DNA of 64,000 nucleotides from an uncultured Verrucomicrobiae bacterium. GTDB taxonomy: Bacteria; Verrucomicrobiota; Verrucomicrobiia; Limisphaerales; UBA11358. The DNA lies in assembly GCA_963764035.1 (NCBI GenBank), contig CAVXQV010000009.1:177939-241938 (forward strand). The letters run 5' to 3'. Positions 1 to 64,000 of this stretch are shown one piece after another. The position numbers and the translations under genes were made by a program. Each line of letters begins with the position of its first letter. The first letter of the stretch is position 1. The notes beneath the pieces were generated by a model that was given only the letters and a program-made list of their open reading frames with translations, was not told the origin of the DNA and did not search any database.

Positions 1-182
1 CGCGTTCGAGGTGGGTCATAATGAAACCCGATTTATGGACGCGGGGAGTGTGCGGCGGAATAGTGGTGGCGTCAATTCTGCCGTGCCGTTTCGGCAAATT
101 CCGCCGGGCCGGAGACCGGCGCTCCTTTTGTGTGTTTCGTGGTTTCCCATCCGTGTCCAAGGGCGAACCCGTAATCCGTGGT

Positions 183-593
183 TCAAAAAATCAGCTTGAG
201 CACGCCGGTGAGCACCTTGCCGGTGTAGAAATTCACCCATTGGCCGTTCGCATCCAAAAAGGCCAGGCAGCGGAACCCGTGGCATTGAACCCATTTCAGC
301 CGGGTCGCGTCCAAATAATCCGGGCGAAGGGGTTTGGGCTGGGGGTGGATGTTGATGGCCTCTTCCATCCACTTGCGTTGCAGTGACTTTCCCGCCGGCC
401 CGAACTTCACCAGCAATTTTTGATGATGTTCCTGCGCGGCTGTCAGCGCCTGTTCACGCCCGCCACGGGATTTATCCGAAAAGAAGGCCGAATGGGCTTT
501 GCCGTTGCGCGTCAGCCGCACAAAGAAACCGTGGTTATGTTTCTGCGGCTGGTCAATCCGGGAGATGCCTTTCATAGGGTTTGGCATGGGCAT
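183..593 (-). CDS. Small AP2-like DNA-binding domain protein
   Basis: ORF 183..824, probable start MPMPNPM at 593. KGISRIDQPQKHNHGFFVRLTRNGKAHSAFFSDKSRGGREQALTAA matches the bacterial AP2-like pattern (GxxR...VR...FS..KxG...Al..A). Confidence 0.55.
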   Translation of the reverse strand: MPMPNPMKGISRIDQPQKHNHGFFVRLTRNGKAHSAFFSDKSRGGREQALTAAQEHHQKLLVKFGPAGKSLQRKWMEEAINIHPQPKPLRPDYLDATRLKWVQCHGFRCLAFLDANGQWVNFYTGKVLTGVLKLIF

Positions 594-829
594 GACGTGA
601 TTCTGCACCGGAAATGGGGTGAAGGCAAGATTTAGAAAGTCTAAAGGCTGAAGGCTAAAGGCTGAAATCCGTGTCCATCCGCGTATAGCGGCGTGGCCTA
701 CGCAAAATGGCAAAACCCCCACGTGGCACCGCCGCCACGCGGCTTTACTCGGCGTCCATCCGTGGTCAAAGCCGCCGGTTTGTCCTGAAGCGGGACACTT
801 TCTGTCCCGAAAGACACAATCCAAGTTCT

Positions 830-1102
830 GTGTCTATAAGCACAGAGGCTGTGTTTGCAAGCACGGTCATTTTGTTTGCAATCAGAAAAAGCGTGTTTCC
901 AAGCACAACGTCCGTGTTCGCAAACAGAACGTTCGTGGCTATAAACAACGTGGCCCTGTTTGCAACCAGAGTCGTCGTGTTTGCCTTCACGATGTTCGTG
1001 TTTGGAAACACCGGAACCGTGTCGCGAATCACAACAACTTTGTTTGCAGGCAGAAACAGCGTGTTCGCAATCCGGCCGTTTGTGTCGGCAAACAAACCGC
1101 TC
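830..1102. repeat. Degenerate tandem array, 13 x 21 bp, palindromic core GTGTTTGCAAACAC plus 7 variable nt
   Basis: Units in exact 21-bp phase from 830 (gtgtctataagcacagaggct, gtgtttgcaagcacggtcatt, ttgtttgcaatcagaaaaagc ...) to 1082 (gtgtcggcaaacaaaccgctc). Confidence 0.9.
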
Positions 1103-1359
1103 CCGGCCCCCGTTTAATGACGATTCGTGGATCGTGATTTTTGCCGGGCGGGGAACCCCTTTTTCCGGTTTCCCTTCTTTTAAGCCTGCCGTCCCACTTG
1201 TATTAGAGACTAATGAAACATTTATTTCAGAAATTATTTTCTTATGACTTTGGCATCCCTTTCGCTTTAGTGATTCCTGTTAACGGAAACGACGTGAGTT
1301 CGCCGGGTGGCCTCCAACGGATGTTTCCATTTCATCAACAATTCAACAAAAGCTGAATT

Positions 1360-2007
1360 ATGAAAAAAACCACAGTAAGTATGGCATATCATCGGCTGCC
1401 GCCGCAGATGGTGGTTTCGGTCCTCGGAACCGTCATCACGGGAATGAAGGACAAGGCGGATCTTCCCAATCCGCCCGTGCCCCTCGAACCCGCGGTGCCG
1501 CCGGATCCGAATGCACCCGTGGACCTGACCACGCGCAAAGCACGGCTGGAAGCCGCGATTGAAGCGTCGGCGGTCGGCGGACAGGCGGATACGGCGGCCA
1601 AGAATGATGCGCTCGAGTTTGCCCTCGACGGATTAGACCAGGAGGCGTTTTACGTCCAACTGGTCTATCGTTACAACGTCACGGGCGTGCTCTCCACCGG
1701 CTTCGTGCCGGCGAGCACCAACCGCGCGCAGGTGGCATTGGACACTCCCGCCATCAGCAGCATTGACTCGGACGTGCCCGCGCAACTGACGTTGCACGTG
1801 ACGCCCATAGACAATGCGTATGGCTACGAGGTGCAGACGCGCACCGGCACGGGCGAATGGACCACGGTCCTGTATTCGTCCGCGGCGCGCTCGATCGTCC
1901 TGCCCGGATTGACCTCCGGCACGGCGACCGGCGTGCAGGTGCGGGCGCTGGGCGGCCTCACCGGCTACAGCGCCTGGAGCATGGCCGTCACGCGGTTCGT
2001 GCCCTGA
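1360..2007 (+). CDS. Hypothetical cytoplasmic protein, N-terminal helical region plus C-terminal fibronectin type III domain
   Basis: 215-aa ORF with no signal peptide. The C-terminus YGYEVQ...W...LPGLTSGT...VQVRALGG..GYSAWS..V is FN3-like. Followed by a terminator. Confidence 0.8.
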   Translation: MKKTTVSMAYHRLPPQMVVSVLGTVITGMKDKADLPNPPVPLEPAVPPDPNAPVDLTTRKARLEAAIEASAVGGQADTAAKNDALEFALDGLDQEAFYVQLVYRYNVTGVLSTGFVPASTNRAQVALDTPAISSIDSDVPAQLTLHVTPIDNAYGYEVQTRTGTGEWTTVLYSSAARSIVLPGLTSGTATGVQVRALGGLTGYSAWSMAVTRFVP

Positions 2008-2026
2008 TGCAAATGCCAGAACAGAG

Positions 2027-2056
2027 AAACGGCGCGTCGCAAGACGCGCCGTTTTT
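2027..2056 (+). terminator. Rho-independent terminator, possibly bidirectional
   Basis: aaacggcgcgtc-gcaa-gacgcgccgttt followed by a T-tract, between convergent genes. Confidence 0.8.
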
Positions 2057-2081
2057 TGTTGTGGAGCGTCGGCAGCGGTTT

Positions 2082-2984
2082 CTACTTCGGGGAGTTGGTC
2101 GCGGCGGCCTTCATTTGTTGGAAGGCATCCAGTTGCAACTGGAGATGGGCGGCGACTTCCTTCAGCTTTTCCGTCTGTTCCAGCTGCACTTGTGACAACT
2201 TGTTCCGGGCGGCTTCCAGCTCCGCGGGCGAACCGTTGCTTTGCGCCTTCACGACCTCCTGCGCGGCGGCATTGACTTGCGCCTCCATTTCGGCTCCGGC
2301 CTTGGTCAATTGGTTCAAAAACTCCTGGCGGAAAATCCGGGCGGCATCTTCCGGCGTGGCGGAGGCGATGTCGGGAATGAGCCGCAGGATTTCGTTGGTC
2401 AGGGCCGGCGTGAGCGGAACGCTTTTCGCGACCACGGGCGGTGACGCTTCCTCGGCCACATGGAGAATGGCGCGGGCCAGGTCATACGGGAGCGCCGGTT
2501 CCCATTCGGGCCGGAGTTGCGCCAGGGATTCCTTCCGCTCTCCGTCGGCCACGGTCACGCCCAGAAAACAGGCTTCGCCCTTCTCCAGGTTGAAGGGTCG
2601 CAGTCCGTCGCCCGTCGCCGCATCGGCATTGGCTTCCGCCGCCGAGATGTTCCGGATGACCTGGATTTTTGCCGGGTTCGCGTCTTGAAATTCGGACAGC
2701 AGATGGTCCACCCGTTGTGAAAAATCCTGAAGCGCCTGCGAGGAGCTTCCGGCAGGCAGGATCGAATAAAACCGGATTTGCACCGGCGAATTCAACCCGC
2801 GCAACAAATCAAGGGTGTCTCCGGATAGCCCCGAGGCGCCGTGCCTTGGCGACCGGTCTTTGCCGTATTCAAACCACGCAAAGGTCAGGCCAACTCCCAG
2901 CAAAAAGCAAACCAGCGCGAGGACCGGCGCGCGACGGCCCGGGCGTGTGGGCGGCCGTGGGGCGTTGGCAGAAGCTGAATTCAT
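2082..2984 (-). CDS. GldG/ABC-auxiliary N-terminal-like membrane-anchored protein with C-terminal coiled coil
   Basis: TM helix, then LSGDTLDLLRGLNSPVQIRFYS...LLSEF.......IQV, resembling the GldG N-terminal domain. Q/E/A-rich helical tail. Confidence 0.6.
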   Translation of the reverse strand: MNSASANAPRPPTRPGRRAPVLALVCFLLGVGLTFAWFEYGKDRSPRHGASGLSGDTLDLLRGLNSPVQIRFYSILPAGSSSQALQDFSQRVDHLLSEFQDANPAKIQVIRNISAAEANADAATGDGLRPFNLEKGEACFLGVTVADGERKESLAQLRPEWEPALPYDLARAILHVAEEASPPVVAKSVPLTPALTNEILRLIPDIASATPEDAARIFRQEFLNQLTKAGAEMEAQVNAAAQEVVKAQSNGSPAELEAARNKLSQVQLEQTEKLKEVAAHLQLQLDAFQQMKAAATNSPK

Positions 2985-3185
2985 CAGGCGGTGTCTCCGG
3001 TTTTTTTGCCTTGTTCTCTAATTTTGGACATTATGTGAATCCGTCCATTTCAAGTAAAGCCGGCAGATATAAAAAAGGCGGATAATCACCATCAAAAGCG
3101 TTATTGGGACAATTTTTGGCAAGAATACGGCAAGAGAGGTTTAGCCTTTGACTCCAGCTAATTTTACTCTTAACTGAAAAAGAAC

Positions 3186-4980
3186 ATGCCGCTTCGAAGT
3201 TCAACCGGTGGTTTGTGGTTTTGGCGTCGCCCGAAAGCCTTGCGCAGCGCGACTCATTTGTTCCTGTCCGCGCTGGCGGCGCTGCTTTCCACCACCGCCC
3301 TGCGGGCACAGTCGGTCCAGCACCTGAGCACGACCCAGCCGGGCGGGATGCCGGGGCTGCCGGTCATGGGCGGGATTGAGCAACTGACCAACGGCGTGCA
3401 AATCACCTGGGACGGCCCGTCCGGTTATTATCAGGTCTATCAAAAAAGCAACAGCCTGAACGCGCCGTGGGTGGCGCTGGGCAAGGCCACCAATCTGGTC
3501 CGCAACGCCGCCATCACCAAGCTTTACAGCAACGCCTTTTTCCGCGTCTCCGGCCCGGCGCCGAAATATGCCGGCTCGAAGGTCTGCATTACCTGCCATT
3601 CGAGCGTCTGCCGTTACGAGACGAACACGCCGCACGCCAGCGCCTTCAGCAGCGCCGATGTTCAAGGCGCCGGGCGGCCAGACCAACACGTCGTGCCTGC
3701 CCTGCCACACGGTGGGTTACGGCTTGCCGACCGGGTTCAATCTGACCAACCACGGCGGAGTTTTCTCCTACTCCACCAATCTGGCCGGCGTGCAGTGCGA
3801 GAATTGCCACGGCCCGGCGGCCAATCACGCGGCCAGCGCCGGATGATCCCACCGTGCGTCCCGCGGGTTGAAATCGCCGCCACCGTTTGCGGCGGCTGCC
3901 ACACCGCCAGCCACAGCCGCCTACACCAATCGCGCCGACGTTTGAGGAATGGTCGCGCCAGCGGCCACGCCGCCGTGGTGCCGGATGCGCTGCAAGTCCA
4001 TGAGTTCCTCCACCAACAACATCCGCAGTTGCGGCGTCTGCCATTCCGGTTCCGCCCGGCTGGCGTTGATCGGCGGACATGAATCCCGCCGTCACGCTCA
4101 CGAACGATTACAATGTCCCGCATCACCTGCGCCGTCTGCCACGACCCGCACGCGACCAATGCCAATCCGGTGCAACTGCGCAATCCGGTCTCCTCCACCA
4201 ATTATTTTCGCGCTGACCAGCGCGGACGTGGCCACCGTGGCGGCGTTCACCAACAAATACAACGCGAGCACCAACATCAATCTTTGCGCCCAGTGCCACA
4301 ATGACCGCGGGGCGGCGTGGACGGACACCGTCGCGCGCGCCGCATCATTCGGTGCAATACAATTTCCTGCTCGGCTCCGTCGGCGAATTGCTGGACGGCC
4401 CGGCCACTTTCAATCCGGGAACCCACGCCGGCCTGCCGTCGTCCGCCATTTATTCGATTTCCGGCACGTTTTACCTGACCAACCAATGCGTGGCCTGCCA
4501 CATGCAGCCGGACGGCAGCGCGGTGCGCCGAATCATTCCACCTTGATCACGAGCGACACAGTCTGCTTGAACTGTCATCGTCATCCGCCGGCGGATCTGG
4601 AGGAATACTATCTGACGCCGGCCATCTCCAACAAGGTCACCACGCTGATCACGGCCTTGAACCACTGGGCCGCCGCGCCAGACCAACGCGCTGCTCGCCG
4701 ACCAACGGCGTGGTGGCGTGGGAATACACGACGCCCGGCGGCTTGACCTGGCAGACCAATTCGTCCGGCAACGTGACGGGCTGGACGCTGGACAATCCGG
4801 TGAAGTTCACCGGGCCGAGCGCCGCCGGCCAGGCGTTGATTCCGCGATCAACATCAAAAAGGCGCGGTTCAATTTGTATCTCGTTTTGAACGACGGCAGT
4901 TTTGGCGTTCACAATCCGATGCTTGCCCTCAACCTGTTGAACGCCGCCGCAAATCTGGATGGTGCAGGTGTCTGCAATGA
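3186..4980 (+). CDS. Secreted multiheme c-type cytochrome (about 9 CxxCH), broken by several single-base frameshifts
   Basis: Signal-like N-terminus. CITCH, CLPCH, CENCH, CGGCH, CGVCH, CAVCH, CAQCH, CVACH and CLNCH occur across frames. C-terminal ARFNLYLVLNDGSFGVHNP motif. End approximate (ATGA overlap at 4977-4980). Confidence 0.8.
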
Positions 4981-5880
4981 ATCAAATTTTCGCATACAAG
5001 CGACGCAAATCGCATGAAAACATTTCCATTCCTCCACCAGCTGTTGCCCCGCTCGCGTGGCTGCGCGGCGCGGTCGCTCTGGCCGCCGGCGCGGGCGTTC
5101 TGCTGCTGGCGGCGATTTCCTGCAGCACCATCAACCGCCAGGCCGTGGTGCTGCCGGACGTGCCGGGCGCGAAATACGTCGGCTCCGCGGAATGCGAACA
5201 ATGCCACGACGAGATTTGCCGCAGCTTCAAGACCGCCGACCATGCGCGGCTCATCGCCCAGGGCAAGAACGGACTCGACGCCGGCTGCGAATCCTGCCAC
5301 GGCCCGTGCAGCTTGCACGAGGATTCGGGCGGCGACGTCAAACCGCCTTACAGCTTCACCGCCGGCCGGCCGCAGCCGGACAGCATTGAGCGGCGCGGTT
5401 CCCGCTGGAACCGGCGCGCGCCATCGAGACCGCCTGTTACCAATGCCACATGGACGTGCGCGGCCAGTTCAATCTGCCCAGCCATCATCCCGTGCCCGAA
5501 GGCCGGATGACCTGCATCCAATGCCATCCGCCGCACAAGGGCATCGCCTTTGCCGGCGGCAGCACGCAGTTGCTGTCGCAGGAGGAAAACTGCCTGCAAT
5601 GCCATCCGGCCCAGCAGGGGCCGTTTGTGTTTGAGCACGAGGCGATGCGCGAAGGCTGCACCACCTGCCATTCGCCGCACGGCAGCGTCAACGCCAAGAT
5701 GCTCACCGAACGCAACGCGAACCTGTGCCTGAAATGCCATTTCCAGCAGGTCAAGGACGGCGGCGATCCTGATCGGCGGCGTGGACCACACGTCGACGTT
5801 TGAGCCAGGGCACCTGCTGGAGCGCCGGCTGCCACGAGGCGGTCCACGGTTCGCGCGTGAGTCCGTCCTTGAGATTTTAA
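4977..5880 (+). CDS. MtrA/DmsE-like multiheme cytochrome c lipoprotein (8 heme sites), frameshifted
   Basis: Lipobox-like LLAAISC. YVGSAECEQCH, CESCHGP, CYQCH, SHHPVPEGRMTCIQCH, CLQCH, GPFVFEH...CTTCHSPHGS, CLKCH and terminal CWSAGCHEAVHGS follow MtrA/DmsE spacing. Confidence 0.85.
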
Positions 5881-5898
5881 CCGACGCCACGGAAGCCG

Positions 5899-8047
5899 AT
5901 GAAAAATAAAATCCCGCAAATCCAAAAAAGCTTCCGCGCCGCGCGCGGCAGGCCGGTTTCGGGCGATATGTCGTCGGCGCGTCGCTCCTTGTCTGGGCGC
6001 GCAGGCGCAGGCGGGCGACGCGCGTCACGCCGGAGCAGATTTACGAAGGCGGCACCAACACTTACAGCAACTGGATTGAACTGTCCGCCGGCGGCCTGAT
6101 GACCAGGGCAACGCGGCGCAGGCGCGAACAGCAGGAACAGCCTCAACACCGGCGCCTTCGGCGGCATCGAGGACCTGCATTACCAGACGGACGTCGCCAA
6201 GAAGACCACGTTCACCGTGGACGGCCATTCCATTTTCGACGATCACGATTACAGGTCGGCCTCGGCCTGGACCGCGATGACCTCGGCTTTGTCCGTTTCA
6301 GCTTTGAGAATTTCCGCACCTGGGATTCCGGCAACGGCGGCTATTCGCCGCCGAACGGCACTGCCTATCCGAGCTGCCGGGCGACGCGCTGGCGCTGGAT
6401 CGCGGCAAGATTTCGTTGGAGGCGGCCTGACCAAAGAAGACCTGCCCCAAATCACCTTCAAATACACCCACACTTATCGCAACGGCGAGAAAAGCTCGAC
6501 GCTCTGGGGCGCCCGTCCATGGTCCATGCGGCAACGTCTACCGGGTGTATCCGGCGATCTGACGACATTGACGAAACGTCCGACACCTTCCAACTCGACC
6601 TGACGCATCACTACAAAAAAGTCAATTACGGCGCTGGGCGTCAGCTATCGAAACCGGCGAGCTTGAACGACGCCAACTATCTGACGTTGTATTCCGGACA
6701 ACCCGCCCAGCAAAAAGTCACCGACCAGCAGGACACCTCCTACGACATGTTGAGCGCCCATGCCTTCGCCGAAACCTGGCTCAAGGACAACCTGTTTCTC
6801 TCCACCGGCTTCATGTTCGCCAACCTGGACGACACCTTCACCGGCAGCCGGATTTACGGGGACGATTTTGACGTGGTTTATTCACCGACTTATCCGGCGG
6901 CCGGCTATGGGCTACACCAACCTCAACGGCGGCGCGCACAAGAACGAGTATGTCGAGAACGTCAACCTGATGTGGCTGCCGACCAAGAATTTCACCATCA
7001 CTCCCTCGTTGCGCGTGCAAAAGGAGGATTGGAACGCCAACTCTTCCGGCATGGGCACGCTGGACACCGGCGAGCGAAGCAGCCGTTTACCACCAACAGC
7101 GGACGCGATTCGCTCGACGTGACGCGAACGCCTGGATGCGCGTTACACCGGCGTGACCAACTGGGTCTTCACCGCCGGCGGCCAATGGACCGAAGGCCAG
7201 GGCAATTTGAATGAAAACGGCGGGCTGACCCAGGTCAACGGCATCGGCCCGGCTGCCGGTGCAATTTGCGACCGATGACTCGCGCCTGTTCCAAAAATAT
7301 TCCGTCAACGCCCGCTGGTATCCCGTCGCCAGACCAGCATTGACTTCGGCGGCTATTACAAAATCAACCGCTACAATTACAACAACACCCAGGACAGCAC
7401 CGCCAACGCCAACGCCAGCAACGGCGGCAACCTGTCGGCCTATCCGGGCTTCCTCGTCTATCAGGGATTTCAAACCTGGACGGCAACGTCCGCCTCACGC
7501 TGCATCCCTGTTCACAAGGTCACGCTGGTCAGCCGCTACGAATATCAAACTTCCACCATCAATACCGAGCCGGCTTCGGCTTCCGGCTTGGGCGAGGTGG
7601 ATACCTCGCGGATGCTCACCCACATCATCGGCCAGAACGCGAGCTGGACGCCGTTGAACTGGCTTAGCCTGCAGGCCGGATTCAATTACGTCATCAGCGA
7701 AACCAAGACGCCGGCGGCCGGCTACACCCAGTCCATCCTCAATTCGCAAAACAATTACTGGACGGTCAATTTCAACTCCGGCTTTGTGCTGGACGACAAG
7801 ACGGATTTGAACCTCGGCTATTATTATTATCGCGCCGACGACTGGCCAGAACCGCCTGGCGCGATGGCGTGCCCTCGGCGCCGGCGCGGAGGAACACAGC
7901 GTCACCGCCACGCTCACCCGGCGCATCACCAAAAATCTGCGCTGGAACCTGAAATACGCCTACACCCATTACGACGACATCGCGTCCTCCGGCCAGTTCA
8001 GCTACGACGCCCACCTCATTTATTCCAGCCTCCAATACCGCTTTTGA
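5899..8047 (+). CDS. MtrB/PioB-like outer-membrane beta-barrel porin, frameshifted
   Basis: Directly follows the MtrA-like gene. Alternating beta-strand pattern in several frames. Ends ...LRWNLKYAYTHYDD...LIYSSLQYRF* (terminal Phe). Confidence 0.75.
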
Positions 8048-8585
8048 CCGGCCCGCAGGCGGCGCGGGATGCAGGGATACCACTCACGATTTTTCGTCAG
8101 GAATTGTCCCGGTTCTTCCGGGAGCGCCGAACTCCGATCCGGCGCGTCGTTAAAGAGTCATTTCGAGCCGGATCGGAGTTCGGCGCTCCGCTGTTGGCCG
8201 CGTTTTTTTGTCCGTGTCCAACCGTGTTGCTGTCTGTGAAGGTTTTGTTTGCCTGACTTAAATCCATTCCATCGGTGTTCATCCCTGGTTGCAAATCTTT
8301 TGTGCCCCGTGCGCTTTTTTGCGGCCAAACCCGCCGCTAATCCGGCTCCGCCCCGCTGCTATGTCTTAAATAACTGGAATCCGCGCAATCCCCGTAATCC
8401 GTGGTTGAAATGGCAATAGCTGAAAGCAGAAAGCTGCCAGTGAAATAGGCCAGGCCATTTCACGGGCCGGGAGAAATCGGAAATCCGCGCCATTCCACCT
8501 TCGCACGCTTCGGCGCGGCAAGCCGCGATTCTCCCATTGGAAGGGCGAAGGGCATCTCCCGTGGCCGTGAGCAGCGGGTTCCGCC

Positions 8586-8819
8586 TTAAACCGCAGCCGT
8601 TTCAGCACTGCGCCTGCCCCGGCCGTGGTTCAAATTGAACAATTGCTTCGTTCCGGGGAAATAGCCGATGATATTAAACCGGCCCATCGGTTCTTGTTTC
8701 GCAATATCAATGGCAGCTCGGATGGTTATGAAATCTTTGCCTTCACCGGCATTTTTCGTCCATTGACTGTCGCTGGTGAGATATTCCAGCTTCTCCGCGT
8801 CTTCGACAAGGGTCTTCAT
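8586..8819 (-). CDS. Small hypothetical protein (77 aa)
   Basis: MKTLVEDAEKLEYLTSDSQWTKNAGEGKDF... has plausible globular composition. No family recognised. Confidence 0.5.
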   Translation of the reverse strand: MKTLVEDAEKLEYLTSDSQWTKNAGEGKDFITIRAAIDIAKQEPMGRFNIIGYFPGTKQLFNLNHGRGRRSAETAAV

Positions 8820-9412
8820 GACGGACATCCTGGCAGGTTGGCCCGGACAACACGCATACAATCGGCGGATATTTCCGGAGCAGCCGTGCATACCGACCGA
8901 GGGTTGAAGGCGTCGGGCGGAGGACTGAAGATTTACCAATGACGATTTGCGAATTGCGAATTGAAAAGGGCGACCAAATCAAAACGCTGAAATCCGCGTC
9001 ATCCGCGGTTAATTATTTTCCCCGATCAACCCTCACCTGTCCAAGCGTCTTCCCTCATCCGGCTTTGCCACGTTGACTCACTCGCTCCCGCTCACTCGGC
9101 CCTTGCGGGCTTTCGGCCCTGCCAAACTCCTCTCACCGTTTCCCGAACGGTTCGAGTCTCCCGCCACCGCAGGCGAAGGGATTTTTCCCGGCTCCGGCTG
9201 TTGGAGAGCCTGGATGAAATTATCCATGCCGGCCGGCAGCGCCCGGTTCTGCCGGCATGACACTTATGTCTCCTCCAAATAGAGGTTCCCGGCGTGACGC
9301 TTGCCTTTAATCTGATAAGCATTTTCCCTATCCGCCGCGTTTCGCCGGCCCTATGCGCGCGTGTCATAAAATGAACTTGAATGCCCGGCAGTCTGTCAGC
9401 TAATCTTGTATC

Positions 9413-10635
9413 GTGAAATTTAGTTCCATTGCAAAAATCAGGCCGCTCTCCGGACGCCGGCTCAATCTACCCGTCTGGCTGTTGCCGATGGTGGTTTTGG
9501 GGCTGCTGGCCGCCGGCTGCCACCGCGATGACGTCAAGGTCTATCGCATCGCGAAGGACCAGGACCAGGCGTCGCAGAGCCAAATGGCCCCGGCTCTGCC
9601 CACGGATTCGCCCAATCCGGGGCTTCCGCCCGGCCACCCGGACGTTTCTTCCATGCCCGGCGGTTCGGCCGGTGCCGGCGCTGCCCCGGCGCAATTGACC
9701 TGGAAGACCCCGGCGGGCTGGACCGAACAGGCTCCGCCGGCGAAATGCGCGTGGCCTCGTTCAAGGTGGCGGGCGCGAACGGCAAACAGGTGGACGTGAG
9801 CGTGATTCCCCTGCCCGGCATGGCCGGGACCGATTCGGCCAACGTCAACCGCTGGCGCGGCCAGGTCGGCCTGCCGACGGTGACGGACGATGAATTGCAG
9901 AAGACGGCGGAGAATGTCGTCGCCGGCGGCCAGCCGGCGCAGCTTTACGATCTCGCCGGAAAAAACCCGGCCAGCGGCGACACCGAACGGATTGTCGGCG
10001 TCATCCAGCATCGCGACGGCATGACGTGGTTTTACAAAATGACCGGCGACGCCGATCTGGCCGAGCAGCAGAAGCCGGCGTTCGTCGAATTTCTCAAATC
10101 GCTCAACTTTGGCGCGGCGGCGCAGTCACAGCCGGAAATGCCGGCGGGCCATCCGGCGGCCGGCGGCGACATGGGCGCGCTCCTGTCCGCCCCCGCGGCG
10201 GCTTCCAGCGCGAGCAAGCCCAACTGGCAGGTGCCGGCGGGCTGGCAGGAAGTTCCGGCGGCGCAATTTCTACTGGCCGAGTATTCCATCGCCGGCGCGG
10301 GCGGGGCCAAAGCGGAGGTGAACGTGGCCCAGTTGAGCGGTGACGGCGGCGGGTTGCTGGCGAACGTCAATCGCTGGCGCCGGCAAATCGGTTTGGCCGC
10401 GCTGGACGAAAACAGCCTGGCCGGCGCGGCGACGGCCCTGGATGTCACCGGCGGCAAGGCGACATTGGTGGACATGACCGGCACGGACATGCGCACCAGC
10501 CAGCCCACGCGGCTGGTCGGCGTGATTGTGCCGATGAACGGCCAGACCTGGTTTTACAAATTGATGGGCGACTCCGGCGTGGTCGAAAGCCAGAAGGCGG
10601 CGTTCACCCAGTTTGTTCAGGGAGTGAAGTATTAA
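9413..10635 (+). CDS. Lipoprotein with duplicated domain, first gene of the cytochrome c maturation operon (one frameshift near 9740)
   Basis: Lipobox LLAAGC. LPPGHP and MPAGHP motifs. Two copies of W..PaGW.E...ANVNRWR.QvGL...TWFYKM/LmGD. Joins ORFs 9413..9799 and 9745..10635. Confidence 0.75.
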
Positions 10636-10667
10636 ATTGAGTCCCGCTCAAAACATGACAATGAAAC

Positions 10668-10732
10668 GGAGCGCGGACGGCTCATCCGCGAGTTCCTGCT
10701 TTCGCGCTACGCGAACGAGCCGTCCGCGCTCC
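10668..10732. repeat. REP/REPIN-like inverted pair
   Basis: ggagcgcggacggctc ... gagccgtccgcgctcc, perfect 16-bp inverted repeat. Related copy at 24374..24442. Confidence 0.75.
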
Positions 10733-10739
10733 TCCTGAA

Positions 10740-11972
10740 ATGCTCAAAAGCCTGTTCAAATTTTTCTCGTCGCTCAAGCTGACGGTGACGTGCCTGGTGC
10801 TCGGCTGCATTCTGGTGTTCTGGGGCACGCTGGCGCAGGTGCATTTGGGATTGTTCAAGGCGCAGTCCGAATTCTTCCGCAGCTTCCTCATCTACTGGCC
10901 GCTGGACGGGACCGCGCCGCACATTCCCATTTTTCCCGGCGGCTATCTTCTCGGCACCGTCCTGCTCATCAATTTGCTGGCGGCGCACCTGCGCTATTAC
11001 CAGCCGGGCAAACGGAAAATCGGCATCGCGCTGATCCATCTCGGCGTCGTCCTGCTGCTGGTCGGGCAGATGCTCACGGATTTTCTGGCGCGGGAGAGCG
11101 CGCTGCACCTGCGCATCGGCGAGACGAAAAATTATTCCGAGGCCGACCGCGCCTACGAACTGGCCGTCATTGACACCACCGACAAGGATTCCGACAAGGT
11201 CGTCGCCATCCCGTGCCAGCGTGCTCGTCCGGCGCGGCACGGTGAGCCGATTCGGAAATGCCCTTCATCGTCAAGCGCCAAAACCTTTTACGCCAACTCC
11301 GATCTGGCGGAAACGAACGCGTCCGGCTTTGCGCCGGTCAAGACCACCGCCGGCGCCGGCTCGGACCTTTGGTGGCGCGAATTGCCGCGTGTAACCGCGA
11401 TGGACCGCGTGGACCTGCCGTCGGCCATCATCGAAATCGCCACGCCGCAGGGCAGCCTCGGCACCTTCCTCGTTTCGGCCATGCTGAACCAGCCGCAGGA
11501 ATTCACCTTCAATCATCGCACCTATGAAATGCTCCTGCGGCCGGAACGGTTTTACATGCCGTTCAGCCTGCACCTGATGGAATTTCACCACGACAAATAT
11601 CCCGGCACGGACATTCCCAAGAATTTTTCCAGCCGCGTCCGCCTGCAAAATCTGGACAGCGGCGAGGACCGCGAGGCGTTGATTTACATGAACAACCCGC
11701 TCCGCTACCAGGGCGAGACATTTTATCAGGCGAGCTACGACCCCGACGACGGCGGCAGCATTCTGCAGGTGGTGCATAATCCGGGCTGGCTCACGCCTTA
11801 TTTGGCGTGCGTGATGGTGGCCGTGGGATTGACGTGGCAGTTCCTTTCGCACTTGATTCCGTTTCTAAAACGGCGGATGGCTCCTCCCGGCGCCACCGCC
11901 ACCCCGCCGGCGGGACGCGCCGGCCAAAGCAGGGCAAACCACCGCCGAAACGCCGTTGGTTCCCGGAAATAG
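10740..11972 (+). CDS. resB: Cytochrome c biogenesis protein ResB/CcsB (System II)
   Basis: FFSSLKLTVTCL...GTLAQ; IHLG; LPFSLHLMEF-like...YPGTDIPKNFSS...IYMNNPLRYQGETFYQASY. Short compensated frameshift near 11215-11280. Confidence 0.85.
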   Translation: MLKSLFKFFSSLKLTVTCLVLGCILVFWGTLAQVHLGLFKAQSEFFRSFLIYWPLDGTAPHIPIFPGGYLLGTVLLINLLAAHLRYYQPGKRKIGIALIHLGVVLLLVGQMLTDFLARESALHLRIGETKNYSEADRAYELAVIDTTDKDSDKVVAIPCQRARPARHGEPIRKCPSSSSAKTFYANSDLAETNASGFAPVKTTAGAGSDLWWRELPRVTAMDRVDLPSAIIEIATPQGSLGTFLVSAMLNQPQEFTFNHRTYEMLLRPERFYMPFSLHLMEFHHDKYPGTDIPKNFSSRVRLQNLDSGEDREALIYMNNPLRYQGETFYQASYDPDDGGSILQVVHNPGWLTPYLACVMVAVGLTWQFLSHLIPFLKRRMAPPGATATPPAGRAGQSRANHRRNAVGSRK

Positions 11973-11982
11973 CGAGGTGTCT

Positions 11983-13863
11983 ATGAAAAAGTTCATTCCT
12001 TTGATTTTGGTTGCCGCGTTTGCGGCATGGGTGGTGGCTTCGCTCCATCAGCCGGCGGAAACCGGATTTGACACGCGCGCCTTCGGCAAATTGCCCGTGC
12101 TGATGGATGGCCGGTTCCAGCCGTTCGATTCCGTTGCGCGCAATTCCCTGCTCCAGATCCGCACCAAGCAGACCGTCCCGCTCGACAATGGCCAGACGCT
12201 GTCCGCCACCGGCTGGCTGCTCGAGGCGATGATGAAGCCGGAGCAGGCCGACGACCGGAAAATTTTCCGCATAGACAACGGCGAGGTGCTGGCCCTGCTC
12301 AAGCTGCCGGAAAAACAGGAATACTATTCTTTCAGCCAGCTCCGGCCGCAGGGGGATGAAATTGAGAAGCAGGCCGACCGCATCGGGCCGATTGACGCTT
12401 CCAAGCGCAGTGTTTTTGAGTCGCAGTTGATGAAGCTCTACGACCAGATGAACCTCTATCAGCGGCTCGAAATCAGTCTTCGACCGCCCGGCTCGGACGA
12501 TTTCGCGGCGGAACTGGACGCCTACCAGGAGAGCATCGCGCCGGGCATCGCCGCTGTGCAGGCCCGCGACGCCGGCAAGAAATTCGACGAGACGGCCATG
12601 AACAACCTCGTCGGCTTCATGGGCAATTACCAGACCGTCGCGCGTTTTGCCCTGCCGAACGTCATTCCGCCCACCGACGCCGGTCAGCCGCGCAACGACT
12701 GGCAGAACATCGGCACCAACCTCATGCAGAGCGCGCACACCGGCGAAATCTCCCAGCCCGCGCAATTTTATGCCGCCATGGTCACCGGCTACCGCTCCGG
12801 CTCGCCCGCGGACTTCAACCAGGCCGTCGCCGGCTACCGGGCCTGGCTCGGCGACCGTTTCGCGCCGCAGGTGAACAAGGCCCGCCAGGAATTTTTCTTC
12901 AACACCGTCCAGCCGTTTTACAAGGCGCTGGTGATCTACGTCGTGGCCCTGCTGCTGGCACTGTGCTCGTGGTTCAACATGTCCGACTGGCTGCGGCGCT
13001 CGGCGTTTTACCTCATCGGGCTGGCGTGGGTCATCCACACCTTTGGCCTCGTGCTCCGCATGTATCTTGAAGGCCGGCCGCCGGTGACAAATCTTTATTC
13101 CTCCGCCATCTTCATCGGCTGGGCGGCGGTCATCCTCGGCATGTTGCTGGAAAAAATCTACCGTGACGGCATCGGCTGCGTCGTGGCAGCCTCCGCCGGC
13201 TTCGTCACGCAAATCATCGCGCACAACCTCGCCATGAGCGGCGACACGATGGAAATGATGCGCGCCGTGCTCGACACCAATTTCTGGCTCGCCACCCATG
13301 TCGTTGCCGTCACGCTCGGTTACGCCTCGACCTTCGTCGCCGGATTCCTGGCCATCATTTACATCTTGCGCGGCATGTTCACCACCACGCTCACCGCGGA
13401 GACCGCCAGGACGTTGTCGCGGATGGTCTATGGCATCGTCTGCTTCGCCACGTTGTTCAGCTTCGTCGGCACGGTGCTGGGCGGCATCTGGGCCGACCAA
13501 TCCTGGGGCCGGTTCTGGGGCTGGGACCCGAAGGAAAACGGCGCGCTGCTCATCGTGCTCTGGAACGCGACCATCCTGCACGCCCGCTGGGGCGGCCTCG
13601 TGCGCGAACGCGGCCTGATGAACCTCGCCGTCATCGGCAACATCGTCACGAGCTGGTCGTGGTTTGGCGTGAACATGCTCGGCATCGGCCTGCACAGCTA
13701 CGGCTTCACCAACGCGGCATTCTTCTGGCTGTCGGGTTTCGTCGGCAGCCAAGTTTGCCTGATCCTTCTCGGCCTGCTCCCGCCGAAATTCTGGCGGAGC
13801 TTCCAGACCCAGTCAAAATCCGGCCTTCCCCAACCGCCGGCGGCGCGGCCCGCCACGATCTAA
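11983..13863 (+). CDS. ccsA: Cytochrome c biogenesis protein CcsA/ResC with large periplasmic N-terminal domain
   Basis: WWD signature GGIWADQSWGRFWGWDPKE, WLATHV, GLHSYG, GRPPVTNLY. Confidence 0.93.
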   Translation: MKKFIPLILVAAFAAWVVASLHQPAETGFDTRAFGKLPVLMDGRFQPFDSVARNSLLQIRTKQTVPLDNGQTLSATGWLLEAMMKPEQADDRKIFRIDNGEVLALLKLPEKQEYYSFSQLRPQGDEIEKQADRIGPIDASKRSVFESQLMKLYDQMNLYQRLEISLRPPGSDDFAAELDAYQESIAPGIAAVQARDAGKKFDETAMNNLVGFMGNYQTVARFALPNVIPPTDAGQPRNDWQNIGTNLMQSAHTGEISQPAQFYAAMVTGYRSGSPADFNQAVAGYRAWLGDRFAPQVNKARQEFFFNTVQPFYKALVIYVVALLLALCSWFNMSDWLRRSAFYLIGLAWVIHTFGLVLRMYLEGRPPVTNLYSSAIFIGWAAVILGMLLEKIYRDGIGCVVAASAGFVTQIIAHNLAMSGDTMEMMRAVLDTNFWLATHVVAVTLGYASTFVAGFLAIIYILRGMFTTTLTAETARTLSRMVYGIVCFATLFSFVGTVLGGIWADQSWGRFWGWDPKENGALLIVLWNATILHARWGGLVRERGLMNLAVIGNIVTSWSWFGVNMLGIGLHSYGFTNAAFFWLSGFVGSQVCLILLGLLPPKFWRSFQTQSKSGLPQPPAARPATI

Positions 13864-14011
13864 CAGGACTTTCCCGCAAGAATTTGGTCCTACCGGATTG
13901 GCCGACTGGCAGAAGCGCAACTCCTGCACCCAGAAATATATTGAAGTTGTCCGGTTCTGGATTAGAGTTGATTTCCTTTTCAACTTTAGACGTTTCAACA
14001 TTTTGGGTCGC

Positions 14012-17000
14012 ATGAGAAAATACAGGATTGTCCTGCTGGCTTTGCCTCTGGTGCTGGGCTGGCAACTGGCGTCTTTGGCGCAGGGACAAATGCCGGGGGT
14101 CGCTTTCACGGCGCTGGCGCAGTTCGACTTCACCAACAATGGCGCGAACCCTTATACCGCGCCGGTGCTGGGCGCGGACGGGAATTTATATGGCGTCTTG
14201 TATCATGGCGGCACCAACGGCATCGGTGCGATTTACAAAGTCACCACCAACGGTTTCCAAACCACGCTTTACACCTTCAAAACCAACTTCAACAAGTGGA
14301 ACGGGGCGAATCCCTACGGCTCGTTGGTGTCCGGCAGTGATGGAAATCTTTATGGCGTGGCCAACGGAGGGGGCACGAACAATCAGGGAACCATTTTTGA
14401 GCTCACGACCAATGGCCTGTTCACCGTGCTGTATTCTTTTGGGATGACGACCAACGCCCAGGGGTATGCCCTCGACGGATCGGGTCCCGTCGGCGGGATG
14501 GTCCAGGGGTGGGATGGAAATCTTTACGGCACCACCCTTAGCGGCGGCACCAACAATCTCGGCACCATCTTCCAATTCTCAACCAACGGGACGCTGACGA
14601 CATTGCATTCGTTTTCCGGCAATGGCGCGAATGATGATGGGGCTTCTCCCTACCTGGCGCCGCTGGTGGAAGGCGCGGACGGGGTCTTTTATGGCACCAC
14701 ATACGCCGGCGGCACGAATAACTACGGCACGATTTTTCGGGTCACCGCGGATGGCGCGTTCACGACTTTGTTTGAGTTTAACTACGCCGACGGCGAAGGT
14801 CCTTGGGCCGGGTTGAGCTTCGGGACGGACGGCGATCTTTATGGAACCACCTCGGATGGTGGCGCGAGCGGCTATGGCACGGTTTTCCAGATCACCACCA
14901 ACGGTGTCCTGACCACGGTGTTCAATTTCGGCGGGCCGGAACAACTCTACTACATTTACGGCGGGGTGGTTCCGGGCAACGACAACACTTTGTTCGGCAC
15001 AACTTATTATTACAGCACCAATTATTATGGCGCGGTGTTCCAACTGACCACGAACGGCCTGCTGACCATACTGCATGGATTCACGAACGGCGTTGACGGC
15101 GCGAATCCCTACGCCGGGGTCATGCGCGATGCCGGCGGCAATTTATATGGCGCGGCCTACTATGGCGGCACCAACGGGGACAACGGAACGGTTTATCGTT
15201 TGAGTTTTACGGCGCTGGCCTCAATCCTCTCGCCGCCGGCGAACGGGCTTTGGAGCGATGACGTTTTCACGGGCACGGCGAGCGACAACGCGCCCGGCGG
15301 CGCCATTACCAATGTGGCCTTTTCGTTCAACGGCGCGGCGTGGACGAATGCAACGACTTCGAACAGTTGGATCAACTGGACGGCTGGCGGCGCGCTCATT
15401 CCGGGCACGAACACCATCGCCGCCTATGCCGTGGACGCCCTTGGCAACGTGTCGCCGACGAACACCGTGAATTTTGTGTATGGCGCGACGCTCACGGTGA
15501 GCACCAATGGCGTGGGTTCCTTGAGCACGAACTACAACGGCGTCATGTTGCCGGTCGGCAACAGCTATGCCATCACCGCCACGCCGGGAACCGGTTTCGT
15601 GTTCACCAACTGGACGGGCGGAACGAATTTGCCGCTGGCGTGGCTGACCAATGGCACGACGGTCCGGTTTGTGATGAACCCGAACCTGATGTTGCAGGCC
15701 AACTTTCTGGACATCACCAAACCGACGTTGAGCATCACGAACGTGACGGCGGGGATGACCGTGAGCAACGCGGCCTTCACGGTCATGGGCAAGGCCGGCG
15801 ACAATTGGCAGGTGACCAATGTGTTTTGTTCGCTGAACGGCGGGGATTGGAACAACGGGACAACCACGAACAACTGGACCAACTGGTCGGCGGCGGTGAC
15901 GCTGGTTCCGGGCACCAACACGATTGCCGCCTACGCGGCGGACCCCGGCGGCAATCTCTCCCCGACCTCCAATGTCAGCCTGTTCTTTGTGGTGACCAAC
16001 CAACTGCGGATTGGCGCCATCGGTTTGGGAACGATTTCACCCAATTACAGCAATGCCTGGCTGCAAATTGGGAAAAGTTATTCCGTCACCGCCGCGCCGG
16101 GGAGCGGGTTTGTGTTCACCAACTGGACGGGCGGGACGAGCCTGCCGCTGGCGTGGTTGACCAATGGAACGACGGTGTCGTTCCTCATGCAATCCAACCT
16201 GATTTTGCAGGTCAACTTCGTGGACATCACCAAGCCGACGTTGAGCATCACGAACCTGATCGCCGGCCAGCGCGTGAGCAACGCGGTGTTCACCGTCCGG
16301 GGCACGGCCGGCGACAACTGGCAGGTCAGCAACGTGCTCTGCCAGATTGATGGCGGCGTCTGGAATTCGGCGACCAACATCAACAATTGGACGAATTGGG
16401 CCGCAGGCGTCACGCTCGTCCCCGGCACCAACACCGTGGCCGCCTACGCCGTGGACACCACCGGCAATCCGTCCCTCACCAACAGCGTGACCTTCCAATT
16501 TGTGGTCACCAATCTGCTGGGCGTCCGCGCGACGGGTTTGGGAACCCTTTCGCCCAATTACAGCAATGCCTGGCTGGAGGTCGGGCGCAATTACACCATG
16601 ACCGCCGCGCCCGGCAGCGGTTTCGTCGTCACGAACTGGGTCATCTCCACCAATTGGACCGATGGCCGGGTCACCAACGCTGCCGCGGTGGCGTTCATGA
16701 TGTCGTCGAACTTGACCTTGCAGGTGAACTTTTTGGACATCACCAAGCCGACCCTGACGGTTTCCTCGCCCACCGCCGGCCAGCACATGACCAACGCGCT
16801 CGCCAATCTGGCCGGCACCGCCAGCGACAACTGGAAGGTCACCGGCGTCTGGTATCAATTGAACAGCAACGCGTGGAACTTGGTGACGGGGACCACCAAC
16901 AATTACACCAACTGGACGCAGTTGGTGACGCTCCTGGCCGGCACCAACACCCTGAAGGTCTATGCGCTGGATTTGGGCGGGAATTATTCGGCCACCAACA

Positions 17001-17251
17001 GCATCAGCGTGGTGTCGAGCAACGCGTTCAAACTGCAACTGGCGTTTGCCACGGGCCAGCCGCTGGCCGGCAACGGCTTGAACTTCCTGCTTCAGGTTTC
17101 CACCAACGTGAACGGCCACATCCTGGTTTCGACCGATTTGTTGAACTGGACGACGCTGACCAATTTCATCGGCACCAATGCCACGCTCAATTTCCGCGAC
17201 GCCGCCGCCACGAATTACGATCAACGCTTCTATCGGGCCGTCACCCCGTGA
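14012..17251 (+). CDS. Secreted protein: GloVer (TIGR03803-type) repeats, repeated Ig-like stalk modules and C-terminal module
   Basis: Signal peptide MRKYRIVLLALPLVLG. About 7 repeats of GANPyg.Lv.g.DGnLYGt...GG....GTiF.lTtnG. Stalk motif GTA.DNWQV...W...TNW...L.PGTNT..AYAVD repeated 4 times. Confidence 0.85.
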   Translation: MRKYRIVLLALPLVLGWQLASLAQGQMPGVAFTALAQFDFTNNGANPYTAPVLGADGNLYGVLYHGGTNGIGAIYKVTTNGFQTTLYTFKTNFNKWNGANPYGSLVSGSDGNLYGVANGGGTNNQGTIFELTTNGLFTVLYSFGMTTNAQGYALDGSGPVGGMVQGWDGNLYGTTLSGGTNNLGTIFQFSTNGTLTTLHSFSGNGANDDGASPYLAPLVEGADGVFYGTTYAGGTNNYGTIFRVTADGAFTTLFEFNYADGEGPWAGLSFGTDGDLYGTTSDGGASGYGTVFQITTNGVLTTVFNFGGPEQLYYIYGGVVPGNDNTLFGTTYYYSTNYYGAVFQLTTNGLLTILHGFTNGVDGANPYAGVMRDAGGNLYGAAYYGGTNGDNGTVYRLSFTALASILSPPANGLWSDDVFTGTASDNAPGGAITNVAFSFNGAAWTNATTSNSWINWTAGGALIPGTNTIAAYAVDALGNVSPTNTVNFVYGATLTVSTNGVGSLSTNYNGVMLPVGNSYAITATPGTGFVFTNWTGGTNLPLAWLTNGTTVRFVMNPNLMLQANFLDITKPTLSITNVTAGMTVSNAAFTVMGKAGDNWQVTNVFCSLNGGDWNNGTTTNNWTNWSAAVTLVPGTNTIAAYAADPGGNLSPTSNVSLFFVVTNQLRIGAIGLGTISPNYSNAWLQIGKSYSVTAAPGSGFVFTNWTGGTSLPLAWLTNGTTVSFLMQSNLILQVNFVDITKPTLSITNLIAGQRVSNAVFTVRGTAGDNWQVSNVLCQIDGGVWNSATNINNWTNWAAGVTLVPGTNTVAAYAVDTTGNPSLTNSVTFQFVVTNLLGVRATGLGTLSPNYSNAWLEVGRNYTMTAAPGSGFVVTNWVISTNWTDGRVTNAAAVAFMMSSNLTLQVNFLDITKPTLTVSSPTAGQHMTNALANLAGTASDNWKVTGVWYQLNSNAWNLVTGTTNNYTNWTQLVTLLAGTNTLKVYALDLGGNYSATNSISVVSSNAFKLQLAFATGQPLAGNGLNFLLQVSTNVNGHILVSTDLLNWTTLTNFIGTNATLNFRDAAATNYDQRFYRAVTP

Positions 17252-17499
17252 ATCATCAAACGGCGGCGGGTGACACCGGCACCGGCGGCACTGGAAGCTG
17301 GTTCAGCTTGGCCGCCAGCGCACGTTGACAGAGCAAATCAATTAAAACATGGCCGTCAAAAATCATAAGGCTTAAAATAAAAGCGGTTTCTGTTTTCTAA
17401 GAGCCAGATCATGGCGTGTCCAGACTGATGCGCAATTTCAAATCAATTTTAGAAAAGGATTCAAGGCACTGATTCGTCAATCCCGTCAGTTTTAATTTC

Positions 17500-18006
17500 A
17501 TGGCTGAAGAAATTTTTGATGTCGTCAACGAGCGGGACGAGGTGATTGGCCAGGCACCACGGCGCGAGGTCCATGCGCGCAAGCTGTGGCATCGCGCGGT
17601 CCACGTGCTGGTGTTCAATTCGCGCGGCGAAGTGTTTCTCCAAAAGCGCTCGAGGCTCAAGGACACCGCCGCCGGTTTGTGGGACTCGTCGTCGTCCGGC
17701 CATCTGGATTCCGGCGAGGATTACGACGACTGTGCGGTGCGCGAGTTGCGCGAGGAAATCGGGTTGACGGCGGCGATGGCATCGCAGCCGCTGAAACGGC
17801 TGTTCAAGATTGGCGCCTGCGCGGAAACCGGCTGGGAATTTTGCTGGGTTTACCACTGCCGGAGCGAAGGGCCGTTTCAGTTGCATCCCGACGAAATCGA
17901 AACCGGTGACTGGTTCGCGCCGGGGAAAATTTCAAGCTGGGTCGCCGAACGTCCGCAGGATTTCGCCAGCGCCTTCCGGCTGGTCTGGAAAAGATTTAAC
18001 GGGTAG
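17500..18006 (+). CDS. NUDIX hydrolase / IPP isomerase type 1-like protein
   Basis: HRAVHVLVFN...LQKRS..KD...G.WDSSSSGHLDSGEDYDDCAVRELREEIG Nudix box. Confidence 0.88.
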   Translation: MAEEIFDVVNERDEVIGQAPRREVHARKLWHRAVHVLVFNSRGEVFLQKRSRLKDTAAGLWDSSSSGHLDSGEDYDDCAVRELREEIGLTAAMASQPLKRLFKIGACAETGWEFCWVYHCRSEGPFQLHPDEIETGDWFAPGKISSWVAERPQDFASAFRLVWKRFNG

Positions 18007-18120
18007 GGTGCGTCACTCCGGGCGCGCCGGCACACGACACTTCACGAGCGTTGCGCACGGATTGACGCGCCCCACCACGATCCGTCGTTTTGAATGGAGC
18101 CGCCCCACGCCGGCTGCTAC
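18002..18120. repeat. GTAG-type REP cluster
   Basis: ggtagggtgcgtcactccgggcgc ... gcgcacggattgacgcgccccacc inverted pair. gagccgccccacgccggctgctac (18097-18120) recurs as gagcctcctcacgccggctgccac at about 18926-18949. Confidence 0.6.
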
Positions 18121-18923
18121 GGTATTAAAAGAATTTCCGGGCGCAGTTGGCCGACGAATTGGCTGGGCATCCGCGGGTCAATCGAACCGGGCACGGGACT
18201 TTCCGGCCCGACGTGGCCGTCCGCAAAGGCGGCGTTGGCCATTTGCGAATGGCGGAAGTGGCCGTTGGGATAATTGTGCGGGTTGCCGTAATTCGTCTCC
18301 AAGTCCAGGTAATACCATTCCTTCAATTCCACCGCGGCTTGAAGAAAATCGTCCACGGACGCGGCGTCGGCAAACGAGGCGGTGTCCGCCGGGTGCAAAA
18401 GCCGGCTGGCGTTGACGCGTGGCTGGCTCGGATCGGGAAAGAGATAGCGGTTGCAGCCGTAACTGAAAATGGTGTTGGTGCCCTTGGGCTGGAATTGCGG
18501 ATTGACGTCGCGGTTCAACAGCGGACAAAGCCGCACGTCGCTGACACGCACATAGCGGAACAGCGCGCCGCGCGAGAGGTCAAACGCGCGCTGGCCGTCG
18601 GTGCCGCTGGCGAGCCAGCCGAACCACCAGGATTTGCCGAGCAAATTGGCGCTGGTCCAAAGCGGAAAACCGTCACCGCCGTTGTCGTTCCAGTATAATT
18701 CCACGGCCAGGCCCAGTTGCCGCAAATTGCCCTCGCAGGCGGCGCGTTGCGCGGCGGCCCGGGAGCGCGCCAGGACCGGCAGCAACAGCGCCGACAAAAT
18801 GCCGATGATGGCGATGACCACCAGCAGTTCAACCAAGGTGAAGGCGTTTTGATTTCGTGGCCGCCGACGTGGGAAGGGCCCAATTCGACATCGCAAATCG
18901 CAAATCGCAAAACGTAAATTCAT
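18117..18923 (-). CDS. Prepilin-type N-terminal methylation / H-X9-DG (DUF1559-like) protein
   Basis: [25 protein letters not shown]...[10 protein letters not shown] at the N-terminus and [15 protein letters not shown] at the C-terminus. Start approximate. Confidence 0.9.
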
Positions 18924-18958
18924 CAGAGCCTCCTCACGCCGGCTGCCACGACAGGGAT

Positions 18959-19933
18959 TCAGGGCTGTTCGGCGCTCACACGATAAAAGGCATTCACCAA
19001 AGGCGGATTGGTGTCGGACAAAATCAGTTCCGTGTTGTTGCCGGGAATTCCCGAAACGACGTTGGTCCAGTTTTTCAAATCGGACGAGAGTTGGAGCGAA
19101 TACAGCCAGTTGCTGCAACTCAAAAATTGCGCCTGCCACTGGCCGCCTTGAAATCCGCCGGCGAGATTCCTGACAAGCGCGGTGATGCCGGCGTCGGGCG
19201 GCGCGGGCGCGTGTTTGTGGGCGTTGTAAGGCGCGGAGAGGTCAAACTCAAATTCACCGGCAGCCTCCGAGAAACCAATCCATGAACCGTTCGTCAGTGG
19301 CAGGCTGCTCAATCCGGCCTGCGCGAATTCCCATTCGCCGTGATAGCCGGACGACGCGTAAAGGGGGTCCGTCGTGGTCCAATAGGCATTGGTGCCGCGG
19401 TCGGGAGAATTGAAATAGCCGCCGGCGTCGCCGAGTTCATTCCACGTTTCCCAGTTCGGGCCGTTAAAACCGCTCCAAAACAAATCGCCGGGATTCAAAG
19501 GCGCCGCCGCGTCCACGTCCACGGTAACATTGGTCTGAAAACCGTTGGGGAAGAAATTCGTAGTGCTGCCATCGGTGACGCCAAGGTCGCCGCCGCCGAG
19601 ATGGAAGCCGATGCCATAGATGCCGAGACCATAACGCGGATCAACCACCTCAAGCGCGTAGAGCCGCGAATCCGCCGCCACAATGGCCTCGAACATTTGC
19701 GCGGCCGTGGCCGGGCCGTTGAAGCGGTAACCCCAGACCAGCGATTTGTCCGCGATGGGCGCGGGAACGGTGGAGTAGAGGCGCGATTCCGGCGTGCTCC
19801 ACTCAATCACCAAGCCGGCCCGGTTGGTGCCGGAGCCGGTCCAGAATTGAATGCCATCCAGGGAAACCGCGGACGTTTTTGTGACGAGAAACAGGCCGGC
19901 CAGCGCCAGCGAAACGATCAATGTTTTTTTCAT
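18959..19933 (-). CDS. Secreted/surface protein, first gene under the cobalamin riboswitch
   Basis: Signal peptide. [18 protein letters not shown]...LVWGYRF domain. C-terminal module [12 protein letters not shown]...AFYRV. Confidence 0.8.
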
Positions 19934-20010
19934 GCCTGATCTTTCAATTTGGCCCGCGCAAGAAATCGCGGGCCGGTTTTTGGTTGAGAGACCAGGGCGG
20001 AATTGAATTG

Positions 20011-20073
20011 TCCTCGTTCTCGTCCTTTGTGCTCGTCCTCAATTACGATTACGAGGACGACGACGAGGACGAC
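20011..20073. repeat. (TCGTCC)n/(GGACGA)n inverted hexamer element
   Basis: tcctcgttctcgtcc...ctcgtcctc ... gaggacgacgacgaggacgac. Second copy at 23226..23298. Confidence 0.65.
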
Positions 20074-20205
20074 AGAAACAAAAAACGCCTTCAATTCCGC
20101 AAAACGGAGAATGAAAGCATCCAGCGCATCCAATCGAAAACCGTCCGATCGGCCGGCCTCATCCTTCTCTTTGCGGAGAAGTGCCCCGAAACGTGGGGCC
20201 GACGA

Positions 20206-20343
20206 GCGCAATCAAACCGGTATCCTGACTTGGGCCTCAAACCTCATTCCGCCTTCCCGTTGCCGGTGGCTGTGGAATTTGTAGCCGTCACAGTGGCGCA
20301 ACCGTCCCGGATTCACACCGGGTTCCCAGACATTTGACTGCGT
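20206..20343 (-). promoter_or_regulatory. Cobalamin (B12) riboswitch
   Basis: Minus strand reads gcagtcaaa...GGGAAcccggtgtgAAtCCggg...gCGCCACTGTga...GCCACcgg...GGGAAGGc...AAGTCAGGAtacc...tttgattgc. This carries B12-box motifs and P1 complementarity. Confidence 0.85.
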
Positions 20344-20441
20344 TGTTTCAAAGAACGGCTCCTTTCTACGACAAAAAGCCATTCCTGCCAAGAATGTTCT
20401 GGGAAAAGTTTTCCACGAGCTGCAAACCAAATTTGGGGAGC

Positions 20442-20479
20442 TTTCATGAACACCGGGCTGAAGCCCGGTGTTCATGAAA
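20442..20479. repeat. Perfect palindrome with 18-bp arms (REP-like)
   Basis: tttcatgaacaccgggct-ga-agcccggtgttcatgaaa. Confidence 0.7.
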
Positions 20480-20607
20480 TTTCTCGTTCTCCCGGAACAT
20501 GTTTTACGCCCTGCTGCGCGCGGGGCAAAATCCATCTGCAAACTTTACCTCCAGCCACGCTTGCTGGTAGTTTGGCCGCGCGGCAAAATCACAATCCGCA
20601 TTTGCGC

Positions 20608-21375
20608 ATGGTCCAGGTTGATGGCCTCACCAAACTTTACGGCGAATTCACCGCCGTGAACGAATTGTCCTTTTCCCTCCAGCCCGGCGAAGTGGTCGGC
20701 CTCGTCGGCCCGAACGGCGCGGGCAAGACCACCACGCTGCGCTGCCTGGCTGGAATCATCCCGCCGTCGCGCGGCACCGTGCGCGTCGCCGGCCACGACA
20801 TCGCCCGCGAACCGGTTGAGGCCAAGAAACAGCTCGCCTTTTTCACCGACGAACCGCGCCTGTTCGATTACCTCACCGTCTGGCAGCACCTGAATTTTGT
20901 CGCGCGGATTTATCAGGTCGCCGATTGGGAAAGAACCGGCGGTGAATTGCTGTCAGAACTTGAACTGGCCAGCAAGCGCGACGCGCTGCCCGGTGAACTC
21001 TCGCGCGGCATGAAGCAAAAACTCGCCATCGCCTGCGGCCTGCTGCACTCGCCGCGCGTGATTTATTTCGACGAACCGCTCACCGGCCTCGATCCCATCG
21101 GCATCCGGCGGATGAAGGATTCCATCCTGAAACGCGCCCGCGGCGGCGCGGCCATCATCATCAGCTCGCACCTGTTGCACCTGGTCGAGGAAATCTGCAC
21201 GCGCATCCTGATTTTGAAAAATGGCCGGAAAATTGCCGACGGCACGCTCGCCGAAATCACGCAACGGTTTTCCGAGTCATCCGGCGACGCCAGCCTGGAG
21301 GAAATTTTCTTCCGTGCCACCAGCGAAACCGGAGCGCCCGCCACGCCGCCGGTGCTGCCGCTGGAACCCAAATGA
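20608..21375 (+). CDS. ABC transporter ATP-binding protein (ABC-2 type)
   Basis: Walker A GPNGAGKTT, signature LSRGMKQK, Walker B IYFDEP, H-loop SSH. Confidence 0.93.
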   Translation: MVQVDGLTKLYGEFTAVNELSFSLQPGEVVGLVGPNGAGKTTTLRCLAGIIPPSRGTVRVAGHDIAREPVEAKKQLAFFTDEPRLFDYLTVWQHLNFVARIYQVADWERTGGELLSELELASKRDALPGELSRGMKQKLAIACGLLHSPRVIYFDEPLTGLDPIGIRRMKDSILKRARGGAAIIISSHLLHLVEEICTRILILKNGRKIADGTLAEITQRFSESSGDASLEEIFFRATSETGAPATPPVLPLEPK

Positions 21376-21483
21376 TCGCCAGCATTCAAATTTGGCAAAC
21401 CGGTGGCGGCGACGCCCTCGTCGCCAAAAACCATCATCAACCTTCGCCGCGACAAGTCGTCGCAGCCACGTGAAATGATCGCC
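21370..21483. mobile_element. 103-bp REP-like insertion with 11-bp direct repeat AAATGATCGCC at the permease start
   Basis: aaatgatcgcc at 21370 and 21473 flanks gtggcggcgacgccctcgtcgcc ... gcgacaagtcgtcgcagccac. Confidence 0.55.
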
Positions 21484-23217
21484 GCGCTGTTCTATCTGCA
21501 ATGGCAATCGTTCCGCAACCGGCTGACCACCCGGTTCAAGCGGCTCAAGCAGCCGAAATATCTGGTCGGCGCCATCATCGGCGGACTTTACCTCTACTGG
21601 TATTTTTATCGTGTCCTTTTGGGCGGGGGACGGCGGACGCCGGCCAACTTCGCCCTTTCACCGGAGCATCTGCAATTGTTTGAACTGGGCGGCGCGCTGG
21701 CGTTGTTCATCATCGTCCTGCTGGCGTGGATTCTTCCTTACGAACGCGCCGCGCTCACGTTCACCGAGGCCGAGGTGGCGTTCCTGTTCCCCGCGCCGAT
21801 CTCCCGGCGAAATCTGATTCACTACAAACTCCTCCGCTCGCAAATGCGGATTTTCTTCAGCGTCGTCATCCTGACGATTTTTTCGGCGCGGCGATTCGGC
21901 AGCCATCCGCTGATTCACGCGCTCGGCTGGTGGACGATTCTCTCGACGCTGAACCTGCATTTCCTCGGCGCGTCGTTCGCGCGGACGCTGCTGCTGGATC
22001 GCGGCATTTCCAACTGGCTGCGCCGTTTGCTGGTGCTCGGCCTGACGGCGGCAATGGCCGCGGCCGTGTGGTTCTGGGCAAAGCAGTCGCTGCCGCCGCT
22101 GAATCAGGCTGACCTCGAGAATTTCGATTCCATCCTGGACTACGCGCAACGTCTGCTGACCGCCGGCCCGGCATTGTATTTGCTTTTCCCGTTCCGGCTG
22201 GTCGTCCGGCCGTTTCTTGCGCCTGATGCCGCAACGTTTCTCATTGCGCTCATTCCGGTGCTGCCGATTTTTCTGCTCCATTACCTCTGGGTCATTTATT
22301 CCGACGTGGCGTTCGAGGAGTCATCGGTGGAAGCGTCACAAAAGCTCGCCACGCGCATCGCCGCCGCGCGCACGGGCAACTGGCAGGCTGCACAAAAGAA
22401 GCAAAAAGCCAGGCGCGCGTGGTTCAAACTCGCCCCGACCGGCCCGCCGCCCGTGGCGTTGCTCTGGAAAAACCTCATCGGCGTCGGCCAGGTTTTTTCC
22501 CCGCGATTATGGATTGCGCTCACCGTCGTTGTCATGATGGTTCTGATCTTCGGCTTGAAAGACATCAGGCACGAACAGAATTTTTCCTCCTTGGCGGCAA
22601 TGCTGGCTGGCACCGCCCTGGGATATTCGCTTTTGCTGGGACCGCAGTTGTTGCGGCTGGATTTCCGGCACGACCTGCCGCGGGCCGATGTTCTGAAAAC
22701 CTATCCGCTGCGCGGCTGGCAGATTGCGCTCGGCGAAATCCTCGCGCCGGTCGCGGTGCTGATCACGTTTCAATGGCTGCTGCTTTTGGTTGGATCGGGT
22801 CTGCTGGTTTACCTATCCGGCGCGAAGACGACGCTTTTTCTGGCCATCGCCGCCGGCGCGGCGGTGTTGCTGCCCGTGCTCGATGTGTTGCTGCTGCTCA
22901 TTCCCAATGCCGCAGTGCTGTTGTTTCCGTCGTGGATTCAAACCGGCAAGGACAGCCCGCGCGGCATTGAAGCCACGGGCCAGCGGTTGATCTTTGCCCT
23001 CGGCCAATTACTGGTGCTGCTGCTGGCGCTCCTTCCCGCCGCCGCCGCCTTCGCCGGCGTTTTCTTTCTGTTCCGGCTTGCGCTCGGTCCGGCGGCCGCC
23101 GTGCCGCCGGCCGCGATTGCCGCCACCGTGGTCGTGGCCGTGGAGGCCGGCTTTGGCGTGATGCTGCTCGGCAAATTGTTTGAGCGCTTTGACGTGACGG
23201 AAGAACTGGCGAGCTGA
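21475..23217 (+). CDS. Putative ABC exporter permease
   Basis: Many TM helices; FTEAEVAFLFPAPISRR; LRLDFRHDL. Adjacent to the ABC ATPase. Confidence 0.85.
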   Translation: MIAALFYLQWQSFRNRLTTRFKRLKQPKYLVGAIIGGLYLYWYFYRVLLGGGRRTPANFALSPEHLQLFELGGALALFIIVLLAWILPYERAALTFTEAEVAFLFPAPISRRNLIHYKLLRSQMRIFFSVVILTIFSARRFGSHPLIHALGWWTILSTLNLHFLGASFARTLLLDRGISNWLRRLLVLGLTAAMAAAVWFWAKQSLPPLNQADLENFDSILDYAQRLLTAGPALYLLFPFRLVVRPFLAPDAATFLIALIPVLPIFLLHYLWVIYSDVAFEESSVEASQKLATRIAAARTGNWQAAQKKQKARRAWFKLAPTGPPPVALLWKNLIGVGQVFSPRLWIALTVVVMMVLIFGLKDIRHEQNFSSLAAMLAGTALGYSLLLGPQLLRLDFRHDLPRADVLKTYPLRGWQIALGEILAPVAVLITFQWLLLLVGSGLLVYLSGAKTTLFLAIAAGAAVLLPVLDVLLLLIPNAAVLLFPSWIQTGKDSPRGIEATGQRLIFALGQLLVLLLALLPAAAAFAGVFFLFRLALGPAAAVPPAAIAATVVVAVEAGFGVMLLGKLFERFDVTEELAS

Positions 23218-23225
23218 AACAAAAA

Positions 23226-23298
23226 TCGTCCTCGTCCTCCTCCCCGCTCTCGTAATCGAAAACAGGACATCGAGGACGAGAACGGCGACGAGGACGAG
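23226..23298. repeat. (TCGTCC)n/(GGACGA)n inverted hexamer element
   Basis: tcgtcctcgtcctc ... gaggacgagaacggcgacgaggacgag. Confidence 0.65.
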
Positions 23299-23329
23299 CA
23301 TGGGATGTGCTCCGCGCTGTGTTCCGCGC

Positions 23330-23358
23330 TTGCTGGTTTCATCGCCAGCGGCTATAAT
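23330..23358 (+). promoter_or_regulatory. Sigma70-type promoter of mdh
   Basis: TTGCTG-17 bp-TATAAT, 17 nt upstream of the mdh ATG. Confidence 0.5.
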
Positions 23359-23375
23359 CGCAGCCCGTTCTATTT

Positions 23376-24371
23376 ATGAGCAAAGCCCCTATTCACGTTG
23401 CCGTCACCGGCGCCGCCGGCCAAATCGGTTATTCCCTCCTGTTCCGCATCGCCTCCGGCGCGGCGTTTGGCCCGGACCAGCCGGTCATCCTCCACCTCAT
23501 CGAAATCCCCGACGAAAAGGCCATGAACGCGCTGCACGGTGTCTGCATGGAACTCGACGACTGCGCGTTTCCGCTGCTCAAAGGCGTCGTGCCGACCTCG
23601 AATCTCGACGAAGGTTTCCGCGGCGTGAACTGGGCCCTGCTCGTTGGCGCCGTGCCGCGCAAGGCGGGCATGGAACGCAAGGATTTGCTCGGCATCAACG
23701 GCAAAATTTTCACCGGGCAGGGCAACGCCATCGCCAAAAACGCCGCCAGCGACGTGCGCGTGCTCGTCGTCGGCAATCCGTGCAACACCAATTCGCTCAT
23801 CGCCGCGAACAACGCGCCGGGCGTGCCGAAGGAACGTTTTTTTGCCATGACCGCGCTCGATGAAAACCGCGCGAAGACGCAACTCGCGAAGAAGGCGGCC
23901 GTGGACGTGACCGCCGTCACCAACCTCGCCATCTGGGGCAACCACAGCGCGACGATGTATCCCGATTTCTTCAACGCGAAAATTTCCGGCCAGCCGGTCC
24001 CCGGCGTCATCAAGGACGAGGCGTGGCTGAAGGGCGAATTCATCACGACCATCCAGCAGCGCGGTGCGGCCATCATCAAGGCGCGCGGCTTGAGCAGCGC
24101 CGCCAGCGCCGCCAACGCCGCGGTCAACACGGTTTACCGGCTCACGCACCCGACGACCGCCGGCGACTGGTTCAGCGTGGCCGTGCATTCGGACGGAAGC
24201 TACGGCATCGAGAAGGGTTTGATCTTCAGCTATCCCATCCGCAGCAACGGCCGGGATTTTGAAATTGTCCAGGGTCTGCCGCACAACGATTTCAGCAAGG
24301 CGAAAATCGCCGCAACCGAGGCCGAACTCAAGGAAGAGAAATCGTTGGTCGCCGATTTGCTGCCGAAATAA
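23376..24371 (+). CDS. mdh: Malate dehydrogenase (type 2)
   Basis: [57 protein letters not shown]. Confidence 0.97.
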
Positions 24372-24373
24372 CC

Positions 24374-24442
24374 GGAGCGCGGGCGGCCCGCCCGCGAGTA
24401 TAAATGTTGTGGGCAAACACGCGGATGAGCCTGCCGCGCCCC
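24374..24442. repeat. REP/REPIN-like inverted pair (family of 10668)
   Basis: ggagcgcgggcggcccgcccgcg ... cgcggatgagcctgccgcgcccc. Confidence 0.55.
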
Positions 24443-24531
24443 TGATTTTCCCCGCAGGCGCAGGGTGCTGGTTGTGCAATCAGCTTGGGGATGTTACAAT
24501 GCCGTGATCGCATCCGCACCCGTATAAGACC

Positions 24532-27500
24532 ATGAATACCTCGATCACAGCCGTTCTTGTTGTGTTATTCGGCACGGCCAAAATCGCTTCCGGCCAGACC
24601 ATTCCTGATCCGGCCGTCAAGGGTCCGGCGCTCGCGGCCAATGTCCACGGCGGTTACAATTCGGTGGGAACGCCGGGATCGTCAACCGTGGTTAACGCGC
24701 CGGTGACCGGCAACGGCGACATGGCGATCATGGTCGGCGGGCCGTCAACGGACTTGAGTTTCGTCGTCGGCAAATCGGATTTCTGGGGCGTGGAACACGG
24801 CGTCGTCATGCCGGTGGGTTCGCTGGTGTTGAGCGCCCCGGCTTTGAGCGGCAGTTCCTATTCGCTCGTCCAGAATGTCGGCGCCGCCACGGTCACGGGA
24901 AATTTTACGTCCGGCAGTTCAGGATTGGGCCTGAACTCGTGGATCGCGACATCGCAGAACACGGCCTTCATTCAACTGACCAACACCGGTTCGCAACCGT
25001 TGACGTTTTCCAGCCAATTGCGCGACGCCTACGGAACCTCCGGCAATCCCGGCACGCTCGGTTATTCGGCGAGTTCGACCTGGTTGAGCGTTTCGCCGGA
25101 CGCGGTGTATCTGGAACTCGGCAATCACACGCACATTAGTTCATCCGCGCCACTGACGGGACGCATTGCTGACATGCAGATTTTCACGAACGCGTTGAGC
25201 TCGGCCCAGTTGAACGCGCTGGAAACGCCCGGCGCGGTTCCTAGCCTGCTGCAATGGGTGGCAACCAATCAAGGCGCCGCGACGCTTGCGGGCACGGCCA
25301 GCTTGAACACGTCCGATCCGCACGGCGGTTCGGTGGTGCTGACGGGCGATGCCAGCTCCGAAGTGGCCGTGGGCGTCTTGGGGATGCCGCAGGCGAACTT
25401 CACGGTTGCGGCGTGGGTGTATCTGACGGCGGTCAATTCGGGGAACGAAAACTGCATTTTTACCGGACTGATCAATCACGGCACGGGAGGCTATCCGTTC
25501 ATGCGAGGGCTGAAACTCGTGGTCACGTCCAGCGGCATGTTGAGCGCGACGCTCAACACGAGCGGCAACGTGAGCACCAGTCCCTACGACCCGACGTATT
25601 CCGCCGACGCGGTGAACGCTTACACGGCCACGGGCGGCAGTTCGCTGCCTCTGAATCAGTGGATCCAGACCGCGGTGACTTACGACGGCAACACACTGAC
25701 TGTCTATACCAACGGAACGGTCGCGGGCGCGACGGTGTTTCCATCGGCGACGAACGTGCTGGGTTTTAACAAGACGGCGATTCATCCGGGCAGCGGCAAC
25801 ACCAATGTGTGGTTCAACGGCTGCGCGCCGCAGGGCGTGTTGATGCAAAGCGTCTTCGGCGTGCCGGTCACGGACAACGGCAGCACGCTGACTTTCACCG
25901 TGCCGGTGGGCGGGCAGGCGACAATTGCCCTGGCCGCCGTGACCGACCGCAACACGAACAGTTTTTTCGCCGCCGCGCAGCAGCAAAGCCAGCAGGCCAG
26001 CGTTTCCACCATGAACAGCCGGTTTCAGGAGCATGACCGATGGTGGAGCAACTTTTGGTCAAAGTCCTTCGTTCAGATTCCCGATCAACTCGTCCAGAAC
26101 GAGTGGTATGCGTCGCTGTATCTGCTGGCGTGTTGCAGCAAGTCCAATTGTCCACCGCCGGGATTGTGGGGCAACTTCATCAGTTCGACCGGCATGTATT
26201 GGGAAGGCGATTACACCCTGGACTATAATTATCAGGCGACGTTCTGGGCGGCGTTGGCATGCAACCATAACGAGCTGGCGGACAATTACGACGGACTGTT
26301 GCTCGACCACATTTCACGCGGCCAGTCCATCGCCCAGTATTGGGGCTTTCAAGGCATATTTTTATACACCCACCTGATCCCGGTTCCGGGCTGGAGCGAC
26401 GACGGCTATACCTTCTGGTCGCAGAAATCCGACGCCATCTTCGCGGCGGTGAACTGCGCCATGCGCTGGCGCTACACGCACGACACCAATTACGCGGCCA
26501 AAGTCTATCCTTACATGAAAGGAGTCGCTGATTTCTGGACCAATTATCTGGTCCTGTCCAATAACGTCGCCTACTGGGATTACAACGACGCGGCGGCCGA
26601 AAGCGGCGGCACCAGCGACGTGAATCCGGCGACCACGCTGGCCTTCATTCAATTGGTGTTTCCGTCGCTGAACGAAATGAGCCAGGTGCTGGACCTGGAC
26701 GCAGGCAGCCGCCCGCTGTGGACCAACATCGTTGCGAAGTTATCGCCGCTGCCCATCGTGGCGGCCAACAGCATCGCCAGTCTGAGCGCTTTGGGAACGA
26801 ATTATGTGACGCCGGGGATGAATGTAATTCGTGACGCCGCTTCCGGCACGGCTTTTCCGACCCCGGAGGTGGCGGTTTATCAAGATCATCAAACCCGGGG
26901 TTCCAGCGCCGGCATGAACTCCACCCAGACGATTTTCCCCGGCTGGGACATTGGACTGGAAAGCGATCCCGCGACACTGGCCGCGGCCCAGAACACTGTG
27001 TATCTGGCGGCGGAATGGTATGATGGGAATGATGACTGCACGTTTTTTCCTTCGGCCGCCGCCATCGGCCTGGATCCCAATCTCATTTTGTCGAATCTCG
27101 ACGGCGCCATCACCTACCATGCCTATCCCAATTTCATGTTCTCGTTCGGCGGCGGCGGAACGGAGGATTATTCCATTGTCCCCTGCGCCCTGGCGAACAT
27201 GTTTCTCCAGAGTTACCAGACGAACCTGCACATTTTCCCCAACTGGCCGGCAAACCAGAACGCCAGTTTCGGAAACCTGAACGCCTGCGGCGGGTTCCTC
27301 GTTTCCAGCGCCGTGACCAACGGCTTGATTCCCTATGTGCAAATCACCAGCACGGCCGGCCAGCAACTGCGCCTGATCAATCCCTGGCCGCAGACGACGG
27401 TCCAGGTGGCTTCAACCGCAAACCCGACCACTCAATTCGCCGGGACCAACTTTAATTATCAGACGCAAGCGGGAGAGGTTCTGACCCTGACGCCGGTGGG

Positions 27501-29076
27501 GCCGCCGGTTTCCGTTCCCGCCACGCCAGGCTGGCTCGGTGCCACCGCCACCAACGGACAGATCATATTAAACTGGACCGCCGCCACCGCCGCCTCCGGC
27601 TATAATGTGCTGCGCTCGGTTGACGGGAACAACTATGTGATCGTTGCCGCCAATTTGCCGGGGACCACATACACGGACTCGAGCCTGAACAGCGGTCCGA
27701 ATTACTACTACGAAGTGTCGGCCACCAACAACTTTGGCGAAAGCGCCAAAACGGTGCCCGTCCCCGCCAGCCTTGCGCCGCCGGCGCCGGCCTGGCAGAG
27801 CGTCATACAGAGCGGGCAGCAACTCATCCTGCAGTGGACGGCTTCCCCGGGCGCCACCGGTTACAATCTGAAGCGCTCGACCGACGGCACGAACTATTCC
27901 CCCTTGGCCGCAAATCTGTCAACGACCGCCTTCACGGACACCAACGTGGTGAACGGCTCGACTTATTACTACGAAGTTTCGGCCCTGAACAGTTACGGCG
28001 AAGGATTTCTTTCCACGCCCATCAGCGCGACGGCCACCACGCCGACCGCGCACATCCCGGCCTCCAACTACGGCAGCCAGTCGGGGACCGGATTGGAGAC
28101 CTGCTCGGAGGGCGGGCAGGATTTGTGCAACATCGTAAACGGCAGTTGGGCGATCTACACCAACGTGAACTTTGGCGTGGGCACCTTGAGCCTGAAGGCG
28201 CGCGTGGCGAGCGCCACTGCCGGCGGAACGATCCAGCTCCGCCTGGGCACGACCAACGGCCCGGTCATCGGCCTCCTCACGGTGCCCAACACCGGCGGCT
28301 GGCAGACGTATTCCACGGTGAGCACCCCGTTGACCAATGCCATAGGCGTCCAGAATCTCGTGCTGCTGTTTGTGGGCGGGGGTGGATACTTGTTAAACGT
28401 GGAGTGGCTGGAGTTCGCGCCCATTCCAGTGTCCCTAAACTGGCTCACGGGCGCCATCATCGGCACGCCCGGCTCATACAACAGCTCGGGCAATACCATC
28501 AGCAACGTCTTTGACAACAGCTTGAACACCTTCTTCGACGGCCCCAACAGTTCGAACGGAAACGGTTGCTGGGTGGGGCTGGATTTCGGTGCCGGCGTCA
28601 GCAACATCATCGCGCAGATCAACTATTGTCCGCGCTCCGGCTTCGAGTCGCGCATGGTGGGTGGCATCTTCCAGGGCGCAAACCAGTCGGATTTCAGCGA
28701 CGCGGCCACGTTGTTCACCGTGGTGGCGCAGCCGGCCACGGGTGTGTTCACACAAGGGTTCACCACCAATACCACGGCGTTTCGCTATGTCCGCTATCTG
28801 TCACCCAACGGCGGCTGGGGCAACGTGGCCGAACTGCAATTCTTTGGCTATCCCTTCGTCCGCCCCATGGTCGGCCTGGCCATGTCGCCGGCCAGCCTGA
28901 CCCTGTCCTGGCCCTTGACGGCGCCGGGCTTCACGTTGCAGTCGAGCACGAACCTGGCCTCGGGCAGTTGGATGAATGTCACCTCCACCGCGCCGCAGAC
29001 TGTCGGCGGCCAATGGCAGGTCACCCTGCCTCCACCAAGCAATGCCGTTTCGATTTATTACCGGTTGGTGAAGTGA
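24532..29076 (+). CDS. Secreted multimodular GH95-like glycoside hydrolase (inserted LamG-like, 2 FN3, CBM6, galactose-binding-like and C-terminal modules)
   Basis: PVTGNGDM, HDRWWSNFWSKS, PPGLWG...WEGDYTLDYNYQ, MFLQSY...LHIFPNWP...GGFLVS (GH95-like). FN3 W.A..GA.GYN..RS. CBM6 ARVAS..GGTIQLRL...TGGWQ. Confidence 0.8.
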   Translation: MNTSITAVLVVLFGTAKIASGQTIPDPAVKGPALAANVHGGYNSVGTPGSSTVVNAPVTGNGDMAIMVGGPSTDLSFVVGKSDFWGVEHGVVMPVGSLVLSAPALSGSSYSLVQNVGAATVTGNFTSGSSGLGLNSWIATSQNTAFIQLTNTGSQPLTFSSQLRDAYGTSGNPGTLGYSASSTWLSVSPDAVYLELGNHTHISSSAPLTGRIADMQIFTNALSSAQLNALETPGAVPSLLQWVATNQGAATLAGTASLNTSDPHGGSVVLTGDASSEVAVGVLGMPQANFTVAAWVYLTAVNSGNENCIFTGLINHGTGGYPFMRGLKLVVTSSGMLSATLNTSGNVSTSPYDPTYSADAVNAYTATGGSSLPLNQWIQTAVTYDGNTLTVYTNGTVAGATVFPSATNVLGFNKTAIHPGSGNTNVWFNGCAPQGVLMQSVFGVPVTDNGSTLTFTVPVGGQATIALAAVTDRNTNSFFAAAQQQSQQASVSTMNSRFQEHDRWWSNFWSKSFVQIPDQLVQNEWYASLYLLACCSKSNCPPPGLWGNFISSTGMYWEGDYTLDYNYQATFWAALACNHNELADNYDGLLLDHISRGQSIAQYWGFQGIFLYTHLIPVPGWSDDGYTFWSQKSDAIFAAVNCAMRWRYTHDTNYAAKVYPYMKGVADFWTNYLVLSNNVAYWDYNDAAAESGGTSDVNPATTLAFIQLVFPSLNEMSQVLDLDAGSRPLWTNIVAKLSPLPIVAANSIASLSALGTNYVTPGMNVIRDAASGTAFPTPEVAVYQDHQTRGSSAGMNSTQTIFPGWDIGLESDPATLAAAQNTVYLAAEWYDGNDDCTFFPSAAAIGLDPNLILSNLDGAITYHAYPNFMFSFGGGGTEDYSIVPCALANMFLQSYQTNLHIFPNWPANQNASFGNLNACGGFLVSSAVTNGLIPYVQITSTAGQQLRLINPWPQTTVQVASTANPTTQFAGTNFNYQTQAGEVLTLTPVGPPVSVPATPGWLGATATNGQIILNWTAATAASGYNVLRSVDGNNYVIVAANLPGTTYTDSSLNSGPNYYYEVSATNNFGESAKTVPVPASLAPPAPAWQSVIQSGQQLILQWTASPGATGYNLKRSTDGTNYSPLAANLSTTAFTDTNVVNGSTYYYEVSALNSYGEGFLSTPISATATTPTAHIPASNYGSQSGTGLETCSEGGQDLCNIVNGSWAIYTNVNFGVGTLSLKARVASATAGGTIQLRLGTTNGPVIGLLTVPNTGGWQTYSTVSTPLTNAIGVQNLVLLFVGGGGYLLNVEWLEFAPIPVSLNWLTGAIIGTPGSYNSSGNTISNVFDNSLNTFFDGPNSSNGNGCWVGLDFGAGVSNIIAQINYCPRSGFESRMVGGIFQGANQSDFSDAATLFTVVAQPATGVFTQGFTTNTTAFRYVRYLSPNGGWGNVAELQFFGYPFVRPMVGLAMSPASLTLSWPLTAPGFTLQSSTNLASGSWMNVTSTAPQTVGGQWQVTLPPPSNAVSIYYRLVK

Positions 29077-29407
29077 CGCTTGAACCGCTTGCTGACGTCC
29101 GGATTGTGGCCGTCGGCGGTTGCGGAGGTCGCCGGCACCGCGGCGCTGGCCTGGTCCTGATGGTTCAGGCCCCGGCCATCATGACTGTCATTTGTCTGAA
29201 AATCGTTGAAAACCGCCGGCCCGCATGAACCGGAGCGCCGAACTGCACATTCCACAGAACAGGTCCGCAAGCCGGGAGAAAGCCGGAGCGCGACATGGAA
29301 AACTGAAACCGGGGAATGGAGTGAATTCAGGCTCGCTTAAAACCAGGACTGCCCCCGCTAAGCCGGAAACATGCAGTCGCCATCCGCGCGATGCGGGCAT
29401 CCGCTTG

Positions 29408-29539
29408 CGTAGGACAGGCGTCGCGCCTGTCTCCATCTAAAAAATCCCCTCACTTTTGGGTGACGACCCGCGCGGGCGGAAAAACACCGCCCCAAGGCGA
29501 CCATTTAAGGTCAGAGACAGGCGCGACGCCTGTCCTACG
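29408..29539. repeat. REPIN-like element (26-bp perfect inverted repeat)
   Basis: cgtaggacaggcgtcgcgcctgtctc ... gagacaggcgcgacgcctgtcctacg. Each arm starts GTAG and is itself palindromic. Confidence 0.8.
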
Positions 29540-29839
29540 GCATGGATTCGGCTTAGAACCTGTCTCGGCTCCTACGCCGCCCCAGCCTCTGGCGGTTCGG
29601 TAACGGCCCCAGTCCCGTCAGGGACGAAGGAAAATGTCCGGCCATCCCTGGCGGGACTTGGAAAATTGGGTTGCGATCTTCCCAGCCATACACGGCCGGG
29701 CTGTTTTCAACGAAGCCAGCCTCACCACCAGTTTGTCATGGCCAAACACCGGCGCGACAGTTGCACCTGCCGGAAAGCGGGTTTCCTGTCCTGTCCCATT
29801 TTCATACGCACTGTCCCATAATTGGGATAAAATCGGCCT

Positions 29840-29965
29840 CTGACGGCTGCTGGTCAGTGACCGAGGAGCGCTGGCCAGTCACGGACAAGCGCTGGTCGGT
29901 GACCGAAGAGGGCTGGTCAGTGAGGGACAAGGAGCAATCAGAGACGGACCGGGAGCCATGGCAGC
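29840..29965. repeat. Degenerate 21-bp tandem array (about 6 units), dyad core GGTCAGTGACC
   Basis: ctgacggctgctggtcagtga / ccgaggagcgctggccagtca / cggacaagcgctggtcggtga / ccgaagagggctggtcagtga / gggacaaggagcaatcagaga / cggaccgggagccatggcagc. Confidence 0.75.
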
Positions 29966-30465
29966 CATTTTTAGCCAAAAACCCGGTCCGGCGGGCTTGG
30001 GAGCACAAATCCCGGTATTTTGCACCCGGTGCAGAGGGTGCTGCCAATTACATTGATATATCCTTTTTCAAGTTTATCAGCGGATAAAGAGAACCTTATT
30101 TTTATGGAACGCTAAATGCTTTAGTTGCGGGTGCAGTAAACCGGGTTAAGCGCGAAGCCGGATTGGCTCCCTCCAGATGCCGCACCTTTTTTGAAAACAT
30201 ATCATTTACAAATTATGAACAACCAAAAAGTAGTAAGGGTCACACCAGTGAGGGGTCAGGAGCGAAAAAGGATTTCCGTCAGCCAGTCTTTCTTTTCTTA
30301 AAAGCTGTCTTTGCTTTTCCGGGCCGTTGCGGGCGGCGTCCAACGTGCCATTCGTCCCGGTCATTTCCGTCGTGGGATTCTGATACAGCACTCCCTGGCG
30401 CAAAAGGGGTCCCGGTCTGATTTTCAATCCGGCTTGACTTGCCGGGTGTTTCCGGGAATATCACC

Positions 30466-33400
30466 ATGATGCGCTGTGTTTTTGCCGCGTTGATTGGTGG
30501 TTATTTTGGCTCCGTCACACTGCTGATGTCCGGGCTGTGTTCACCGGCAAACGCCGCGGAAGCCTCGCCCCGTGAAATATCTCCCGCCGGACGCCCCACC
30601 GACGCCTTCCAACCTGTTTCAGGGGGCGGGCCTTTGGAACCGCCGGCGTTGCTCACCAATTTGGTCCAGCTTAGGCATTGCGCCGAACACAGACCGTTGG
30701 TTTTGCATCCCTTCCGCATCGTGGCGGATGTCCTGGACGCGGATCCCGGGAGCGGCGTGCTGGCGCTGCGGGATGTGTCCGGCGTTGAGTTCCTTCAACT
30801 TGATCTGCGCGGCCAAAATATCGAACCCGGAGCGAAGATTTGCCTGGAAGGAAGCGGATGTGGCGTGAAGCCGAGAGGCTTCGGACTGGCCATCGTCCCG
30901 GGAATGGTTGTTGATAACGACGGCGTTCATACCATGACCGTTGAAGCGGGCGAAGTGTTTCTCCCTGCGGGCGTCAATCCGATCGGAGTTCAATGGTTTA
31001 ACCGCCGCAACGATTACGGGTTGAGCGTGGAGTATCAGGGGCCGAACCTGCCGCGCCAGGCGATCCCCGGCTCCGTTCTTTCGCGGGCAAACAAGGAACC
31101 GGCGGCCGGCGGCGCCAATTATTTGGCCGGGCTGGATTACCGGGCCTATGAAGGGGTCTGGGCACGTCTGCCGGATTTTGCCAAACTTCAGCCGGTAAAA
31201 GCCGGTGTTGCGACGAATTTTGACCTCGCCGGCCGGACACGCAACGAAAACGTGGGACTGGAATTCAAGGGCTACATCAACATTCCAGAAGACGGCAATT
31301 ACACGTTCTACACCACGTCCGACGACGGGAGCCGGTTGTTTATCGGGGAGTCTTCCCTGAATGTTTCTGTGTTGAGCCACGGATCCGTGCCACCGATGGC
31401 CGAGGCGCTGCCGGCAACCCGCGTGGACCGGAGCAGCCGTCCCTGGGTGACGCTCGAAGGAAAAGTTGATTTCGCAGGTGTTCGGGAAGCCGGCGGAGAA
31501 CTACAAATACGGATCGGAAACGAGGACGTTCAGGTGGAAATATTTGAGAGCGGCGGGGTCGCGCCGAACATTCCGCTGAACACCAAAGTTCGCGTTTCCG
31601 GGCTTTATCAAGAGGTCGTCACCGAAGACGGCCCGCGGGTTCCGGGGATGTTGCTAGTTTCGGGCTGGCAGGCCGTCCACACCGCGCCCCCCTTGGAACC
31701 AGACATCTCCAAGGCGGGGAGTGATCAGGAGACAACGAACCCGCTGATGGGGCAAACGGCATCCGTGGCGGCCACCTTTCCGACAATTACGACCGCGGCG
31801 GAAATCAAGGCGCTCCCCGACGAAATGGCCAGGCAGCGGCTCCCCGTTTCCATTCGCGGAGTGGTAACGGCCATTCTTCCAAATTTTCTCCACGGCGCGG
31901 TCGTCCAGGATTCCACAAAAGGGGTCTTCGTCTCCCTGCAAGGCCTGAAAGATCCCGCGCCTTTGCAGCGGGGGGAGTATTGCCAGATTGAAGGCGTTGC
32001 CGGTCCGGGGGATTTTGCGCCACTGGTCATTGCCCGCCGCATCACGCACCTGGGAGCCGGTCAAATGCCCCAGCCGGTGCGCCCGACCTGGGATCAGTTG
32101 TTCAATGGCAGCCTCGACACCCAGTATGCCGAGATTGAAGGGGTGGTGAGCGCGATCCACGACCAACGAATCGAGATGCTGACCGCCAACGGGAAAATTA
32201 CACTGGAACTCAACGACTTTCAGTCGGAAGACCTCGCAAGTTACGAAAATGACCTGGTGCGGATTCGGGGTTGCGCCTTTGCCTTCTTCAACACGCAAAC
32301 TCGCGAGCTGGATGCCGGTTCGCTCCGCATCCTCGGCGGGGCGGTGGATGTCCTTCAGCCGGCGCCGCGCGACCTTTTTGACGCGCCGCAAAAAAACCTC
32401 GGCGAGCTTTTGCTCTTCGATCCCAAAGCGGCGCCGTTCCACCGGTTAAAGGTCAGCGCCCAGGTGATTCACGGCCGCGCCGGAGATTATTTTCTGACCG
32501 ACGGCACCAACGGTCTGCACGTGACGGCCAGTTATTTGGACCCTCTCCCCCATTCACCCCTCTCACGGCAGGCAAATTGGGAGACTAATCAGGCCGGTTC
32601 TTTTGCCGCCGGCGATTTGGTGGAGGCCGCTGGCTTTCTCGATTTGGGCGGCGCGGCTGCCGAACTCAAGGAAGCGGTCATGCGCAAAACCGGCCATGCC
32701 GCCCTGCCCCCGCCCAAAAAACTGGCCCCCGAACAAATGCTTTTGGCCCGCCAAGCCGGCATGCTGGTCCAGGTGGAGGCCACCTTGATGAACCAGTGGC
32801 GCGAAGGCTCCGAGTCCGTGCTCGAACTGCAGTCCGGATACCTCGCGTTCAAGGCGCGGGTCGGCGATCATGGCCGGGCGATTTCGTTGCCGCCTTCCGG
32901 GAGCCATTTGGAGTTGTCCGGCGTCTATGTGCCCCAAGGCAGCGGTCTCCGTGGCGGCGCTGTCAACGGTTTTGAACTGCTGCTGGACTCGCCGTCGGAC
33001 ATTCGCGTTCTGGAAACTCCGCCGTGGTGGACGATCCAACGCGTGCTCGTGCTCGTGGGCCTGCTGGCCGCGCTGCTCGGCGCCGTTTTGCTCTGGAACA
33101 AGGAACTCCAGCGGAAGGTCCAGGAGCGCGGCCGCCAGTTGGAACTGGAAGTTCACCATCGCCGGCAGGCCGAATGGCAGCAAGCCGCCGAAGCGGAGCG
33201 CTCGCGCATCGCCCGCGACCTGCACGACGAACTGGGCACCGGCCTCACCGAGGTCAGTTTGCTCGCCGGCACGGGCGCGGGTGGATCCGGCGAGACGGGG
33301 AACCAGGATGGCCGGCTGCGAGTCATCGCGGAGAAGGCCCGCGCGCTCGTTTCCGGGCTGGATGTCATTGTGTGGGCGATTGACCCAAAGCGCAATTCGC

Positions 33401-33891
33401 TGCAGTCATTCGCCGATTATCTTGGACGGTATGCCACGGAGCTTTTCTCCGCGTCGCACATCGTTTGCCGCTTCCAGATTCCCATCGAGTGCCAAGCGGT
33501 CGCACTGTCCGAGGCGGCGCGGCACAGCCTCTTCCTCGCCGTCAAGGAAGCCTTGAACAATGTCATCCGCCACGCCGCGGCAACCGAAGTGAAGTTGCAA
33601 TTGACGCAGGCCGGTTCTTTCGACCCCCTCCCCCTTCACCCCCCCTCACCGCAGGCAAATTGGGTGAGGGGGGAAGCCGGAAGGGGGGAGAGGGTGACGA
33701 ATGATTGCCTCGAAATCGTGGTTGCCGACAACGGACGTGGTTTTGATTTGAACACAGTCCGTCGTGGCAACGGCCTGACGAACCTCCAGGAACGGTTGAA
33801 AGCGCTCAACGGCGAGTGTCGCATCGAGTCGCAAGCCGGAAAAGGAACAACCATCAAATTCACCATCCCCATGCCACGCGACTCGAATTAG
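30466..33891 (+). CDS. Sensor histidine kinase (HisKA_3) with large extracytoplasmic region containing PA14 domains
   Basis: PA14 motifs VVDNDGVH and FKGYINIPEDGNYTFYTTSDDGSRLFIG; TM after PPWWT; ERSRIARDLHDELG; KEALNNVIRHA; DNGRGF, GNGL, GKGT. Confidence 0.92.
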   Translation: MMRCVFAALIGGYFGSVTLLMSGLCSPANAAEASPREISPAGRPTDAFQPVSGGGPLEPPALLTNLVQLRHCAEHRPLVLHPFRIVADVLDADPGSGVLALRDVSGVEFLQLDLRGQNIEPGAKICLEGSGCGVKPRGFGLAIVPGMVVDNDGVHTMTVEAGEVFLPAGVNPIGVQWFNRRNDYGLSVEYQGPNLPRQAIPGSVLSRANKEPAAGGANYLAGLDYRAYEGVWARLPDFAKLQPVKAGVATNFDLAGRTRNENVGLEFKGYINIPEDGNYTFYTTSDDGSRLFIGESSLNVSVLSHGSVPPMAEALPATRVDRSSRPWVTLEGKVDFAGVREAGGELQIRIGNEDVQVEIFESGGVAPNIPLNTKVRVSGLYQEVVTEDGPRVPGMLLVSGWQAVHTAPPLEPDISKAGSDQETTNPLMGQTASVAATFPTITTAAEIKALPDEMARQRLPVSIRGVVTAILPNFLHGAVVQDSTKGVFVSLQGLKDPAPLQRGEYCQIEGVAGPGDFAPLVIARRITHLGAGQMPQPVRPTWDQLFNGSLDTQYAEIEGVVSAIHDQRIEMLTANGKITLELNDFQSEDLASYENDLVRIRGCAFAFFNTQTRELDAGSLRILGGAVDVLQPAPRDLFDAPQKNLGELLLFDPKAAPFHRLKVSAQVIHGRAGDYFLTDGTNGLHVTASYLDPLPHSPLSRQANWETNQAGSFAAGDLVEAAGFLDLGGAAAELKEAVMRKTGHAALPPPKKLAPEQMLLARQAGMLVQVEATLMNQWREGSESVLELQSGYLAFKARVGDHGRAISLPPSGSHLELSGVYVPQGSGLRGGAVNGFELLLDSPSDIRVLETPPWWTIQRVLVLVGLLAALLGAVLLWNKELQRKVQERGRQLELEVHHRRQAEWQQAAEAERSRIARDLHDELGTGLTEVSLLAGTGAGGSGETGNQDGRLRVIAEKARALVSGLDVIVWAIDPKRNSLQSFADYLGRYATELFSASHIVCRFQIPIECQAVALSEAARHSLFLAVKEALNNVIRHAAATEVKLQLTQAGSFDPLPLHPPSPQANWVRGEAGRGERVTNDCLEIVVADNGRGFDLNTVRRGNGLTNLQERLKALNGECRIESQAGKGTTIKFTIPMPRDSN
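32539..32603. repeat. In-frame intragenic copy of the C-rich palindromic element (half copy)
   Basis: gaccctctcccccattcacccctctcacggcaggcaaattggg...caggccggttcttt, near-identical to 33607-33664. Confidence 0.7.
33607..33695. repeat. In-frame intragenic palindromic element within the HATPase domain
   Basis: ccccctcccccttc...ccccctcacc-gcaggcaaatt-gggtgagggggg...gaaggggggagaggg hairpin, translated as GSFDPLPLHPPSPQANWVRGEAGRGERV. Confidence 0.75.
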
Positions 33892-33925
33892 TTCGACCAT
33901 GCCTGACGGGATTTAACGCCATCAT

Positions 33926-34549
33926 ATGACCACCATTGCCATCATCGAAGACAACGACACGATGCGCCACACGCTCGTGGAGCTGGTCAATCAGACCCCC
34001 GGATGCCGTTGTGTGTGCGCGTGCCCGAATTCCACGGAGGCGCTCATCGAGGTGCCGAAGCATCAGCCGGACGTCGCGTTGATGGACATCCATCTGCCGG
34101 ATGAATCGGGCATCGCCTGCACGGCGCGATTGACCGCTAAACTGCCCGATCTTCAGGTCATCATGGTGACGGTTTACGCGGACACCGAACTCATCTTGCA
34201 GGCGCTCAAAGCCGGCGCGTGCGGATACATTCTGAAGCGTTTCCGGCCCGAAGAGATCATTGAAGCCATTGCCGAGGTGCGCGCCGGCGGCGCGCCCATG
34301 ACCCCCGAAATTGCCCGCATGCTGGTGCGATCCTTCCGTTCACCTTCAGCCACGTCCAATGCCGATGGATTGACGGCGCGTGAGGCGGAGATTTTGCATC
34401 TGCTGACCGAAGGACTATCGAACAAGGAAATCGCGCAGAAGACGAACATTGCGACCGGGACGGTTCGCAATCATTTGGCGAACATCTTCAGGAAACTTCA
34501 CGTTCGCTGCCGGACCGAGGCCGCCGCCAAATACCTGCGTGCCAAATAG
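33926..34549 (+). CDS. NarL/LuxR-family response regulator
   Basis: IIEDN...PDVALMDIHLP...GACGYILK receiver; LTAREAEIL..LTEGLSNKEIA...TVRNHLANIFRKL HTH. Confidence 0.95.
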   Translation: MTTIAIIEDNDTMRHTLVELVNQTPGCRCVCACPNSTEALIEVPKHQPDVALMDIHLPDESGIACTARLTAKLPDLQVIMVTVYADTELILQALKAGACGYILKRFRPEEIIEAIAEVRAGGAPMTPEIARMLVRSFRSPSATSNADGLTAREAEILHLLTEGLSNKEIAQKTNIATGTVRNHLANIFRKLHVRCRTEAAAKYLRAK

Positions 34550-34599
34550 AACGGGCAAAGGCCGGCCGACCTGGCTCCGTCTGGCATTATTGCAGAACC

Positions 34600-34615
34600 T
34601 GTGACATATGTCACA
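34600..34615. promoter_or_regulatory. Perfect 16-bp palindrome TGTGACATATGTCACA (CRP-box-like operator)
   Basis: Matches TGTGA-N6-TCACA; about 100 bp upstream of the 34715 gene. Confidence 0.55.
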
Positions 34616-34714
34616 TATACAAGCGGTTCGCATTTGTGCTAATGTTGGTCATCAAATCCCGTTGTGTCCGACGCCTGCGAGCGGCGCATGGCGTTGTGTG
34701 CGACAGAAAGGTGC

Positions 34715-37700
34715 ATGAACAGTCAAACAATCAAAGCGAGCCAGCCTATGAAAAATCCACCAAACGTCCTCTCCCCACGAACCCCCAATACCCGCCCCCG
34801 GCGAAATTTCGGCCATTGGCAACGCCTGCTTGCCGCCAGTCTGACCTTGGGCCTCGCGGCATTCTTGCAAACGGCGCGCGCCAGCATCGTCATCCTGGAT
34901 GATGATTTCAACGATCCCAATAACAATCTGGCCATCAACACCAACGGCATTGGCGGCGGATTTGGCACTTTTACGGCCTCCACCGGGTATACGCGCGAAA
35001 CCAACAGTCTCGGTGTGATTGGCAACACCGGCAATGGCGCGGGCAGGGCGAACATTGCCTCCGTGATGCCCATGGACATCAGCGCAGTCGGCACGCTGTT
35101 TGATTTCCAAAACGTGAGATATACCAATACAGTCGTGGGCGGCGCCCCCCTCACCGACCGGCTTTGTATTGGTGTTCTCGCCACCAATGTGGCTTCGGAT
35201 TGGTTTGAAAGCGCCCAGGCCGGCCTGCCGGGCGGGTTTTATATTGAGCCTAACAGCGAGAGCATCGCCCTCGGCACGGCCAGCCAACTCGCCAATTCCT
35301 ATTGGACCAACCACACCAGTTGTTTGTTCTACAAGGATCCCTACGCAGGCACCGTCACGATTTTGACCAATTGGCAGTTCCAGACCCTGGCGTGGAATGG
35401 CGGCAGTGGCGGCGGCCCCGGCGGTTATGGCACCAACTACTCCCCGGTGCTCGATGTCCAACTCACCCTCTCCGCGACCGCTTGGACGCTCAACATCACC
35501 GGCGACGTCAACACCAACGGCCAGCCGCTTAGCTTCACCAGCACGTATGCCGCCTCCGGCATCAACAATGTCTTCTCGGATGGTATTGACAACGGCTATA
35601 TCGGCACCGAGGTTCAAAGTGAAGGACCTTGCATTCAGCAGACGATTGACCGCATCGTGGTCACCCATTTGGGAAATCTCGTCGTGACCACTCCCAAAAT
35701 CTCGACGCCCGAGTATGGCGGCAACGTCAACACCGTCTTCGCCGGCGAAGTGGTATCGCTTTCTTCTCTGGTAGCGGATTCGTCGGGAACTCCCACTTTG
35801 CAATGGCAACTGGCGGACCTGTCCAACCCCGGCACCTTCACCAATCTTCCCAGCGCGACCACCACGAATCTCAATCTGGACACCAGCGGGCTGGGCGATT
35901 CCCTGCCCCGCGGCATCCGCCTCCTCGCGAACGACGGTATTAATTCGGTCACCAGCGCCGTCGTGACGCTCACCGTCAATCCGGGAACCGTGCCGGTGCT
36001 TTCCCAACCCGTTTCGCCGTCAGTTCTTAGCCTCTATGCCGGCTCGGGCGCGACGTTCCGCGCGGGCTTCACAGGGAACAAGCCCATGACCTACCAATGG
36101 CAGATAAGCCAGGACGAAGCCACGTGGACCAGCATTCCCAACGCGACGAATATTTATTATATCATCGCCAGCGCCGGACCGGGTGACGCCGGCTATTATC
36201 AGGTGGTCGCGTCAAATTCATTTGGCATCACCCGATCCTGGGACGACTCCAGCTCCTCCGGCTACGTGCAAATTTTGCCGGGCACCCCCGCAATCATCTG
36301 GTCCGCGGCCTACCCCATTTCCGGCCTCAAGGCCGAGCAAATCCTGACCAATTTCCCGTCCGCCAATAAAATTGCCGGGGCGTTGGTGGGGGGCACCACC
36401 CAAAGGGCGGTCACCTTGACCAATGCCGGTAATGAGGGGATTGTGTTTGCGAGGGAAGGCTCCACGGCCTGGGCCAACGTCACGGGCGGCAGTGGTTCCA
36501 CCACCGGAGCCAGCACAAACAAGACCGGCAACACCCCCTTCGACACTGTTCTGAACACCAAATATTACGATAACGGCCTCCATACCGTCGTCATGAGCAA
36601 CCTGGTCGTGGGACAACAATACCAGGTGCAGTTGTTTGCGCTGGACACTGGAAGCTCCTATCTCTTGCGGCAAGCAAACTGGCAGAATCCGTCGGACGCC
36701 GCGGACGTCTCTGCCAATTTTGCCATGGGCGACAATAGCTTCATGCTGGGAACATTTACCGCCACCAACGCGGTCCAACCGCTCTGGGAAAACCTGATCG
36801 GTGACGCTGCGACTCCTGGCACTGGAAACTTCAACTGTCTGGTATTGCGCACGGTGGGATGGAACCCGCCGCCTTACTGGCTTAGCCAACCCAGCGCTTT
36901 GGCGGGCAATTACACCGGTGGCAGTGTGAGTTTCTCCGGCAGCGCAGCGGGGGACACGACAATTCCCAGTCCCACGGTTACCTATCAATGGGCGGCTGGT
37001 CCGGCTGGCGGACCCTACACGAATCTCGTGGAGGGCGCCAAATATGTCGGCACGGCCACCAACACCCTCACGGTTACTGGGTTGACCGCCAATGACGCCA
37101 TTACTGCCTATGTGTTGATCGCATCGAACGGCGGCGGCTCAACGACCAGCAGCGTGGCGAACGTCTTTATTGCGGCTCGGCCGCAAACGAATCTGGTGGG
37201 TGAGTGGTTCAACGGATCGGCAAGCCTGGCTGATGTTTCGGGCTTTACGCCGGGAGGCGTGCATGACGGTTACGGCGTCACCGGCGCCGGCGTCCTCACC
37301 AACACCTATACGTTCACGAATGATGTGCCGCCCGGAGCGACCGGCGTGTCACTTTGGCTTACCAACGGCAATACCGCCATCGCCATCGGCAACTCGTCCA
37401 CCTTGGACGGGAGTTACACCAACACATTCGATGACGGCATCAGCAACAGCTTTACCGTCATGTGCTGGGCGAAAGGTTTCCCGGGCACTTGGAACGCGTG
37501 GGTATCCAAGTTTGGTGAGACAACTCCAACTCCTGCCGGCGGCTGGCAGCTCCGCCAATATAGTGCCAGCAGCGATGCGTGCTTCACCATCCGAGGCACG
37601 GGCGCCACGGATGATCCCCAGGGGAGCATCAACAGCAATGACGGCAAATGGCATCACTACGCCGGCACTTACGACGCGGTGACGGGTGTCCGCACCCTGT

Positions 37701-38089
37701 ATGTGGATGGGGTGGTGGCGAACAATCTGACCGGGAACGGAAAATATACGCTGTCGCCGGTGACGCACCTCACGATTGGTGGAAAAGACCAACCGACCGG
37801 CAACAACTTCACCGGCTATTACACCGGCATCATCTACGACGTGCGCATCTACAGCTACGCGCTTACCCGATCCCAAGTCGGCACTGTGGGGCACATCCCG
37901 CCGCCCGTGACGAAGCAAGTCTCGCCGGCCGCCGGCGGCGTCCCTGGCAAGCTGGTGATGACGTGGCCTTGGGGGACGCTGCTCGAAGCCACGAATGTCG
38001 TCGGCCCGTGGAACACAACGACGAACACATCGCCTTTCACGAACCTCATGACGTTGCCATCAGACTTCTTCAAGGTGTCAAATCCGTAA
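34715..38089 (+). CDS. Large secreted Ig-like / LamG-like protein with C-terminal module (paralog 1)
   Basis: Signal region ending ARA; Ig YQWQ...DAGYYQVVASNSFG; LamG FTVMCWAKG...WHHYAGTYD...LYVDG...IYDVRIYSYALT. Start could be 34715 or 34748. Confidence 0.85.
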   Translation: MNSQTIKASQPMKNPPNVLSPRTPNTRPRRNFGHWQRLLAASLTLGLAAFLQTARASIVILDDDFNDPNNNLAINTNGIGGGFGTFTASTGYTRETNSLGVIGNTGNGAGRANIASVMPMDISAVGTLFDFQNVRYTNTVVGGAPLTDRLCIGVLATNVASDWFESAQAGLPGGFYIEPNSESIALGTASQLANSYWTNHTSCLFYKDPYAGTVTILTNWQFQTLAWNGGSGGGPGGYGTNYSPVLDVQLTLSATAWTLNITGDVNTNGQPLSFTSTYAASGINNVFSDGIDNGYIGTEVQSEGPCIQQTIDRIVVTHLGNLVVTTPKISTPEYGGNVNTVFAGEVVSLSSLVADSSGTPTLQWQLADLSNPGTFTNLPSATTTNLNLDTSGLGDSLPRGIRLLANDGINSVTSAVVTLTVNPGTVPVLSQPVSPSVLSLYAGSGATFRAGFTGNKPMTYQWQISQDEATWTSIPNATNIYYIIASAGPGDAGYYQVVASNSFGITRSWDDSSSSGYVQILPGTPAIIWSAAYPISGLKAEQILTNFPSANKIAGALVGGTTQRAVTLTNAGNEGIVFAREGSTAWANVTGGSGSTTGASTNKTGNTPFDTVLNTKYYDNGLHTVVMSNLVVGQQYQVQLFALDTGSSYLLRQANWQNPSDAADVSANFAMGDNSFMLGTFTATNAVQPLWENLIGDAATPGTGNFNCLVLRTVGWNPPPYWLSQPSALAGNYTGGSVSFSGSAAGDTTIPSPTVTYQWAAGPAGGPYTNLVEGAKYVGTATNTLTVTGLTANDAITAYVLIASNGGGSTTSSVANVFIAARPQTNLVGEWFNGSASLADVSGFTPGGVHDGYGVTGAGVLTNTYTFTNDVPPGATGVSLWLTNGNTAIAIGNSSTLDGSYTNTFDDGISNSFTVMCWAKGFPGTWNAWVSKFGETTPTPAGGWQLRQYSASSDACFTIRGTGATDDPQGSINSNDGKWHHYAGTYDAVTGVRTLYVDGVVANNLTGNGKYTLSPVTHLTIGGKDQPTGNNFTGYYTGIIYDVRIYSYALTRSQVGTVGHIPPPVTKQVSPAAGGVPGKLVMTWPWGTLLEATNVVGPWNTTTNTSPFTNLMTLPSDFFKVSNP

Positions 38090-38163
38090 CGACGAAGTCA
38101 TTAAACATTTCCGGTCGAATCCGTGGGTGGGTTTGAGACTGGGATTGGGGCAGGAACAAAATC

Positions 38164-38196
38164 GAGGCAGAGGGTCATACCTCTGCCTCTTTTTTT
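38164..38196 (+). terminator. Rho-independent terminator
   Basis: gaggcagagg-gtcata-cctctgcctc followed by T7. Confidence 0.85.
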
Positions 38197-38566
38197 ATCA
38201 TCTTGCAGGGAAACGCTTTGAGGCGGGTGATTGAATTGAAAACAACGCACTTTTCCGCCTCAAAGCAGCGGCGATGCACCCACGCCGCCTCATCCTCTGC
38301 GCAGGGGGATTTGCGCTTCACATTGTGAATTTGTGAAATTTGTCGTTGACAGAGCGGGCTGGAAATGGTAGTGCCTTATTAGTAACCCGATTGGAGACCA
38401 TTAACAAAGGCAACTGCGCCATGTCTTGTCCAATTAAGACCGCATTAAGAGCGTTTCGCGCCCGCCCCGCTTTTTCGCTTCGGGTTCTCCCGGCCGCAGG
38501 CGGGAAACGTGATGTAATTTCGCAGGCGGTTATTTCGTCCACATAAACCAAACCAAATCCAAGCCT

Positions 38567-41500
38567 ATGAACACATCAAACCCAATCGTGCCTGATCCAA
38601 CCCAATCGCAGCCTGTGCAAAGCCGGCGGCCAGGTTTTCCATGTTCGCTGATGAGGCGCTGGCGCGTCCTTTTGTTGAGCGCCCTGGTGCTGCGGCTGGT
38701 TTGCGGATCGGCATCGGCGCAACTGGTCAATGTGCTGGACCGGACTAACGGTGTATTTACCCCTGCTTCCAACGTCGGCACCATAACAACCTTCGAATCA
38801 GGTTTGGATCCCAACGCGAACGTGCTGGTTGTGGGACTGTATAGCGACAACAGCAGCACCTATACCAGCGTTACGTTTGGAGGGGTTGCGCCAAGCGGAT
38901 TTATGAATAATTCAGGGAATAGCCGCGCGGCTGTGGCCTACTGGTTTAACCCGAGCACCGCCGCCGGTCAGGACTTGGTGGTCAATTACATTTCCCCCAA
39001 TCAAGGATATTATTGGGCCTACCAGCTTTCCGGTGTCAATACCAATGTTCCCGTCTTGCAAAATGCCGCAACCACGTTGTTCGCGACCACCACCAGTTTG
39101 ACCACGACGAATTATAACACACTCATCATCAGCTTCTTCAGCGTGAACAATGCCGCCAGTCCCAATACTCTTAACTCTTTGACACCCAACCCTCCATTGA
39201 TCCAGAGCGGTTCGACAATCGGTAACGCTTCAGCCGGTGCCTCGATGGCTGCCGCTACGAACAATATTTTCCTGCCGGGGCTGCAAACGATCTCTTGGAA
39301 TGCCCTAAACCCGCCCGGCACCGCCAATGCAGGTCTGGCGGCCCTTGGGTTCGTTGCGGGGCAGCCGGGAGCACCAGCGGTGATCGCTTCGGCAAATCCT
39401 TCCGGCAATGCGTCCTCACTAAATTTCACTGTAACGGCCACCATCTATCCCGGCATTGGGAACGTGACGAACGTCAGCGTGGACTTGACCCCCATCGGCG
39501 GATCTGCGGTGAACAACTTGGTCCAGTCATCCAATCCAAATGTTTGGACAAATTCTCTCACTGTCCCCGATGGCGCTCCCATTGGCCCCACAAGCCTCAC
39601 GGTGACGGCAACGCAAGACACGGCACCGCTCGAGGGCTCCGGTCCTTTGCAGTTCACCGTGCTCGCGCCAACGGCGCCAACGATTGTTCAAGATACGTCA
39701 CCGACCAACCTGTTTTACATGTATGCCGGCCAGGGAGTGAGATTCTCGGCGTATTTCACTGGCCCCGGAACCGTCACCAACCAGTGGCAGTTTAGCCCGG
39801 ACGGTTTAACATACACCGACATCCCGGGCGCGACGAACAACACATATACCGTCCCCAGCGCTCAAATGGGTGATGCAGGGTATTACCAGCTCCAAGCGTC
39901 GGACTCATTTGGATCCACGGTATCCACCTACACTTATGTCACCGTGGATGATGCTTCCACCGCCCTCTACATCTGGTCCGCGCCCATCCCCTTCGCCGGC
40001 CTCACCGCCGAACAAATCCTGACCAATTTCCCGGCGGGTGATAAAATCGCCGGGGCGATGGTGGCGCAAAACGGCGGCAGCCCGATCACCGTCGTGTTGA
40101 CCAACGCCAACAACCAGCCGGTTGTGTTTGCGGGGGCGGGCAACTGGGCCTCGCTCTCGGGAGGCACCCTCTACTCGACGGGCATCAACACCAACAAGAG
40201 CGGCAATTCCAGCTTTGACTCCGTGTTGAACCGCGCCTATTCCGGCGCCGCCGCCGCCCCCAACAACTTCCAAACCCTCGCGTTGAGCGGTCTGTTGGTC
40301 GGGTATCAATACCAAGTGCAGTTGTTTGCCTTGAACGATCAGCTCCCCAGTCCGGCTTATGTGGACTTTGCGGACCCGCTGGACCCCAACCAAATCACCT
40401 CGCAGACTTTTGGCATGGCGGACAATGCCTACCTGCTGGGGACATTTACCGCCACCAACACCGTGATGACGATTCAAATGAACATCCCCAGCACAGTTGG
40501 GAACATCAACAGTGCGGTGTTGCGGACGGTCGGCTGGGATCCGCCGCCTTACTTTACCCTGCAGCCGGCGAACACCCAGGGTTTTCTCGGGACCAACGTG
40601 GCGCTCTCCGGCAGCGCCGCGGGGGATTCCACGATTGCCAATCCCGCGATTACTTATCAATGGGCGGCCGGACCAGATGGCGGAACATACACGGATCTTG
40701 TGGAGGGCAACAAATACGCCGGGGTGACGACGGCGACCCTGACCATCAGCAACTTGGTCAGCACCGATGGTGATATGGTCTATGTGCTAAAGGCGATGGA
40801 CAGCGGGGGAACGGCGACGAGCCGGGAAGCAACGTTGTTGGCGCAAGCTCCGCTGGTTCTGCCGCCGGCCAACAGTTTCGGGGGAGCGGTGCTGGCCTTG
40901 ACCACCAATCGTCTGGTTGGTTTCTGGCAGTTGAATGAAACCAACGATCCTTCCACCGGGCTTCTGGTTGCCATTGACGCCAGCACCAACAAACACTCCG
41001 GGAAATATGGGAACAATGCGCATAATGCCTTTAACGGCGTGCTGGCGCCCCAGCCTCCGCTCTACGCTGGATTCGCCACCAACCAGGGTGCGCTGCAAAC
41101 GGCAGTGGGCGGCACCGCCGATGCCAATTCCATTGTCAACCTGCCGCCTTTGAATGCAACGAATGGCGTTAACACCACCATTTGCATGTGGATCAACCCC
41201 TCGGCGGTTGCGCCAGCGAACGCCGGTTTGATCTATAACCGCAGTTCCGTTGACCAATGTGGCATCCAGTTTGGAGGGACCACGGGTGGTGATAGCGGCC
41301 AGCGCAATTTGACTGCCTTTTGGGCCAACGCCAACGGTGAGGCGACTTATAATTTCAACACGGGCCTCTTTCCGGCCAACAACACCTGGAACTTCATTGT
41401 GCTGGTGGTGCGAACCAATGCGATGACCTACTACCTTGATTATGTGGATGCCAACGGCGTGGCCCATCTGCAAAAGTCTGCGGATACCGCTTCCCGATAC

Positions 41501-42955
41501 ACCCAGCAACAGTGGGGTGGAACGACTGGCACCCCAATCTGGATCGGTGGTGATCCGGGCGGGCCGACCGTATTCCCCGGCAGCATCGCCAACGTGGCCA
41601 TGTTCAATTCGGCCCTCACGGACGACCAAATTTCGGCATTGTTCAGTGCCGGCTTCCAATCGGCGGGGTTTCCGTCGGGTTTCACCCAGCAGCCGCCCGC
41701 CGCCCAAACGAATTATACGGGTTACACGGCGCAGATCATTGCTCAAACTGGAGGCTCCTCGCCCATTACCAATCAGTGGATGTTCAACGGCATCAATTTG
41801 GCGGATGGCTGGATGAACGGGTCAATCATCACCGGTTCAAAGTCGAATGTTCTGACCATCCAGAATGTTTCGTCAAACTGGAATGGGGTATTTAATCTGG
41901 CCATCACGAATGCGATTAGCGGCACGGTCAGCAGCAACTCGACACTCACCATTGTGACCCCGGCGGCTCCGCCGGCCGGGAATCTCGTGGGCCGCTGGTT
42001 GGCGGGGGCGCAGAATCTCACCGATGTCTCGGGCTATTTGCCTGGCGTTCACGATGGAACGCAGGTAACTACAAACGGCGTAGCGAGAGGCACTTTGACG
42101 TGGAGCAGCGACCTGCCGCCAAATGCTCCGTCCGGTGGTTACTCGCTCCTGATGACTAACACCGGCGTCTTAGTTAACAACACGTCCACAAACGACGCAA
42201 ACTACGAGGCCACATTTGACACCGGGATCAGCAACACCTTGACCATTACCTTCTGGGCGAAGGGCTGGCCGGGAGCATGGAATCCGTTCGTGTGCAAGTT
42301 TGGTGAGACGACACCGACTCCAGCCGGAGGATGGCAGCTCCGCAACGACGGGGGCAACAACTTGAGTCCGTGCTGGACCATGCGCGGAAACCCGGGCACG
42401 GTCGCCTTGGGAACCGCCGTAGGGGGCAATGCGGAAGATATGGGCGCCACCAGCCTCACTTATGGCAACGATGGCCAGTGGCACTTCTATTGCGCCACTT
42501 ACGACGTGAACGTGGGCCAGCGTATGCTGTATGTGGATGGAAATCTGGTTGCTTACACGACTGGCCAGGGGCAATATTCCATGGCCCCGTCTGCACACTT
42601 GGGGATCGGCGCCAAAGATCAGCCGCCGGGGACGACCACTGTGTCGAACTACACCACCGGCTACTACACCGGCAAGATCTACGACGTGCGCATCTACAAC
42701 ACGGCAATCAGTGACGCCCAACAAGCCTCCCTGGCTGCGCCGCCGCCGCTGCCGCCGCTGAAAGTCAGTGCGAGTGTCACTCCGGCTTCCGGCGGCAATC
42801 CGGGTCAGATGGTGTTGTCGTGGCTCCCCGGCGGCTTGTTGCTGCAATCAACGAATGTGGCCGGCCCCTGGCAGACGAACCAGACGGCCACGCCGCCTTA
42901 CATAATTCTCACGACAAACATACCGGCTGGATTCTATAAAGTGCTGTTCCCGTAG
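38567..42955 (+). CDS. Large secreted Ig-like / double LamG-like protein with C-terminal module (paralog 2)
   Basis: Shares long blocks with paralog 1 (AEQILTNFP..KIAGA; YQVQLFAL; LRTVGW.PPPY; KFGETTPTPAGGWQLR). Confidence 0.87.
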   Translation: MNTSNPIVPDPTQSQPVQSRRPGFPCSLMRRWRVLLLSALVLRLVCGSASAQLVNVLDRTNGVFTPASNVGTITTFESGLDPNANVLVVGLYSDNSSTYTSVTFGGVAPSGFMNNSGNSRAAVAYWFNPSTAAGQDLVVNYISPNQGYYWAYQLSGVNTNVPVLQNAATTLFATTTSLTTTNYNTLIISFFSVNNAASPNTLNSLTPNPPLIQSGSTIGNASAGASMAAATNNIFLPGLQTISWNALNPPGTANAGLAALGFVAGQPGAPAVIASANPSGNASSLNFTVTATIYPGIGNVTNVSVDLTPIGGSAVNNLVQSSNPNVWTNSLTVPDGAPIGPTSLTVTATQDTAPLEGSGPLQFTVLAPTAPTIVQDTSPTNLFYMYAGQGVRFSAYFTGPGTVTNQWQFSPDGLTYTDIPGATNNTYTVPSAQMGDAGYYQLQASDSFGSTVSTYTYVTVDDASTALYIWSAPIPFAGLTAEQILTNFPAGDKIAGAMVAQNGGSPITVVLTNANNQPVVFAGAGNWASLSGGTLYSTGINTNKSGNSSFDSVLNRAYSGAAAAPNNFQTLALSGLLVGYQYQVQLFALNDQLPSPAYVDFADPLDPNQITSQTFGMADNAYLLGTFTATNTVMTIQMNIPSTVGNINSAVLRTVGWDPPPYFTLQPANTQGFLGTNVALSGSAAGDSTIANPAITYQWAAGPDGGTYTDLVEGNKYAGVTTATLTISNLVSTDGDMVYVLKAMDSGGTATSREATLLAQAPLVLPPANSFGGAVLALTTNRLVGFWQLNETNDPSTGLLVAIDASTNKHSGKYGNNAHNAFNGVLAPQPPLYAGFATNQGALQTAVGGTADANSIVNLPPLNATNGVNTTICMWINPSAVAPANAGLIYNRSSVDQCGIQFGGTTGGDSGQRNLTAFWANANGEATYNFNTGLFPANNTWNFIVLVVRTNAMTYYLDYVDANGVAHLQKSADTASRYTQQQWGGTTGTPIWIGGDPGGPTVFPGSIANVAMFNSALTDDQISALFSAGFQSAGFPSGFTQQPPAAQTNYTGYTAQIIAQTGGSSPITNQWMFNGINLADGWMNGSIITGSKSNVLTIQNVSSNWNGVFNLAITNAISGTVSSNSTLTIVTPAAPPAGNLVGRWLAGAQNLTDVSGYLPGVHDGTQVTTNGVARGTLTWSSDLPPNAPSGGYSLLMTNTGVLVNNTSTNDANYEATFDTGISNTLTITFWAKGWPGAWNPFVCKFGETTPTPAGGWQLRNDGGNNLSPCWTMRGNPGTVALGTAVGGNAEDMGATSLTYGNDGQWHFYCATYDVNVGQRMLYVDGNLVAYTTGQGQYSMAPSAHLGIGAKDQPPGTTTVSNYTTGYYTGKIYDVRIYNTAISDAQQASLAAPPPLPPLKVSASVTPASGGNPGQMVLSWLPGGLLLQSTNVAGPWQTNQTATPPYIILTTNIPAGFYKVLFP

Positions 42956-43020
42956 AACAGAAATCCATAAACATTTCCGGCTAAACCCGTGAGCGGGATT
43001 TGAACCGGGAGTCAAGAAAG

Positions 43021-43053
43021 AGAGGCAGAGGGTAACACCTCCGCCTCTTTTTT
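43021..43053 (+). terminator. Rho-independent terminator
   Basis: agaggcagagg-gtaaca-cctccgcctct followed by a T-tract; near copy of 38164. Confidence 0.8.
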
Positions 43054-43213
43054 ATCACCGTTGGATGGCAAACCAGGCGGATCACAATGCAGTTGTGATC
43101 GCAACCGCAAATTTGGAAACGTCCTGGTTCTCGGACTGGAAGAAACTGTGATGCGCCGCGACTAAAATTGGCGCTCGACTGAATTCCGCCCGGCCACTAG
43201 CCTGTCCGCACTC

Positions 43214-43363
43214 ATGTGGACCGTTTTTCGAGAGTTCTTGCGGTTCTGCGCGCGCGAAAAGAAATGGTGGCTGATCCCCCTGGTGGTTCTCCTGCTCGCA
43301 CTCGCCGTGCTCCTCATATTTGCGTCCAGTTCGGGCATCGTCTGGTCTCTTTATCCTTTCTAA
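43214..43363 (+). CDS. DUF5989/SxtK-like small membrane protein (49 aa; absent from the ORF track)
   Basis: Manual translation MWTVFREFLRFCAREKKWWLIPLVVLLLALAVLLIFASSSGIVWSLYPF*. KKWWL.P motif; 3 nt before the carbamoyltransferase. Confidence 0.8.
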   Translation: MWTVFREFLRFCAREKKWWLIPLVVLLLALAVLLIFASSSGIVWSLYPF

Positions 43364-43366
43364 GAA

Positions 43367-45181
43367 ATGCCGTCGTGGCGAAACATCCTGGGAATTTCGG
43401 CGTATTACCATGATGCGGCCGCGGCACTGGTCTGCGATGGGCGGATCGCCGCCGCCGCCCAGGAGGAGCGTTTTACGCGAAAGAAGAACGATCCGGATTT
43501 CCCGAGCCACGCCATTGACGCCTGCCTGCGCCAGGCGGGCCTCACCCGCCGGCAATTGGACGCGGTCGTGTTTTACGACAAGCCAATTCTGAAATTTGCC
43601 CGCGTGCTGGAAACCTACCTGGCCGTGGCGCCGGACGGCTGGCGGACTTTTCCCACCGTGCTGTCGAACTGGCTCGGCGAGCGGCTCGATCTGCGCGGCA
43701 CCCTGCGCAAGGAACTGCCGGACCTGCGCACGGATTGCCCCTTTCTGTTCACGGAACACCATCAGGCCCACGCCGCCAGCGCGTTTTATCCGTCGCCGTT
43801 CAGCGAGGCGGCCATCCTCACGGTGGATGGCGTCGGCGAATGGGCGACGACCACGATTGGTGTCGGCCGCGGCTCGGAAATCCGGTTGGTTGATGAGATG
43901 CGTTTTCCGCATTCCCTCGGGCTGCTCTATTCGGCCTTCACGGATTATTGCGGATTCCGCATCAATTCCGGCGAATACAAATTGATGGGCCTCGCCCCCT
44001 ACGGCGAACCAAAATATGCCGACGTCGTTCGCGAAAATCTGGTGGACCAGCATCCGGACGGCTCGTTCCGGTTGAACCTGGATTATTTCAATTTTCTCGG
44101 CGGCACGACCATGACCAACGGCCGCTTTCACCGCTTGTTTGGCGGCCCGCCGCGCGGCCGGGAAGAGCCAATTGAACAACGGCACATGGATGTTGCCCGC
44201 TCCATTCAATTGGTCTGCGAGGAAATGATGCTGCGGCTGGCCCGCCGCGCGCGCGAACTCACCGGATGCGACGATCTTTGCCTGGCCGGCGGCGTCGCGC
44301 TCAATTGTGTGGCCAACGGGCGCATCCTGCGCGAAAAGATCTTCCGGCGACTTTGGATTCAGCCTGCTGCGGGTGATGCCGGCGGCGCGCTCGGAGCGGC
44401 CCTGGCGGCGTGGCACAGCAAGGAACCACGAACCCCGGACGGCCATGACTCCATGCGCGGCGCGCTGTTGGGACCGGAATATTCCGGGAACGAAATCGAA
44501 ACCGTGCTGAAAGGACACGACGCGGTTTACCGCCGCTGTTCCGACGACGAATTGCTCGAATCAACCGCCAAGCTGCTGGCGGATGAAAAAGTCGTCGGCT
44601 GGTTTCAGGGACGGATGGAATTTGGCCCGCGCGCGCTGGGGAACCGGTCCATTCTCGGCGACGCCCGCTCGCCGCGCATGCAATCGGTGATGAATCTCAA
44701 GGTGAAATTCCGCGAATCCTTTCGTCCGTTCGCGCCGATTGTTCGACGGGAACGGTTGGCGGATTATTTCGAACTGGATGAGGACTCGCCCTACATGTTG
44801 GTGACCGCGCCCATCCAGGCCGGCCTGCGCCAGCCATTGCCGGCGGGAAAGAGCGGCTTTGACCTGCTCCAAGCCGGGCGCTCCGCCATCCCGGCCGTCA
44901 CGCACGTGGATTATTCCGCCCGGGTGCAAACCGTCACGCGCGAAGTCAATCTGCGCCTTTACGATTTGCTCCTGCGCTTTGAACAAACCACCGGCTGTGG
45001 CGTGCTGGTCAACACTTCGTTCAACGTGCGCGGGGAGCCGATGGTCTGCACGCCGGACGACGCCTACCGCTGTTTTATGAACACCGAGATGGATTATCTG
45101 GTCATCGGCAATTTTGTCATCGAACGCCTCGCCCAACCCCGCGCCTTGGTTGAAAGGCGCATCGCACCGCAAGCAGATTAA
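43367..45181 (+). CDS. Carbamoyltransferase (NodU/CmcH/SxtI family)
   Basis: ILGISAYYHDAAAAL...AAQEERFTRKK; EHHQAHAASAF; GEYKLMGLAPYG; AGGVALNC; EFGPRALGNRS; VNTSFNVRGEP. Confidence 0.95.
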   Translation: MPSWRNILGISAYYHDAAAALVCDGRIAAAAQEERFTRKKNDPDFPSHAIDACLRQAGLTRRQLDAVVFYDKPILKFARVLETYLAVAPDGWRTFPTVLSNWLGERLDLRGTLRKELPDLRTDCPFLFTEHHQAHAASAFYPSPFSEAAILTVDGVGEWATTTIGVGRGSEIRLVDEMRFPHSLGLLYSAFTDYCGFRINSGEYKLMGLAPYGEPKYADVVRENLVDQHPDGSFRLNLDYFNFLGGTTMTNGRFHRLFGGPPRGREEPIEQRHMDVARSIQLVCEEMMLRLARRARELTGCDDLCLAGGVALNCVANGRILREKIFRRLWIQPAAGDAGGALGAALAAWHSKEPRTPDGHDSMRGALLGPEYSGNEIETVLKGHDAVYRRCSDDELLESTAKLLADEKVVGWFQGRMEFGPRALGNRSILGDARSPRMQSVMNLKVKFRESFRPFAPIVRRERLADYFELDEDSPYMLVTAPIQAGLRQPLPAGKSGFDLLQAGRSAIPAVTHVDYSARVQTVTREVNLRLYDLLLRFEQTTGCGVLVNTSFNVRGEPMVCTPDDAYRCFMNTEMDYLVIGNFVIERLAQPRALVERRIAPQAD

Positions 45182-45583
45182 ATGAGACTGCGCTTCAAAG
45201 AAGATCCCAAGGAATGGCGCAAGGCCACGCTGCTCGGCCTGATCGGCCCGGCCGTGATCATCGGCATCTTGCGCTGGCGCGGCGTGGTTTCCGGCGCGGT
45301 TCTGGTTGCGGTGCTGGCCGTGATCGCGCTGGCGGCGCTGGGCGTTTGCGTGCGGCCCCGTTGGTTCCGGGGTTATTATCGGTTCACGACCCGGCTGGGG
45401 TTTTACACGGCAAACGTTTTCGGCAAAATTGTTCTGGCGGCGCTCTTTTTCTTAATCCTGACTCCGTTCGGATGGATCCTGCGCCTGTTCGGGAAGGATT
45501 TTCTCCAGCTTAAATCGCCGCGAAACAAGCAAACATTCTGGCACCCGGCCCGAAAGGATGGTTCACTAGACCGCATGTTCTAG
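45182..45583 (+). CDS. SxtJ-family membrane protein
   Basis: TM helices; FFLILTPFGWILRLFGKDFLQLK...W...RMF motif; abuts the carbamoyltransferase. Confidence 0.8.
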   Translation: MRLRFKEDPKEWRKATLLGLIGPAVIIGILRWRGVVSGAVLVAVLAVIALAALGVCVRPRWFRGYYRFTTRLGFYTANVFGKIVLAALFFLILTPFGWILRLFGKDFLQLKSPRNKQTFWHPARKDGSLDRMF

Positions 45584-45588
45584 ACGTT

Positions 45589-48045
45589 ATGAGCCGGCGA
45601 AGACCAAAGCGACACCCCACGAGGAATCCGGTCCCGCCAGTGTCCCGGCGGAAATTGTGGCATTTCCGGCTGATGGCCTTGGCGGGTGTGCCGCTGCTTT
45701 TCCTCGCCCTGCTTGAATTGGGCCTCCGGCTGGCCGGCTTTGGATACCCAACCGCGTTCCTGCTGAAATCATCCAATCACGGTGAAAAAACCTTCGTGCA
45801 AAACAACCAGTTTGGCTGGCGATTTTTTGGTCCGCGCGCGGCCCGGCTGCCGGACGCGACTTCCATCCCGCGCGCAAAGCCGCCTGACACGATTCGGATT
45901 TTTGTCTTTGGCGAGTCCGCTGCTTATGGCGATCCGCAGCCCCGTTTCGGGCTGCCGCGCATGTTGGAGGCCATGCTTGAATTGCGTCATCCGGACAAGA
46001 AATTCGAAGTGGTCAACGCCGCCATGACCGGCATCAATTCGCACGTCATCCTGCCTCTGGCCCGCGACTGCGCGGAGGCCGGCGGGGACGTTTGGGTGAT
46101 TTACATGGGGAACAATGAAGTCGTCGGGCCGTTCGGTGCCGGGACGGTCTTCGGCAATCAAACGACGCCGCTGCCGTTGATCCGCGCCGGACTCGCGCTC
46201 AAGGCGACGCGGACTCGGCGAATTGTTCGACGTCGTTGCGGGGCGCGGCGCAGAAAACCGCCGGCGGCAGCGGTGAATGGGAGGGCATGAGGGCGTTCGT
46301 CAAATATAAACTGGCCGGTTCCGACCCGCGCCTCGGTGCGGTCTATGATAATTTCGAGCAAAATCTGAAAGACATCATCGCCGCGGGCCGAAACAGCGGC
46401 GCGAAAATCGTGTTGAGCACGGTGGCGGTGAACTTGAAGGATTGCGCGCCGTTCGCGTCGCTGCACCGTGCTGATCTTTCGGAATCCCGCCTGAATGAGT
46501 GGCAACGCCTCTTCGACGCCGGTGCCAAAGCCCAGACGGGCGGCGACTTCCGGCAGGCGGCGGCCGACTTCGACCAGGCGGAACAAATTGACGACAGCTT
46601 TGCGGAGTTGCGTTTCCGCCGCGGCCAATGCGCGCTGGCGCTGAAGGATGCCGGGGTGGCCCAGAAAAAATTCGACGCGGCGCGCGATCTCGATGCGTTG
46701 CGCTTCCGCTGTGACAGCCGGCTCAACGACATCATCCGCCAGCAGGGGGCGGGCGATGTGACGCTGGCCGACGGTGAACGGGCACTGGCGGAGGCGAGTC
46801 CGGACGGCATTCCCGGCGGCGAGTTTTTTTATGAGCATGTCCATCTCACGTTCCCCGGCAATTATGTCCTGGCCCGCGCCATCGCGGAAAAAGTGGAAAA
46901 GACATTGATGCTTCCCGAAGGCGCCGCTTGGCCGGATCCGGCTGAATGCGCGCAACGCCTCGGCTACACGCCGCGCGACACGCAACTGGCCCTGTCAGAC
47001 ATGCTCGGGCGGCTGGCGGATGTTCCATTCACTTTTCAGGCCAATCACGATGACCAGATGCGCCGGCTGACCGAAGCCGCGCGCCAATTGCCGCCGGCCG
47101 ATTCGGCCGCGTCGCTGCACGGGGCGCAATCCGCCGCCGAGGCCGCGCTCACGCGGTGGCCCGATGACGCCGGGCTGTGGGAACAATTGGGCGAAATCAA
47201 ACAGTCGGAGGGTGATTTTGCCGGCGGCGGCGGCCGCGGCTCAACGTTCGCTGGACGAGGTGCCCAGCAGCGCCGGGTGCTGGCAGCTTTACGGCATTCT
47301 GCTGGCGCAGGAAGGGAAATACGAGGATGCGGTCGCGGCCTTCAAGCAGGTCTTCGCGCTGGATCCGCAAGCCGTGTGGGCCAGGCACAACCTCGCTTTG
47401 TGCCTGGAAAAACTCGGCCGCCGCGACGAGGCGATGGCCGAATTCAAGCGCGCCCTGGCCTTGAAACCAGATTATGGCACGGGCTGGCTGGCGCTGGGCC
47501 AACTCTATGAAGAAATGGGGCGCACCAACGACGCGGAACATTGCTACACCACAGCGTTGACCAATCGCGTCAACCAAGCGGACGATCTGGCCACGCTGGC
47601 GCGCTTTTGCTTCAGCCGCCGCTGGTTTGGGCCGGCCGTCACCAATTTTGCCGCCGCCATCGAGCTTAGCCCGTCGGATCCCGGCTTGCGCATGGAATCC
47701 GGCCGGGCGCTGGCGGCGTTCGGCCGGCATGACGAAGCGGCGCAACAATATCTGGCGGCGGTTCAACTGGCTCCCGACCAGGCCCAACCCCACATGCAAC
47801 TGGCGGTTGAACTGGGCCGGCTGGGCCAGCCCGCCCTGGCCGAGCAGGAGTTTCGGCAAACTTTGCGACTGGCCCCCGATTCAACCGAGGCGCGTGTGGA
47901 CTTGGGCATCGCCTTATACGAACAGAAGAAACTTGATGATGCCCTCAAACAATTTGAGGACGTTCTTCAGCACAACCCCCAAGAGGCAACCGCCCAACGT
48001 TATGTCGGCCTGTTGCGGAACCGGACGCCGCCGCAATCACGATAG
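45589..48045 (+). CDS. Membrane-anchored SGNH/GDSL-like plus TPR protein (frameshifts near 46230 and 47220)
   Basis: IRIFVFGESAAYG, VVNAAMTGINSH, IYMGNNE, FYEHVHL, followed by TPR repeats across three ORFs. Confidence 0.78.
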
Positions 48046-48066
48046 GCGGCTAAACAAACAATTTCT

Positions 48067-49623
48067 TCACGGTGTCTTGAAGTTCCAGCGCGCCTTGTCA
48101 CTCTTGGGATCGAACTTGGCCAGCGTCGGCGTGCTGTAGCCAACCGCAGTCAGGACCAACGGTTCCGTGGAGTTGGTCACTGCCTTGGGCATGATGCGAT
48201 AGGTGCCATCAGTCGAACTGGTCAATGCGCCAGAGCTGTTCGGGCGCGCCGGTAAAGGCGGGAACGGCCACCACCTCGGCGTCGGCGGTGGCAGCCAGCG
48301 CGCGGTCGGTGCCGGCGATGGTGATTTTGAAGCAGGGCGAGCCGGGAAAGCCGCTGGAGTTGGTGGCGGCAGTAATCGCCCACTCTTGATGGGGCCGCAT
48401 CATGTAGTCGCCAAGGCGAATGTCAACATCGCCAGCCGGCCAGTTGCTTGAAACTTCAGCAAGTGTCTGGGCCGGGACTGGGGTCACGGGTCCACCGCCG
48501 CCGCGGCCACCGAAGCCGCCGCCCAAGCCGCGACCGCCCGGCGCATTGGTGCCGCCCGGCGCGCCGCCGCCGCCACCAAATCCGCCACGGCCGCCACGGC
48601 CGCCAAATCCGCCGAAGCCTCCCCGACCACCAGCCATCCGCGTGAAATCCACAGCCAGCTCCAACGCGTAGCCGCTGCTTTCGGACTGGATTTGATAGGT
48701 GCCTTCCTTGAAGTTGTCGCCGCCGACAGGCCAGCCGTCTTTCCAGAGCAGCGGGCGGATGTCCAGCACACTGCGACCGCCGCGGTCCAGGTCGGCCTCG
48801 TAATGGCAGGAGAATTTCTGCACGCCGTCGCCGAGGTCCATCAGGCCGAAATGGCCCAGCCCGACAAAGCGACCGCTGGCGGCCGCGACCAGCTTGCCGC
48901 CGCCTTTGATCATGTCGTTGCCCACGGTTGTCCAAGTAGGGGCCCGTGGGCAACTTTGAGCGGCCCACCCGAAGGTTGTAGGTGGAGTTGGCGCCGTCAC
49001 AGCAGGTGCCGTGAGTGCCAAAGAGATAATACCAGCCGTCATGATAAATCGGGTCCGTGGCTTCGCAGTCAATGGCGATATTCACGGGCAGGTTGCCGTC
49101 AAGATGATGGCCTGTCTTGGGATCCAATTCGACAATCCGGATGAACCCGAAGTAGGTTCCGTAGGTGACCCACAGCCGGCCACTGGTTGGATCCAGCAGG
49201 AATCCGGGATCAATGGCGTCGCAGTCCTCGATGCCGTCGGACGAAGCGACGATATGGTCGTCATTCCAGGCGTAGTCGGGGGAATTCGGGTCGAGCGTCT
49301 TGCTCCACTTCACACGAATGGTGCTGGCGTGGCCTCCCCCCAGACCGCCGCCGGACGAGGCGTAGGCCATATAGTAACGATCGCCAATGTGGATCAGGTC
49401 GGGGGCCGCCCCGGCCTGAACCCGGGCTCCGCTGTGCCACGTCCAGCCGTCGTCGGAAACCAAGCCGCTGCCGCCGGTGCCCCAACGAGTAATATTTGCC
49501 ATCGCACTCCAAAACGGTCGAAGGATCGTGGATGTAGGGTTCGCCGTCCAAAGCCAATGCCGGACCAGCCGACGCGAGGAAAAGCAGGGCGGGAACGGTT
49601 GCTGCCAGAATATGCGATTTCAT
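48067..49623 (-). CDS. GH43 (arabinanase-like) glycoside hydrolase with C-terminal ricin-like region, frameshifted
   Basis: IHDPST, AAPD, DAIDP, YGTYFG, CEAT, GTCCDG, VGRS...GPY, GLGHF, HYEAD, IRPLLWKDGWP. Pieces lie in ORFs 49261, 48456 and 48209. Confidence 0.8.
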
Positions 49624-49668
49624 AGAAACTTCAGGAAAAGATGTTTGGGATTTCATTGGTCAGCGGGT

Positions 49669-50433
49669 TCATGGCTCCAAGGTGATGCCCTTGACCGGAT
49701 GGCCGTTTTCATCAATGAAGCGCACGCAGAAATCGCTCAAGCCGGGGCCGTTGATGACGGCGCCGCGAATGACGTTCCGGCCCTGGCGGAGCGTGAGGCG
49801 TTTGGAAACACAGTCATCCATCACCATGCGCCGGTCGCCGGAGAGGATGACGGCTTCCTGGCCGTTGAGCCACCATTGGGACGCCGAATTGGAGCCGACG
49901 GCCAGGCGGACATTTTTCATTTCCTGCGAACAGTTGACAACGGTCACGGCCCAGAAGATGACGCCGTAGGTCTGCTTGTTCACGCCATCGGCGAAACGAA
50001 AGAGTTTGACGTTGAAATTCGTGGTGTCCAAGGCGTGCCAGGCGAGTTCCTCGCCGGCGACCGTCACCTTGTCGCCATCATGCGGGACCACCGTGAACTG
50101 GTTTGGAAAATAATCGGTGTTGAAAGCATTCCGGATGTAGCTGTCGGTGAACACCGTGTTGCTGCGGTTCGGTTTGTTAATCGGCTCGAGCAGCAGCCAG
50201 CGTTGGAGGAAGCCGTCCTGGTCCGGCGCCTTGGGGGACGCGGTGGCCGGCGTGAAATAAGGGGCAAGGCTGCGGGGATGATCGGGCGTGGAGCTGCGCC
50301 CTGCGCGTCCGGGCGCGGCGGCGCCGGCACGGCCACCGGGCGCGGGGCCGTCTTGTGCGTCGGAAGTGGTTTGAAACGTCAATACAGCCAGGACGCCGAG
50401 GACCAGCATGACGTTTTTGTGGGGCGTATTCAT
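49669..50433 (-). CDS. Secreted hypothetical protein co-transcribed with the GH43 gene
   Basis: Signal peptide from MNTPHK; GFLQRWLLLEP...VGSNSASQWWLNG...L.QGRNVI beta-rich domain. Confidence 0.7.
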   Translation of the reverse strand: MNTPHKNVMLVLGVLAVLTFQTTSDAQDGPAPGGRAGAAAPGRAGRSSTPDHPRSLAPYFTPATASPKAPDQDGFLQRWLLLEPINKPNRSNTVFTDSYIRNAFNTDYFPNQFTVVPHDGDKVTVAGEELAWHALDTTNFNVKLFRFADGVNKQTYGVIFWAVTVVNCSQEMKNVRLAVGSNSASQWWLNGQEAVILSGDRRMVMDDCVSKRLTLRQGRNVIRGAVINGPGLSDFCVRFIDENGHPVKGITLEP

Positions 50434-50837
50434 AACAATCTCATCGCGGGATTTCCGATTTTGTATGCGAAACGAGAGCGCATTTTTATTTGTGGAAACC
50501 CATGTTCGCGATTCGTGCCGCAAAGTCAAGCGCCCAGATGGAATTTTATGCGTTCCCCGCCGGCCAGCGCTGGTTTTGCAGTCCAAGTGCAGCGGCCATC
50601 CACGGTCCAGTCAAAAGGTAAAACTGTTCATGGTTCAGCAGGGCTGGTTCTGGACGAAACAGCCGAGGCGATTTCGCCCTTGGGAGGTCTGCCGGGCCGC
50701 CGCTGCGGTGGTTGGGCGGCGGAAAGGAACCTGGAGAAATCCGCCGGCTTGGACAACGGGCAGGTTCGAGCCTTCTTCTTGCATGACCGGTTTCCCGATG
50801 GTTCGCGTCCGCGCACATTTCTTGATTTGAAGCGCTT

Positions 50838-53639
50838 TTGCCCGCAACCTATGCGCCCGTGCAGGATTTGATCAATAAAATTGAAACCGCCGCCGAAACG
50901 CGTCTGACGCTCCCGGCGGCCAGCACCGCCCCTGAAAAACTGGCGTCTTACAAGGGGTTCCTCAAGGTCCAGACACACCGGCTCAAGTTGCTGCACCGGC
51001 AGGGTGCGGGCGGGCGGGAAATCTGTGCGGGCCGGGCGGCTATGCTGGATGCGCTGCTGCGGCACTTGTGGACGACGGCCAAAAGCAGCCTGTCGGAGCA
51101 GGCGCAGAAGGAATTCCCGCCGCTGGCGCTGGTGGCCATCGGCGGCTATGGCCGCGGAGAGTTGAACCCGCACAGTGACATTGACTTCATGTTCCTGCAC
51201 GACGGCCAGATCGCGGCCAACAAACCGCTGCCGTATCTGTCCCGGCTGATTGACGGCGTGTTGTATCCGTTGTGGGACATCGGGCTGAAGGTCGGCTATT
51301 CGGTCCGCAGCATTGACGATTGTGTGAAGGTGGCCAACTCGGACATGCAGTCCAAAACGTCGCTCATCGAAGCGCGGCTGGTGGCCGGCGACGAGGGGAT
51401 GTTCAAGAAATTTCAAAAGGCGCTCGTGGCGAAGTGCGTGGACGGCTTTGAAGACAAATACATCACCCTGCGTCTCGAAGACCAGGCGACGCGCCGGTCG
51501 AAATACGGCAACTCCGCCTGCATGCAGGAGCCGAACCTCAAGAACGGCTGCGGCGGCCTGCGCGATTTCCAAAACCTGCTGTGGATGGCGTTTTTCAAAT
51601 ACCGCACCCGCTCGCTCCGCGAACTGGAACAGCGCGAGTTCGTCGGCGAAACCGAGCAAAAGCAGCTCGACGCCGCCTATGACTTCCTGCTGCGCACGCG
51701 GACGGAACTGCACTATCACGCCAACCGCCCGCTGGATGCCTTGGGGAAAAATTTGCAGCCCGCCGTTGCCCTCGGCCTCGGCTACGGCGACCGCTCCCCC
51801 AGCCGGCGCATCGAGAAATTCATGCGCGACCTTTACACGCACATGCGGAACATTTTCCTCATCACGCGCACGCTCGAACAGCGCCTGGCCCTGCTGCCGG
51901 CGGCGCCCAGCCGGCTTTCGTTGCGCGCCTGGCTGCCCAAACGCAGCCGGACGGTCGAGCCGGTGGACGGATTCCTGTTTGTGGACGGCGAGATTTGCGC
52001 GGCGTCCAGCCGCATTTTCCGAGAACAGCCGTGGCGATTGATGCGCGTTTTTCTCCAGGCGCAACAGCGCCACTTGAAGCTCCATCCCGACCTTGCGCAA
52101 CTCATCCGCAGCGAGCTTTCGCTCGTGGACCGGGATTTCCTGAACGATGAGCACGTGCGCGAGACCTTCCTGACCATCCTGGAACGCCGCGGCGAGGTGG
52201 CGCCGGTGCTGCGGGCGATGCACGAGGTAAACCTGCTCGGCAAATACATTCCCGAATTCGGCAAGCTGACCTGCCTGGTGCAGCATGAGTTCTACCACCA
52301 ATACGCCGCCGACGAGCATACGCTGGTTTGTCTGGAACAACTGGACCGCGTGTGGGAGGCGAAGGACGAACCGTATGCGCATTACGCCCCGCTGTTTCAA
52401 GGTCTGGAACGGCCCGGCCTGCTCTATCTGGCGTTGTTGCTGCACGACGTGGGCAAATCGGAGGGGCATAAACGGGGCGACCATCCCCAGGTCAGCGCGG
52501 AAATGGCGATGCGCGCGGCGAAGCGCCTGCAACTGGAATCTTCGGCGGCACACCTCCTGCGCGTCATCATTGAAAACCACCTGCTCATGGCCAGCGTCTC
52601 GCAGCGGCGCGACCTCGACGACCCGGTGGTCATCCGCCAATTTGCGGCGCGGATGGAGACCCTCGAGGCGGTCAACCTGCTCGCGCTGCTGACATTCGCC
52701 GATTCGCAGGGCACCAGCGACAAGTTGTGGAACGGGTTCAAAGACTCGCTGCTCTGGCAACTGCATACGCGCGCGACGGCGCTGCTCGCCGGCGGCACGG
52801 AATTCGTCCGCGCCGAAGAGAAACAGCGCGAGCAGCTTTCGGCGGATGTCCGCCAACTGGCGCCCAAACACATTTCCACCGAGGAGGTGGAAGCGCATTT
52901 CGCCACGCTGCCGCCGCGTTATTTCCAGATTCACACGGCCAGGGAGATTCTGGACGACCTCGAACTCGCCCATCAATTCATGCTACAATTGATTCTTGAA
53001 AATGACCGGGCGCTCACTCCCGTGATTGCGTGGCAGGACGAACCCGACCGCGGCTACAGCACCGTCAAGATTTGCACTTGGGACCGCGCCGGCCTGTTCA
53101 GCAAGCACGCCGGCTCGTTGAGCGCCGTCGGAATCAACATCCTGGGCGCGCGGATTTTCACCCGCGCCGACGGCATCGCCCTCGATACGTTCCACGTAAA
53201 CGATGGTCGCACCGGCAATCTCGCCACCCCGGAGCAACACGACAAGTTCGCCGTGCTTCTGGAAAAAGTGCTGGCCGGCGAGAGCGTGAACCTGACCGCG
53301 CTCATCGCACGCCAAATCACGGGCCGACCGGTGTATGAGGCATATACGGGCGAACGGATGGCGACGCAGATTCATTTCGACAACGAGGCTTCCGAATTGC
53401 GGACCCTCATTGAAATCCAGAGCGAAGACCGGCTGGGGCTGCTTTACGCGATTTCCCTGACCCTGTCCGAGCTGGCGCTGGACATTGCCCGGGCGCGCAT
53501 CGTAACCGAGCGCGGAGCGGCCATTGACAGTTTTTACATCACCGAACTGGAAGGCGGCAAGATTTTGTCCGCAGAGCGGCAGCGGCAGATTGAAAGCGCC
53601 TTGCGGCAGGCGATTCAGCGGCTGGAAACGGCGGCGTGA
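50838..53639 (+). CDS. glnD: [Protein-PII] uridylyltransferase
   Basis: ALVAIGGYGRGELNPHSDID; EPNLKNGCGGLRD; HQYAADEHTL; LLHDVGK; two ACT domains (DRAGLF, EDRLGLLY). Start uncertain by a few codons. Confidence 0.96.
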   Translation: MPATYAPVQDLINKIETAAETRLTLPAASTAPEKLASYKGFLKVQTHRLKLLHRQGAGGREICAGRAAMLDALLRHLWTTAKSSLSEQAQKEFPPLALVAIGGYGRGELNPHSDIDFMFLHDGQIAANKPLPYLSRLIDGVLYPLWDIGLKVGYSVRSIDDCVKVANSDMQSKTSLIEARLVAGDEGMFKKFQKALVAKCVDGFEDKYITLRLEDQATRRSKYGNSACMQEPNLKNGCGGLRDFQNLLWMAFFKYRTRSLRELEQREFVGETEQKQLDAAYDFLLRTRTELHYHANRPLDALGKNLQPAVALGLGYGDRSPSRRIEKFMRDLYTHMRNIFLITRTLEQRLALLPAAPSRLSLRAWLPKRSRTVEPVDGFLFVDGEICAASSRIFREQPWRLMRVFLQAQQRHLKLHPDLAQLIRSELSLVDRDFLNDEHVRETFLTILERRGEVAPVLRAMHEVNLLGKYIPEFGKLTCLVQHEFYHQYAADEHTLVCLEQLDRVWEAKDEPYAHYAPLFQGLERPGLLYLALLLHDVGKSEGHKRGDHPQVSAEMAMRAAKRLQLESSAAHLLRVIIENHLLMASVSQRRDLDDPVVIRQFAARMETLEAVNLLALLTFADSQGTSDKLWNGFKDSLLWQLHTRATALLAGGTEFVRAEEKQREQLSADVRQLAPKHISTEEVEAHFATLPPRYFQIHTAREILDDLELAHQFMLQLILENDRALTPVIAWQDEPDRGYSTVKICTWDRAGLFSKHAGSLSAVGINILGARIFTRADGIALDTFHVNDGRTGNLATPEQHDKFAVLLEKVLAGESVNLTALIARQITGRPVYEAYTGERMATQIHFDNEASELRTLIEIQSEDRLGLLYAISLTLSELALDIARARIVTERGAAIDSFYITELEGGKILSAERQRQIESALRQAIQRLETAA

Positions 53640-53719
53640 ATTCCGCGCGGCGGGACAAACCAGTTGCCAGACGCCGTGCGGTCTGATAAAACAGCCTCGC
53701 CGGATTTGTTTCGGGCTTG

Positions 53720-54331
53720 TCACGCCGAAGCGAAGCGAAGGCGGGTGTGGTTCAGTGGTAGAATGCGGGCTTCCCAAGCCTGAGATGAGGGTTCGATTCC
53801 CTTCACCCGCTCCAATTCAGAACTTGACGCGTGTTCAACGAGGAACAACCACGGTTTTACGCAATAACCACGGGCTTTTTTGCTGTCGAGGACTAGGTTC
53901 GAGCCGAAGACTTCGAGAGCGAGAACCCGCTTTTCTCGAAGCGAACCTCCATCAGCGATTTTACCCGCGTGTTTAGCGGTTAAAATCCACTTTTTGAACG
54001 GTTCGAGCCAATCGGCTCGGCCTGCCTTGAGGCGGGCTTTCTGTTCCTCCAACGTTTTTTTCTGGCTCATCAATTTGGCCTTCTCCGCCGCAAATGTTTC
54101 GCGGTCAATCAACTCGTCCAGGAACGAATCCAAAAGCCGTTGCAGGCGGTCATTGATCTTCTGAATCTCCGCCTGCCGTTGCGCCGCTAATTGCTCGGCG
54201 GATTGGGCTGACTGCTTTTCTTCGTTCTTAACCCGTGTCAGCATTTCCTCCGCCCAATCCGCCCGGAGCGCAAACGGCTTCAACAAGGCCGTGACTTCAT
54301 GGTTCAAGGCCTCTTCGCGAAATCGGAACAA
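53720..54331 (-). pseudogene. C-terminal remnant of a probable large serine recombinase, reading antisense through tRNA-Gly
   Basis: Coiled coil ...KINDRLQRLLDSFLDELIDRETFAAEKAKL...EKR.L...GSNLVL. No catalytic N-terminus. The tail ERVKGIEPSSQAWEARILPLNHTR is the tRNA antisense. Confidence 0.6.
53741..53814 (+). tRNA. tRNA-Gly(CCC)
   Basis: gcgggtg...tggta...cgggc-ttCCCaa-gcctg...ggttcgattccc...cacccgc-tCCA cloverleaf. Confidence 0.95.
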
Positions 54332-54467
54332 TCAGCCGCTGATCGGGGAAAGTCGTTGATGGAGAGGCGAAAGTCCAAGCCTGACCGGGGAAAGTCAGAC
54401 GCCGACTTTACCCTTTCGGCGATGAACTTTCCCCGGTCGAAGACCGACTTTATCCTGTCATCGTCAT
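54321..54467. repeat. Degenerate 21-bp array (about 7 units) whose cores invert halfway
   Basis: GAAAGTC at 54348, 54369 and 54390, then (G/A)ACTTT at 54404, 54425 and 54446. gaccggggaaagt and actttccccggtc are reverse complements. Confidence 0.75.
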
Positions 54468-54682
54468 TTTTGCCGGGAAAATTGCCGCGCCAAAACGGTT
54501 TTTTGGGCCGGCGGATATCGCATCCTCCTGTCGGGCACAGCCTGCGAAGAGGGTCAGAGGAGGGGGTCCTGATTGTTATGACGATTTCTTTGCCATGCGG
54601 CGATTGGGCACCGGAAAGGAGGCAGCGTCAATTCCGCAATCCCTCCTCCGTCCTGCGGATGCCGGCGACGGCGAGGCGGGAA

Positions 54683-55435
54683 TCAGTTTTCAGCACTTTC
54701 CAGGTCGTCCTCGTCGAAGCCGATCACCGGTTTGCGATAGATTTCGAAATGTTCCGGCTCTTTTTCGGGGTCACGGTAAAAGCGGCCCATGACTTTCCGC
54801 TGTTGCTGACGCCAGTCTGCGCCCAGCGCTTCCCAGCCGCCGGCCCAGATGAAATGGAGTTTATCCAGCCGGGCGATGCGTTCGGCGGAGAGGGTTCCGG
54901 CCTGACGTGCCTTGCGCTGGGCCTGCACCCAGATGCCCAGCGCGGGCTGTTCGGGCCAGGGACACGGCACATAAGAATGGCCGAATCGCTGTAGGAAGAG
55001 CAGGAGATCGTCATACTTGATGTCCCATACCTCGTCCGGACCCGGGTCGCTGATCGTGTCATCAAGGACTGCGACATCTGCGGTCGGGACCTCTGCGGTC
55101 GGGACGTCTCCGGTTGGGACGTCTCCGGTTGGGACATTTTCGGTCACAATATTCAATCCAAGACTTCTCCGCATGTTCAGCGAACATGGGAACCCGGCGG
55201 CTTCGAGCCGTTGCAGACGGTCCGGGGGCATGGTGCCCGCAGCCATGCGCGTCCGTTGCCGGGTGGCCCACCATGCCAGCGATTTATGTTCAGGGTCCGT
55301 GATCGGGATGTGGAAATGGCCGTGCTGCCGTTTGAACCCCAGGAGTCTGGCAAAAAACGATTCCCAAGCGGCATTGCTGGCTGCTCTCCGGGTTTGCGCG
55401 GCGTGCGCCGGCACCGGCTGGTCTGACGGAACCAT
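54683..55435 (-). CDS. Stand-alone helicase-associated (HA) domain protein, two HA repeats
   Basis: WESFFARLLGFKRQHGHFHIP...LAWWATRQR...RLQRLEAAGF and WDIKYDDLLLFLQRFGHSYVP...LGIWVQAQR...ERIARLDKLHFIW. Confidence 0.8.
   Translation of the reverse strand: MVPSDQPVPAHAAQTRRAASNAAWESFFARLLGFKRQHGHFHIPITDPEHKSLAWWATRQRTRMAAGTMPPDRLQRLEAAGFPCSLNMRRSLGLNIVTENVPTGDVPTGDVPTAEVPTADVAVLDDTISDPGPDEVWDIKYDDLLLFLQRFGHSYVPCPWPEQPALGIWVQAQRKARQAGTLSAERIARLDKLHFIWAGGWEALGADWRQQQRKVMGRFYRDPEKEPEHFEIYRKPVIGFDEDDLESAEN
55073..55147. repeat. 5 x 15-bp coding tandem repeat (VPTGD/VPTAE linker)
   Basis: gacatctgcggtcgg, gacctctgcggtcgg, gacgtctccggttgg x2, gacattttcggtcac. Confidence 0.8.
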
Positions 55436-55582
55436 GAATCCAATATGGGATTTGCGCCGGCGCGGCGCTCGCCATCTTTTGCCAATTTATAGGCAGCGAT
55501 TGCCCATTGGAAAACACGGAAATTCGACACGTCGCCTTTGATTCCTCTCCCCGGTCCGGGCGGATATGCAATGGCAGCGAGC

Positions 55583-56407
55583 TTACTCAAACATGCTCTT
55601 GGCCGCGGGCGTCGCAGAGGGGGCCGGACGATGGGCGCGGAGGGCCTTGACTTCCTCCAGCGTCACTTCAAGCCCGGAGTTGCCGAATGAATTGTAAACG
55701 TAGGTCAGGACGTTCGCGATGTCATCGTCGGTGAGCGGGAAGGACGGCATGTTGTTGTTGAACTTCTGCCCGTTGACCACGACTTCGCCTTGCCGGCCAA
55801 AGAGGACGGTCTGGATGGCGCGGTTCTTGTCGGCATTCAGATAATCGGAGCCGGCCAGGGGCGGGAACATGTTCGGGAGGCCCACGCCGGTGGGCTTGTG
55901 GCAGGCGGCACAGATGGAATTGAACAGCCGCCGGCCTGTTTGAATTTTCTCGGTTTTGGATTTCGCGGCGCCGGGCAGCGGAGGCTCGCCACGAGGACCG
56001 CCATTGTCCACCCACTTGAGGATGGCCATCCGCTCTTCGTCGGTGATGGCCAGTGATTCGGGGCTGTTGGCCACGGGCATGGCTTCCTTGTAATAGGAGC
56101 CCTTCCAACTGTCCCAGATGCGGCGGCGGATTTCCCAGCGGTCAGCGTAGGCGGTCTTAAAGTCCAGCCAGTCGTAAACGAAGCGGGACTGCTGGTTGTG
56201 GCAGCGGGAGCAATTGCCCATGAAAATCGGCTGGATGTCACGGAGGTAGGTGGGCGCCTGGTTCGTCGCCGATGCCGCGGCATTGCCGGCCGGTGGAGCG
56301 CTCTGCGCGCACGCTTTGGTGAAGGCGACACAAACAATCAATGCCGTGGCGGCCAACCGGTCCAATCGGACCCGGCGACACTGGTTCAGAAATAGTGAGG
56401 TATGCAT
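55583..56407 (-). CDS. Periplasmic diheme cytochrome c
   Basis: Signal peptide; IQPIFMGNCSRCH...AMP; CAACHKPTGVGLPNMFPPLAGSD...MP. Confidence 0.9.
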   Translation of the reverse strand: MHTSLFLNQCRRVRLDRLAATALIVCVAFTKACAQSAPPAGNAAASATNQAPTYLRDIQPIFMGNCSRCHNQQSRFVYDWLDFKTAYADRWEIRRRIWDSWKGSYYKEAMPVANSPESLAITDEERMAILKWVDNGGPRGEPPLPGAAKSKTEKIQTGRRLFNSICAACHKPTGVGLPNMFPPLAGSDYLNADKNRAIQTVLFGRQGEVVVNGQKFNNNMPSFPLTDDDIANVLTYVYNSFGNSGLEVTLEEVKALRAHRPAPSATPAAKSMFE

Positions 56408-56452
56408 GACAACTGGGGGTTGGTGTTAATAATCTCCTCGTCAAACTGTGAC

Positions 56453-57841
56453 TTAAAATCCATAGGAAAGCTGGAAGATGAGCTGGTCCACCTGGGCGGG
56501 GTCGTTGCTGTGGACAAACTCGTAGTCGCCTTCGAGGAGCAGTGTGTTTGTGATGTAGTAAACGAAACCGGCGGTCCACCGCCGGGTGTTGTAAAACCCA
56601 TCGCTGTCAAAGGCGTTGTGCAGCGAGTCGTAGCGGCCCACAACTTCAACGTTGTTGATAACCGGCAGTTCCATGTTCAACCCGGCCAGCTTGTATCCCG
56701 CCTGTGCCCACCAGCCCTGCTGGCTGATCATCCCGCTGTCGCTGCCGTATCGGCTAAGGATATACTCGCCCTTCGCCTCGAACGATGCCCCCAGATGCAG
56801 GGCCGCGTCAAACACGCCCGCAGTGTAAAGATGATTCCCGGCGTCATCCCATTCACCCGACTGGCCGGAGACGCCAAATTCCAGGTCGTAATGGGGCTTG
56901 AAGGGCACGAAGAAGCCCGCGCGCCCGCCGCCAACGGGGCGTCCGTGCAGGTTGGCCACGGTGTTGTCGGACTTGGTGCCGACATTGCCGCCCAAATCCA
57001 GCGAGCCGGGATCCGAGGTTCCGTCTGAAGAACTTGGCCCGTTCACCCCGTAAACCTGGTAGTTGAGCAACTTGCCGGCGTCGCCAATTGGAAGGCCACC
57101 TTGCAACATCGCACCCACGCCACTGCCAGGAATGAGCGACACCGCCAGCGGGTCATCCGGGAATTTGTTCAGCCATCCCGCACTGCGCACGCTGTAAGTT
57201 CCCAGCGGGAGCAGCAGGTCGCCGGCGCAGAACGTGACGTAATTGTTCATCACGTAATCCAGTTGCGCGAAGCTCAAATCGAAGCTGGTGGTGGAACCGC
57301 TGTCATGGCTCACGTTCGGGTCACCCGGCGTCGGCGCCGAACCGTTCTGCAAGACGGTGTCGAAGCCGGCCTCAAACAGGATGTTGTCGCCGCCGCGATA
57401 CAGGAAGATGGGGGCGAAATCGGCAAGGGCGAAAGCCCCGTGCTGGCCGGACGCCTTGACATATTGAAACTCCGCGTCGCCGAGAATCATGAAGTTGTGG
57501 TTGACGGTGGCTTCATCAATCGGCTCCCGTGGCAGCGGTTGCGTCTGTGCCGCCTCGATGCTCTTTTGTGCGGCGTTGGTGGCGATCTGTTCGGTCTCGG
57601 CCAGCTTCTCCTGAAGCTGCTGGATCTGTTCCGTGTCCTTCTCGTGAATCTGCCGCTGCAGGTTGTTCGTTTGCACCAGGCTCTGGACCTGTTCGGACAA
57701 CTTCTGCACCGCCTCCTTCAAGTTGTTGAAATCGGCCTCGCTCACTTGTGCCGCCACCCGCGGCGGCATCGCCAGCCACAGGGCGCAGCCCGCAGCCATC
57801 AGTCCAATCATCCAGCGGTTTGTTTTCAGGGTCGTTTTCAT
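56453..57841 (-). CDS. Outer-membrane beta-barrel porin with N-terminal coiled coil
   Basis: Start MKTTLK with signal peptide; Q/E-rich coil; amphipathic strands; ends LIFQLSYGF*. Confidence 0.8.
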   Translation of the reverse strand: MKTTLKTNRWMIGLMAAGCALWLAMPPRVAAQVSEADFNNLKEAVQKLSEQVQSLVQTNNLQRQIHEKDTEQIQQLQEKLAETEQIATNAAQKSIEAAQTQPLPREPIDEATVNHNFMILGDAEFQYVKASGQHGAFALADFAPIFLYRGGDNILFEAGFDTVLQNGSAPTPGDPNVSHDSGSTTSFDLSFAQLDYVMNNYVTFCAGDLLLPLGTYSVRSAGWLNKFPDDPLAVSLIPGSGVGAMLQGGLPIGDAGKLLNYQVYGVNGPSSSDGTSDPGSLDLGGNVGTKSDNTVANLHGRPVGGGRAGFFVPFKPHYDLEFGVSGQSGEWDDAGNHLYTAGVFDAALHLGASFEAKGEYILSRYGSDSGMISQQGWWAQAGYKLAGLNMELPVINNVEVVGRYDSLHNAFDSDGFYNTRRWTAGFVYYITNTLLLEGDYEFVHSNDPAQVDQLIFQLSYGF

Positions 57842-57867
57842 TCGCGGTTCAGGTAATGGGGGTTTGG

Positions 57868-58239
57868 TCAACGACCGCTGTTTTCCTGGAGGTATTGCAG
57901 GATGAGTTTTGACTGCTCCGGAGGGATGTTTGCGCGCACCTCCATGTGGAGCATGATGGTTTTCCACTGCGCCGCCGTCCGTTCGGTGGGGTAGCGCTCG
58001 GGATGGCACCGGTTGCAGTGCATCGAGTAAAGCTCCGCACCGGCGAGCTGTTTCTTGACCGCCGGTGGTTTTGCGACGGGAGGCGCGACCGCCGGAGCTA
58101 CGGAATTGGTTGGCGTCGGCGCGGCGGACGCCGTATCGGCGGCACGGAGGCTGGACACCGGCGCGCCGAACAACCAGGCGGCAAGCAGAGCGGCGGCGGT
58201 GGTTGCAACTCTCACTCTTGAATTGGGGGATGTGTTCAT
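57868..58239 (-). CDS. Small monoheme cytochrome c
   Basis: Signal peptide, Pro/Ala linker, GAELYSMHCNRCH...W..IMLHM..RA...ILQYL. Confidence 0.88.
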   Translation of the reverse strand: MNTSPNSRVRVATTAAALLAAWLFGAPVSSLRAADTASAAPTPTNSVAPAVAPPVAKPPAVKKQLAGAELYSMHCNRCHPERYPTERTAAQWKTIMLHMEVRANIPPEQSKLILQYLQENSGR

Positions 58240-58656
58240 GTTCCGGACGGGTTATGGCTGGCGGTCAAATCGCCGCAATCAAAACGGCGTCATTTTCAAT
58301 TATTGATTTCATCTAATGTTAACCAGAATAGAATCTATTGCGCTGGCCGCGGGGTTCTCTCCATTTCTTGCCATTGACCGGACATTTTTTGTCTTGTTCA
58401 TCAACGGGTAAACCAATCGCCAGCCGGTTGGGAGACCGCGGAAGGAAGTTGTAACTTGAAGGCGTGACACGAAACACGACGCCTCGTTCCCGCCATTTTG
58501 CGTCAGCCGGCGGACGCGGCGGGGCCGGACGGTGCCCGCCTGCGGAAAACCTTCGCGCCCGGAGACGGACGGCGGAAAATCAGTTAATCCGTTCCCGGTT
58601 CCACAGGCCTGCGCGCGAGCCTGCGCGCGAGGGGTGCGGCGGACGCCGGCTCTCGG

Positions 58657-59160
58657 TCAATGTCCGCCAAGCTGCAGCCGGGTGTCGGCTTCGAGCAGGG
58701 TTTTGAGGTTCGCCCAATGCGCCTCGTTCATGTCGTTGAAGGCGTTCAGATAAACCGCCACGGTTTCCGGCGGATATTTTCCGAGCAGGATTTCAATCGC
58801 CGCCTTCAAATTCGCGTCGTCCATGGCCGCCGGCAAATCCTCCACCACGCCGTCCTTGTTTTGGATGCCGAGCGCGGTCAGGAAATCCACCAGCATGGCC
58901 CTGTGCTTGTTCACCAGCCAGGCGCGGACCAGCCCGCCGGCGGCGGTTTCCAGCGCCGGGCGCGCCAGCGAGGCAATCATCTCGGCGTGCTGCTGGGCGC
59001 GGGGCTGGCGTTCCAAAAAGACCGGGCGCACGCGCCGCATCTGGGCGACGGCGGCCAGCGTGGCCTTGTAAACCGGCTTGTCCGACTCGTGGGTGAAGGC
59101 GACAATTTCAGCCGCCAGCGCCGGCGACATGAAGCCGAACAGTTCGTGGGAGGTGAGCAT
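58657..59160 (-). CDS. Hypothetical protein
   Basis: 167-aa ORF with typical codon usage (RRVRPVFL...MLVDFLTALGI...VAVYLNAF). Confidence 0.7.
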   Translation of the reverse strand: MLTSHELFGFMSPALAAEIVAFTHESDKPVYKATLAAVAQMRRVRPVFLERQPRAQQHAEMIASLARPALETAAGGLVRAWLVNKHRAMLVDFLTALGIQNKDGVVEDLPAAMDDANLKAAIEILLGKYPPETVAVYLNAFNDMNEAHWANLKTLLEADTRLQLGGH

Positions 59161-59479
59161 AATTTTAACCCCGGATGAAAACGGATTTACGCGGATGAAA
59201 AATCAAATCACTGTTGGTTGACACTTCAATACTCTGCGAACCGGCTGCGATGCTGTAAAGTATTTAATCGCCGCCGGCTTCCAAAACGGTTTCCCGCCGG
59301 TTTTGGGGAAGGCAATTAAAATCACTTTCCTGACAAAATAGGGAGAGCCGCATTTGGCGGAACCGTTCACCATGTCCGCCATCAAGCTTCCAAAACTTCC
59401 CTCACCTCCCGCGGGGTCCTCCGCGTGGACGGGTGAATTCCGCCGGCTTCCCGGCACGTTCCCACCGGCATTTAACGAT

Positions 59480-59772
59480 TTCGCCGGAGGCATTTTCGCG
59501 TTGCCGGAGGCCGGCCGGATTTTCCCGGATTCATTCCACGGTTTCCCGGAATCATTTTGCGGGTTCCCCAAACCATTCCGCGGTTTCGCGGAATCATTGG
59601 ACGCGTTCGCGGAACGATTCCGGGAGTTCGCGGAATCATTTGACGGTTTCCCGGAACCATTCCGGGCTTTCGCGGAATCATTTTTAGAACCCGAAAAATC
59701 ATTCCGGGAGTCCGAAAAATCATTTGACGGTTTCGCGGAATCATTCCGCGAACCCGCGGAATGGCCTGGAAA
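59480..59772. repeat. Degenerate tandem array, about 14 x 21 bp, dyad core CGCGGAAT-C-ATTCCGCG
   Basis: 12 in-phase units from 59521 (tttcccggattcattccacgg, tttcccggaatcattttgcgg ... tttcgcggaatcattccgcga, acccgcggaatggcctggaaa) plus two decayed units upstream. Confidence 0.92.
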
Positions 59773-59863
59773 CCCCGCTTTTTCGCAAAAACCGCCCAAA
59801 AATGCCAGTTACCACCCCTTTCCCTTTCCGTAACCACAACACTGACCAAAAAAAGACAAAAAA

Positions 59864-60559
59864 ATGAAATCCGATCCAATACAAAAAAAAGACCTGGCCT
59901 TTGCCGGCCAGATGAACACGTTCAAAACCAACATCCCCACCTACGCGACCGTGCTGAAACTGACCACCGACCAGGTGTCCGGCCAGGCGGCGGACGCGGC
60001 GGCGTTCGACTACTGGGTGAAGTGCATGAACATCATGCACAAGGACGCGCAGCAGTTCACGAACTGGAAGAACCTGTTGCGCGACGGCGGCACCCCGCCC
60101 TCCGGCGGAGCGCCGGGCGTGCCGGTGCTGCCCGACCCGGTGCCGGACGTGGCGCCGGGCATCGAGGCGCGTTTCCGCGCGCTGGTGCAGATCACCAAGA
60201 ACAGCACCAGCTACAATGTCGGCATCGGCGAGGCATTGGACATCGAGGGCGCGCAACAGAACCCGCCGGATTACAGCACCTTGATGCCGGTGCTGACGCT
60301 CCGCATCAACGGCAACCGGGTGGAAATCGGCTGGGGCTGGCAGGGCTACGCCGCCTATCTCGACCAGATCGAACTTCAGGTGGATCGCGGCGACGGCAAG
60401 GGTTATGTGGTGCTGACCTACGACACCACGCCCGGCTACACCGATCCCACGCCCTTTCCCGCAACCCCGGCCAAATGGATTTACCGGGGGATTTACCGCT
60501 TGAACGAGGCGCAGGTCGGCCAATGGAGCAGCCCGGTGAGCATCACCGTGGGCGGCTGA
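59864..60559 (+). CDS. Hypothetical cytoplasmic protein, N-terminal helical region plus C-terminal FN3/Ig-like domain
   Basis: 231 aa, no signal peptide. Helical N-half and Pro-rich segment, then VEIGW...IELQVDR...YTD...WIYRGIY...VGQWSSPVSITV. Confidence 0.82.
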   Translation: MKSDPIQKKDLAFAGQMNTFKTNIPTYATVLKLTTDQVSGQAADAAAFDYWVKCMNIMHKDAQQFTNWKNLLRDGGTPPSGGAPGVPVLPDPVPDVAPGIEARFRALVQITKNSTSYNVGIGEALDIEGAQQNPPDYSTLMPVLTLRINGNRVEIGWGWQGYAAYLDQIELQVDRGDGKGYVVLTYDTTPGYTDPTPFPATPAKWIYRGIYRLNEAQVGQWSSPVSITVGG

Positions 60560-60573
60560 TTCTTAAACGCAAA

Positions 60574-60599
60574 ACGGGGCTTGCTCCGGCAAGCCCCGT
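60574..60599. terminator. Stem-loop after the 59864 gene (putative terminator)
   Basis: acggggcttgc-tccg-gcaagccccgt, 11-bp stem; A-tract upstream, no T-tract downstream. Confidence 0.5.
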
Positions 60600-60913
60600 C
60601 GCGCGTCCGCCACGCAGTGACGATTGACAATAGCCCGCCGTTTCAACGGCGGGTTTTTGATTTGAAACCGGCGAGTCCTGAAGGGACGACCGAAATAAAT
60701 TCCCACGTTTCAGCCGCCCCTGTGGGGCTTGGTTCGTTTCCGGTTTTATCCCGCAGTTGAAACTGCGGGCTATTTTCATTTGTCCCTTCGGGACTGAAAT
60801 GATCCGCTTTGAAAATTGTGCGAGGTTCCGATTCGTGGGTGAAATTCAAAATGCGTTCACCAGCGTGGGCGACATGAAACCGAATAGTTCGTGGGAGGTG
60901 AGCATTGGGGAAA

Positions 60914-61132
60914 TTATTTTGAATTTCTAAGGTTACTTAAAAAGGCCGAAACGAGGCAAACAACACCAGAACAGGCGGCAAAAAACATTGCCAACCCCAT
61001 TGCCACATAAAGCAATCTTGGTCTTGATGCCCCAGACTCTTCAACCGCAATCATAATCCCTAAGATAAAATAAATGATGGAGAAAAAAGAAGCCGAATAT
61101 CCTGCCCATTGAGATGTTCTATTTGGTTTCAT
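60914..61132 (-). CDS. Small AT-rich two-TM membrane protein
   Basis: 72 aa with two hydrophobic helices; visibly lower GC than its flanks. Confidence 0.5.
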   Translation of the reverse strand: MKPNRTSQWAGYSASFFSIIYFILGIMIAVEESGASRPRLLYVAMGLAMFFAACSGVVCLVSAFLSNLRNSK

Positions 61133-61174
61133 TCAATTGTTCCTTCGTTTGTTTGTCTATTAAACGGAATTCCA

Positions 61175-61993
61175 TCAGATTGTCGTGAGCGAGATTTTAT
61201 TCTTCCGGGCCAGCGCTTCACAAGTTTCGCGTTCCAGCAACAGCGTCTTGCCGGATTCGAGCGCGAGCACCGCCACGCCGCTCTTCGCGCAAACTTCCAG
61301 CGTCTGCGGGCCGATGCACGGGATGTCGAAGCGCATGTCGTGGTCCGGCTTGGCCACCTTGACGGCCACCGCGCCGCCGTCCCTGCCCGCCAGCCCGCCG
61401 CCGCGCGCGAGGCATTGGTCCGTGCCCTCGAACGCCTCCACCGCCAGCACCGCGCCGTTTTTCACCACGACGGTCTGGCCGATTTCCAGCCGCGAGGTTT
61501 CCCGCGCGATGCGCAGGCCGAATTCCACGTCGGCGGTTTGCCCGTTGGAAAGCTTCGGGCCAAGATTAAATTCCTTTCCGGGCATGAGCGGCGCGAGCCA
61601 GGGCGTGGCGTCAATCAATTCCACGCCGTCCTTTTTCAATTCGTCCGCAATCGCGCCGAAAATGGTATGGGCATTTTTCTCCTTGAGCCGGAGCAGGAGG
61701 CCAATCGTCCGCAAATCGGGCCGGAGGTCGTAAAGATTTTTCGGCGCAATCTGGCCGACCATGACGCATTGCGTGACGCCGCGGTCGGTGAAGGCGGCGA
61801 TCATTTTGGAGAGCTGGCCGACGCGCAGCCAGACGATGTCGTCCACGAGCGGCGCGAGCGCGGGGTCCGTCTCGTTCTCAAATGCGACGGCCACCAGCTT
61901 TGTCACGCCGGCCGCGCGGGCGAGCCGGGCGAATTCCAGCGGCAGCGTGCGGTTGCCGGCGATGAGGCCGAGGGATGCAGGACCGTTGCTCAT
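61175..61993 (-). CDS. lpxI: UDP-2,3-diacylglucosamine diphosphatase LpxI
   Basis: LGLIAGN..LP; EIGQTVVV...VLAVEAFEGTD; VKVAKPDHDMRFDIPCIGPQT. Confidence 0.92.
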   Translation of the reverse strand: MSNGPASLGLIAGNRTLPLEFARLARAAGVTKLVAVAFENETDPALAPLVDDIVWLRVGQLSKMIAAFTDRGVTQCVMVGQIAPKNLYDLRPDLRTIGLLLRLKEKNAHTIFGAIADELKKDGVELIDATPWLAPLMPGKEFNLGPKLSNGQTADVEFGLRIARETSRLEIGQTVVVKNGAVLAVEAFEGTDQCLARGGGLAGRDGGAVAVKVAKPDHDMRFDIPCIGPQTLEVCAKSGVAVLALESGKTLLLERETCEALARKNKISLTTI

Positions 61994-62032
61994 TCCGGCA
62001 ACGAGTGTCGCGCGACCCGCCACCGGTGACAA

Positions 62033-62106
62033 GTGAAACGTGAAACGTGAGGGAAACCCGTCTGTCGTCCTGCCGCCATTTCACGCTTCACGTCTTACGT
62101 TTCACG
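62033..62106. repeat. Inverted heptamer tracts (GTGAAAC)n / (TTTCACG)n
   Basis: gtgaaac-gtgaaac-gtga ... tttcacg-cttcacg-tcttacg-tttcacg. Confidence 0.65.
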
Positions 62107-62257
62107 TTCCAAGCCCCTTGTCCAGTTTTTGGAATGCCTGTCTCATTCGACGAAAACCGGCAGGAGGCGTGGCTCTCAACTCCGGCTCAATTTCCCGCCA
62201 AACGTGACGACTTGCACGCTGGGAGGACATGGCGCGCAGATTGCTTTTCAGGCCTCG

Positions 62258-62572
62258 ATGTCATCGCCTTTGGATTCTCTCCATCAAAAAGTGGCTGCGT
62301 CGCTCGAATCGGGCGGCGCGGGGCCGGCGCGGGAAGCGAAAGCTGATCCGGCCCGGCACATTTCGCCCGCCGTGGCGCACGAATTGAACAACATCCTCAC
62401 CATCATCCAGGGTTTCACCGACCGGCTGCTGCTGAAACACGGTGACAACCCGGCAATCGAGCCGCACCTCAAGTTGATCGCCGCGGCGTCCCGGCGCGCG
62501 GCGACGCTTGTCCGCAGCGCCCGGAACCAGCAGACAAACCCTCCGCCGCTCGTGGCCGCAGAGCAGCCGTGA
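62258..62572 (+). CDS. Stand-alone HisKA (phosphoacceptor) domain protein
   Basis: VAHELNNILTIIQGF...I..ASRRAATLV H-box helix pair; no HATPase domain follows. Confidence 0.65.
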   Translation: MSSPLDSLHQKVAASLESGGAGPAREAKADPARHISPAVAHELNNILTIIQGFTDRLLLKHGDNPAIEPHLKLIAAASRRAATLVRSARNQQTNPPPLVAAEQP

Positions 62573-62672
62573 GGGACGGGAAGCAGCGCGCGGAAACCCG
62601 CCCAGGCAACACCAAGCGAACCTCGCGCCGCATCATTTCTTAAAGCGGCGGCAACATTTCCTGCGGCTCGGG

Positions 62673-64000
62673 TCACGGAACCACGGCCCGGTAAAAGCGG
62701 TCGCGGGAATTGGTTGCCGCGGCGTCGCGGAAATTGAGCACCGCGTTGGTGCCGGTGAAGTTGGTCAACATCACCCAGTTCAGCAGATCCGTCGAGACCT
62801 GAACGTGCCCATTCAGGCCGGGGGAAAGTTGCAGGACAAAGTTCAAGCCATTGCCGGCCAGCGGCTGTCCCGCCGTAAACACCAGATGCAGGTTGAAACT
62901 GTTGCTCGACAGAAAGCTGACGCTGTTGGTGGCTGAATAATTTCCACCCAGATTCACCGCATACGCCTTCACTGTGTTGGTGCCCGCCGCCAGCGTCAAG
63001 GTCGTTGACCAGTTGGTGTAGCTGTTGGTCGTGGCGGCCTGGCTCCATGTCCCCGCGGGCACTATCGCGTTGGTCAACTGATACCAGACCGCGCTGACCT
63101 GCCAGACGTCGCCGGCCGTGCCCACCACATTTGCGATCGCGTTACTCATGTGCTGGCCGGCCGTCGGCGCGCTGATCGTCAGCGTCGGCTTGTTGGTCTC
63201 CACGAAGTTGGCCTGCAAGGTCAGGTTGGATACCATCGTGAAGGGCAGCGCCTTGTTGGTCGCCAGCACACCCCCGAGCCAGTTCGTCGAAACCGTCCAG
63301 TTGGTGAAAACAAAGCCCGTGGCCGGCGCCGAGGTGATGCTGTAGTTCTGGCCAATGTTCAGCCAGGCGTTGCTGTAATTGGGCGAAACCGTCCCCAGCC
63401 CGGTGGTGCGCACGCCCAGTCGATTGGTCACCACGAATTGAAAACTAACTTGGTTGGTGGCCGAAATATTCGCGCCGCTGTCATCCAACGCGACACCTGT
63501 AGGGTCGTAAAACATTGCCGCGTCACCGTTGCCGTCGGCATAGCCAGCGTTGCCGGTATAATTCGTCAAGTCGTAGGTGTCACCGGCTGGCGTTGTCACC
63601 AAGCCCGCCGGAGTGATTTTCCGGATCAAATTGTTGCCGGAATCCGCCACATAGACATTGCCGGAGCCATCCGTTGCCACACCGGCAGGATTGTAGAACA
63701 TGGCCGCGCCGTTGGTGCCGTCGGCATAGCCAGCATTATAGTAGCCGGTAATATTCGTCAGGTCATAGGTGTCGCCGGCCAGCGTCGTCACCACGCCTGC
63801 CGGAGTGATTTTCCGAATCAGGTTATTGTAGGAATCCGCCACATAGACATTGCCGAAGCCATCCACCGCCACGCCGTTAGGGTTGTGGAACATGGCCGCG
63901 CCGTTGGTGCCGTCGGCGTAGCCACCATTATAATTGCCGGCATAATTTGTCAGGTCATAGGTGTCGCCGGCCAGCGTCGTCACCACGCCTGCCGGAGTGA
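62673..64000 (-). CDS. NHL-repeat secreted protein with Ig-like stalk and C-terminal module (5' end outside window)
   Basis: Three 64-aa (192-bp) NHL repeats, F.NP.GVAvDg.GNVYVADS.NNLIRKITPAG. The last about 265 aa are highly similar to the C-terminus of the 14012 protein. Confidence 0.88.
   Translation of the reverse strand, partial: TPAGVVTTLAGDTYDLTNYAGNYNGGYADGTNGAAMFHNPNGVAVDGFGNVYVADSYNNLIRKITPAGVVTTLAGDTYDLTNITGYYNAGYADGTNGAAMFYNPAGVATDGSGNVYVADSGNNLIRKITPAGLVTTPAGDTYDLTNYTGNAGYADGNGDAAMFYDPTGVALDDSGANISATNQVSFQFVVTNRLGVRTTGLGTVSPNYSNAWLNIGQNYSITSAPATGFVFTNWTVSTNWLGGVLATNKALPFTMVSNLTLQANFVETNKPTLTISAPTAGQHMSNAIANVVGTAGDVWQVSAVWYQLTNAIVPAGTWSQAATTNSYTNWSTTLTLAAGTNTVKAYAVNLGGNYSATNSVSFLSSNSFNLHLVFTAGQPLAGNGLNFVLQLSPGLNGHVQVSTDLLNWVMLTNFTGTNAVLNFRDAAATNSRDRFYRAVVP

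What the first reader, a model, noticed from the sequence alone, without database searches (positions are those of the whole stretch)
830..2007. Candidate new system: 21-bp-period dyad array upstream of a cytoplasmic helical+FN3 gene (instance 1)
Seen: 13 degenerate units in exact 21-bp phase. The consensus is a perfect 14-bp palindrome (GTGTTTGCAAACAC) plus 7 variable nt. It ends 258 bp upstream of a 215-aa gene with no signal peptide and a helical N-half plus FN3 C-half. The same layout recurs at 59480-60559 with a completely different core sequence. Known: 21 bp is two B-DNA turns, so all dyads face the same side of the helix, as in cooperative iteron or centromere-like binding arrays. Inference: array and gene form a modular unit. 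The period is conserved while the core diverges, possibly with its cognate protein (binding platform, polymerisation scaffold, or hairpin-rich RNA). I know of no named system with this layout.
Basis: partly seen in the sequence, partly recalled or inferred. Interest (0 to 1): 0.85.

Follow-up and report, generated by a model that had tools for sequence, protein, structure and literature searches.

The report
Matched DNA satellite–protein gene modules
A row of 13 mirror-symmetric DNA motifs spaced exactly two helical turns apart sits in front of a small uncharacterised protein gene; this genome carries over 60 such array-plus-gene pairs, mostly with different motifs, and the protein's first 15 residues change when the motif changes, so each protein likely binds its own array.

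Summary
The array is real: 13 units at 829-1101, 258 bp before a 215-aa helical-bundle + FN3 gene. The genome holds 181 period-21 arrays (at most 4 at any other period from 15 to 39). 29 of 35 paralogue hits and 81 of 96 homologous loci have one upstream (downstream control 4 of 89). The array is most likely non-coding (pN/pS about 1; no strand bias of open frames), with no sign of a selected RNA fold. Between array and gene lies a predicted sigma-54 promoter; a TGTCY-N7-RGACA box marks the far end. In 40 sequence-disjoint pairs, residues 2-16 diverge in step with the array core (partial r -0.51, p 0.001). Best reading (0.5): a cognate dsDNA-binding protein that would coat its own array and regulate its promoter; binding is untested. 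No partition NTPase or other conserved neighbour. The second copy (59480-60559) shares the layout only; its protein is not detectably homologous. The scan found this layout before on other genomes and on other arrays of this genome. In print I found only the bare constant-length repeats (PMC8161180).

The parts
739..2072 (+). Whole module, duplicated at 97.2% identity on another contig of the genome (G000:C10:7396-8727) with different flanks
781..797 (.). End box TGTCC-N7-GGACA (17-bp palindrome), candidate activator (bEBP) site; a related half-site pair follows at 803-816
   Evidence: 18 of 33 exact genome sites lie within 160 bp of an array end, 0.8 expected; function inferred
829..1101 (.). 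Array 1: 13 x 21-bp units with a degenerate 14-bp dyad core; most likely non-coding
1197..1245 (.). Conserved CTTGTATTAG motif followed by an AT-rich tract; possibly a DNA-bending (IHF-like) site, consensus recalled and not tested
   Evidence: alignment; position
1251..1266 (+). Predicted sigma-54 -24/-12 promoter (TGGCA-N8-GC), pointing to the gene; predicted start near 1277
   Evidence: rpoN in 19 of 20 relatives, not found in this 70%-complete assembly
1285..1328 (+). Leader hairpin; RNA contigs of close relatives begin at the base equivalent to 1293
   Evidence: weak fold, no two-sided covariation
1360..2007 (+). Gene for a 215-aa protein: N-terminal strand and short helix, helical bundle, FN3 domain
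1363..1407 (+). Codons 2-16: the segment whose divergence tracks change of the array core (candidate specificity element)
2026..2057 (+). Terminator-like hairpin followed by a T run; near the right end of the duplicated block
   Evidence: the scan lists the stem on the minus strand
59480..59773 (.). Array 2: about 14 x 21-bp units, unrelated core, with 42-bp higher order
59864..60559 (+). Gene for a 231-aa protein of a different cargo family (663 hits; 6 array-linked paralogues in the genome); not detectably homologous to the 1360 protein; fold not obtained

Best explanation
The array is likely a row of double-stranded DNA binding sites for the protein encoded just downstream, which is predicted to bind each 14-bp dyad as a dimer through its N-terminal strand and short helix and would line up one dimer per two helical turns on one face of the DNA. 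Shown here: the phase, the dyad symmetry, the fixed position upstream of the gene, the lack of coding or RNA-fold signal, the promoter and end-box motifs, block duplication, and the statistical link between residues 2-16 and the core. Inferred: direct binding, dimer formation, cooperativity and the outcome. The most economical outcome is autoregulation. In this copy the coated array lies between a candidate activator box (781-816) and a sigma-54 promoter (1251-1266), so it would gate the activator-polymerase loop and set the protein's level. Gene-less arrays with the same core would act as further sites in trans. Modules spread by copying as a block, and array and protein tip then drift together into orthogonal pairs.
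For: Position: 29 of 35 profile hits in the genome have a phased array upstream. So do 81 of 96 homologue loci from Verrucomicrobiota and Acidobacteriota genomes and metagenomes, against 4 of 89 downstream, and 57 of 74 loci from same-genus genomes (partly the same loci). Geometry: 181 arrays at period 21, 0-4 at each other period 15-39. 36 further regions have periods 41, 42, 63, 83 or 84, and 41 and 83 are not multiples of 3. Conservation is mirror-symmetric about the dyad axis, peaking 3 bases out (64 arrays; the axis was chosen for symmetry, so part of this is built in). Cognate link: in 40 pairs that use each sequence once, divergence at residues 2-16 correlates with loss of core similarity after allowing for the rest of the protein (partial r -0.51, permutation p 0.001; residues 9-16 r -0.47). 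Residues 5-16 give r -0.53, p 0.0004, when leader and synonymous divergence are also held; leader DNA alone gives r -0.06. Example: L100/L102 are 93% identical, have unrelated arrays and a near-identical leader, and 5 of their 13 differences fall in residues 9-15. Eight period-21 arrays precede ArsR-like HTH genes, a known DNA-binding fold, in the same orientation. Family median pI is 9.0 (78 representatives). RNA contigs of close relatives from four studies cover the gene and stop at the base equivalent to 1293 (weak hint).
Against: No binding data. The protein has no known DNA-binding domain, and this copy is acidic (pI 5.1). The N-terminal half matched no family or solved structure and was not folded alone. 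Synonymous divergence in codons 2-20 shows a borderline trend (r -0.26, p 0.05), so hitch-hiking of 5' codons with the array is not excluded. Window 141-160 also reaches p 0.02; 14 overlapping windows were tested, and pairs share deep ancestry. No single N-terminal residue stands out, and the best single columns lie elsewhere. Counter-examples exist: L002/L008 keep similar cores with 10 of 15 N-terminal differences. The looping step is not general. An exact sigma-54 motif is present in 39 of 92 FN3-type loci and 0 of 35 other cargo loci, and a distal box in 23 of 92; in one four-copy family the box lies between array and promoter. 109 of 172 arrays have no recognised cargo, and only 30 of these share a core family with a cargo-linked array (the assembly is 70% complete). 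The RNA end lies 16 nt downstream of the predicted sigma-54 start.
Confidence: 0.5

Rival explanations
1. The array is a cis-regulatory platform or phased spacer read by a shared host factor (a sigma-54 activator or a nucleoid protein) mainly through geometry. The downstream gene is only the regulated cargo.
For: Sigma-54 motifs point away from 15 of 172 arrays and into 2 (1.9 expected each). The end box is shared across unrelated cores (32 of 172 arrays, 4.2 expected). The genome has at least 9 strong sigma-54 activator hits. Unrelated cargo folds share the layout. Gene-less arrays are as long and as homogeneous as gene-linked ones (median 13.7 vs 13.3 units, p 0.76). 21 is the smallest whole-number unit that keeps helical phase on expansion (inference from 10.5 bp per turn).
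Against: 172 arrays fall into 116 core families, far more than the activators found. A shared reader does not explain dyad-symmetric, array-specific cores or the covariation with residues 2-16.
Confidence: 0.2
2. The array is transcribed into a repetitive duplex-forming RNA that binds or titrates the protein, as CsrB or type III antitoxin RNAs do (recalled).
For: The array folds strongly on both strands (z -4.9 and -3.4 against dinucleotide shuffles). G.T mismatches outnumber A.C on the gene strand (875 vs 714; 57 vs 35 arrays). Covariation with the protein tip would fit RNA recognition as well.
Against: The real order of units folds no better than shuffled orders (12 orthologues; 7 of 120 arrays at z>2 on each strand). 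Dyad partners do not covary within a unit (0.554 vs 0.563 between units). No Rfam match. The periods are multiples of two DNA turns.
Confidence: 0.12
3. Array and gene are a selfish or nearly neutral mobile cassette. The arrays arise by slippage and conversion, and the 21-bp period is a by-product of how they are made.
For: Block duplications with new flanks. Patchy distribution: 38 of 121 same-genus genomes, 3 of 151 across the phylum. Orthologous arrays differ at 0.20-0.22 per site, close to the gene's synonymous rate of 0.20-0.26.
Against: Core columns differ at only 0.00-0.11 against 0.3-0.5 in linkers. Unit number and the gap to the gene are nearly fixed among orthologues (13-14 units, 252-259 bp in the displayed loci). 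No transposase, recombinase or other conserved neighbour (best shared neighbour 6 of 111 loci).
Confidence: 0.1
4. The array encodes a heptad-repeat peptide on the strand opposite the gene (766-1095, reading [VL][LIFV]ANTxx; in the sister core class V-x-[ED]-[ILF]-T-K-S).
For: That frame is open in every orthologue for which displayed it, in both core classes, and has a coiled-coil-like hydrophobic pattern. Open frames with a heptad pattern on the opposite strand number 23 of 125 arrays against 12.8 expected.
Against: pN/pS in that frame is 1.07 and 0.81 against 0.48 and 0.39 for the gene, and third positions are the least variable in this class. Open frames are equally common on both strands (87 vs 87 of 125), and 21 of 125 arrays are closed in all six frames. 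The tail beyond the array shifts frame among orthologues. Periods 41 and 83 exist.
Confidence: 0.08

Closest known systems
Constant-length 20-21-nt bacterial tandem repeats (Subirana and Messeguer 2021, PMC8161180; abstract and sections 3.3 and 4 read)
   Same: Many species-specific non-coding families with one length and unrelated sequences. The authors note that the length equals two helical turns and suggest an unknown protein that polymerises on the DNA.
   Different: Described in Bacillus. The sections read report no dyad core, no linked gene, no promoter and no cognate protein. Whether the Bacillus repeats belong to the same system was not tested.
Plasmid centromere/operator arrays with their centromere-binding protein (parC/ParR, parH/ParG, parS/omega, sopC/SopB; passages of review PMC5016525)
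   Same: Tandem or inverted repeats upstream of the gene for a small protein that coats them and represses its own promoter; the recognition element may be an N-terminal strand (inferred here).
   Different: No NTPase or other conserved neighbour. Chromosomal, with more than 60 paralogous modules per genome; no hit in 72,556 plasmid records. The fold is a helical bundle + FN3, with no RHH or ParB family hit.
Sigma-54 promoter with upstream activator sequences (passages of PMC4641369; NtrC-type 5-7-5 dyad geometry recalled)
   Same: A -24/-12 motif with an upstream 17-bp dyad box and an AT-rich tract between them.
   Different: The box lies about 470 bp upstream, beyond a 273-bp array, whereas most EBP sites in PMC4641369 are within 100 nt. 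No paper on this box was found. The activator is unidentified.
ArsR/SmtB-type autoregulated repressors (recalled; Pfam HTH_5/HTH_20 hits)
   Same: Some modules of the same layout carry an ArsR-like HTH gene.
   Different: They stand alone behind 8-13 phased sites, not one or two operators; the protein studied here is unrelated.

Membership tests
Plasmid/chromosome partition system (centromere + CBP + NTPase) | Repeat array upstream of the binding-protein gene | tested here: met
Plasmid/chromosome partition system (centromere + CBP + NTPase) | Linked motor NTPase (ParA, ParM or TubZ type) | tested here: not met
   453 neighbouring ORFs of 111 loci clustered; the best shared neighbour is in 6 loci. 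Window neighbours have no such Pfam hit above cut-off.
Plasmid/chromosome partition system (centromere + CBP + NTPase) | CBP with RHH or ParB/HTH DNA-binding domain | tested here: inconclusive
   No Pfam/NCBIfam hit of that kind in 89 members; fold searches were filled by the FN3 domain and the N-half was not searched alone
Plasmid/chromosome partition system (centromere + CBP + NTPase) | Protein binds the array | not testable with these tools
   Only indirect covariation
Constant-length 20-21-nt bacterial satellites (PMC8161180) | Many families per genome with constant length and variable sequence | tested here: met
   181 arrays at period 21; 116 core families among 172
Constant-length 20-21-nt bacterial satellites (PMC8161180) | Non-coding | tested here: met
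Constant-length 20-21-nt bacterial satellites (PMC8161180) | Common origin with the Bacillus repeats | not tested
   No Bacillus genome was examined
Sigma-54-dependent promoter | -24 GG / -12 GC motif at 10-nt spacing, oriented to the gene | tested here: met
   1251-1266; conserved in all 12 aligned loci; enriched 15 vs 1.9 expected
Sigma-54-dependent promoter | rpoN and activators in the host | tested here: inconclusive
   Activators present; rpoN not found in this 70%-complete assembly but in 19 of 20 relatives
Sigma-54-dependent promoter | Transcription start about 12 nt after the GC | tested here: inconclusive
   RNA contigs begin 16 nt further on; contigs cannot map a start
Type III toxin-antitoxin / CsrB-like repeat RNA (recalled) | Repeats with a conserved, covarying RNA structure | tested here: not met
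Type III toxin-antitoxin / CsrB-like repeat RNA (recalled) | Array co-transcribed with the gene | tested here: inconclusive
   RNA contigs stop at the leader; holes in contigs prove nothing
Known anti-phage defence systems (PADLOC 2.0) | Match to a defence protein model | tested here: not met
   0 families for 6 of 7 cargo proteins; the ArsR-like one hits only generic HTH models

The most novel reading that the evidence does not exclude
Bacteria carry a large, diversifying set of orthogonal satellite-protein pairs. A small helical + FN3 protein is a new DNA-binding fold whose roughly 15 N-terminal residues choose a 14-bp palindrome and whose size sets a two-turn lattice. Each protein coats its own array and the gene-less arrays of the same core elsewhere on the chromosome, giving addressable nucleoprotein filaments. 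This would identify the unknown polymerising protein proposed for constant-length bacterial satellites.
Probability: 0.3. Interest if true: 0.9.

Novelty: categorically new. Interest (0 to 1): 0.74.

Why it matters
Constant-length, sequence-variable bacterial tandem repeats are a published puzzle with no protein assigned (PMC8161180). Here they come with a candidate reader, a promoter, an end box and a 15-residue segment that predicts specificity, so the question becomes testable with one EMSA and one residue swap. If true, it adds a DNA-binding role for an FN3-containing fold and a natural library of over a hundred orthogonal protein-site pairs in a single soil-bacterial genome.

Tried and rejected
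Heptad CDS on either strand: rejected. Position-specific RNA fold-back: suggested by the MFE rod, rejected by unit-order shuffles and by the lack of within-unit covariation. Rfam: only sub-threshold hits. Folding the copy-2 protein without an alignment failed (pLDDT 32) and was not used. The N-terminal half gave no named match in the ESM Atlas (best 0.88, unnamed) or the PDB sequence search (FN3-region hits only); this is no evidence of a new fold. No RNA contig lay on the array or spacer, even on the nearest locus L094; contig holes are not evidence of silence, and no DNA run or silent control was laid. Helical phasing of the box-to-promoter distance (16 loci) is not interpretable, because half are one clade and several trial periods fit equally. 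A common leader RNA structure across 53 loci was not found (alifold empty, median z -1.1). The 'doubled helical module gives doubled period' idea is partly seen: five 308-322-aa FN3 proteins all follow 41/42/83-bp arrays. But no internal repeat was detected in a 5-row alignment, and a 205-aa member follows a 41-bp array. A conserved promoter pointing into this array was not established (no sigma-70 match). Plasmids: no hit. Viral contigs: 1 fragmentary hit among 100 pattern matches. The tree is the quick tree and was used only for display. One search crashed at its last window and was redone. Literature searches for the module found nothing relevant; some searches gave the papers cited. Subscription journals are mostly not covered, and no supplements were opened.

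Full report
Observation. The array is as described: 13 gap-free 21-bp units at 829-1101, lag-21 identity 0.56 against 0.25 in 1000 shuffles, dyad-symmetric profile (0 of 300 column permutations as good), ending 258 bp before a 215-aa ORF. The perfect 14-mer is an idealisation; units match it at 9-13 of 14. AF2 models a short N-terminal strand and helix, a helical bundle and a beta sandwich (pLDDT 91). The sandwich is FN3 (Z 13.1; Pfam fn3 in 70 of 89 homologues). The N-half has no family or structure match in the searches run and was not folded alone. The second array and gene in the window share the layout only.

A genome-wide system. The 4.56-Mb, 70%-complete assembly holds 181 arrays at period 21 and at most 4 at any other period from 15 to 39; 103 of 181 are dyad-symmetric at p<0.05. 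A further 36 regions have periods 41, 42, 63, 83 or 84. Among the 172 arrays of 4.4 units or more there are 116 core families. 63 arrays point to a recurring cargo gene: 27 helical+FN3, 8 ArsR-like HTH, 28 in six other families without Pfam hits in the members scanned. 109 have none recognised. 29 of 35 hits of the family profile have a phased array upstream; two of the six misses are pieces of one broken gene. Outside the genome, 81 of 96 homologue loci with at least 700 bp upstream have a period-21 array there, against 4 of 89 downstream. The loci come mostly from genomes titled Verrucomicrobiota or Acidobacteriota and from metagenomes. 57 of 74 same-genus loci agree (these partly repeat earlier loci, and identical proteins were dropped before later statistics, 143 to 125). 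The family is accessory: 38 of 121 same-genus genomes and 3 of 151 across the phylum, no plasmid hit, one fragmentary viral hit. That the host is a Verrucomicrobium is my inference from these homologues. The block 739-2072 recurs at 97% elsewhere in the genome, the gene with 0 of 648 differences and the array with 17 of 274; conversion or an assembly collapse could explain the identical gene. No neighbour is conserved (best 6 of 111 loci).

Not a peptide, probably not a structured RNA. The frame opposite the gene is open in the displayed orthologues and looks like a heptad coiled coil, so I tested it. pN/pS is 1.07 (9 class-A arrays) and 0.81 (4 class-B arrays) against 0.48 and 0.39 for the gene. 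In 125 oriented arrays, open frames are as common on either strand (87 and 87; about 60 and 57 expected, so both exceed the null) and 21 have none. The array folds well as RNA, but no better than with its units shuffled, and dyad partners do not covary within units. A mild excess of G.T over A.C mismatches on the gene strand (875 vs 714) is the one result in favour of RNA.

Control elements. A sigma-54 motif (consensus recalled) at 1251-1266 is conserved in 12 of 12 aligned loci. It points away from 15 of 172 arrays and into 2, with 1.9 expected. It is exact in 39 of 92 FN3-type loci and 0 of 35 other cargo loci. rpoN is missing from this assembly but present in 19 of 20 relatives, and at least 9 activators are present. 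A 17-bp dyad, TGTCY-N7-RGACA, lies at 781-797. 18 of its 33 exact genome copies are within 160 bp of an array end (0.8 expected; one of the 18 is inside a gene fragment), and 32 of 172 arrays have it at one mismatch or fewer (4.2 expected). It is distal in this copy and proximal in one four-copy family. RNA contigs 97% identical to locus L094 begin at the base equivalent to 1293 in three studies, and a fourth study's contig begins at 1293; in one run an adapter abuts that base. This shows the gene is represented in peat and wetland RNA libraries and hints weakly at a transcript that excludes the array.

Does the protein read the array? Core similarity falls from a median 0.95 at over 90% protein identity to 0.54 at 70-80% and to background 0.30 below 40% (90 loci). 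Linkage alone would give that. The informative cases are close proteins with changed cores. L100 and L102 are 93% identical, have unrelated arrays and a near-identical leader, and differ at residues 9, 12, 13, 14 and 15 among 13 changes. The two core classes nearest this gene differ diagnostically at residues 2, 4, 6, 116 and 131. In 40 nearest-neighbour pairs using each sequence once, residues 2-16 show excess divergence in 17 core-changed against 18 core-kept pairs (p 0.0002, 5 intermediate pairs left out). The partial correlation over all 40 is -0.51 (p 0.001), and -0.53 for residues 5-16 with leader and synonymous divergence held (p 0.0004). Among identity-matched pairs the ratio test gives p 0.005 (9 vs 14). 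Of the other windows only 141-160 reaches p 0.02. Against: synonymous sites in codons 2-20 trend the same way (p 0.05), single residues do not stand out, counter-examples exist, and this copy is acidic.

Mechanism. Shown: architecture, phase, symmetry, motifs, duplication, covariation. Inferred: the protein dimerises, binds one dyad per 21 bp through its N-terminal segment, and coats the array. In this copy the coat lies between a candidate enhancer box and a sigma-54 promoter and would gate activation, that is, autoregulation with the array as a sink. Gene-less arrays, which are as intact as linked ones, would be sites in trans. I put this at 0.5, a shared host reader at 0.2, RNA at 0.12, a selfish or neutral cassette at 0.1 and a peptide at 0.08. 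What the cell gains is not shown; the loop-gating step cannot apply to the many modules without these motifs.

Known systems. It works like a centromere/operator array with its binding protein (passages of PMC5016525) but fails membership for lack of a motor. The arrays fit the unexplained constant-length 20-21-nt repeats of PMC8161180 (abstract, sections 3.3 and 4 read), whose authors propose an unknown polymerising protein. PMC6749651 (passages) did not mention Verrucomicrobia. PMC4641369 (passages) gives usual enhancer distances. Searches for the module itself found no paper. Earlier AI notes of this scan describe the same layout in other genomes and other arrays of this genome; they are leads, not support. 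I had the sigma-54 motif before reading the note that names it, and took the paper lead and the doubling idea from them.

Verdict. Real, widespread, undescribed in the papers searched. Interest 0.74; categorically new as a system, with the mechanism inferred.

Noticed in passing
window 29849-29956: A third, short period-21/42 dyad array in the window (about 6 units, core TCAGTGAC) with no recognised cargo gene.
   Followed up: no
L192-L196 (G000 regions) and their upstream arrays: Stand-alone ArsR-like HTH genes sit behind 8 period-21 arrays and 3 period-41/42 arrays, each with its own core; a good positive-control family for binding tests.
   Followed up: partly
L203, L204; G000:C6:49122-49513, C9:387556-387971, C10:105547-106021: A 308-322-aa family with a C-terminal FN3 domain, weakly similar to the 215-aa family (HHalign 40%), always follows 41/42/83-bp arrays.
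   Followed up: partly
G000:C13:313994-314420: Gene-less 20-unit array with the same core and the same distal end sequence as array 1, inserted in another context.
   Followed up: partly
window 1360-2007 versus G000:C10:7459-8106: The duplicated genes are identical over 648 nt while array, spacer and flanks differ at 3-12%; gene conversion or an assembly collapse.
   Followed up: partly
window 183-596 (minus strand): Small unannotated gene next to the module, with paralogues beside two other arrays; no Pfam hit.
   Followed up: no
window 637-666, 120-190 and 660-770: 7-bp repeats (AAGGCTG) and dispersed ATCCGTG-type repeats flank the module's left end; similar repeats border many copies and may mark insertion sites.
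   Followed up: no
window 1285-1328 and 53 loci: Most sigma-54-type modules have a bulged hairpin right after the predicted start, with little shared sequence.
   Followed up: partly
L001, L005, L015, L017, L027, L068: Records titled Bifidobacteriaceae or Bifidobacterium carry loci that group with the Verrucomicrobiota proteins in the quick tree (4 of them); the titles may be wrong.
   Followed up: no
window 55073-55145: 15-bp tandem repeat of 4-5 copies.
   Followed up: no

Follow-up and report, generated by a model that had tools for sequence, protein, structure and literature searches.

A 21-bp tandem array and a gene for a helical-module and FN3 protein form a recurrent, patchily distributed pair in a Verrucomicrobiae genome

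Near either end of a 64,000-nucleotide stretch of DNA from an uncultured Verrucomicrobiae bacterium (the window), a row of 21-bp repeats stands upstream of a gene for a small protein, and the repeats of the two rows differ. This raises the question of whether array and gene make up one unit, as the initial annotation proposed in preferring a recurrent functional unit to chance, and if so what a row of repeats of fixed length has to do with the protein encoded beside it. The locus and its counterpart at the other end of the window (instance 1) comprise the following features.

849..1072, + strand: instance 1 array, period 21, with a different dyad
1360..2007, + strand: instance 1 gene, 215 aa, of a different family with the same plan
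59252..59312, + strand: upstream segment, candidate promoter or leader region, present in loci L001 and L002 (by eye)
59479..59772, + strand: tandem array, 14 x 21 bp (11 units well kept), imperfect dyad
59773..59830, no strand: 3' tail with short A/T tracts about one helical turn apart, common to close homologues and to a gene-less copy at C2:255568
59864..60559, + strand: 231-aa gene, helical module (1-125) and FN3 domain (134-231), from the ORF, an AlphaFold model and a fold search
60573..60600, no strand: GC-rich hairpin of 12 pairs, putative terminator, 13 bp after the stop (listed as terminator-like on the minus strand)

The array at 59479-59772 consists of 14 units of 21 bp with no indels. 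Its 11 central units match the consensus at 13-20 of 21 bases and the three edge units at 9-11 of 21; identity at a lag of 21 is 0.59, against 0.251 ± 0.026 (maximum 0.34) in 2000 shuffles, and TRF returned periods of 21, 42 and 84. The unit is a significant imperfect dyad (r 0.69, p 0.003), and 91 bp separate the end of the array from the ATG at 59864, so that the initial description of about 14 units with a given consensus, a dyad within the unit and a position close before the gene was borne out in each respect. The variable positions of the units are drawn from related variants that recur between units, and there are no unique spacers. A gene-less relative of the array lies elsewhere in the same genome (C2:255568, 75.5% identity over 143 bp). 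In both 90-bp array flanks the autocorrelation of A/T tracts peaks near 10, 20 and 30 bp, compared with a flat profile in control gaps, and the density of IHF-like sites is about twice that of control gaps (1.03 against 0.48 per kb). No sigma-70 consensus was called in the upstream segment at 59252-59312. Per-unit RNA hairpins were considered and rejected: within a unit the two arms form pairs at 59 of 88 positions against 61.2 expected, the folding energy of the array is no better than that of unit-order shuffles, and the arms within a unit show no covariation. Rfam has no family at cutoff over the array. Elsewhere in the window a short third period-21 array of about 5 units lies 5' of a histidine kinase gene (29849-29956, under the scan threshold), and 7-bp tandem repeats occur at 637-666, 8943-8963, 18890-18919 and 62033-62108; the A+T content inside the 21-bp units also peaks at period 7.

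The 231-aa reading frame is a real gene, with 663 homologues by word search, and a profile search of its branch gave 2021 clusters at 50% identity; where the origin of a relative is named, it is usually Verrucomicrobia (6 of 8 locus titles). Neither this protein nor the 1360 protein matches a family in Pfam, NCBIfam, PHROGs or PADLOC. The AlphaFold model (mean pLDDT 93.9) has helices at residues 10-27, 35-74, 100-113 and 119-124, a Pro-rich loop and a C-terminal beta-sandwich, which is the plan that had been read from the sequence, and inspection revealed no hydrophobic signal stretch, in keeping with the proposed lack of a signal peptide. A hairpin had also been noted shortly after the gene and is present at 60573-60600. 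The beta-sandwich (residues 134-231) is of FN3 type (Z about 11, rmsd 2.1-2.4, about 90 residues aligned), despite the lack of a match to Pfam fn3. When folded alone, the helical module gave no fold match above background (best Z 5.6), with four-helix-bundle entries, for which Avd and IVP proteins were considered, also at background level (2gsc Z 4.6, 8ub7 Z 4.5); there was no DNA-binding fold among the matches listed, and ESM Atlas gave no usable match. For the 1360 protein, ESM Atlas returned hypothetical clusters only, with 20-25% fn3 in two of the three listed. The protein family is net acidic (mean charge -4.8), with a charge of about +0.7 for the helical module, which carries seven near-invariant Lys or Arg residues.

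Comparison of the two proteins of the window qualifies the earlier statement that they match in size and plan. The architecture is indeed shared, but the proteins belong to different families, BLASTP between them is not significant, and the HHalign match of the families (58.7%, E 9.5e-5) covers residues 105-230 only, with the N-terminal modules alone reaching 1.7%. At the level of sequence profiles, homology is supported only for the last helix and the FN3 domain. Several family members (P0110, P0122, L008 and several matches of about 290 aa) have a conserved frame of about 60 residues, rich in aromatic residues, Pro and Asp, before the usual start, which may be a genuine N-terminal domain. 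When longer fused forms were sought, 3 of the 7995 candidates scored were matches, all of which were discarded, two as array read-through and one as a fragment on an RCC1-repeat protein.

We then asked how often arrays and such genes stand together. A lag scan of the 4.56-Mb assembly, which is 70% complete, found 152 arrays of period 21, compared with 9 at period 14, 3 at 28 and 0-1 at each other period from 15 to 36. A second scan gave 15 arrays at 41, 25 at 42 and 4 at 45, and none at 37-40, 43, 44 or 46-49; some of the 42-bp arrays overlap period-21 arrays. The 152 arrays fall into 87 sequence clusters by BLAST, so that more than 80 unrelated unit sequences coexist in one genome. Fifty-three of them lie upstream of genes from nine families, which were modelled from array flanks, with one unrelated FN3 match dropped before the pairing counts. 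By a more sensitive score, arrays precede 28 of the 34 genes of the 1360 family, 6 of 8 in the 59864 family, 20 of 26 in five all-helical families and 11 of 15 in a winged-helix family, whereas random 900-bp windows reach the score in 4.5% of cases at period 21 and 0.13% at period 24; six 1360-family genes and two 59864-family genes have no detectable period-21 array. The ninth family, with arrays before 1 of 4 genes, is probably unrelated. At homologous loci of the 59864 family elsewhere, each with at least 450 bp of upstream sequence and with the query's own locus left out, an array is present in 87 of 90. Arrays are thus placed non-randomly with respect to such genes across the genome, and the preference for a recurrent unit over chance is upheld. 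The divergent intergenic setting, to which significance had also been attached, was rejected as a rule, since all four orientation contexts occur (38/38/31/26). No recurrent partner gene was found at 106 loci, whose flanks were covered to 1.5 kb on each side in most cases.

About two thirds of the arrays (99 of 152) have no intact family gene detectable by the models built here; some of these precede broken family genes or helical genes that were not modelled, and 42 of the 99 cluster by BLAST with a gene-linked array. Further small helical or helical-plus-sandwich genes, outside the nine families, lie behind arrays 27, 45, 73 and 136 (C2:307381, the C3:173000 region, C5:288191 and C13:286985). 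The winged-helix family consists of genes of about 109 aa (L092, C5:162407-163070, and 14 paralogues); the one member tested is ArsR-type, above the Pfam cutoff. In several of these genes a promoter-like site starts 34-36 bp before the ATG, which suggests leaderless transcripts. Near-perfect 8-bp tandem repeats were seen in the leader, 5' of a 21- or 41/42-bp array, at eight loci (L055, L056, L076, L099, L100, L106, L135 and L136).

The length of the repeat follows the build of the protein. Proteins with one helical module and an FN3 domain pair with 21-bp dyads. Five genes of the genome encode proteins of 308-320 aa with an extra helical segment of about 100 aa, and all five have 41/42-bp arrays. 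HHalign matches the second module of these long proteins to the 1360-family module at 98%, and their extra segment to this second module weakly (17%, E 0.0015). A search of 401 genomes produced 30 long-family loci, 24 of which were full length with enough upstream DNA; 41- or 42-bp arrays are present in 22 of the 24, or in 19 of 21 when two loci from the query genome and one duplicate are removed. The dyad of these units extends over the whole unit, which is not two 21-mers, and half-unit repeats are weak (r at most 0.36). No 41-only array was found in the 90 loci of the one-module 59864 family, and the exception to the rule is one single-module 1360-family gene with a period near 20.5/41. Six long-family loci (L128, L133, L134, L152, L154 and L155) have a conserved ORF start common to their leaders, together with a short palindrome that precedes the 42-bp array by 60-90 bp.

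Symmetry also follows the build of the protein, with 21-mers that are less symmetric before the all-helical relatives: the dyad score is 0.62 before module-plus-FN3 genes (n=25) and 0.42 before all-helical genes (n=20; Mann-Whitney p 1e-5). We would expect such a difference if module-plus-FN3 proteins were dimeric and all-helical proteins were two-module monomers, where the reading of two modules comes from length and from pattern by eye; HHalign detected no internal repeats in the all-helical proteins, and cross-family module homology was mostly not detected. Among 65 homologues, which are related and non-independent sequences, similarity of arrays tracks the helical module more closely than the FN3 domain (partial rho 0.40 against 0.15), with peaks at residues 13-27 and 55-69 that persist after removal of the query's clade; signals at single positions include FN3 residue 204. 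Because the pairs are not independent, we treat this covariation between array and module sequences as a lead only, and a residue-base code was not separable from shared descent. B-DNA has about 10.4-10.5 bp per turn and A-form RNA about 11. Periods of 21, 41 and 42 fit the former and not the latter, and together with the phased A/T tracts of the flanks they favour a role on B-DNA. A protein that generated or copied the repeats would, however, lead to the same rule linking period and architecture.

How the unit came to its present position can be read in part from its borders, where two host genes enclose a pair of direct repeats.

58657..59160, - strand: conserved host gene at the left border, directly following lpxI in relatives
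59083..59165, - strand: left copy of the flanking direct repeat, the 5' end of the intact gene at 58657-59160 (core 59115-59160)
60608..60795, no strand: two facing Acido-Lenti-1 matches (Rfam), a separate repeat inside the same insertion
60827..60907, - strand: right copy of the flanking direct repeat, a stub from the 5' end of the gene at 58657-59160 (79.5% over 83 bp; 46-bp core at 91%)
61175..62032, - strand: lpxI, host gene at the right border

Of 34 matches in relatives, 29 loci were retrieved, and in 26 of these a distance of 6-239 bp separates lpxI from the conserved gene, compared with about 2 kb here; neither an array nor the 231-aa gene lies within 1.5 kb of the orthologous site in any of the 29. 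The idea that array and gene might be gained or lost as one block agrees with this synteny, both being missing from all 29 sites. The block at 1360 is duplicated whole on contig C10 of the same genome (97% over 1334 bp). The 59864 family is patchy, occurring in 7 of 24 same-genus genomes and in 30 of 301 in the class (the query genome included in the 30). No transposase of its own was found in the unit, and no relatives were found in viral contigs, phage records or plasmid records. Taken together, the unit behaves like selfish DNA, being patchy, copied within the genome and decaying to gene-less arrays, with no transposase. Within the same insertion, the Acido-Lenti-1 matches at 60608-60795, of 44.6 bits (above the 37-bit cutoff) and 35.3 bits (below it), flank a REP-like segment; this Rfam family may be a dispersed DNA repeat.

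Flanking gene-end duplications mark the query unit and 10 of 99 gene-less arrays, against 1 of 150 random sites. The rate is nevertheless similar in array-free gaps of matched length, with 5 of 53 gaps of at least 1200 bp with arrays against 7 of 161 without, and 1 of 85 against 4 of 404 for gaps of 600-1199 bp, and the duplication was rejected as a signature specific to the module. Since it marks array-free gaps at a similar rate, it probably reflects a general, homology-assisted insertion. Twenty intergenic gaps, with or without arrays, contain inserts bounded by copies of a host gene's 5' or 3' end (30-137 bp, 69-97%). A search for long direct repeats at array loci found gene-end duplications of 38-234 bp, which are not array-specific, and when three families were aligned, the ends of the region they share were ragged and showed no terminal inverted repeat. 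Arrays have also entered coding sequence. An array with its tail is inserted in frame in a leucyl-tRNA synthetase gene (C1:527088-527478, L195) and is missing from the corresponding loop of 13 relatives (the 13 recovered by pattern, of 19 loci), and a second in-frame period-21 array lies in an alanyl-tRNA synthetase gene (C2:35892-36098, L196); we take the two genes to be these synthetases from their sequence motifs. The leucyl-tRNA synthetase of another genome (L203, G415) carries in the same loop an unrelated, non-repetitive insertion of about 125 aa.

One further feature, absent from the earlier reading of this DNA, bears on whether the array acts as DNA, as RNA or as coding sequence.

59372..59833, + strand: upstream ORF of 153 aa, ATG-started and stop-free across the array, its frame kept open in homologues

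This sense ORF encloses the whole array. When arrays of the 59864 family are aligned in register, 55 of 65 loci have no stop in one particular sense frame, against 23 expected, whereas the antisense frames are stop-free in 5, 22 and 23 against 7, 18 and 17 expected. The open frame contains 16 stops against 84.8 expected, and TAC, TAT, TGG and TGC are barely depleted. ATG-started ORFs that span the array are present on the sense strand at 44 of 51 loci (33 of them in the conserved open frame), against 19 on the antisense strand; the sense ORFs mostly terminate 10-80 nt short of the main ATG. When 150 arrays are pooled, there is no period-3 conservation, and stop depletion is equal on both strands and matched by TAC, with TAG depleted no more than TAC; the non-coding reading that these pooled arrays gave was overturned for the 59864 family by the register-aligned stop test. 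There is no synonymous excess in the open frame (0.28 against 0.26 expected), and changes are spread evenly across codon positions. Some readings of the array-encoded heptad peptide look amphipathic, with starts that follow promoter-like sites, and an open sense frame is lacking in 17 of 61 gene-linked arrays. In eight 41-bp arrays, whose units cycle through all frames, there are 4 sense stops against 20 antisense (six loci lower in sense, two ties), and in the long family a covering ORF is found in 16 of 21 loci in sense against 11 in antisense.

The presence of a covering ORF goes with the position of the promoter, as judged with a sigma-70 matrix that gave no promoter call in 73 of 106 loci, the query included. 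In the 59864 family a promoter-like site lies 5' of the array in 13 of 50 loci and downstream in 1 of 50, while in 1360-family genes it lies downstream of the array in 5 of 19; a sigma-54 promoter was not supported for the 59864 family (2 of 51 before the array, 2 of 51 after). Across families, covering ORFs occur at 15 of 18 loci with an upstream promoter, compared with 4 of 15 with the promoter between array and gene (Fisher p 0.0016, for loci that are not independent). Among winged-helix genes an ORF covers the array in 1 of 11. Because stops are common there, and a promoter-like site lies between array and gene in 4 of 11 loci against 0 upstream, the array before these genes can be outside the transcript. 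It appears that translation matters, and not the peptide; we read the open frame as the outcome of selection that keeps a long leader translatable where the array is transcribed, rather than of selection on the peptide.

Since the repeat length doubles where the protein of relatives has an extra helical module, the protein likely binds its own row of repeats. From such sequence comparisons we consider it somewhat probable that the unit is a mobile cassette whose protein binds and coats its own array on double-stranded DNA, thereby limiting its own expression, and which spreads selfishly. The 21-bp array and the downstream gene would be a single unit, with the protein binding the array cooperatively, probably as one dimer per repeat, and this binding would coat and bend the region and repress transcription of the gene. 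Each helical module of about 100-120 aa would read about one helical turn. Dimers of one-module proteins would then sit on 21-bp dyads and dimers of two-module proteins on 41/42-bp dyads, and an all-helical protein with two modules would bind an asymmetric 21-mer as a monomer; the bend would be carried on by the phased A-tracts. If the array separates promoter and gene, as at this locus, stops would probably be kept out of it to let ribosomes occupy the long leader or to couple its translation with that of the main gene, and the cassette would persist and spread as selfish DNA. The pairing, the rules of period and symmetry, the phasing of the flanks, the open frame and the empty site are observed; the binding, dimerisation, repression, role of translation and selfishness are inferred. 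Counting against an action as a DNA site are the net acidic protein, the helical module with no match to a DNA-binding fold, and the open frame, which is strong in the 59864 family and would not be predicted from a pure DNA site. A bolder reading, which we find doubtful, is that these proteins make up a naturally occurring family with a new fold that reads DNA in a modular and sequence-specific way: a module of about 100 residues would correspond to one turn, modules would act serially, the build of the protein would set the length and symmetry of the site, and a few residues in helices 1 and 2 would set its sequence. Each gene would then tag the chromosome with its own array and spread as an enzyme-free selfish cassette. 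If true, this reading would explain why many bacteria have 21-bp repeats of fixed length.

Other explanations give the array a different part. It might act in the transcript, the protein binding a repeated RNA leader or ribosome passage through the upstream ORF controlling termination or coupling, with feedback at the RNA level. The promoter-like sites 5' of the array (13 of 50 loci against 1 of 50 3'), the covering ORFs (44 of 51 sense against 19 antisense) that mostly end 10-80 nt before the main ATG, and the coincidence of the two (15 of 18 against 4 of 15) all point this way. We nevertheless think it unlikely, because promoter-like sites lie 3' of the arrays before ArsR-type genes and before 5 of 19 1360-family genes, the periods fit B-DNA, the A-tracts of the flanks are phased, hairpin compensation is absent and no Rfam family is found at cutoff. 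Very unlikely, in our judgement, is the proposal that the array is a coding region, the upstream ORF and the gene forming a two-gene operon in which a peptide of 7-residue repeats would be the partner of the helical protein. It would account for the frame open in 55 of 65 loci, the starts after promoter-like sites, the amphipathic look of some readings and the covering ORFs of the long family (16 of 21 against 11), but synonymous excess is absent, changes are even over codon positions, period-3 conservation is lacking over 150 arrays and no sense frame is open in 17 of 61 gene-linked arrays. Moreover, with a unit of 41 bp no single frame can yield a repeating peptide, but such units avoid sense stops in every frame (4 against 20 antisense in 8 loci).

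A further explanation, less likely than RNA-level feedback, is that the protein writes or maintains the array, serving as a ruler for a step of slippage, recombination or copying by which repeats of footprint length accumulate and spread, with no regulatory role. This would explain the period rule, the lack of indels despite a unit identity of 60-85%, and the many gene-less copies (42 of 99 clustering with a gene-linked array) and in-frame insertions in the synthetase genes. Against it, no catalytic domain or family was detected in the protein and no conserved partner in the flanks of 106 loci, the unrelated winged-helix family shares the same period, and DNA binding would still be required. 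Finally, a host nucleoid protein could use the array as its platform, or the array could be a neutral satellite; the gene next to it would then be a passenger with the same insertion hot spots. In favour of this explanation are the 99 of 152 arrays that lack an intact family gene by the models used, the IHF-like density of the flanks (1.03 against 0.48 per kb) and the unrelated small repeats within the insertion, and a nucleoid role is suggested in the available part of Subirana and Messeguer (PMC8161180). We hold this very unlikely, as it leaves unexplained that period and symmetry vary with the architecture of the neighbouring protein, and likewise the 87 coexisting unit clusters and the pairing in 87 of 90 loci. 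The arrays are, in addition, a hazard for annotation: they give rise to false ORFs of 7-residue repeats and to false N-terminal extensions (P0121, P0122), and can occur in frame within essential genes.

The pairing of array and gene has counterparts among known systems. ParR/parC, SopB/sopC and Omega are plasmid centromere or operator arrays with a cognate binding protein. The parS-ParB system of pCXC100 is another (PMC3074162); as described in the part of that paper available, degenerate tandem sites adjoin the gene of a cooperative, autoregulating binder, and here the adjacency is seen and the binding predicted. The present unit differs in being chromosomal, with dozens of paralogous copies per genome, in its C-terminal FN3 domain and in a repeat length that scales with protein length. 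There is no Pfam match to a ribbon-helix-helix or ParB protein and no such fold among the matches listed, and the flanks of 106 loci (mostly 1.5 kb a side) contain no deviant Walker A motif that would mark an NTPase partner; in the window, the neighbours of the 59864 unit are lpxI and a conserved hypothetical gene. REP/REPIN elements with their RAYT transposase likewise have a gene flanked by its own type of repeat and gene-less copies scattered between genes. The present unit shares this arrangement but has no match to an HUH (Y1) transposase in Pfam or NCBIfam, and its array is head-to-tail and phased rather than made of paired hairpins. BrickBuilt of Porphyromonas gingivalis (PMC4596501), as far as its available description goes, is a dispersed intergenic minisatellite MITE with an imperfect 23-nt tandem array between conserved flanks, its copy number varying by whole units; it has a single unit sequence, terminal inverted repeats and no gene, whereas here the unit is particular to each family, the ends are ragged and a gene is linked.

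CRISPR, TIGR and VIPR arrays, with periods of 60-79, 18 and 5 nt in the accessible portion of a recent preprint (bioRxiv 10.64898/2026.10.21.760802), resemble the present locus in that a periodic array lies next to a gene for an uncharacterised protein. They differ in that no repeat alternates with unique spacers here, the core units being identical to one consensus at 13-20 of 21 positions, and the same portion of that preprint, on periodic intergenic arrays, mentions neither a 21-nt class nor fibronectin. The literature searched, which covered few subscription journals, held no description of the array-gene pairing. The closest precedent for the arrays themselves is the constant-length repeats of Subirana and Messeguer (PMC8161180), described in its available part as bacterial tandem repeats of 20-21 nt with variable sequence, several families per genome, lying mostly outside protein-coding genes and unexplained. 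The fixed unit and the many families per genome are common to both (here 152 arrays in 87 clusters), and the available part of that paper mentions no neighbouring gene family, 41/42-bp class or rule linking period and protein. Its repeats are defined as not encoding amino-acid repeats; here codon-type conservation is absent, but an open upstream ORF covers the array in the 59864 family. Repeats of 21 nt with fixed length and variable sequence are thus a published puzzle with no mechanism, which the pairing with a protein that binds them would explain. If binding holds, the family, with 2021 clusters in this branch alone, would be an extensive natural collection of proteins matched to their sites, in which a recognition code might be legible, and the puzzle becomes testable through the rule that links the length and symmetry of the repeat to how the neighbouring protein is built.
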